Source: Elusimicrobiales bacterium (GTDB lineage: Bacteria > Elusimicrobiota > Elusimicrobia > Elusimicrobiales > UBA9959). From it: DNA of 30,928 bases. The notes under the pieces were generated by a model. The model made no database searches. It saw only the letters and a program-made list of their open reading frames with translations, and had not been told where the DNA came from. Positions 1 through 30,928 of the stretch are shown piece by piece. The DNA is taken from NCBI GenBank assembly GCA_049972095.1, contig JBMFKQ010000019.1, forward strand, positions 1 through 30,928. The letters run 5' to 3'. The position numbers and the translations under genes are program-made. Numbering within the stretch: the first letter of the stretch is position 1; every line of letters begins with the position of its first letter.

Positions 1-16
1 CACTAAACCTTATCAT
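1..16 (-). CDS. possible 5' end of a gene running off the left edge (M-I-R-F-S...)
   Basis: Minus-strand ATG at 16-14 with GGAG (26-23) 6 nt upstream; only 5 codons visible. Confidence 0.25.
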
Positions 17-178
17 ACACAACTCCAGATATGTCTTAAAATCTGTTATGCTAAAAGTTTATTATGTTTATGAGATTATGCATTTAAACTACACTGCCCT
101 GTTATAATAATAATTAGAACTAACCTTCTTTTTTAGTTTTTAATAGTTTTTCTTTTTGCTTTAAATAACCCAAAATCG

Positions 179-213
179 CTTCACCTTTCACCTCTCACTT
201 CTCACATCTCACA
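179..213. repeat. degenerate 7-bp tandem repeat, 5 units (YYTCACH)
   Basis: CTTCACC TTTCACC TCTCACT TCTCACA TCTCACA read directly. Confidence 0.85.
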
Positions 214-266
214 TATTTTGGTAGTATTATATATAAAATCTTACAAATTTATAAAATAATTTTAAG

Positions 267-1334
267 ATGACAGAAGTATATAAACTCAAGATAGCATTAA
301 CATCTTCCTGCACCCTAAGATGTAACCACTGTAATATAGATAAAGATTCCGGGCTTGATATTGATTTTAATAAAGCTAAGGCAGGGGTTGATCTTTTGTT
401 CTCTTCACCAGGATATTTTAAAAGGCTTGAGTTATATGGTGGGGAACCTTTTTTAAGATTTTCACTTCTAAAAAAGATTGCTTCTTACGCAAGGAGAAAG
501 TCTATTGAAAACGACAAAAAATTTTCACTTTCAATAGCTACAAACGCCACTTTATTAAACAAAAATATTATATCGTGGATAAAAGAAAACAAAGTTAATA
601 TCTCTATCAGCTTTTCTGGTACAGAAGAAAGTCATAATTATAACAGAAGATATGCTAATGGAAAAGGAAGTTATGAGGTTGTATATAGAAATATAAAAAA
701 CCTTCTTAAGGAAGTCTCTCCAGACTATCTGGTTTGTCTTTATTGTGTAGATGGAGGGTTTGCTAAAAACATGAGAAAAGATTTTAAGGAAATAATAGAT
801 ATTGGTTTTAGAATTATAAACATAGAATGTGTTTCCGGACGAGGGTGGTGTGTAAAAGATTATAAAGAATTTGAAAAAGGGCTTTCTTTCATTTTCGAAA
901 ATATAATAAAAAGTATTGAAAACGGCAATTTTATATACTTAGAGTCTTTTACAGAAATGTTAAGAGACAAGCGCACATGGACTTTTAACTGTCCTATGTA
1001 TAGAGATCTAGAAATGTATCCTGATGGCAATTATGGTTTCTATCCATATGCTTTTATAAAATATTCATCTGTTTATAAAAAAATATCAGTTGGAAACTGG
1101 AAAAATGGGATTAATTTCCGATATAGCAATTGTTTTCCTGGGTGCAATAGTTGTAATTCATGCTGTTCAGACTACTATATATTACAAGGGCTTTCTGATG
1201 GTTCTTATGCCTATCAGATAAGAACTCATATGATAAAGCAATTTTTTTTAGAGTTACTTAGAAGAAAAAAAGAAGAAAAAATTAAAAATTATCTTTTAAA
1301 ACTACAAAAAATAATAAATATTACATATATCTGA
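267..1334 (+). CDS. radical SAM protein, anSME/SPASM-twitch-like (putative maturase)
   Basis: CTLRCNHC (CxxxCxxC), YGGEP, ATNATLL; C-terminal CPM..YPDG and Cys-rich CFPGCNSCNSCC. Confidence 0.9.
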   Translation: MTEVYKLKIALTSSCTLRCNHCNIDKDSGLDIDFNKAKAGVDLLFSSPGYFKRLELYGGEPFLRFSLLKKIASYARRKSIENDKKFSLSIATNATLLNKNIISWIKENKVNISISFSGTEESHNYNRRYANGKGSYEVVYRNIKNLLKEVSPDYLVCLYCVDGGFAKNMRKDFKEIIDIGFRIINIECVSGRGWCVKDYKEFEKGLSFIFENIIKSIENGNFIYLESFTEMLRDKRTWTFNCPMYRDLEMYPDGNYGFYPYAFIKYSSVYKKISVGNWKNGINFRYSNCFPGCNSCNSCCSDYYILQGLSDGSYAYQIRTHMIKQFFLELLRRKKEEKIKNYLLKLQKIINITYI

Positions 1335-1382
1335 AGATAAAATATTTTATTAACCATAAAATTTTTCATCCAATATTCTTCA

Positions 1383-1460
1383 ATCAAACATTCATCATTC
1401 AAAATTTAAATTTAAAATTCAATTCAAAATCATCTCACGTCTTATACCTCACTTTTCATG
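1383..1460. repeat. degenerate 7-bp tandem repeats (ATTCAAA-type, then TCTCACN-type)
   Basis: ATCAAAC ATTCATC ATTCAAA ATTTAAA ... ATTCAAA ... TCTCACG TCTTATA CCTCACT TTTCATG. Confidence 0.6.
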
Positions 1461-1622
1461 CTATTACTTAATGAGTTTATGTTATTTTTCAATTCGCGCA
1501 CTTTTTTAATCTCAATGTTTTTGATTCTATTTCAATTTAAAGGCTAAGGAAACTTTAAAATCAATAATCCAAACATCCAAATCACGTCTCATTTTACTAA
1601 TTACTAATATATCTACTTTTTG

Positions 1623-1628
1623 TATAAT
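1623..1628 (+). promoter_or_regulatory. putative sigma70 -10 box
   Basis: TATAAT 15 nt before ATG 1644; AT-rich background weakens the signal. Confidence 0.4.
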
Positions 1629-1643
1629 AACTATATAAAGTTT

Positions 1644-2501
1644 ATGAAAATAAAAATTCAAGTAGGTGTAAATAAAAAAAGTGATCTTGAATATTTCATC
1701 TCTAAGGGTGCTGATGAGCTTTACTGTGGTATAACACATGTGCCATCCCACTGCTATCGTTCAAGAACATTTGATTCAGTTGAAGATGTTATAAATGCCA
1801 AAGACAAAGCAAGAACTAAGAAAATAAAATTTTTTTTTGTAGCAAATGAAGTCGAGTCCAATAATTTTTACGAGACAGTATCAGTGATAGAATATCTTGT
1901 GAGAAACAAAATAGATGGTATCATAATAAGAGACATAGGACTTTTAAAATACCTCAAAGAAAAAAAAATAAATACATATTTTATACTCTCAAGCTTGTCA
2001 CTCTGCTTTAATATTGAAGCACTAAAATTTTATTCTTTACTTGGAATAAAAAGAATAGCCATACCTGAACAGATAACACCTGACGAAGCAAAACCGCTAA
2101 TCCAAAATCCATTTGGTATAGATACAGAGGTTTTTATAACAGCAAGGGAATACTGTAGGGTTTTAAATGGATTTTGTTATTTAACACAGTTCACTGATAA
2201 ATGTATCTGCCGACAAGAATTTCAAGCAGGCAATAGAAATTTTTTTATACCAGCCCCAAAGCCCCAGGAACACTACAAAAATCTCTATAGATTTTTAAAA
2301 TACGGTACCAGAATTATTAAAGTGGGAAGACATCCTCAAGATTTTTATGGTAAATTCATATTATCAGAGGTATTAGCATTAAAAGAAATATTAATGAAGA
2401 ATAACTTAACAGAAGATGATTTTTTAAAGAAAATAATGAAAATACATAAAAAGAATTCAAAGGTACTTGAAAAATGCGTAAAATTATACAAAGAGCAGTG
2501 A
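1644..2501 (+). CDS. peptidase U32 family Fe-S protein (UbiU/TrhP-like), copy 1
   Basis: GADELYCG signature, IDGIIIRDIG, LGIKRIAIP, TEVF then C-x6-C-x8-C-x-C, IKVGR; ATG 1644 preferred over the track's TTG 1620. Confidence 0.85.
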   Translation: MKIKIQVGVNKKSDLEYFISKGADELYCGITHVPSHCYRSRTFDSVEDVINAKDKARTKKIKFFFVANEVESNNFYETVSVIEYLVRNKIDGIIIRDIGLLKYLKEKKINTYFILSSLSLCFNIEALKFYSLLGIKRIAIPEQITPDEAKPLIQNPFGIDTEVFITAREYCRVLNGFCYLTQFTDKCICRQEFQAGNRNFFIPAPKPQEHYKNLYRFLKYGTRIIKVGRHPQDFYGKFILSEVLALKEILMKNNLTEDDFLKKIMKIHKKNSKVLEKCVKLYKEQ

Positions 2502-3154
2502 TATATCCAAATTTCAAATACCAAAGTATTGAGAAAATTAATGGCTACAACATAATATATTTAGGAAGTGAATTCTGTGCTAACATGATGCCATCATTAA
2601 GTGATATTCAAACAGCAATTGATAAAGGATATGAAAAAGTTGTTCTTTTTGTGCCATTCTTAACTCAAAGGAGATTTAAGGATTATTCAAGACTTATTGA
2701 TTTCTCTGTAAAAAAATTTAAAAAATTCATTGAAATATCAACATCTGATCTGGGAATAATAAATCTTCTAAGTCTCAAATATCCTGATCTTCCTAAAAAC
2801 ATATCAAGGCCATTATCAATTGAATTTGTCCGGATGAAAGAGGAACTTCTTAAAAAAGCTATTTTAGAGCTTAAAATAGATGCTATAGAAACTGATGAGC
2901 CACTATTTGCTGAAAAGATTAAAAAAATGAATGTAAAAGTTTATTTTCATAGTGATTTTGCATTTGTTGCAGTTCAAAGACACTGTCCTTTTGTTGGGAA
3001 AATAACATATAAATGCAACAGATTATGTAAAGGCAGAGAGATAACACTTAATGTTCCTGAAAGTAATTATAAAATATATGTAAGGAACAATGTTTATCTC
3101 AAAAAAGAAAAAAAAATACTAAAAGGTGTATACAGAATAATACACTGGCCATAA
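2474..3154 (+). CDS. UbiV-like U32 partner subunit, copy 1
   Basis: IYLGSEFC (compare UbiV YLGExVC), SDLG, RHC..CNRLC; overlaps the U32 gene by 28 nt. Confidence 0.7.
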   Translation: MRKIIQRAVIYPNFKYQSIEKINGYNIIYLGSEFCANMMPSLSDIQTAIDKGYEKVVLFVPFLTQRRFKDYSRLIDFSVKKFKKFIEISTSDLGIINLLSLKYPDLPKNISRPLSIEFVRMKEELLKKAILELKIDAIETDEPLFAEKIKKMNVKVYFHSDFAFVAVQRHCPFVGKITYKCNRLCKGREITLNVPESNYKIYVRNNVYLKKEKKILKGVYRIIHWP

Positions 3155-3156
3155 AA

Positions 3157-3264
3157 ATGCCACACAAATGTTTAAAGATGGAATGAAAGTAAGAATATGT
3201 AAAGACAGAGTGAAGCTTGCCGACTTTAAGTCGCATCCTCACTCTCTTTAAGTGGCATAGCCCC
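3157..3264. mobile_element. MITE/REP-like palindromic element (~100 bp)
   Basis: Imperfect terminal IR ATGCCACACAAA (3157-3168) / TTTAAGTGGCAT (3247-3258); internal ~50-nt hairpin 3200-3250 centred on CGACT-TTA-AGTCG. Confidence 0.4.
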
Positions 3265-3352
3265 CAAACTCAAAGGATTTTTAATTTCCTTCCTAAACTC
3301 AGAAATTCTATTTTTCTAAAACAATATAAAAAATTTTGTAGAATTTAGGTTA

Positions 3353-4060
3353 ATGAAAAAGCTATATATATGTGGATATGGTCTTACTGAGGATGATATT
3401 AGTCTAAAAACCCTAAGAATACTTGAAAAATCAGACATAATAATATCGCCCTCACTTGATAAACACAATTTTATATCAAGATACTTACTAAAACTTTCTA
3501 AAAAAACAATTGTAAATGTTCGTAACCTACCACCTGAAAAAATTATATCAAAGATCCTTAATACTTTAAACAAGTTCGATATAGTATCTCTTCTTGTTTA
3601 TGGAAACCCACTTTTTATGAATATAATAACAGAAATGTTAATTAAAAGAATAAAAAATACAGAAATAGTAACCATTCCTGCAATCTCGTCGTTTGATCTG
3701 ATGTTTCATGTAATACCCATGCTTAATATATCTTCAGAAAAAATTGTTTTACTTAATAACAGAATCATTGAAAAGGATAGCCGTGATAGAAAAATACTTG
3801 ATATGGATATATCATCACACATATTTTTATTTGGGGCAGAAGCAATGAGATCCAGAGCTAAAAAAGTATTCTTTGAGAGTTTCATAAAATACTATGGCAG
3901 AGAACATCCGCTCTACATTATACATACTGAGGACATTACCGTTCAGGAAAGAATAATAAAGAAAATAAAAATAGAAGATATATCAAAACATCTTCACAAA
4001 AATATAATGCAAACCCTTTATATACCTCCCAAAAAATCATTAACCACAGCTTTAACATAG
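3353..4060 (+). CDS. SAM-dependent methyltransferase, tetrapyrrole-methylase fold (borosin/YabN-N-like), copy 1
   Basis: LYICGYG..ISLKTLRILEKSD, LVYGNP, IPAISSFD, YYGREHPL, TLYIPP. Confidence 0.85.
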   Translation: MKKLYICGYGLTEDDISLKTLRILEKSDIIISPSLDKHNFISRYLLKLSKKTIVNVRNLPPEKIISKILNTLNKFDIVSLLVYGNPLFMNIITEMLIKRIKNTEIVTIPAISSFDLMFHVIPMLNISSEKIVLLNNRIIEKDSRDRKILDMDISSHIFLFGAEAMRSRAKKVFFESFIKYYGREHPLYIIHTEDITVQERIIKKIKIEDISKHLHKNIMQTLYIPPKKSLTTALT

Positions 4061-4803
4061 ATCTTTGAAAGCAACTGAGGTTTAATAAATAAAGTATCGT
4101 TCATTTTTTTATAAACAGAATTTTCACACAAAAAAAGATCTATATTAAATTTTTTAACATAAATTTTGTAGTCACCATAAATGCATGAGTTATCACACTC
4201 TATTCCTTTAGGGGTATCTTGTTGTGAAATATCATGAAAACCAACTGTGCAATTTCTTGATGTTGAAAGGAGAGAAAAAGGATGATGAAGAATAAACTCA
4301 AATCTTATTCCCCTATTCTTAAGAACATAAAGATTGTTATTATTTGGAAATTTGTCAAACGAGGATATCTCAAAATATTTAACACCACATTTGTTTATAA
4401 GATCAAGCGAATAAATACTATTAAATTCAAATATATTTTTCCCAAGTGAAAAAAAATATTTTGTAAAATGCCTGCCTATACTGATCTCAAAGTCTTTACC
4501 AAATATCTTTTTGATTAGAGAAAGTGTTCCAAAATCATTTAAAGAGAAAATAAAATAATCAGGCAATAGGTCTTTTTTAATACCTCTCAATAAAAAAGTC
4601 AAGTATTCAAAAGTCTTTTGTGAAAGTGGTGGAATTGAAAGTATAACCTTTTTTTTAAGCTTTATAAGTTTTTTAATATATCTGGCATAGCAAAAAACAA
4701 GATTTTCACATGTCTCACTTCCAAAATGTATAAAGTCATAATCATCAAAAAAATTTAAAAGTCTCTCAAATAAATTAACCCTTACTCTAAGTCCTTTTTT
4801 CAT
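4018..4803 (-). CDS. UbiV-like U32 partner subunit, copy 2
   Basis: IHFGSETC, NDFG, IGR, TSRNC..CDNSC; paralogous to 2474-3154; overlaps the U32 gene by 17 nt. Confidence 0.7.
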   Translation of the reverse strand: MKKGLRVRVNLFERLLNFFDDYDFIHFGSETCENLVFCYARYIKKLIKLKKKVILSIPPLSQKTFEYLTFLLRGIKKDLLPDYFIFSLNDFGTLSLIKKIFGKDFEISIGRHFTKYFFSLGKNIFEFNSIYSLDLINKCGVKYFEISSFDKFPNNNNLYVLKNRGIRFEFILHHPFSLLSTSRNCTVGFHDISQQDTPKGIECDNSCIYGDYKIYVKKFNIDLFLCENSVYKKMNDTLFIKPQLLSKIYVKAVVNDFLGGI

Positions 4804-5707
4804 ATCTTTGATATTGAGCTATAAATCTTTCCTTTGCCTCATCAGTCTTATAAAGAGATAAAAGCATTTCAATATTCCTAATCGTTTTTCTTATAGAGGA
4901 CACATTTTTTATTTTAACTGCGGTGGGGTCAGTTCTGCTGCCGTATTTTGCAAAATCAACACCATTCACAAAGTAATCAAAGAAAGAAGAAGCATTGAGT
5001 ATCCTTGGAATATTACCGTGGTTAAGTCTATCATTTATTCTATGAAGGAGTTTTTTATTCTCTTTTCCAAGCGCAATTACCTTAGCCTCAAATCCCCCAT
5101 GGCCAAACCTGCACATGCTTCCATCTCTACTTATATCCATCTTAAGATATCTATCTCCATGAAGATAACAGTAACCATTAAGATAAGGACATCCAAAATA
5201 TCTGAAGAAAAAAATCTCTGTTTTAATCTCATTTTTCTTACACCATTCAATAATAGGCTTACCTTCAAAAGCAGATAACTGATTTGGTAATATAAGCCTT
5301 TTAAATTTTTTCCCAAGCACTTTTCTTATAAATTCAGCACAAGCAGTGTTCATTACATAAACAACAGAGCTTATATGAATAGATATATCTGGAAATTCTT
5401 CTTTAATATATCTTCCAAAACCTATATCGGAAACTATAACAGATCTAACACCAGCTTTAATGGTTTTTTTAAGATTCTTTATATCACTTTCTGTATAAGG
5501 TGTTGTAAAGCTATTTACTGCAAGATGAAAATTCACATTGAGTTTATTACATATCTCAATAGCTTTTTTCAGCTGCTCAAAATTTCTAAATGAAGCTGTA
5601 TCTATATAATTGCGAAGCCAACTAACGCCAAAATAAATCTCATCAGCACCTGCTTTAATTATGTACGGTATTTCAAGAGGATCTGTAACACAGGAAAGAA
5701 TCTTCAT
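4787..5707 (-). CDS. peptidase U32 family Fe-S protein (UbiU/TrhP-like), copy 2
   Basis: GADEIYFG, LAVN, VIVSDIG, IHISS, RLILP, TEIFF..C-x6-C-x18-C, KYGSR. Confidence 0.9.
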   Translation of the reverse strand: MKILSCVTDPLEIPYIIKAGADEIYFGVSWLRNYIDTASFRNFEQLKKAIEICNKLNVNFHLAVNSFTTPYTESDIKNLKKTIKAGVRSVIVSDIGFGRYIKEEFPDISIHISSVVYVMNTACAEFIRKVLGKKFKRLILPNQLSAFEGKPIIEWCKKNEIKTEIFFFRYFGCPYLNGYCYLHGDRYLKMDISRDGSMCRFGHGGFEAKVIALGKENKKLLHRINDRLNHGNIPRILNASSFFDYFVNGVDFAKYGSRTDPTAVKIKNVSSIRKTIRNIEMLLSLYKTDEAKERFIAQYQRYEKRT

Positions 5708-5715
5708 TACTAAAT

Positions 5716-5725
5716 ATTATATAAT
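5716..5725. promoter_or_regulatory. overlapping divergent -10 boxes (palindrome ATTATATAAT)
   Basis: TATAAT on + at 5720-5725, 6 nt before ATG 5732; TATAAT on - at 5721-5716, 8 nt before ATG 5707; 24-bp spacer with no SD. Confidence 0.6.
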
Positions 5726-5731
5726 TTTTAT

Positions 5732-6457
5732 ATGAAAACGCTAATAATTGCATCAACAGGAATAGGAAAAAAGGATATAAGTGTAGAAAGTATAGAAAAA
5801 ATAAATTCAACAGAAGCTTTGCTTAATTTCTCTTCACATGGTAGCAATTTCCTATCAAAATTTGTAAAGATAAAGATAATAAATATAAATGAAAAACTAT
5901 CATATGAAGGTAATGCCTTCAAAAAAATAAACATCATATTCAAAACAATTAAAAAATTATTTCTTAGTCTTTCCAGGATATCACTGGTAGTAAGTGGAAA
6001 TCCATCTTTCTTAAATATCTTTGTTCAAGAAATAGTAAAAAGGGTAAAAAAAATGAATATCAATGTTGAAGTGATCCCTGCTGTTTCTTCAATCGATTAT
6101 GTAATAAACATAATAACAATGCATATAAATCCAGATTTAAGATCATATATAATACTCACATCACCATTTCAACTTCCCTTTCTTTATGAATATAAATTCT
6201 TAAAACATGATATCATAGTGATGAATTTTCATACTATCAATAGCTCAACAACCAAGGATAAAAAAAGAATTTTAGAATTGTTAGAATCAATACCTGAAAA
6301 AGAATGTTATCTCATAAAACACAATTTCAAGACTTCAAAAAATATAATTAAAAAAAGATTTATAAAAAATATAAAAGAAATCATAAGCCATATAGATAAT
6401 GAAACGACAATCTATATACCATTTGATAAAAAGTATAACGTTAAACGGCATAAATGA
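5732..6457 (+). CDS. SAM-dependent methyltransferase, tetrapyrrole-methylase fold (borosin/YabN-N-like), copy 2
   Basis: LIIASTGIG..ISVES, VVSGNP, VIPAVSSID, TTIYIP; paralog of 3353-4060. Confidence 0.8.
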   Translation: MKTLIIASTGIGKKDISVESIEKINSTEALLNFSSHGSNFLSKFVKIKIININEKLSYEGNAFKKINIIFKTIKKLFLSLSRISLVVSGNPSFLNIFVQEIVKRVKKMNINVEVIPAVSSIDYVINIITMHINPDLRSYIILTSPFQLPFLYEYKFLKHDIIVMNFHTINSSTTKDKKRILELLESIPEKECYLIKHNFKTSKNIIKKRFIKNIKEIISHIDNETTIYIPFDKKYNVKRHK

Positions 6458-6463
6458 TATAAT
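6455..6463 (+). promoter_or_regulatory. putative extended -10 promoter for nusB-ligA
   Basis: TGATATAAT (TGnTATAAT) ~30 nt upstream of nusB. Confidence 0.45.
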
Positions 6464-6495
6464 ATTTACTATATAGTTCTTTCAAAGAGAAAGCT

Positions 6496-6918
6496 ATGCG
6501 CATAAGCAAAAGGACAAGAGCAAGGATAAGCTGCTTTGTATCTCTCTATCTCTATGATGTGGGGAAAATCCCTCCTAAAGAAATTCTCTCAACATTTATA
6601 AACAATCAGCAAAACATCGGAGTTCTTGCCCAGCCACAGATAAGAAAGTTTTATGAAGAGCTTTTTTTAACAACAGTGAAAAATATTGATGAAATAGACA
6701 GGATTATACAAACTGCCACAGAAAAGCCAATATATCCAGTTGATAAAGCAATAATAAGAATGGCAACTGCAGAGATGCTCTATATGAAAAACGAGGTTGC
6801 AGTTGTTATAAATGAGGCAATAGAAATTTCAAAGATGTATTCTCCAAATGAAGAGAAAGGTCCTGATTTTATAAACGGGGTCTTAGATACCATAGCAAAA
6901 TCTTATCAGCTCAAATGA
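6496..6918 (+). CDS. nusB: transcription antitermination factor NusB
   Basis: Arg-rich N-terminus RTRAR, VDKAIIRMA..E, VVINEAIEISK, FINGVLD. Confidence 0.95.
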   Translation: MRISKRTRARISCFVSLYLYDVGKIPPKEILSTFINNQQNIGVLAQPQIRKFYEELFLTTVKNIDEIDRIIQTATEKPIYPVDKAIIRMATAEMLYMKNEVAVVINEAIEISKMYSPNEEKGPDFINGVLDTIAKSYQLK

Positions 6919-8915
6919 CAGAAAAAGAGGCAGCAAAAAGAATAGAGGAGCTCAAAAGAGTTATAAACAGGCATAACTATCTATACTATGTGGAAAATAA
7001 GCCGGAGATAACTGATCTTGAGTTTGACAAGCTTCTAAATGAATTAAAAGAGCTTGAGAAAAGATTCCCAAATCTTATCACTCCTGATTCCCCAACTCAA
7101 AAGGTTGGAGGAATGGCTTCATCGGACTTTAAACCAGTAAAACACACACCCCCTATGCTTTCGCTTGACAACTGTTATTCAGAAGAGGAGTTAAATGAGT
7201 GGTATGAAAGGATAAAAAAAATAATTAAGACAAATGAGTTTGATTTGATATGCGAGGCGAAAATAGATGGGCTTTCATGTGCTGTAGAGTATAGAGACGG
7301 ACTATTCTTTAAAGCCTCCACAAGGGGAGATGGGCAAATAGGAGAGGATGTAACCGAAAATGTAAAGACAATACCTTCTCTTCCACTCAAGATAGATACT
7401 CCAAAAAACTCTATCATAGAATTCAGAGGTGAGGTCTATCTAACAAAAAAGGAATTTGAAGAGATAAACTTACAGCAGATAAAAAATGGAGAGGAACCTT
7501 TTTCAAATCCAAGAAACGCAGCAAGCGGCTCACTCAGACAAAAGGATCCACGCATAACTGCAAAAAGAAAGCTTAGATTTGCGGTTCACTCTTATGGAAG
7601 GATAGAAGGCTTTAATGAACCTAAAACACAAGAGGAATATTTTGAACTTTCAAAAAAGCTAATGATACCAATAAATCCGTTCTGGAAAAAAGTAAAAAAC
7701 TTAAATGAGGTGATAGAGTTTTATAATGAGATGAGTGAAAAAAGAAATATGCTTGACTTTGAGATAGATGGAGTGGTGGTAAAGGTTAATGATTTTGATT
7801 TAAGAAAGATACTTGGAGAAACTGCAAAAAATCCAAGATGGGCAATAGCATTCAAATTTAAAGCGGAACAGGCTAAAACCCTTCTTAAAGATGTTATATT
7901 TTCAGTGGGAAGAACAGGGATAGTCACTCCAGTAGCTGTTCTTGAACCAGTTAGGTGTGGTGGTGTTATAATATCAAGCTCAACACTCCATAATTTTGAT
8001 GAGATAAAACGACTTGATGTAAAGATAGGGGATAAAGTAATAGTTGAAAGGGCAGGGGATGTTATACCAAAGATTGTAAGAGCAGTTAAGGAAGAAAGAA
8101 ATGGAAATGAAAAAGAAATAAAGATACCTTCAAAATGTCCAAGCTGCAACTCAGAGTTATTCAGAGAAGAAAATGAAGTTTATATAAGATGCATAAACCC
8201 AAATTGTGCGGCTCAACTAAAAAAAAGCATACTACATTTCGCCTCAAGAGATGCAATGAATATAGAAGGGTTGGGTGAAAATACTGTTGATGACCTTTTA
8301 GAAAAAGGATTGATAAAAAAGATAAGTGATATATACCATCTAAAGAAAGAGGATTTATTAAAACTTGAACTTTTTAAGGATAAAAAAGCAGAAAATCTTT
8401 TAAAACAGATAGAAAACTCAAAAAAACAAAATCTTGATAAGGTTATATATGCTCTTGGAATAAGACATGTTGGTGAAAAAACTGCAAGGACTCTTTCAGA
8501 AAAATTCAAAAATATTGATAGCCTTATGAATGCTAAACTTGATGAGCTCTCGTCAATTGCGGAGATAGGTCCAATAATTGCTCAATCCATCTACAATTTT
8601 TTCAATCAGAAATCAGTAAGAACTCTTATAAAAGAGTTAAAGGATGCTGGAATAAATATGAATTATCATGAAGAAAAAAGAGGGGAAAAACTAAAAGCTC
8701 TTACATTTGTATTCACAGGTGAGCTTAAAAATATGACAAGAGCAGATGCCGAGAACAAGGTTATGGAGCTTGGGGGAAAGGTATCCAGCTCAGTGTCTTC
8801 AAAAACATCATTTGTTGTGGTTGGGGAAAATCCAGGTTCAAAGTATGAAAAGGCAAAAAAGATTGGGGTTAAGATAATAAATGAAGATGAGTTTTTGAAA
8901 ATGATAGAGAAATGA
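6915..8915 (+). CDS. ligA: NAD-dependent DNA ligase
   Basis: KIDG adenylation motif, TRGDG, NPRNAASGSLRQ, PRWAIAFKF, Cys4 zinc finger, C-terminal BRCT. Confidence 0.98.
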   Translation: MTEKEAAKRIEELKRVINRHNYLYYVENKPEITDLEFDKLLNELKELEKRFPNLITPDSPTQKVGGMASSDFKPVKHTPPMLSLDNCYSEEELNEWYERIKKIIKTNEFDLICEAKIDGLSCAVEYRDGLFFKASTRGDGQIGEDVTENVKTIPSLPLKIDTPKNSIIEFRGEVYLTKKEFEEINLQQIKNGEEPFSNPRNAASGSLRQKDPRITAKRKLRFAVHSYGRIEGFNEPKTQEEYFELSKKLMIPINPFWKKVKNLNEVIEFYNEMSEKRNMLDFEIDGVVVKVNDFDLRKILGETAKNPRWAIAFKFKAEQAKTLLKDVIFSVGRTGIVTPVAVLEPVRCGGVIISSSTLHNFDEIKRLDVKIGDKVIVERAGDVIPKIVRAVKEERNGNEKEIKIPSKCPSCNSELFREENEVYIRCINPNCAAQLKKSILHFASRDAMNIEGLGENTVDDLLEKGLIKKISDIYHLKKEDLLKLELFKDKKAENLLKQIENSKKQNLDKVIYALGIRHVGEKTARTLSEKFKNIDSLMNAKLDELSSIAEIGPIIAQSIYNFFNQKSVRTLIKELKDAGINMNYHEEKRGEKLKALTFVFTGELKNMTRADAENKVMELGGKVSSSVSSKTSFVVVGENPGSKYEKAKKIGVKIINEDEFLKMIEK

Positions 8916-10291
8916 AACAGGCATATATCTCTCTTTACAAAAAGCAGGGAATTGAAAATTTTGCAGAGATCCTTGAAGAAAATGGCTGGGAAATATTAGC
9001 TTCTTATTCAACATTCGATTATCTTACCCAAAAAGGTATAAATGCTACAGAAATAAAAACATCACAATATCATCCTACATTAGTCGTTATATCATCAATA
9101 GCTTTAGGAAAAAAGATAAAACCCATCTCTGACATAAAGCTTGTGATAGCAGACATCCCAGAGAATTTGAAGGATGAGGTTTACAATTTTATGCTCATAA
9201 CAGTAGCTTTAAAGAAAAATATAGCAGTTATGTTTCCTGATGAGTGTATGAGATATGCTGATTATGTGAAGATATACGGCGGGATAACCGAGGGTCTTAA
9301 AAAAGAATTAAATTTTAAAAAGATAAACCTAATCTCCTATCTTATATCATCTAAAATATATACTGAGTTTCCATATCTAAATGAAAGAGATGATATTCTA
9401 ACAATTCCTTTTAAAAAAATAAAGGAAATGAAGGGGGAAAATCCCCACCAAAAAGCATTTCTCTATGAAACCCCATTCAAAAAGGAGTTTGAATTAATTA
9501 AGGGGGATCTAAATACAAATCATTTTTTTGATATCCAAAAGGCATTAGACATCATCTCAGAAATTGAGATGCCTTTTACAATGATGATCAACCATTCAAA
9601 CATATCAGCCTTTTCTTGGGAAAAAGATTATCTAATAAAAGCGGAGGCTAAAACATGTAAAACTCTTGTTCTAAATTTTAAGGCAGAGTTTGAGATATTA
9701 CAGAAGGCTTTAACACTCAAGCCTGAGATGATAATAGCAAGGGATTACGACAGCAAGATATTATCATCAAATGAGATTGATATAAAAAATTTGGTAAAAA
9801 TAACTCATAGAATAAAACCACCAAAGGAAATGGATATTTTCTTTACATGCGGATATACCATCATCCAGTATAAAGATGTGGAAGAAATAAAAACAAACAC
9901 ACTAAGCAATACAAAAATACAACCGCATATATTAGATAAAATCAAAGCCGGACTTTCGATTATAAGACACCTAAAAACCTTTTCAGCTGTGGTCTTTTAT
10001 AATAAAACCCTCGTAGGACTATCCCAAGGAAACTACTCCTCATCACTTGCATTAAGAAGAGCGCTTGATGAAACGACACTGAATATAAAGAATGTTAAAA
10101 TTACACAAACACCAGACAGATTCACAGTTATAACTGATGGAATTATTTCAGCCGATATTATAGACTACATATCCAAATACCTGATTGATGTAATTGTCTC
10201 CAGTGGTCTTGATGAGATCAGTATGAAAAAACTTTCAGAAAAAAATATAATATTAGTAGTAACGGAAAAAAGACATTACAGACATATATGA
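8912..10291 (+). CDS. purH: PurH-like protein (AICAR transformylase/IMP cyclohydrolase fold), highly divergent with eroded catalytic motifs
   Basis: MGS-like N-terminus AYISLYKKQGIENFA..GWEILAS, GENPHQKA, C-terminal TEKRHYRH. Confidence 0.7.
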   Translation: MKQAYISLYKKQGIENFAEILEENGWEILASYSTFDYLTQKGINATEIKTSQYHPTLVVISSIALGKKIKPISDIKLVIADIPENLKDEVYNFMLITVALKKNIAVMFPDECMRYADYVKIYGGITEGLKKELNFKKINLISYLISSKIYTEFPYLNERDDILTIPFKKIKEMKGENPHQKAFLYETPFKKEFELIKGDLNTNHFFDIQKALDIISEIEMPFTMMINHSNISAFSWEKDYLIKAEAKTCKTLVLNFKAEFEILQKALTLKPEMIIARDYDSKILSSNEIDIKNLVKITHRIKPPKEMDIFFTCGYTIIQYKDVEEIKTNTLSNTKIQPHILDKIKAGLSIIRHLKTFSAVVFYNKTLVGLSQGNYSSSLALRRALDETTLNIKNVKITQTPDRFTVITDGIISADIIDYISKYLIDVIVSSGLDEISMKKLSEKNIILVVTEKRHYRHI

Positions 10292-10306
10292 AATGAAGGA
10301 GGAGGA

Positions 10307-10570
10307 ATGATAGTGAAAATAGTAATTTTCCTTGTGCTTTTTTTTATTATATCATCAATATTTACAGCAGTATTTATCTTTCTAACCAGAAGGGGATTTG
10401 TTGCTGTAGGTGAGCTTACACCAGATGTTGATGAGATTAAAGAAATCTTAAGAGGTAATTCTGCTGTATCTGAGTATTTTTCAAGGATACTCTCCGCATT
10501 TATAATAGGTATTTCTATTATTCTTTCAGTATCAGTTATAGCCACGTTTATTCTAATCAAATGGAAATAG
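10307..10570 (+). CDS. small membrane protein with 2 predicted TM helices, function unknown
   Basis: Strong SD GAAGGAGGAGGA; two hydrophobic segments flanking a polar loop. Confidence 0.7.
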   Translation: MIVKIVIFLVLFFIISSIFTAVFIFLTRRGFVAVGELTPDVDEIKEILRGNSAVSEYFSRILSAFIIGISIILSVSVIATFILIKWK

Positions 10571-10737
10571 TTAATGAATGAAAAAGGTTTATCTGGTTGT
10601 CTTATTTTTCCTAAAAAAAATCAGAAATCTAAAACCTGAGTCAAAAATAAGGATTGAATAAAACCCTCTTCAAAAGAATGGCGCATATAATTTATAACCT
10701 AACTACAAGACCGGATAAAAAATCAATATTATCTTTG

Positions 10738-10746
10738 TGATACAAT
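10738..10746 (+). promoter_or_regulatory. extended -10 box for a probably leaderless gpsA mRNA
   Basis: TGATACAAT 6 nt before ATG 10753; no SD. Confidence 0.55.
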
Positions 10747-10752
10747 ATTATT

Positions 10753-11733
10753 ATGAAAAGAAATTTGAAAATATCTGTAATAGGCGCAGGAACATGGGGA
10801 ACAACAGTAGCAAATCTTTTATCAGAAAAAGGTGAAGATGTGGTAATATGGGCAAGAGAAGATGATGTTTGCAAATCAATAAACACAAAACATATAAATG
10901 AGATATTCTTAAAAAATATCAAACTTCATAAGAAACTAAAAGCAACAAACTCTATCGAAGAAGCACTCAATCATGCAGATATTCTTATAAATGCAGTTCC
11001 AGTTCAATTTATGAGGAATGTTTATAAAAGCACTAAAACAAAAGAAAAGAAAATAATTATAAATCTATCAAAAGGAATTGAGATAAAAACATTATCCCTT
11101 CCTTCACAGATACTTAAAGAGATATTTAAACATGATGTCTACACCATTTCAGGACCAAATTTTGCTATTGAAATAGCCAACAAAAAACCATCTGCAACAA
11201 CAGTATCAGGAGCTGATGAAAAAATAAGAAAAAAAATACAGAAACTGTTTTACACCCAATACCTCAGGGTTTATGAAAATGATGATATCATAGGATGTGA
11301 GGTATCAGGAGCTGTTAAGAATGTCATTGCAATTGCCGGCGGTATGTGTGATGCTTTAAATCTTGGATATAATGCAAAGGCAGCACTCATAACAAGGGGA
11401 CTGAATGAGATTAGAAAACTTGGTAAAAAACTTGGTGCAAAGGATATAACATTTCTCGGGCTTTCAGGCATAGGTGATCTTGTGCTTAGCTGTAATTCAA
11501 AGATGTCAAGAAACTATACTGCTGGATATGAGATTGCAAAAACAGGAAAATATCATCAAAACCTTCATATAGCCGAGGGGATATTTACAGCAAAGGCTGT
11601 TTATCTCCTTTCAAAAAGACTTAAGGTGGAAATGCCTATATCAAAAGAGGTTTATAGGGTTATCTATGAAGGTAAAAAAACATTAGATGCATTAGGTTCT
11701 TTAATGTCAAGAAAAATAAAACCAGAATTCTAA
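10753..11733 (+). CDS. gpsA: NAD(P)H-dependent glycerol-3-phosphate dehydrogenase
   Basis: GAGTWG, SKGIE, SGPNFA, GAVKNVIAIA, GIGDLVL, SRN. Confidence 0.97.
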   Translation: MKRNLKISVIGAGTWGTTVANLLSEKGEDVVIWAREDDVCKSINTKHINEIFLKNIKLHKKLKATNSIEEALNHADILINAVPVQFMRNVYKSTKTKEKKIIINLSKGIEIKTLSLPSQILKEIFKHDVYTISGPNFAIEIANKKPSATTVSGADEKIRKKIQKLFYTQYLRVYENDDIIGCEVSGAVKNVIAIAGGMCDALNLGYNAKAALITRGLNEIRKLGKKLGAKDITFLGLSGIGDLVLSCNSKMSRNYTAGYEIAKTGKYHQNLHIAEGIFTAKAVYLLSKRLKVEMPISKEVYRVIYEGKKTLDALGSLMSRKIKPEF

Positions 11734-11746
11734 TAGAAAATACTTA

Positions 11747-12067
11747 TTATCCTCTTTCCTTTAGAGATAATCTTTCTCTCCTGATAAGATACATCTTTCT
11801 TTTAATACCGCCAGCTCCAGAATAACCCCCAATCTTTCCATCACTTCTTATAACCCTATGGCATGGAATATAAGGAGGAAAAGGATTTTTCTTTAAAGCA
11901 AGAGCAACTGCCCTATAAGCATTTGGATTTCCTATCTTTTGTGCTATCCATTTGTAGCTTCTTGTCTTACCAACAGGTATTTTCAAACATGCCATCCAAA
12001 CCTTCTGGTAAAATAAAGGATATTTTTTCATCTCTTCCTTTATTCTTTCTAAAATCTTCTTATTCAT
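11747..12067 (-). CDS. MGMT-family (O6-alkylguanine-DNA alkyltransferase) protein, C-terminal domain only
   Basis: IPVGKTRSY HTH, RAVALAL..NP, active-site PCHRV, GGYS. Confidence 0.92.
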   Translation of the reverse strand: MNKKILERIKEEMKKYPLFYQKVWMACLKIPVGKTRSYKWIAQKIGNPNAYRAVALALKKNPFPPYIPCHRVIRSDGKIGGYSGAGGIKRKMYLIRRERLSLKERG

Positions 12068-13359
12068 AGAATAAAATGGCTCTCCCTTAACTTCCTGTGA
12101 TAGCTTATTGCAAATCTATGAGTCTCATCTCTTATCTTCATAATAAAAAGAAGCTGCTCGCAGTCTTTTGGTAATCTAATTGGTTGCTTAAGATTCTGAC
12201 TAAAAATTATCTCTTCACCTTTTGCGATTGATATTACATCTGTTTTTTTTATTCCAAGCTCCCTCAAAGCCTTAACTGCCATCTCAAGCTGACCTTTTCC
12301 TCCATCTATTAAAACAAGATCAGGACAATCCTTTTCATCATCATATCTTCTTTTAACTATCTCATAAATAACAGCATAATCATTCCCACCTATTTTTAAA
12401 GGCTTAAACCTGGATTTAAATCTTCTATAATGCGAGTGATTCTTAACACCATTTATAAAACACACTGATGCACCTACAATATATTTGTTCATTATATTTG
12501 AAACATCAAATGATTCTATATGATAAGGGATATTTTTAAGTTTTAGATTCTCTTTTATACTGATAAGAAGTGATGTAAGCTCTGATTTTTTCTCTACATC
12601 TTCAAGTCTTGTTTCATTAACACTAACCCTTTCATAGATATGGTTTATCGCCTTAATAAAGTCTCTATACTCCCTTGCCCTCTCAAACTCAAGTTTTTCA
12701 GAGTGTTTCTTCATCATTTTTTCAAAGTCTTTTATAAGTGATGAATGTTTCATTGAGAAAAAATCCTTTGCAGTTCTAACATGCCTTTTATATTCTGAAA
12801 TTGTTATTCTACTAAAATCACATGGTGCAGGGCATTGCATCGTGTGATAATATATACATCTGTTTCTTCTATTTTCATCAAGAGGTTTTTTAAGCGAGAA
12901 ATTATAATTGCATCTTCTAATCCTTACAAAACCAATATCTCTTAGTTTTTCAATAAGTTTTTTTACCATATCAGAATGTGGATAAGGACCAAAATATCTA
13001 CCTTGGATATTTTGTTTCCTTGTTATTATAAGTCTTGGGAAATCTTCATGGGTTATAACAACATAAGGATATGATTTTGAATCCTTCCACATCACATTAA
13101 AAATAGGTTTATAGAGAGAGATTAATCTTCTTTCAATAATCAACGCCTCTCTTTCACTATCACAGATTATAAAATCTATTTTAAAGGCAAAGAGTTTAAT
13201 GTTTCTTACCTTGAGATTATCATCAGCATTCTTTAAAAAATAAGTTCTGATTCTTTTTCTTAAATCCTTTGCTTTTCCTATATAGATTATCTTTGAGAAT
13301 CTATCTTTTATTATGTAGACACCTGGAAGATGTGGAATTCTATCAAGCTCTCTAACCAT
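12064..13359 (-). CDS. uvrC: excinuclease UvrC, short form without C-terminal HhH
   Basis: GVY..IYIGKA GIY-YIG, Cys cluster, UVR helix LEFERAREYRD, RNase H-like FDVS/DGGKGQL/RDETHRFA. Confidence 0.9.
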   Translation of the reverse strand: MVRELDRIPHLPGVYIIKDRFSKIIYIGKAKDLRKRIRTYFLKNADDNLKVRNIKLFAFKIDFIICDSEREALIIERRLISLYKPIFNVMWKDSKSYPYVVITHEDFPRLIITRKQNIQGRYFGPYPHSDMVKKLIEKLRDIGFVRIRRCNYNFSLKKPLDENRRNRCIYYHTMQCPAPCDFSRITISEYKRHVRTAKDFFSMKHSSLIKDFEKMMKKHSEKLEFERAREYRDFIKAINHIYERVSVNETRLEDVEKKSELTSLLISIKENLKLKNIPYHIESFDVSNIMNKYIVGASVCFINGVKNHSHYRRFKSRFKPLKIGGNDYAVIYEIVKRRYDDEKDCPDLVLIDGGKGQLEMAVKALRELGIKKTDVISIAKGEEIIFSQNLKQPIRLPKDCEQLLFIMKIRDETHRFAISYHRKLRESHFIL

Positions 13360-13371
13360 TATCTCTACTTT

Positions 13372-13929
13372 TCACAAACTACTTTTTATTTTAAGGAAAT
13401 AATAGAAAACTGCAATTACTGTTTTCGAATCCTTTATCCTTCCACTGAGAATCATCCTAAGCGCATCATTGTCTTTTATGTGAAAAACATCAAGAAACTC
13501 ATCTTTATCTGGTTTTGATTTGCCTTTTTTAAGCCCGGTGGCAAGATATATTCTTAAACCCTCATTTGAAAAAGCAGGGGTGGGCCAGAAATCAATCATA
13601 TGAATAAATTTTGATGCAGAGTATCCTGTTTCCTCTTTTAGCTCTGCTTCAGCTCTTTTTAAATAGCTATCATTTTTATGATGAAGCTTTCCTGCAGGTA
13701 TTTCATAGGTTATATCCCCAACAGGATATCTATACTGCCTTACCATAACAAACTCATTTCTATTTATAAGGGGTAGGACAGCAACAGCGCCGGGATGATC
13801 AATAAACTCTCTAACAGCCTTCTTACCATCTGGGAGAAAAACCTCATCAACCCTAAAAGAAACCGCTTTTCCTTTGTAGACAAGCCTTTTAGCAAATGCT
13901 TTTTCATAAAACACTTTTCTGTATTTCAT
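13372..13929 (-). CDS. NUDIX hydrolase (ADP-ribose pyrophosphatase NudF-like)
   Basis: HPGAVAV, QYRYP, Nudix box EIPAGK..AEAELKEETG, DSKT. Confidence 0.92.
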   Translation of the reverse strand: MKYRKVFYEKAFAKRLVYKGKAVSFRVDEVFLPDGKKAVREFIDHPGAVAVLPLINRNEFVMVRQYRYPVGDITYEIPAGKLHHKNDSYLKRAEAELKEETGYSASKFIHMIDFWPTPAFSNEGLRIYLATGLKKGKSKPDKDEFLDVFHIKDNDALRMILSGRIKDSKTVIAVFYYFLKIKSSL

Positions 13930-13935
13930 AAAACC

Positions 13936-13944
13936 ATTTTATCA
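13936..13944 (-). promoter_or_regulatory. extended -10 box for a probably leaderless NUDIX-uvrC-MGMT mRNA
   Basis: Minus strand TGATAAAAT then 6 nt then ATG 13929; no SD. Confidence 0.55.
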
Positions 13945-14001
13945 AATTTGATTATTTCAAAATTTATATAATAGTTTTATAGATTTTTTTGGAAATCACA
14001 T

Positions 14002-17000
14002 ATGAGCCAGAGGTTTGTTCATCTCCACAACCATTCAGAATATTCCCTTCTTGATGGAATGCTTAGAATAACCGAGATAGATGGAAAACCGTCCAAATTT
14101 CTTGAAAGAGTAGCAAAAGAAAATGGAAGTGGCTCAAGTATTGCCATAACAGATCACGGAAATATGTATGGAGCACCGGCCTTCTATAGCAATGCAACAA
14201 AGGTTGGGCTCAAACCAATAATAGGATGTGAACTCTACACAGCAGAAAATGACAGGAAAGACAAAAATAAAGACTCCAAACAAAAGGTTGGACACATAAC
14301 CGCTCTTATTACAAATGAGCAGGGTTATTATAACCTTGTTGAAATGCTTTCAAGGGCTTACCTTGAAGGTTTCTATTATCATCCAAGAATAGACCTTGAA
14401 CTCCTTGAAAAATATCATAAAGGCATAATATTTTTATCGGGCTGCCTTCATTCACTTTTATCACAATACATCCTTGAAGGGAACATAAATAAAGCAAAAG
14501 AAATTGCAGAAAGGTTTAAAAGTATATGTGGAAAAGAAAACTTCTATATAGAACTTATGGATCATGGTATGGATGATGAGAAAAAAATAATAGGACCATT
14601 AATTGAAATAGCAAAGGAACTTTCGCTTGAGGTTGTCGCAACAAATGACTGCCATTATGAATTCAAAGAGGATGCTTTTGCACACGAGGTTCATATATGT
14701 ATATCTACTAACTCAAAACTCAACGATCCAGACAGATTGAAAATGCAAACTCAAGAGCTCTATTTTAAATCAGCAGATGAGATGATAAAGATTTTCTCAG
14801 AAATACCAAAAGCAATAACAAATACCCTTGAGATAGCATCAAGGTGTAACTTCAGATTTGAGAAAGAGAAAATATATCTTCCTGATTTTGATGTTCCGGA
14901 AGAATATCTACAAAAAGCCTTTGGAGATAAATCAGAAGCACAGTTTCTATATCTTAAAGATCTTTGTTTAAAAGGGCTTGAGAAAAAACTTGGCAAAATT
15001 AGCATCGACTATCAAAAAAGACTTGATTATGAACTTGAAATAATAAAGAAGATGGGATTTCCAAGTTATTTCCTAATAGTTATGGATTTCATACAATATG
15101 CTCATAAAAATGGAATACCTGTTGGACCTGGCAGAGGTTCTGGGGCAGGATGTCTTGTATCCTATGCACTTGATATAACCAAGATAGATCCAATAAAGCA
15201 TAATCTGCTTTTTGAGAGATTTCTAAATCCAGGCAGAAAATCAATGCCGGATCTTGACATTGATTTTTCAGATAGTGGCAGAGAAATGGTTATTGACTAT
15301 GTTAGAAACAAATATGGTATAGAGAATGTTGCAGATATAATAACATATGGAAATATAATGGCAAAAACTGCTATAAAAGATGTTGGCAGGGTTCTTGGTT
15401 TTTCTGCATCAGAGATGAATAAAATAACAAAGATGATAGATACCCAAACGATTGAACAGGCAATTGCAAATAATCCTGAAATTAAAAAGATATATGACTC
15501 AAACAAAGATTATAAACAACTTTTTGATATTGCAAAAAAAATAGAGGGATTAAAAAGACACACTGGAGTTCATGCTGCTGGAAAGGTTATAACAGAAAAG
15601 CCAGTTTATAAATATGTTCCTCTTGCTCAAAGAGAAGGTATTATAACAACTCAATATGATGGGGAGACTTTAACCGAGTTAGGGCTTCTCAAAATAGACT
15701 TTCTTGGTCTTAGAACTTTAAGCGTAATCCAAAGAACTGTTGAGTTAATTAGAAAGAAAAATCCAAACTTTAATATAGATGATATTCATCTTAATGATGC
15801 TAAAACCTTTGAGCTTCTTTGCAGTGGAAAAACAACTGGTGTATTCCAACTTGAAAGTGAAGGGATGAAAAAACTTGTGAAGAATCTCAAACCAAATGTT
15901 TTTTCAGATCTATCTGCACTTGTTGCGTTGTATAGGCCGGGACCAATAGAAGCAGGCATGATTGATGTATATGTTAATAGAAAGCATGGAAAAGAAAAAA
16001 TAGTCTATGATCATCCTGTGCTTGAGGACATCCTGAAAGAGACATATGGAACTATGATATATCAAGAACAGGTAATGGAAATTGCAAAAAGGATAGCAGG
16101 ATTTAGTCCATCAGATGCTGATAATCTAAGAAAAGCAATGGGAAAGAAGATACCACAAGAAATGGAAAAGATGAAGGATAAGTTTATAAAAGGTGCTCAA
16201 GAAAATGGTATCAATCAAAAACTTGCAGCAAAAATCTTTGAGCAGATCTATAAGTTTGCTGGATACGGATTCAACAAATCTCACGCAACTGCCTATGCAA
16301 CTATATCATATCAAACAGCATATCTAAAAGCAAACTACCCCCTTGAATTTATGGTATCTCTTCTTACAAGTGAAATAGGACACAACGCAATAGGCTCTGA
16401 TCAAAGAGAGAACAAGCTTGTAATATACCTTGAAGAAGCCAAAGAGATGGGATTTGAAATACTTCCTCCGGATGTCAATAAATCTTTTTCGGATTTCACT
16501 ATTGAATACTCACAATCAAAACCCTGTATAAGATATGCCCTTACAGCAATAAAGAATATTGGTGATGCTATTGCATGTGAGATAGTAAAAGAAAGAGAGA
16601 AAAATGGATCATACCGATCAATTACTGATTTTATATCAAGAAACACCTCAAAGCAGCTTAACAAGAAGGTCCTTGAATCCCTTGCAAAAGCAGGCGCATT
16701 TGACTCACTCTTTGATGGAGATAGAATAACAAAAAGAACAAAAGCGCTTAAGATATCTTCAACACACGAAAGCTCAATCCTTTCAATAACCTCACAATCC
16801 CTTTTCGAAATGCCAGATGAAAAAAAACTAAGCGAACGTGAAATTCTCAGCAATGAAAGAGAGGTTCTTGGATTCTATCTTTCAGGAAACCCCCTTGTTA
16901 ACTCAAGGAAGATTATAAAGATGATTGCTAAATATAACATAAAGGATATAACTAACGGAAAACTAACTCCAAACACACAGATAACAATATGTGGTATGAT

Positions 17001-17487
17001 AATAGGCCCTATTAAAATAACTACAACGAAAAATAAAAAAACTATGTGTAGATTTTCTATAGAAGATCTCACTGATTATATTGACATAACTCTATTTCCA
17101 AAAAGTTATGAGCTATATAAAACCTCAATAAAAGCTGACAATATACTTGTAATAAAAGGAAAGGTGAAAGAATCAGATTTCTCATCAAAAAAATATGAAA
17201 TAACAGCTGATGAAATAATGGAACTTACAGATTATATCAAAAGATATATTAAAAATTTTATAATATACTTTGAAGGCAAGGCTTTGATGAGCGAAGACAT
17301 GAAAGAACTTAAGGAGGTTAAAAAGATTCTTGAACACAGTTCAGGTATTACAAAAGTATATTTTGTTCTTAAATCAATAGACAAAAGTGTATATACCATT
17401 GAAACAAACTATCAAATCTCACTGACAGCTGATATCATAAAAAGGCTTGAAGAAACCTTGGGAGCAAACTCATGGAGAATAGCATAA
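14002..17487 (+). CDS. dnaE: DNA polymerase III subunit alpha
   Basis: PHP HLHNHSEYSLLDG, TDHG, TNDCHY; GRGS; catalytic PDLDID; HAAG; KIDFLGL; YGFNKSH; OB fold. Confidence 0.98.
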   Translation: MSQRFVHLHNHSEYSLLDGMLRITEIDGKPSKFLERVAKENGSGSSIAITDHGNMYGAPAFYSNATKVGLKPIIGCELYTAENDRKDKNKDSKQKVGHITALITNEQGYYNLVEMLSRAYLEGFYYHPRIDLELLEKYHKGIIFLSGCLHSLLSQYILEGNINKAKEIAERFKSICGKENFYIELMDHGMDDEKKIIGPLIEIAKELSLEVVATNDCHYEFKEDAFAHEVHICISTNSKLNDPDRLKMQTQELYFKSADEMIKIFSEIPKAITNTLEIASRCNFRFEKEKIYLPDFDVPEEYLQKAFGDKSEAQFLYLKDLCLKGLEKKLGKISIDYQKRLDYELEIIKKMGFPSYFLIVMDFIQYAHKNGIPVGPGRGSGAGCLVSYALDITKIDPIKHNLLFERFLNPGRKSMPDLDIDFSDSGREMVIDYVRNKYGIENVADIITYGNIMAKTAIKDVGRVLGFSASEMNKITKMIDTQTIEQAIANNPEIKKIYDSNKDYKQLFDIAKKIEGLKRHTGVHAAGKVITEKPVYKYVPLAQREGIITTQYDGETLTELGLLKIDFLGLRTLSVIQRTVELIRKKNPNFNIDDIHLNDAKTFELLCSGKTTGVFQLESEGMKKLVKNLKPNVFSDLSALVALYRPGPIEAGMIDVYVNRKHGKEKIVYDHPVLEDILKETYGTMIYQEQVMEIAKRIAGFSPSDADNLRKAMGKKIPQEMEKMKDKFIKGAQENGINQKLAAKIFEQIYKFAGYGFNKSHATAYATISYQTAYLKANYPLEFMVSLLTSEIGHNAIGSDQRENKLVIYLEEAKEMGFEILPPDVNKSFSDFTIEYSQSKPCIRYALTAIKNIGDAIACEIVKEREKNGSYRSITDFISRNTSKQLNKKVLESLAKAGAFDSLFDGDRITKRTKALKISSTHESSILSITSQSLFEMPDEKKLSEREILSNEREVLGFYLSGNPLVNSRKIIKMIAKYNIKDITNGKLTPNTQITICGMIIGPIKITTTKNKKTMCRFSIEDLTDYIDITLFPKSYELYKTSIKADNILVIKGKVKESDFSSKKYEITADEIMELTDYIKRYIKNFIIYFEGKALMSEDMKELKEVKKILEHSSGITKVYFVLKSIDKSVYTIETNYQISLTADIIKRLEETLGANSWRIA

Positions 17488-17867
17488 AAATGCTTATAGC
17501 AGACGATGATCTTGATGTAGCTGAACTTATAAAAAACTTTTTTACAGCAAATAACTTTGACTGCGATGTGGTCTATAATGGAAGAGACGCACTATCAAAG
17601 ATAAAGGAGAAGAAATACGATGTAATACTACTTGATGTAATGATGCCTTATATTGATGGCTACCACATTGCTTATGAGATATCAAATCATCAAGGAGATG
17701 AAACACCTCTAATAGTCATTCTCACAGCACGTGATATTCAGTTTGAAAAAAACATAGCAAGAATGAGTGGTGCTTTCGAGATAATCCAAAAACCATTTAA
17801 TCTTGATAATCTACTTTCAATTGTAAAAAGAGGGCTTGAAGAAAGGTCAAAAAAGGAGGAGGAATGA
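17472..17867 (+). CDS. single-domain response regulator (receiver only)
   Basis: LIADDD, LLDVMMP (phospho-Asp), LTA, KPF; no output domain. Confidence 0.92.
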   Translation: MENSIKMLIADDDLDVAELIKNFFTANNFDCDVVYNGRDALSKIKEKKYDVILLDVMMPYIDGYHIAYEISNHQGDETPLIVILTARDIQFEKNIARMSGAFEIIQKPFNLDNLLSIVKRGLEERSKKEEE

Positions 17868-19069
17868 ATGCAATAAAAGAGAAGCTTTCATTCGTTGATG
17901 AGGAGATAGAAAATCTAAAGAAGGAAAACAGATTTTTAACACCAAGGACACTTAACTCTGCCCAGATGCCTGTTGCATTAATAGATGGTAAAAAAGTTAT
18001 CAATCTCACATCAAACAACTATCTTGCTATGGCAAACAATCCTGATGTTAAAAAAGCTGCAATAGATGCCATAAAAAAATACGGGGTTGGGACAGCCGCG
18101 GTAAGAACAATAATAGGAACTATGGATATACACCTTGAGCTTGAAAAGAGGTTTGCTAAATTCAAAAATACTGAAGCGGCAATCCTTTTTCAGTCAGGTT
18201 TTACAACGAATGTTGCAGTATGTCAGACACTTATGTCAAGCGAAAATGATCTACTTATATCAGATGAGTTAAATCACGCATCAATAATTGATGGAGCAAG
18301 GCTTGCAAAATCCCCAAGAATGATATACAGACACTGCGATATGAAACACCTCAAAGAGATACTTGAAAGCGAACAATCAAGGAAAGCAAGAAGAAAACTT
18401 ATTGTTACTGATGGTGTTTTTTCTATGGATGGTGATATTGCACCTTTACCTGAAATAGTAGAACTTGCAAATAAATATAATGCCATAGTGATGGTTGATG
18501 ATGCTCATGCAAGCGGAGTTCTTGGAAAGCAAGGAAGGGGAACAGTAAATCATTTTGGTCTGGATGGAAAGGTTGAGATACAGATAGGCACACTATCAAA
18601 GGCATTTGCAGCAGTTGGGGGATATGCAGCAACAACAAAGAGGCTAAGAGATTATTTAGGCTCTGTTGCAAGACCATTTCTTTTTTCAAGCTCCCAGCCA
18701 CCTTCAGTTGCTGCAACATGTATAAAAATACTTGAGATTCTTTTGAAAGAACCAAAATATCTAAAGCAGCTATGGGATAACACAAGATTTTTTAAAGAGG
18801 AGCTTAAAAAAGCAGGTTTTGACACAGGAAATAGCATAACCCCCATAACTCCAATTATGGTATATGACTCCTCAAAGGCTATCAAGTTTTCAAATATGCT
18901 TTTTGATGAGGGAGTTTTTGCATTATCAATAGTATATCCAACAGTTCCAAAAGGAAAGGAAAGGCTTAGAACAATAGTCACTGCAGGACACACATTTAAG
19001 GACCTTGAGTTTGCAGTATCAAAATTTATAAAGATTGGTAGAAAACTTGGAATAATAGAAAGAAAGTGA
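17864..19069 (+). CDS. kbl: PLP-dependent alpha-oxoamine synthase (glycine C-acetyltransferase Kbl / BioF-like)
   Basis: SNNYL, SDELNHASIIDG, TDGVFSMDG, DDAH, GTLSKA; Kbl versus BioF not resolvable from motifs alone. Confidence 0.88.
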   Translation: MNAIKEKLSFVDEEIENLKKENRFLTPRTLNSAQMPVALIDGKKVINLTSNNYLAMANNPDVKKAAIDAIKKYGVGTAAVRTIIGTMDIHLELEKRFAKFKNTEAAILFQSGFTTNVAVCQTLMSSENDLLISDELNHASIIDGARLAKSPRMIYRHCDMKHLKEILESEQSRKARRKLIVTDGVFSMDGDIAPLPEIVELANKYNAIVMVDDAHASGVLGKQGRGTVNHFGLDGKVEIQIGTLSKAFAAVGGYAATTKRLRDYLGSVARPFLFSSSQPPSVAATCIKILEILLKEPKYLKQLWDNTRFFKEELKKAGFDTGNSITPITPIMVYDSSKAIKFSNMLFDEGVFALSIVYPTVPKGKERLRTIVTAGHTFKDLEFAVSKFIKIGRKLGIIERK

Positions 19070-20718
19070 TAGATATAAGGGTAGCAGAAAGCGCAGGTTT
19101 TTGTCCGGGTGTAAATGCTGCAATAGAAAAAGTAATTGAGCTTGCCTCAAATGGAAATAAAAGGATATATACCCTTGGACAGCTTATTCATAATAATGAT
19201 ATAATAAAAGAGCTTGAAAAAAGAGGGATAAAAGCAATAGATGATCCGCTGCAGATAACAGATCCACAAAACTCAATTCTTGTAATAAGGGCTCATGGAA
19301 TCCCACCAGAAGTTGAAGAAGAAATAAGATCAAAAAATATTGAAATAGTTGATGCAACCTGCCCGCTTGTTAAAAAAGTTCACAAAATAATAACTGAATA
19401 TAGGAAAAAAGGTTATAGAACCGTAATCTTTGGTGATCATAAACATGCTGAGGTTATAGGACTCAAAGGGTATGCAGGAGACGATGGAATAGTGGTATCA
19501 TCAATTGAAGAGGTAGAAAAACTTCCTTTTATGGAGAAGGTAAATTTTGTATCGCAGACCACTCAACAAGAGGAGATATTCATAGAGGCTGCAAAAATTC
19601 TTCAGAAAAAAACTAAGGATCTGGTTATCTCAGATACAATATGCCAGCCAACCAAAAAAAGACAGAAAGAGACAATAGCTCTTGCAAAAGAATCAGATCT
19701 AACAATAGTTGTTGGTGGAAAACACTCAGCAAATACAAAAAGGCTTTTTGATATATGTTCAAGACTTAGCAAAAAAGTAATTCTTGTAGAGGATGAATTA
19801 GAGATCTCATCGGATATACTTGATGGAGTTAAAACTGTATTTATAACAGCAGGTGCATCAACTCCAAGATGGATTGTAGAAAAGGTAATAGATAAAATAA
19901 AGAGTTTAGCTTTGAAAAAAAATTTCTTTTATGAATTTATAAACTTTTTTACATCCGCCGGGCTTTTTGGACTTTTCTCATTTTCAGGTATAATGATACT
20001 TTCACTCAAGATTCTTAAAGCAGATCTAAAAACAAACCACATAATCTCATCCGTCTTTGCCTTGATTTTTGCACATCTAATAAACAGAATATCATACACA
20101 CGCGAAGAGGATCTTAAAAAAATGATTATTCTAAAACATTTAAAAACTGCAAAGCTTCTTATGTATCTACTTCCAGCTATTTCTTTAATTCTTTCACTGC
20201 CAAATCTAAAATTCTTTCTTGCAATTTTTCTTTTTATAATTCTATCAATAATCTACAAAAAAAAATATCCAAAGACTACTATATCAAAAAAACTTATTCT
20301 TCCAATTGGCTGGATTTACATATATAGTGCAGTGCCTATGATATACTCAAAGCATTATGATTTCTTATTGATAGCTTTCAACATTGCCTTCATCTTATCA
20401 CTTGCTATTATAAGAACAGAGATATTTGAAACCTTATATCTTCATAGTGATCTGATATCCAAAGAGAAAAAATCACGAAAGTTTTATTCATCTCTTCCCC
20501 TGAAATTTATAGTCCTATGTCTAATATCTATGTTGATACTTTTAACCCCAACTATTAATATTGAAAGAGAGCTTAAGATTTATTGGCTGTTTGCATTTAT
20601 GTATCTCATCCTGATGTTTAGATACATAATCTCAAAAAAACTGCCTTACACAACCTATATGGAAGTTGCTGTTGATATTCCCTTTGCAGGATTATTAGTT
20701 TATTTTATTATGTTTTAA
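19066..20718 (+). CDS. ispH: 4-hydroxy-3-methylbut-2-enyl diphosphate reductase fused to a C-terminal multi-TM (UbiA-like) domain
   Basis: GFCPGV, LIHN, RAHG, DATCP, HAEV, DTIC, SANT, AGASTP in the first ~280 aa; the remaining ~270 aa is hydrophobic; GTG start. Confidence 0.92.
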   Translation: MIDIRVAESAGFCPGVNAAIEKVIELASNGNKRIYTLGQLIHNNDIIKELEKRGIKAIDDPLQITDPQNSILVIRAHGIPPEVEEEIRSKNIEIVDATCPLVKKVHKIITEYRKKGYRTVIFGDHKHAEVIGLKGYAGDDGIVVSSIEEVEKLPFMEKVNFVSQTTQQEEIFIEAAKILQKKTKDLVISDTICQPTKKRQKETIALAKESDLTIVVGGKHSANTKRLFDICSRLSKKVILVEDELEISSDILDGVKTVFITAGASTPRWIVEKVIDKIKSLALKKNFFYEFINFFTSAGLFGLFSFSGIMILSLKILKADLKTNHIISSVFALIFAHLINRISYTREEDLKKMIILKHLKTAKLLMYLLPAISLILSLPNLKFFLAIFLFIILSIIYKKKYPKTTISKKLILPIGWIYIYSAVPMIYSKHYDFLLIAFNIAFILSLAIIRTEIFETLYLHSDLISKEKKSRKFYSSLPLKFIVLCLISMLILLTPTINIERELKIYWLFAFMYLILMFRYIISKKLPYTTYMEVAVDIPFAGLLVYFIMF

Positions 20719-20734
20719 GTTTTAACTATTTTTT

Positions 20735-20759
20735 ATATCTTAAAATTTTTATAAGATAT
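20735..20759. promoter_or_regulatory. 8-bp inverted repeat (weak terminator or operator upstream of the hydrogenase operon)
   Basis: ATATCTTA-N9-TAAGATAT followed by a T run; very AT-rich. Confidence 0.3.
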
Positions 20760-20804
20760 TTTTAGAGATTTAAACAGTAAATAAAAAATAAGAGAGGCAA
20801 GAGG

Positions 20805-22238
20805 ATGGAAAAATTGTTGATCTCAACAGTAGGAATAGGAGTTATCGGCCCTTTCACACTTCCTGTGTTCGCAAAAAGATCAGAAGAACTCAGGAATGCC
20901 GCAGCAGTTATAATGAGCGGGCTATTGTTTATATTTAACTGCATAATAATGCAAAACAGCTTTTCATTAGATTGGCAGGCTATAAACTTTAAATCTCTGC
21001 CACTTATGAACCTTACCTTTAAAATTGACGCTCTTTCTGCTTTTATGGCAACGGTATCCTCCTTAACAACCCTTGTGATAATGATATACTCCCTCGATTA
21101 TATCTCTCACTACGATAATAGAACCGAGTATTATACAATGGTTCTTCTCTTTGCAGGTGCAATGATGGGACTTGTATACACAACTAATCTTATTTGGATG
21201 TATATATTTTGGGAGATCACTGCTTTTGTTTCATGGAGACTTGTTGGTTTTTTCCGCTATGATAAAGATATACTCAAAGCAAACAAAACCATACTTGTAA
21301 CGGTTTTTGGGGCAATAGTTATGCTTGTGGGAATACTTTATATAGGACTTTCCTATAACACATTAGATATGATGGAATTAAGAGGAAAAGAAATTGCTAT
21401 CATTCCATCGCTCTTGATATTAGCAGGTATTTTTTCAAAATCAGCCATACTACCATTTTCAACATGGCTACCTGATGCAGGTGTTGCTCCAGCAACAGTC
21501 ACATCCCTTCTTCATGCTGCTGTTCTTGTCAAGATAGGGACATTTGCTTATGCAAAGCTATTTGGAACAATCTTCCTGCCATCACTTACATTCAGCTATA
21601 TCACTCTTATAATAGCTGCAATAACAGCAGTTGTATCAGGTGGGGCTGCACTTATTGACACAGATATAAAAAGAATAATAGCATATTCAACGGTAAGCCA
21701 ATTATGTTTTATATTTCTTGGTCTTGCAGCGGGCACAAAAGCAGCATTTTCCGGTGCTGTTCTCTACATACTTATGCACAGCGTAGCAAAGGCAGCCCTT
21801 TTCTTATGCGCAGGAATAATAGAACAGAAGACCCACACAAAAGACATAACAAAGATGGGAGGTCTTGTTAAAACTATGCCGTTAACCGCGCTTGCCTTTG
21901 CATTATCATCCTTCTCTATAATGGGACTTCCACCATTCGGAGGTTTTTTTGCAAAATTTCTTGTTATAAAAGCAGCGATTGAAACAAATGATATAATTAT
22001 TATTTTCCTATTTTTTATTGGAGCAATTCTCACGGTTCTTTACCTTTCAAGACTTTTCTACAAAGTCTTTCTTGGGAATGAAAAGCTAAACAATCCTGAG
22101 GAAGGAAGCTCTACTATGATAGCCTCAGTTCTTTTTCTTGCCTTTTTAGGGCTGCTTCTGGGAATAATGATATCATATCCATCCTCTTATGCTGAGATGA
22201 TAGCAAACACACTTTATAACGGAGGAATTTCAAGATGA
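20805..22238 (+). CDS. hydrogenase antiporter-like membrane subunit (NuoL/MrpA-D family)
   Basis: FWEI, KSAILPFSTWLPDA, LHAA, AYSTVSQ, HSVAKAALF, GLPPFGGFFAK. Confidence 0.9.
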   Translation: MEKLLISTVGIGVIGPFTLPVFAKRSEELRNAAAVIMSGLLFIFNCIIMQNSFSLDWQAINFKSLPLMNLTFKIDALSAFMATVSSLTTLVIMIYSLDYISHYDNRTEYYTMVLLFAGAMMGLVYTTNLIWMYIFWEITAFVSWRLVGFFRYDKDILKANKTILVTVFGAIVMLVGILYIGLSYNTLDMMELRGKEIAIIPSLLILAGIFSKSAILPFSTWLPDAGVAPATVTSLLHAAVLVKIGTFAYAKLFGTIFLPSLTFSYITLIIAAITAVVSGGAALIDTDIKRIIAYSTVSQLCFIFLGLAAGTKAAFSGAVLYILMHSVAKAALFLCAGIIEQKTHTKDITKMGGLVKTMPLTALAFALSSFSIMGLPPFGGFFAKFLVIKAAIETNDIIIIFLFFIGAILTVLYLSRLFYKVFLGNEKLNNPEEGSSTMIASVLFLAFLGLLLGIMISYPSSYAEMIANTLYNGGISR

Positions 22239-24091
22239 ACGAAACAACCCCAATCATTTTAATTCTGCTTATTCTTCCACTTATCACCGGTGTGCTTTTA
22301 CTCTTTATATCAGAAAAAACAAAGTACATCAGAGAGTTTTTTTCAATTATAGTGACAGCACTAAGCTTATTGGCTTGTATCAAGCTTTTCTCATTGCCAC
22401 AAGCTGAGCTAAGTGTAGAGTGGTTTTCTTCTTTCACATTAAAATTCAAAACAGACAACCTCTCAATATTTATTCTCTTTTCAGTCTCACTTTTTTCTTT
22501 CTTGATCTCTATATACTCCGTATCAATAAAGAATAAAGGCAGCTCAAAGATATTCTACTTTCTACTCTTAATAACACAAGCTGCATGTAGTGGTGCGGTG
22601 ATGAGTGATAGTCTTATAACTCTTTTGTTTTTCTGGGAGTCATTAATTATTCCTCTTTATCTTTTTATCTATATATCCTGCGATTCACCCCAAACAAAGC
22701 TAACAGCCTTAAAAACATTTCTCATAAATGGAATATCCGACATAGCAATGATGATAGGTATAGCGATAGTCTATTATATATCCTCTACATCCTCAATGGC
22801 AGAACTTTCCACAAACAAAATAGTAATGAGCGGATGGGGGACACTTTCATTCTTCCTTATATTAATAGGTAGTCTTACAAAAGCAGGTGCATTCCCATTT
22901 CATACCTGGATACCTCAAGCAGCTCTTTATTCAAACGCCCCTTTTATGGCATATATACCAGCAGCTATAGACAAACTGCTTGGGATATACTTTCTTGCGA
23001 GAATAACACTTTATATCTATCAAATAAACACTACAGTTCAGCTTATAATGATGAGCATTGGAGCAATAACAATAATAGCGGCGGTTATGATGGCTTTTAT
23101 ACAAAGCGACTACAAAAAGCTTCTCTCCTACCATGCTGTAAGTCAGACTGGCTATATGATCCTTGGAGTAAGCACACTTAACCCTGTAGGTATAGCAGGG
23201 GGGCTTTTTCACATGATAAATCATGCCACCTATAAATCCTGCCTGTTTATGACGGCGGGTTCAGTGGAGAGGCAAACTGGTATAAATGATATAACAAGGC
23301 TTGGAGGACTTTTTTCAAGAATGCCGATTACTGCCATATGTTTTATAATATCAGCAGCAGCAATATCCGGTATACCACCCCTTAATGGCTTTTTCTCAAA
23401 AGAGCTTGTATATAAAGGCTCTCTTATGACAGGTTATTCTATATTCTTTTATGCAGCAGAGATAGGCTCAATACTTACACTTGCCTCATTTTTAAAACTT
23501 GGACACAGCGTATTTTTTGGAAGAATATCTGAGGAGCTTAAAGGCACGAAAGAGGCACCAATATTAGTTATTGTGCCAATGATATCACTTGCAGCAATGT
23601 GTATAATATTTGGCTTTGGGGCTTATCTACCAATCTCAAAACTAATAGAGCCTTCAATAAACTCGCTTGGATACATCTCCTCAATGGAACTTTCAGGCTT
23701 CCATTTCGATAATCTCTTCCTTGTTTCACTTACAGTTATAATAGCTGCTCTTTCAAATCACATAATAGGATGGTCCCTTACAGGCAAGGCATCAAAGGCA
23801 TCAGATCACATTCACTATGCTCCAATACTTTGTAAGATATACGAATGGGCTGAGAAGGGGTATTTTGACCCCTATGTTTTATTCAGATATTTTTTTAGCT
23901 GGTTTTCAAGGATTCTCTTTAAAATTGACAGGGGCTTTGATTGGTTAATAGACTCATTCCCATCCTTTGTATCAGTAAACCTTTCAAGAACAGTTTCATC
24001 TATACACAGTGGTGTTTATAACTACTATATGCTTTCAATATTTATATTTGCTGCAATATACATATTATACCTTGGAGGAATAAAATGGTAG
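22235..24091 (+). CDS. hydrogenase antiporter-like membrane subunit (NuoL-like, long C-terminus)
   Basis: FWES, KAGAFPFHTWIP, YHAVSQ, NHATYKSCLF, GIPPLNGFFSKE. Confidence 0.9.
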   Translation: MNETTPIILILLILPLITGVLLLFISEKTKYIREFFSIIVTALSLLACIKLFSLPQAELSVEWFSSFTLKFKTDNLSIFILFSVSLFSFLISIYSVSIKNKGSSKIFYFLLLITQAACSGAVMSDSLITLLFFWESLIIPLYLFIYISCDSPQTKLTALKTFLINGISDIAMMIGIAIVYYISSTSSMAELSTNKIVMSGWGTLSFFLILIGSLTKAGAFPFHTWIPQAALYSNAPFMAYIPAAIDKLLGIYFLARITLYIYQINTTVQLIMMSIGAITIIAAVMMAFIQSDYKKLLSYHAVSQTGYMILGVSTLNPVGIAGGLFHMINHATYKSCLFMTAGSVERQTGINDITRLGGLFSRMPITAICFIISAAAISGIPPLNGFFSKELVYKGSLMTGYSIFFYAAEIGSILTLASFLKLGHSVFFGRISEELKGTKEAPILVIVPMISLAAMCIIFGFGAYLPISKLIEPSINSLGYISSMELSGFHFDNLFLVSLTVIIAALSNHIIGWSLTGKASKASDHIHYAPILCKIYEWAEKGYFDPYVLFRYFFSWFSRILFKIDRGFDWLIDSFPSFVSVNLSRTVSSIHSGVYNYYMLSIFIFAAIYILYLGGIKW

Positions 24092-25473
24092 CAGATCTCC
24101 TCTCTTACTCACTGATTCCATTGTTTGCTGCCCTTGCCATACCATTCTTTGCAAGAAAAGACCAAAGGTTTGTAATAATTCTTGCAAATGTCACTGTACT
24201 AAGCGGTCTTATAACCATAGGATATCTTCTTTTCACCATGCTATTAAAACCTGATATTCAACCCTTATCTGATCCGCTTTCAGTTTTCATGATATTCACC
24301 ATATACTGTGTTGCCATATGTATATCATTATTCTCATCATACTACGATATAGAAAAAGACACAAATCCGACTACTTATTACTCACTCATACTTCTCTCGC
24401 TTTCTGCAATGTCATCAATGGTTATAGTAAGAGACATCTTTACTCTCTATATATTTGTTGAAGCTGTTGCAGTATGCTCTTTTGCTCTCATAACATCAAA
24501 TACAAAATCCCAATCTCTTGAGGCTGCAATAAAATACTTCTTTCTTACATTTCCTGCATCTGTTTTAATAATACTTGGGATATCCCTTGTGCTTGCATCA
24601 CAAAAATCACTTGATTTTGAAATAATCTCCATATCAGCAAATACAATGACATTCATTGGACTTTCTTTTATAATTATTGGCTTTTTAATAAAAGCAGGGA
24701 TTGTTCCCTTCCACTTCTGGACCCCTGATGTATATCAGGGAGCTTACTCACCTGTATCAGCATATCTTGCAGGAATAATAACAAAGATATCAGGGCTTTA
24801 TGCTATCATAAAGATAATATCAGTAATGAAATTCTACACTGTTGAATATATATCATCCCTTCTAATATTCACATCTCTTTTGACAATAATTGTTGGAGCA
24901 TTTGGTGCAATGGTTCAAAGGGATATGAAAAGAATGCTTGCTTATTCAAGTATAAGTCAGATGGGCTACATTCTACTGGGGGCATCTACATTTTCAGCCC
25001 CAGGGATAATAGCAAGTGTGTTTCATCTCTTTAACCATGCAACATTTAAGACAATACTTTTCTTAAACTCTGCATGTATAGAAAAACAAGTTGGCACAAC
25101 CGATATGAGAGAGCTTAAAGGTCTTGAAAAGAGAATGCCAATAACATCATGGACGAGTGTAATAGCATCAATGTCAACAGCAGGAATACCACCTCTATCA
25201 GGATTCTGGAGCAAGATCCTTATTATAATAGCAGTATGGCAGACAGGCCACACAAGTGCTGCGGTAATAGCACTTATTGCAAGCATACTTACGCTTGGAT
25301 ACTTTGTTATAATGCAGAGAAATGTTTTCTTTGGAAAACTTCCTGAAAGGCTTGCAGAAATAAGAGAGGCAAAACCTCAGCTTTTAATCCCTGAGATCTT
25401 TATGAGCCTTATCATAATAATAGCAGGAATATGTGTGTCATACATATATTCTTATCTTGAAAAGATAACATGA
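24085..25473 (+). CDS. hydrogenase antiporter-like membrane subunit (NuoN/MrpD-like)
   Basis: EAAIKYF, KAGIVPFHFWTPDVY, AYSSISQMG, GIPPLSGFWSK. Confidence 0.9.
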   Translation: MVADLLSYSLIPLFAALAIPFFARKDQRFVIILANVTVLSGLITIGYLLFTMLLKPDIQPLSDPLSVFMIFTIYCVAICISLFSSYYDIEKDTNPTTYYSLILLSLSAMSSMVIVRDIFTLYIFVEAVAVCSFALITSNTKSQSLEAAIKYFFLTFPASVLIILGISLVLASQKSLDFEIISISANTMTFIGLSFIIIGFLIKAGIVPFHFWTPDVYQGAYSPVSAYLAGIITKISGLYAIIKIISVMKFYTVEYISSLLIFTSLLTIIVGAFGAMVQRDMKRMLAYSSISQMGYILLGASTFSAPGIIASVFHLFNHATFKTILFLNSACIEKQVGTTDMRELKGLEKRMPITSWTSVIASMSTAGIPPLSGFWSKILIIIAVWQTGHTSAAVIALIASILTLGYFVIMQRNVFFGKLPERLAEIREAKPQLLIPEIFMSLIIIIAGICVSYIYSYLEKIT

Positions 25474-25480
25474 TGGAGGA

Positions 25481-25978
25481 ATGATGATTCTCTATACCCT
25501 TATATATCTTGTAATAATAACAGCAGTTGTAGGGGCAGTGATATCAAAAAAACTCCTAAACTCAGCAATAATGCTTGCTATAGTAAGTATAGGGTTATCA
25601 CTTTTACTTTTTGCATACTCATCACCTTGGGCTGCAGTTTTTGAACTTTCTGTATGTGCAGGATTGATAACTGTTCTCTTTATAAGCGCAGTAAGTCTTG
25701 TTAAAAATGATAAAGAGCAACAAAAAGAAAAACAAATCAAATATTCAATCTTTCCGCTTATCTTAGCTGGTGCCGTGATACTTTCTTCAATATTCGTCCC
25801 TGAATACTTTGATAAACTCTCAGGATATGCTTCAACATATAAACAGTCTTCAGTATCAAAAATAGGCGATATAATATGGTTTGAAAGAGGAGTTGATATA
25901 ATTGGTCAGATAACAATTCTTGCTGGGGGTATATTTGCAATAAAGCATATCTTCCACAAACAGAAAGAGGAGGGATAA
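25481..25978 (+). CDS. membrane subunit, NuoJ/MrpB-like
   Basis: 5 hydrophobic segments, FELSVCAG, IW.ERG.D; SD GGAGG; operon position. Confidence 0.75.
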   Translation: MMILYTLIYLVIITAVVGAVISKKLLNSAIMLAIVSIGLSLLLFAYSSPWAAVFELSVCAGLITVLFISAVSLVKNDKEQQKEKQIKYSIFPLILAGAVILSSIFVPEYFDKLSGYASTYKQSSVSKIGDIIWFERGVDIIGQITILAGGIFAIKHIFHKQKEEG

Positions 25979-25981
25979 AAA

Positions 25982-26293
25982 ATGCCCAATACAAACTTTC
26001 CACTTGACTGGTTTTTTATAAGCATAATAATATTCTCTGGTGCTTACTGCATGATAGTCTCAAAAAACATCATAAAACTCTTAATAGGTTTTGAGATAAT
26101 ATCAAAGGCATCTATCATTGCAATCATAACTTCTGGATATATGACATCCAATATCAATCTTGCTCAAACAATAATAATATTGATGATACTCATAGAAGCT
26201 GTGGTTGTAGCAACAGGACTTGCACTTGTTGTAAAAAACTATAGAGTTAAGAAAAATGTTGATATAACAGATCTTTCAAATCTAAGGGGGTAA
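25982..26293 (+). CDS. membrane subunit, NuoK/MrpC-like
   Basis: 3 TM; KNIIKLLIGFEI, IEAVVVATGLAL, LSNLRG. Confidence 0.85.
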   Translation: MPNTNFPLDWFFISIIIFSGAYCMIVSKNIIKLLIGFEIISKASIIAIITSGYMTSNINLAQTIIILMILIEAVVVATGLALVVKNYRVKKNVDITDLSNLRG

Positions 26294-26294
26294 A

Positions 26295-26624
26295 ATGGAG
26301 ATACTTACATATCCTCCAATAACCTTTGTAATAAGTTTAATAGTAGTTCTTGGTGTAGGATCAATCCTAAAGGTTTTTGAGCTAAAAACCTCACCAAATC
26401 CTCAAAAAAGCAAAACCTATGCTTGTGGTGAGGATTTTCCAGCAGAAAAGATAATGCCAAGTTATGAAGAATTTTACCCTTATGCCATATTCTTTACAAT
26501 TTTGCATGTCGTAGCACTTATGCTTATGACCCTTTCTTTCTCTGACAGCATAACATTTATAGTACCTGCAATATATTCAATTATAATTGCAGTGATACTT
26601 GCAATAATATTCATAATAAGGTGA
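26295..26624 (+). CDS. membrane subunit, NuoA-like
   Basis: TM, loop KSKTYACGE, YAIFF, 2 further TM. Confidence 0.75.
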   Translation: MEILTYPPITFVISLIVVLGVGSILKVFELKTSPNPQKSKTYACGEDFPAEKIMPSYEEFYPYAIFFTILHVVALMLMTLSFSDSITFIVPAIYSIIIAVILAIIFIIR

Positions 26625-26628
26625 AGAT

Positions 26629-27069
26629 ATGAAACTAAAAGATAAAATAATACTATGGTCAAGGCTTAAATCACCATGGGTGATTCACTTCAATACAGGC
26701 GCATGCAATGGCTGCGATATAGAAATTCTTGATGCGCTCACTCCTAAATATGATCTTGAAAGATTCGGGATACTTCTAAAAGCTACACCGCGTCATGCTG
26801 ATGTTATGGTAGTGAGTGGTCCACTTACAAGACAGCAAGTAAAAAGATTAAAAAGGATATACGATCAGATGGCTGAGCCTAAATTTGTTCTTGCTGTTGG
26901 GACATGTGCCTGTTCAGGAGGTGTATTTGATGGATGCTATAACGTTGTTGGTGGTATAGATAAGGTGATACCTGTCTCGGCATACATACCGGGATGTCCT
27001 GCAAGACCAGAGGCAATAATAGATGCTGTAGTAAAGCTGATAACAACACTGGAAAAGTCAGCCAAATAA
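26629..27069 (+). CDS. group 4 [NiFe]-hydrogenase small subunit (NuoB-like)
   Basis: ACNGCDIE, PRHAD, GTCACSGG, IPGCPARP. Confidence 0.95.
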   Translation: MKLKDKIILWSRLKSPWVIHFNTGACNGCDIEILDALTPKYDLERFGILLKATPRHADVMVVSGPLTRQQVKRLKRIYDQMAEPKFVLAVGTCACSGGVFDGCYNVVGGIDKVIPVSAYIPGCPARPEAIIDAVVKLITTLEKSAK

Positions 27070-27109
27070 CAAGGCGAAACCCGATGTTTAGATTTAAGGA
27101 GGAGGAGTA

Positions 27110-27601
27110 ATGGAAACAAAAAGAGAAGAAGAGATAACAAGGGATATAAAAAGCAGATTTCCTGATATTGAACTTGCAGAGGTAAGAAGAGCAAGGCGTA
27201 TATGGGTTGATGTTAATGTAAATAACCTATTAGATCTTCTAAGATTTCTAAAAGAAAAAGGATTTTATCATCTCTCAACTATTAGTGGCTTTGATGAAGG
27301 GCAAAACCTTGGAGCAATATATCATATAACAGACTCATCCATTGTTATAAATGTCAGAGTAAGGGTTTCTAAAAATGAGCCAAATATTCCATCAGTTCTT
27401 GGGATATATCCATCAGCGACATCATATGAAAGAGAGATCGTTGATCTTTTTGGGATAACCGTGAAAGGGCTTCCACCAGGAAGAAACTATCCATTACCTG
27501 AAGGTTTTCCAAAAGGGGTCTATCCGCTTAGAAAGGATGTTAAACTTGATGAGCTTAACAAAATGCTTGATGAAAAATGTATGAAAGAGGAGGGAAAATG
27601 A
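27110..27601 (+). CDS. NuoC/EchD-like subunit
   Basis: HLSTISG, YERE..DLFG, YPLRKD; SD AGGAGGAGG. Confidence 0.9.
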   Translation: METKREEEITRDIKSRFPDIELAEVRRARRIWVDVNVNNLLDLLRFLKEKGFYHLSTISGFDEGQNLGAIYHITDSSIVINVRVRVSKNEPNIPSVLGIYPSATSYEREIVDLFGITVKGLPPGRNYPLPEGFPKGVYPLRKDVKLDELNKMLDEKCMKEEGK

Positions 27602-28782
27602 AGGTTGAAATACCGTTAGGACCCCAACACCCTGCGCTTAAAGAGCCTGAAAACTTTATGCTTGTTCTTGATGGGGAGATGATAGTTGATGCAACAATAA
27701 ACCTTGGCTACAACCATAGAGGAATTGAAAAAGCAGCAGAAAACAGAAACTATATTCAAGATATATATCTAATTGAAAGAATATGTGGAATATGCTCACA
27801 CTCTCATACAAGCTGCTACATTAGTGCCGTTGAAGAGATTGCCAAGGTAGATATTCCAAAAAGAGCAAAAGCAATAAGAACACTTGTTGCGGAGCTTGAA
27901 AGGGTTCACTCTCATCTTCTTTGGCTTGGTGTTGCGGCTTTTGAGCTTGGATATGACACACTTTTTATGTACACATGGCGAGACAGAGAACAGGTCCTTG
28001 ACTGCCTGGAGCTTCTTACAGGAAACCGTGTTAATTATGGCATAAACACGCTTGGCGGAGTAAGAAGAGATATAACAAAAGAGCAGGCTGATGAGATACT
28101 TAGAAAAATAAAATACCTTAAAGAAAGGACATCATATTATACACAGGTCGTTGCCCAGGAACCAACCTTTCTTGCAAGAACACAGAATGTTGGGAAACTG
28201 CCCTATGATGTTGCCAAAGAGCTTAACGCCGTTGGCCCAGTAGCAAGGGCAAGCGGGCTTGATATAGATGTCAGAAGGGATGATCCATATTTCATCTATG
28301 ATGAGCTTGATTGGAAGGTCATAACATATAACAGCTGTGATGTCTTTGGAAGGGTTGTAGTAAGAGCGCTTGAAATGGTAGAGTCATATAAAATGATAGA
28401 GCAGATACTTAAAAACCTTCCTGAAGGTCCAATCTCTGTTAAACTTCCCTGGAAAATACCACCAGGTGAGGTAGTTTTCAGATACGAAGCCCCAAGAGGT
28501 GAAGATATTCATTACATAAAATCCAATGGAACAGAGTATCCCGAGAGAGTAAAGGTAAGGGCACCAACACTTGCAAACTTTCAATCACTTCCCTATTGTC
28601 TAAAAAACGGATATCTTGCAGATACAATCATAACAATAGCTGCTATAGATCCATGTATGAGCTGCACTGACAGGGCTGTTGTTTACGATATCAAGAAGAA
28701 CAAAACTGAAGTTTTTGATTGGGAAGAGTTAAGAAAATACTCGATAGAATTTTATGCTAAAAAAGGAATAAAATTCAGATAA
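27598..28782 (+). CDS. group 4 [NiFe]-hydrogenase large subunit
   Basis: GPQHP, L1 ERICGICSHSH, EAPRGE, L2 DPCMSCTDR plus C-terminal extension; start 27598 (ATGA overlap, GGAGGG SD) preferred over 27577. Confidence 0.95.
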   Translation: MKVEIPLGPQHPALKEPENFMLVLDGEMIVDATINLGYNHRGIEKAAENRNYIQDIYLIERICGICSHSHTSCYISAVEEIAKVDIPKRAKAIRTLVAELERVHSHLLWLGVAAFELGYDTLFMYTWRDREQVLDCLELLTGNRVNYGINTLGGVRRDITKEQADEILRKIKYLKERTSYYTQVVAQEPTFLARTQNVGKLPYDVAKELNAVGPVARASGLDIDVRRDDPYFIYDELDWKVITYNSCDVFGRVVVRALEMVESYKMIEQILKNLPEGPISVKLPWKIPPGEVVFRYEAPRGEDIHYIKSNGTEYPERVKVRAPTLANFQSLPYCLKNGYLADTIITIAAIDPCMSCTDRAVVYDIKKNKTEVFDWEELRKYSIEFYAKKGIKFR

Positions 28783-28793
28783 GGAGCAGACAT

Positions 28794-29732
28794 ATGGATA
28801 GTGTAATAATACCGTTAATCTATATTGTGCTGTTTCCAGGATTTGTGTTTCTTTCAATCTACGCTACTTTAATTCAATGGGTTGATAGAAAGCTTACTGC
28901 AAAGATTCAAAACAGAATTGGCCCACCAATCTTCCAGCCAGTTGCAGACTTCATAAAACTGATATCAAAGGAGATCATAATCCCTGACAACGCTGATAGG
29001 CTGCTTTTTACATCCCTGCCATATGTAGCAATGGCATCAATAATAACCTCTCTTACCATGATACCGGTAACAGGAAAACCACTTATATCATTTGAAGGAG
29101 ATATAGTTGTAGTCATATATCTGCTTACAATTCCAACTGCAACCTTTTTTCTTGCAGGATGGTCATCAACAAGCCCTTATTCAACAATAGGGGCAATGAG
29201 GGTTATGACACAGCTTTTTGGATATGAGGTTCCTCTTTTCCTTTCAGCTGCAGGTCCTGCAATACTTGCAGGAAGTTGGTCTATATACGAAATATCAAGA
29301 TATTTCGCATCAAAACCTATTATGATATTTCTCCATATACCATCAATAATAGCAGCCCTTCTTGCCTCCCAAGGAAAGCTTGAAAGAGTCCCATTTGACG
29401 CACCGCATGCAAAAAACGAGGTTGTTGGTGGGCAGTTCACAGAATATTCAGGAAGGCTACTTGCATTCTTTTATCTTGCAATAGATATAGAGATGGTAGT
29501 TCTTGCAGCACTGATATCAGCTGTCTTTTTTGGTGGTGTTGGAAATTTAACGGGATTTGATGCATTCATAGTATTTGTGATAAAGAGCTTTGCCATCTGT
29601 ATAATACTTACACTCTTTAAGGCACTTATGGCAAGGGTAAGGGTGGATCAAGTAGTCAAATTCTCATGGAAATACTTAGTAACACTTTCAATTTTTCAGA
29701 TAATACTTGACCTCTATATAAAATTAAAATAG
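28794..29732 (+). CDS. membrane subunit NuoH/HycD-like
   Basis: DRK..A.IQNRIGPP..QP.AD..KL..KE, RVPFD, TEYSG, R.RVDQ. Confidence 0.93.
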   Translation: MDSVIIPLIYIVLFPGFVFLSIYATLIQWVDRKLTAKIQNRIGPPIFQPVADFIKLISKEIIIPDNADRLLFTSLPYVAMASIITSLTMIPVTGKPLISFEGDIVVVIYLLTIPTATFFLAGWSSTSPYSTIGAMRVMTQLFGYEVPLFLSAAGPAILAGSWSIYEISRYFASKPIMIFLHIPSIIAALLASQGKLERVPFDAPHAKNEVVGGQFTEYSGRLLAFFYLAIDIEMVVLAALISAVFFGGVGNLTGFDAFIVFVIKSFAICIILTLFKALMARVRVDQVVKFSWKYLVTLSIFQIILDLYIKLK

Positions 29733-29740
29733 GAGAATTT

Positions 29741-30133
29741 ATGACAAAAAAACCTTTAAAACTACTTCCTGAGGCTTTAAGACAGATAAAAAGAAAACCT
29801 GCAACAGTAAAATATCCCTTTGAAAAAGCAAGGGTATATCCAGGATTCAGAGGAAAGGTTGTTTTTGACTCAGCTAAGTGTATAGGATGTAAAATGTGCA
29901 TGAGAGTATGTCCATCAAAGGCGATAGAAATAAACCAGGTAAGTCAGGAAACAAAAACGCTGGAAGATGGAAAGCAGATAACTATAAAAAAATACGAATG
30001 TATGATGAATCTTGACAGATGTATATACTGTGCTCAGTGCGTTGAGGTATGTCCTAAAAAAGCACTTGCATTTACTCAAGATTTTGAACTTGCTCAGCTT
30101 GAAAGATCAAAGCTAAAGCTCAAATATACTTAA
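29741..30133 (+). CDS. 2x[4Fe-4S] ferredoxin-like subunit (NuoI/EchF-like)
   Basis: TVKYP, CIGCKMCMRVCP and CIYCAQCVEVCP. Confidence 0.95.
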   Translation: MTKKPLKLLPEALRQIKRKPATVKYPFEKARVYPGFRGKVVFDSAKCIGCKMCMRVCPSKAIEINQVSQETKTLEDGKQITIKKYECMMNLDRCIYCAQCVEVCPKKALAFTQDFELAQLERSKLKLKYT

Positions 30134-30224
30134 AATCTTTTCTATATCTATACATTTTCATCCAAAATTCAAGACTGTCGCTGACCTCTGTTTTGTATTT
30201 AACCATTTAAAAAGGATAAGTAAG

Positions 30225-30293
30225 CTTTCACATCCATAATCCAAAATTTAAAAGACACATCTATCATCCACAATTCAACATTCAAAATCTAAA
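30225..30293. repeat. degenerate 7-bp tandem repeats (ATYYAHM), ~9 units
   Basis: CTTTCAC ATCCATA ATCCAAA ATTTAAA (AGACAC) ATCTATC ATCCACA ATTCAAC ATTCAAA ATCTAAA. Confidence 0.75.
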
Positions 30294-30297
30294 TGAT

Positions 30298-30350
30298 GGG
30301 GTTATACCACTCAAACTCCAAAAAGGATTTTTATTTCTCTCAGAAATCCA
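30298..30350. repeat. dispersed repeat related to 3247-3310
   Basis: CAAACTC..AAAGGATTTTTA.TTTC..CTCAGAAAT shared in direct orientation; 18-mer GGGGTTATACCACTCAAA matches the reverse complement of 3247-3264 at 15/18. Confidence 0.55.
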
Positions 30351-30370
30351 AATATATTGTAAAATAGTAG

Positions 30371-30928
30371 ATGATAACTATGGAAAAATTGTTAGATAAT
30401 TTAAAAAAATTACTTCAGAAAGATGAGCGTTTAGTTAGCGAAGGTGAGATTTTGAAGAATAAAATTATTGAGCTTGCTTTGAAGTTGGATAAGGATTTAA
30501 TAAAACTTCTTTTGTCTGATGAAAAGATGAAAGAGGTATTTTTTGTTGATGTAGAAGGAACTTTAATTTTTGATAAAGATAAGTTTATTAAGTTTGTTTC
30601 TAATAAGCAATTTTTACCGGATTCTTATACTGCTTTTAAAAATAAAATCGGTTTGATAGACGAAAAAGGCGAATTTATCAGTGAGAAAAAAGAGGTTGTG
30701 CTTTCCTGGCCATATAAGGACTGTGTTCTTGAAGGCGGAATGACCAAAGAAGACCAAAAAAGAGATGAGATTTTCTGGAATGAGATTTTAGCTCCGGATG
30801 AAATCAGCAGATTGTTAGACCCAAAAGTTTTTACTAATGCAAAAAGAATTGATGCAAAAGGAGAACATAAATTTGATGGCTTTAGAACCGATGAAAAAGG
30901 AAACATAAAAGATAATTTAATCATCAAA
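30371..30928 (+). CDS. mod: type III restriction-modification methyltransferase (Mod), 5' partial
   Basis: Open frame from ATG 30371 (or 30380) to the window end: MEKLLDNLKK..FLPDSYTAFKNKIGL..VVLSWPYKDCVLEGGMTKEDQKRDEIFWNEILAPDEI.RLLDPK..DNLIIK, recognised as a Mod N-terminal region; catalytic motifs lie beyond the window. Confidence 0.82.
   Translation, partial: MITMEKLLDNLKKLLQKDERLVSEGEILKNKIIELALKLDKDLIKLLLSDEKMKEVFFVDVEGTLIFDKDKFIKFVSNKQFLPDSYTAFKNKIGLIDEKGEFISEKKEVVLSWPYKDCVLEGGMTKEDQKRDEIFWNEILAPDEISRLLDPKVFTNAKRIDAKGEHKFDGFRTDEKGNIKDNLIIK

Follow-up and report, generated by a model that had tools for sequence, protein, structure and literature searches.

The window analysed here spans bases 1 to 30,928 of contig C19. 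Positions 1–85 are the right half of a dispersed repeat of about 280 bp, at which the contig breaks (window 1–85 matches C7:178–262); this repeat has no tRNA or Rfam match. It is followed by seven genes in the order and strands given by the initial annotation, as the ORF listing confirmed. The first (267–1334, + strand) encodes a 355-residue radical SAM (rSAM) protein of a short PapB-like type (PF04055, Radical_SAM, 50.9 bits). Next come a U32-family Fe-S protein resembling the UbiU subunit (U32a1; 1644–2501, +; PF01136, Peptidase_U32, 58.6 bits), its Pfam-less partner Pb1, a putative U32-like TIM barrel (2474–3154, +), and a methyltransferase of the TP-methylase fold (MT1; 3353–4060, +; PF00590, TP_methylase, 38.5 bits). 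On the opposite strand lie a second Pfam-less, U32-like partner that aligns with the Pb family (Pb2; 4018–4803, −) and a second U32-family Fe-S protein (U32a2; 4787–5707, −; PF01136, 49.1 bits), and a second TP-methylase-fold enzyme closes the set (MT2; 5732–6457, +; PF00590, 30.3 bits). The Pfam matches agree with the families first proposed for genes 1, 2, 4, 6 and 7. The U32a1 frame is open from a TTG at 1620, and the ATG at 1644 agrees better with the alignment of homologs. U32a1 and Pb1 overlap by 28 nt and Pb2 and U32a2 by 17 nt, while MT2 and U32a2 are head-to-head with 24 nt between their start codons; nusB follows MT2 at 6496.

The block is AT-rich, as had been noted, with 28.2% GC compared with 34.2% in the remainder of the window and 34.0% in the genome; only 0.17% of 1187 genome-wide windows of 6.2 kb have a GC content as low. 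The absence of a precursor, transporter or protease gene from the window was also borne out, in a window that opens at a contig edge. Since the window begins at the first base of C19, the cluster is truncated at position 1, and the seven genes are unlikely to make up a system of their own.

A related Elusimicrobiota genome (G010) places these genes in a larger context. Their orthologs form the co-directional end of an array of about 24 kb (G010:C20:118,349 down to 94,664), which starts with genes for an HxsD-like protein, HxsB, a 356-residue protein of unknown type, a (His-Gly-Ser)n precursor and the ortholog of the window rSAM (41% identity), directly downstream of the precursor gene. It continues with more rSAMs, MT1, another rSAM, a U32a-Pb pair and, immediately after it, Pb2-U32a2 and MT2; as in the window, MT2 and U32a2 are head-to-head, here 18 nt apart. 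The array holds about 13 rSAM genes and is near-gapless, with overlaps of a few bases between most neighbours, and it is followed by genes for a PPIase, an M20 peptidase, nusB, ligA and purH, as in the window. The window rSAM carries a CX3CX2C motif, with C15, C19, C22 and C242 invariant, and its Cys-rich C-terminus has a single invariant Cys followed by a PDG motif. Its best NCBIfam model is PapB (140.5 bits; cut-off 340), and the SPASM domain (PF13186) was not detected in it at E ≤ 0.1.

In the source genome itself, the terminal stretch of contig C2 follows the gene order of the opening part of the G010 array, and 12 of the 18 proteins scanned there are rSAMs, one of the C2 enzymes being HemN/ChuW-like. 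Scored with the HXS reference models (NCBIfam TIGR03976–03978), two C2 proteins score above the 370 bits required for HxsB (509 and 439 bits), while the best HxsC-like and HxsD-like proteins fall below their curated cut-offs (168 vs. 268 and 34 vs. 50). C2 also encodes a candidate precursor of 113 residues (73,075–73,416) with about 17 His-x-Ser repeats, mostly His-Gly-Ser (HGS), that end in RGGWC. It has a basic N-terminus, no Pfam domain and a conserved leader (SSEEGK.LDSD.VKT..ALGI.G) that resembles an export signal; its score against HxsA4 is 51.6 (cut-off 55). The last ~86 nt of C2 match C7:1–86 in the same orientation in which the window start matches C7, so a single dispersed repeat is divided, in agreeing orientations, between the two contig ends. 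C2 end and window start are also the two main regions of lowest GC in the genome. From synteny, and from a repeat that has a full internal copy in C4 and at least ten copies in all, we infer that window and precursor belong together across the contig break. The initial proposal of a self-contained, precursor-less system thus gives way to the end of a larger Hxs-type cluster, and its expectation of a RiPP-type radical SAM context was correct.

The set is a recurrent one rather than a chance neighbourhood. All seven gene types recur in G010 and in a matching metagenome locus (L053), and in a locus from a third organism (L054) homologs of MT1 and Pb2 lie with a fragment of U32a2 in a similar rSAM array. 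Of 151 genomes sampled across the phylum, 11 encode the HGS precursor, and all six that were sampled from the window's family are among them. Pb genes occur in eight of these 11, and in six of the eight they share a contig with the precursor, at 4.6–30 kb from it. U32a-Pb pairs occur in 23 loci that are 10 kb or longer, some of them duplicates; 18 of these loci contain cluster-type rSAM genes and five contain none. In another family of the phylum, U32 pairs lie among glycosyltransferases and a carbamoyltransferase, and the HGS precursor is present in 0 of its 44 genomes.

Neither Pb1 nor Pb2 matched Pfam or NCBIfam, and none of 25 Pb family members matched PF01136, so their U32-like nature needed other evidence. 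An hhalign comparison aligned the Pb family with U32a over 150 columns (E = 1.5e-4), and the structure model of Pb1 (pLDDT 95.6) has a U32 peptidase (5D88) as its top PDB fold match. Across 137 Pb sequences C35, C171 and C185 never vary, and C181 is conserved in ≥90%; Pb2 retains all four, and its orthologs come after U32a2-type genes in G010, G019, L033 and L054. By predicted fold and by a UbiV-type Cys motif, both partners thus look U32-like. The arrangement recalls UbiU-UbiV, the prephenate-dependent ubiquinone hydroxylase that works without O2, a heterodimer encoded by an adjacent pair in which a recognisable U32 protein accompanies a divergent partner (PMC6747719; PMC10990095). The likeness is distant: the first Cys of Pb lies far upstream of C-X9-C-X3-C, whereas UbiV has CXnCX12CX3C (PMC6747719), Pb escapes PF01136, the U32a subunit has only two invariant Cys, and the U32a proteins score 49.6–61.6 bits against the UbiU model (U32a1, 49.6; cut-off 440). 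There are also no ubi genes near these pairs, whose context is a peptide cluster.

The two pairs differ in their relatives. U32a2 falls in a five-member clade (support 100/99), and the locus of every member contains rSAM genes as well. U32a1 falls in a clade with shikimate-linked pairs (support 99/99), where shikimate genes adjoin five of the seven other members, outside rSAM arrays. In G010 and G019 chorismate mutase and five genes of the shikimate pathway come after a U32 pair, and a pair abuts the shikimate operon in three further genera and in loci L040 and L041. The window's U32a1-Pb1 is the ortholog of the shikimate-linked pair of G010 (contig C21), not of its in-cluster pair, which implies that the ancestral neighbourhood was not a peptide cluster. 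On contig C10 of the source genome a response regulator gene and chorismate mutase are 38 nt apart with no U32 pair between them, and the pair has therefore moved. Chorismate mutase and shikimate genes make prephenate. Prephenate is the oxygen donor for UbiU-V, and an aromatic-ring mechanism has been proposed for the U32 family (PMC10990095); the linkage to chorismate mutase in relatives is a further likeness to UbiU-UbiV.

As first suggested, MT1 and MT2 are closest to borosin α-N-methyltransferases by both sequence and fold. The best PDB profile match of MT1 is SonM (3.2e-5), and its fold matches listed through rank 39 are all borosin enzymes (SonM/SonA, OphMA, dbOphMA, MroMA; TM 0.69–0.79, about 20% identity), with CbiF at rank 40 (TM 0.62). 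MT1 has two motifs in common with the borosin enzymes, YG.P and, at the C-terminus, IPP.KK. Compared with those enzymes, MT1 and MT2 are shorter and have neither a SonA-like partner nor a fused core peptide; MT1-type proteins have lost the loop bearing SonM Y58 and R67 in the alignment, and in MT2-type proteins Ser or His replaces the YG.P tyrosine. Homologs in G006, G011 and G010:C6 adjoin gatB/NUDIX/PLD-like or unrelated genes, and 25 of the 27 metagenome loci retrieved with the MT1 alignment, several of them short, have no U32 pair; two of those 25 each have one rSAM-like ORF close by. All proteins fall below the curated UbiU, TrhP, PapB and cobalamin methylase cut-offs, in keeping with the initial interpretation.

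We consider it somewhat more probable than otherwise that the seven genes serve an expanded His-Xaa-Ser (Hxs) peptide maturation cluster as accessory modules for hydroxylation and methylation. They would form the tailoring end of an Hxs-type radical SAM cluster of roughly 25–30 kb, whose substrate would be the 113-residue precursor encoded on C2, made as a small secreted peptide. The window rSAM would be one of about 13 that cross-link or otherwise modify this peptide. Each U32a/Pb pair may then act as a UbiU/UbiV-like heterodimer with Fe-S clusters that hydroxylates one of the peptide's aromatic rings independently of O2, with prephenate as oxygen donor. The most evident target would be the imidazole of the repeated His; a flanking Tyr, Phe or Trp could be the target instead. 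MT1 and MT2 could subsequently methylate either backbone amides, the target of borosin enzymes, or else the hydroxyl just introduced or a nitrogen of an imidazole. The finished peptide might bind metal, serve the envelope or defend against phage like the four-gene HXS system. Because U32 pairs also lie beside shikimate genes, and methyltransferase homologs in unrelated contexts, we infer the modules' link to the peptide rather than observe it, and the initial interpretation is only partly supported. The seven genes are real, and the core Hxs family was already known. If correct, this reading would add O2-free hydroxylation and methylation to a peptide system known so far only in four-gene form.

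The main alternative, which is less likely, is that the U32 pairs and methyltransferases simply adjoin the peptide cluster and modify an aromatic substrate that is not a peptide. This substrate could be a base in tRNA or rRNA, as with TrhP or RlhA and a subsequent methyltransferase, or else a quinone or some other ring derived from chorismate. In Bacillus subtilis, yrrMNO (TrmR, TrhP1/TrhP2) supplies a precedent in which a methyltransferase and two U32 proteins make mo5U in tRNA; there, too, paired U32 proteins sit beside a methyltransferase and hydroxylation precedes methylation. The shikimate neighbours of the U32a1 clade and the pair's departure from the C10 site fit this reading, as does the lack of any other U32 gene in the genome able to serve as TrhP or RlhA, and the genome encodes a MenA-like prenyltransferase and a polyprenyl synthase. 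That prenyltransferase, however, is on another contig (C16), and the U32 proteins score only 47–62 bits against TrhP/UbiU cut-offs of 440–534 (TrhP alone, 47–50 vs. 534). Pb1 homologs occur in 10 of 24 genomes of the family (single-query search), which is patchy for a housekeeping RNA modification. The methyltransferases differ in fold from TrmR, and they come closest to peptide N-methyltransferases rather than to enzymes of the RsmI or UbiG/UbiE types. The genes also lie within an rSAM peptide cluster, and in G010 a U32 pair and MT1 are inside the overlapping, co-directional array.

Very improbable is a role in tailoring a tetrapyrrole or similar cofactor, suggested by the TP-methylase fold, by the HemN/ChuW-like rSAM on C2 and by rSAM-rich loci of groundwater Elusimicrobia near group VI nitrogenase-like genes, for which tetrapyrrole reduction was predicted (10.1101/765248). 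Those loci come from the same phylum and have many adjacent rSAM genes, including B12-binding and HemN-like ones, but neither U32 proteins nor methyltransferases occur in the passages retrieved from that paper (10.1101/765248). At 96.5% completeness, the source genome yields neither a NifH above cut-off nor any NifD/K family match, and ALAD is likewise absent. Its TP-methylase genes number three altogether, and cobalamin methylase models give 14–26 bits (cut-offs 93–298). An enlarged anti-phage HXS system, whose matured peptide would block phage DNA entry, is also unlikely, if less so. Canonical HxsD-B-C-A prevents the entry of phage DNA by means of a periplasmic effector that rSAM enzymes mature (PMC13128918), and the cluster shares with it HxsB homologs above cut-off, an HxsD-like protein, HxsC-like rSAMs and a tandem His-x-Ser precursor with export-like N-terminal features. 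Unlike HXS, it has about 13 rSAM genes instead of two, HxsC-like and HxsD-like proteins below cut-off, two added U32 pairs and two TP-methylase-fold enzymes, a short precursor without a peptidoglycan-binding domain, and core genes on a separate contig of the assembly. It also belongs to Elusimicrobiota, whereas 99.7% of HXS systems are in Pseudomonadota and >99.8% have four proteins, as that paper reports (PMC13128918). PADLOC, with a library older than the HXS paper, gave only generic rSAM-core similarity to viperins. Finally, with the precursor in all sampled genomes of the family and the cluster beside nusB in two genera, the locus has the appearance of an inherited trait and not of a patchily distributed defence island.

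Both the order and the positions of the seven genes at the left end of the window (267-6457), as given in the initial annotation, are borne out by the ORF list. On the forward strand, a radical SAM gene (rSAM; 267-1334; Pfam Radical_SAM) is followed by U32a1 (1620-2501; Pfam Peptidase_U32), for which a start at ATG 1644 agrees better with the alignment of homologs, by its partner Pb1 (2474-3154) and by a methyltransferase gene, MT1 (3353-4060; Pfam TP_methylase). Pb2 (4018-4803) and U32a2 (4787-5707; Pfam Peptidase_U32) lie on the reverse strand, and a second methyltransferase gene, MT2 (5732-6457; Pfam TP_methylase), on the forward strand. Pb1 and Pb2 come from the ORF list and match no Pfam or NCBIfam model. 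Further downstream are nusB, ligA, a purH-like gene, gpsA, dnaE and an 11-subunit Nuo-like cluster. The block had also been described as AT-rich, and its GC content is indeed 28.2%, vs. 34.2% for the remaining window and 34.0% for the genome, which places it in the lowest 0.17% among 1187 genome windows of 6.2 kb. None of the seven proteins reaches the cut-off of any curated NCBIfam equivalog, and cobalamin methylase models score 14-26 bits against cut-offs of 93-298. Neither promoter-like sites (45 in positions 1-7000 vs. 41.1 ± 6.2 expected) nor terminator-like sites (4 vs. 2.1 ± 1.5 in the same interval) gave a usable transcription-unit signal. U32a2 and MT2 diverge, with 24 nt between their start codons (5707-5732; 18 nt in a related genome, G010), so their promoters must sit within the adjoining coding regions.

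The seven genes are linked, but they probably do not form the stand-alone system first proposed: the left end of the block is cut by the contig end, and G010 carries a larger array. The G010 cluster and the block in the window share their location, near purH, ligA and nusB. It begins with genes for an HxsD-like protein, HxsB, an unknown 356-aa protein, a 117-aa precursor and an ortholog of the window rSAM; continues with an rSAM, a B12-binding rSAM, a Dph6-like ATP pyrophosphatase and five more rSAMs, two of them HxsB-like; and ends with an unknown 398-aa protein, three rSAMs, MT1, an rSAM and a U32a-Pb pair, followed by Pb2-U32a2 and MT2. The array comprises about 24 genes, whose junctions are mostly overlaps of a few bases. 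Whereas the canonical His-Xaa-Ser (HXS) system has four genes in the order D-B-C-A, the order in G010 is D, B, unknown, A.

The genome from which the window comes is assembled in 58 contigs (1.44 Mb, 96.5% complete), and the window covers one of them, C19, from its first base to base 30,928. The end of another, C2, follows the same gene order as the initial part of the G010 array, and 12 of the 18 proteins scanned there are radical SAM proteins. Two C2 proteins exceed the cut-off for HxsB, an rSAM/SPASM maturase (TIGR03978; 509.1 and 439.1 bits vs. 370), and a third scores 247.8 bits; all three lie outside the window. The best HxsC match (TIGR03977) scores 168.4 bits vs. a cut-off of 267.9, and the HxsD-like protein 34.4 bits vs. 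a cut-off of 50 (TIGR03976). The last ~86 bases of C2 match positions 1-86 of contig C7, and window positions 1-85 match C7:178-262 in the same orientation. Eight of the 12 genome windows with at most 30% GC come from C2:77-88 kb and the window start. On these sequence grounds C2 probably joins C19, which falls short of proof because the bridging repeat has at least ten copies.

This dispersed repeat of ~280 bp occurs at window 1-85, C7:1-262, C4:20892-21173 and the ends of C2, C40, C37, C1 and C29. It is found at many contig ends and in at least two full internal copies, and is probably what fragments the assembly. tRNA and Rfam scans found no match at the window start or at two other repeat copies, and we therefore rejected a tRNA integration site as the cause of the contig break. 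At the opposite end of the window (30371-30928), an ORF with a Type III restriction-modification methylase domain runs past the right edge.

The candidate precursor gene on C2 encodes a 113-aa protein with ~17 His-x-Ser repeats and an RGGWC end, which is 76% identical to its G010 ortholog and scores 51.6 bits with the HxsA4 model (cut-off 55). A Pfam scan found no domain in it, and hence no peptidoglycan-binding domain. Within its core, the His imidazole is the one recurring aromatic ring; Tyr and Phe occur ahead of the repeats, and the end has Trp or Tyr. The precursor ending (RGGWC or HGSY) does not track methyltransferase presence: G012 has a WC ending and no MT match, and G011 has an SY ending and MTs. 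A scan of all fetched loci for His-rich ORFs returned known precursors only. In G010, a second precursor copy with an HGSY end (L052:10122-11598; G010:C20:170121-171597) lies beside a homolog of a conserved 353-aa protein. This protein, on which the ESM Atlas yielded no lead, is likewise encoded just ahead of the precursor in the main clusters and, judging from its position, may be a precursor-specific partner.

The precursor profile matched 11 of 151 sampled genomes of the phylum, namely six of six in the window's family, two of three in each of two other families of the class, and none elsewhere. The Pb profile matched 29 of the 151, 18 of them at ≤1e-26; the remainder are fragments or weak matches, some to canonical U32 genes. 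Eight of the 11 precursor genomes (all except G009, G006 and G168) also contain Pb, on the same contig in six of the eight and 4.6 to 30 kb from the precursor, and ten genomes outside the class have Pb without a precursor. Among 27 metagenome loci, the supercluster is repeated in two, L053 and L054. The first is not independent, having the same gene sizes as G010, and the second represents a third organism (29% GC); the other 25 contain distant MT homologs only, without U32 pairs. In another family of the phylum, where the His-Gly-Ser precursor was not found, a U32a-Pb pair lies in a single array with three other rSAMs, a B12-rSAM, two GT2 glycosyltransferases and a carbamoyltransferase (L050:1418-11535; G071), which looks like a glycan-type context.

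We next consider the U32 pairs. PF01136 matches U32a1 (58.6 bits) and U32a2 (49.1 bits) above its gathering score of 22.4, over the N-terminal half of the profile only, and is absent from Pb1, Pb2 and all 25 Pb-type proteins scanned. By score, neither U32a1 nor U32a2 belongs to UbiU or TrhP: the UbiU model (NF047963) gives 49.6 and 61.6 bits vs. a cut-off of 440, and the model for TrhP, a prephenate-dependent tRNA U34 hydroxylase, 46.9 and 49.8 bits vs. 534 (NF011996). The AlphaFold model of Pb1 (pLDDT 95.6) has as its top PDB fold match the U32 peptidase Mk0906 (5D88; E 1e-5, TM 0.56/0.52), the only solved U32 protein among its matches, with CutC barrels next. When the Pb profile was aligned with 21 U32a proteins in hhalign, 150 columns were colinear (probability 51%, E 1.5e-4), and the profile weakly picks up a canonical 414-aa U32 gene with a Pfam score of 287 bits. 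A PDB sequence search with the Pb and U32a profiles gave no match below E 0.27. The Pfam-less partners are thus predicted to have a U32-like fold, with a moderate, not strong, resemblance. The Pb family is large, with 1964 clusters at E ≤ 1e-3, 1329 at 1e-10 and 169 at 1e-30 in an exhaustive profile search; the eight relatives of Pb1 and four of MT1 returned by a word-index search reflect the limit of the index, not rarity.

UbiU and UbiV each have four cysteines, arranged as CX6CX16CX38C in UbiU and, according to passages of one report, in the unusual motif CXnCX12CX3C in UbiV (PMC6747719). The Pb pattern, C35...C171-X9-C181-X3-C185 in Pb1 and common to 25 Pb-type proteins, resembles the UbiV motif; across 137 Pb sequences, three of the four cysteines are invariant and C181 is present in at least 90%. 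In U32a, only two cysteines are invariant, and a third, with which a CX6C would be complete, is partly conserved. The putative U32a/Pb heterodimer is proposed because the two genes adjoin, the overlaps in the window being 28 nt and 17 nt; U32a and Pb were adjacent in all Elusimicrobiota MAG relatives inspected. Elsewhere in this genome, a truncated Pb-like ORF of ~170 C-terminal residues stands without a U32a partner (C37:2498-3007; L030). It is 45% identical to the in-cluster Pb of G010, its profile match includes a stop, and it is probably the degenerate remnant of a third pair.

Some observations speak against a tie between these modules and the peptide, among them the glycan-type array above and the MT neighborhoods of G006 and G011 described below. 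Some relatives of the pairs also lie next to shikimate pathway genes. In a U32a tree of 38 sequences (omitting the duplicates L031, L034 and L036, the partial L032 and the 83-aa L054 fragment), U32a1 falls in a clade of eight (99/99 support), in which five of the seven other members lie beside shikimate genes. U32a2 belongs to a separate clade (100/99 support), all five members of which are in loci that also have rSAM genes. Shikimate-adjoining pairs were found in L019:8128-14124 (G010:C21), L022, L016-L018, L040 and L041. The order in G010 and G019 is response regulator, U32a, Pb and chorismate mutase, followed by DAHP synthase, shikimate dehydrogenase, chorismate synthase, shikimate kinase and DHQ synthase. 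The window's genome has the same shikimate operon (C10:13857-18296) without the U32a-Pb pair, so that U32a1-Pb1 must have moved into the cluster. Passages of PMC10990095 identify prephenate as the oxygen donor for UbiU-V and propose a U32 mechanism that begins with oxidation of an aromatic ring, and the linkage to chorismate mutase and other shikimate genes fits both. That the linkage recurs in several Elusimicrobiota genera, at a great evolutionary distance from E. coli, lends independent genomic backing to prephenate-dependent chemistry of U32 proteins beyond the Proteobacteria.

The two methyltransferases had been called borosin-like, which holds for the fold but not for all of the catalytic residues. 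A PDB search with a profile of seven MTs placed SonM and other borosin α-N-methyltransferases first (3.2e-5), followed by CbiF (6.2e-5) and diphthine synthase (about 0.05-0.15). Fold matches of the MT1 model (pLDDT 80.8) are SonM, OphMA, dbOphMA or MroMA only, as listed to rank 39 (TM 0.69-0.79), and the first non-borosin match is CbiF at rank 40 (TM 0.62). However, SonM residues 58-72 are an insertion absent from the MT profile, and this loop carries Y58 and R67, which, together with Y93, we take to be the catalytic Tyr and Arg residues (positions from mutant names in PDB titles). The Y93 equivalent, the tyrosine of YG.P (YGNP), is kept in MT1-type proteins and is Ser or His in MT2-type proteins. 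An ORF list shows no small conserved ORF beside the MT genes of the kind that a SonA-like partner peptide would need, and the MT profile matches only the window's family (four of six sampled genomes, plus this one). In the window rSAM, a possible SPASM/twitch enzyme, the CX3CX2C core is present (PF04055; C15, C19 and C22 invariant), and a Pfam scan detected no SPASM domain (PF13186). Its C-terminal part has a Cys-rich stretch and an invariant Cys, then PDG, and the enzyme scores 140.5 bits vs. the NCBIfam cut-off of 340 for PapB.

Taken together, we infer that the block is probably the tailoring end of an expanded Hxs-type cluster. The canonical HXS system, in passages of PMC13128918, makes a +8 Da change on an SHRSS motif of an exported effector. 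Here, the putative U32a/Pb heterodimers would be peptide-directed, prephenate-dependent, O2-independent hydroxylases whose targets in an exported (His-Gly-Ser)n peptide would be the imidazole rings or the neighboring Tyr or Trp. The recurring imidazole and the flanking aromatics, together with the shikimate linkage, suggest that the peptide is hydroxylated on a ring. The borosin-like enzymes would methylate the product after, or alongside, hydroxylation, and the outcome would be a poly-histidine peptide with many modifications, all of them introduced by Fe-S and SAM enzymes under anaerobic conditions. That this peptide is both hydroxylated and methylated, and so the first peptide or protein substrate of U32 enzymes, is a tentative proposal that we consider possible but doubtful. 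The main rival is that the modules act on a non-peptide aromatic substrate, either an RNA base or a quinone. According to PMC10990095, U32 proteins are known to hydroxylate only quinones and RNA bases, and an in vitro assay is lacking. A genome scan found no U32 gene outside the block that could take such a role, and this genome does encode a MenA-like prenyltransferase, although on another contig, C16. A tetrapyrrole or group VI Nif reading, modeled on part of 10.1101/765248, fails for this genome: it has no NifH above cut-off, no NifD/K and no ALAD, and TP-methylase genes number only three, so that both nitrogenase-like and tetrapyrrole readings were rejected. PADLOC returned generic viperin-like rSAM similarity only.

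If the peptide reading is true, a U32 pair devoted to a ribosomal peptide would broaden the substrate range of these enzymes, and, with a small substrate that can be expressed, the prephenate-dependent mechanism could be put to a direct test. The four-gene HXS system has large relatives, in which more than 12 radical SAM enzymes would act on one (His-Gly-Ser)n peptide. Among the literature matches listed, no paper links U32 proteins to RiPPs or treats expanded Hxs clusters; for Hxs they comprise the 2026 HXS paper (PMC13128918) and its preprint, and otherwise incidental mentions.

Several loci show variations on these genes. MT paralogs lie beside gatB, NUDIX and PLD-like genes in G006 (L046:7729-11123) and G011 (L047:7129-9421), a context separate from the peptide cluster, and in both adjoin a gene for a conserved protein of ~510 aa that belongs to no known family. 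A 486-aa ORF (L057:9992-11452 and L059:9992-11452) strongly matches MT1 (1.5e-27) and MT2 (6.2e-23); it is roughly twice as long as one MT and may consist of two MT domains fused in tandem. The Dph6-like ATP pyrophosphatase of the G010 cluster (L044:5983-8633; 61.6 bits, cut-off 197) and the B12-binding rSAM were not found in the cluster of the present assembly; by analogy, a Dph6-like enzyme beside a His-rich substrate is reminiscent of diphthamide chemistry.
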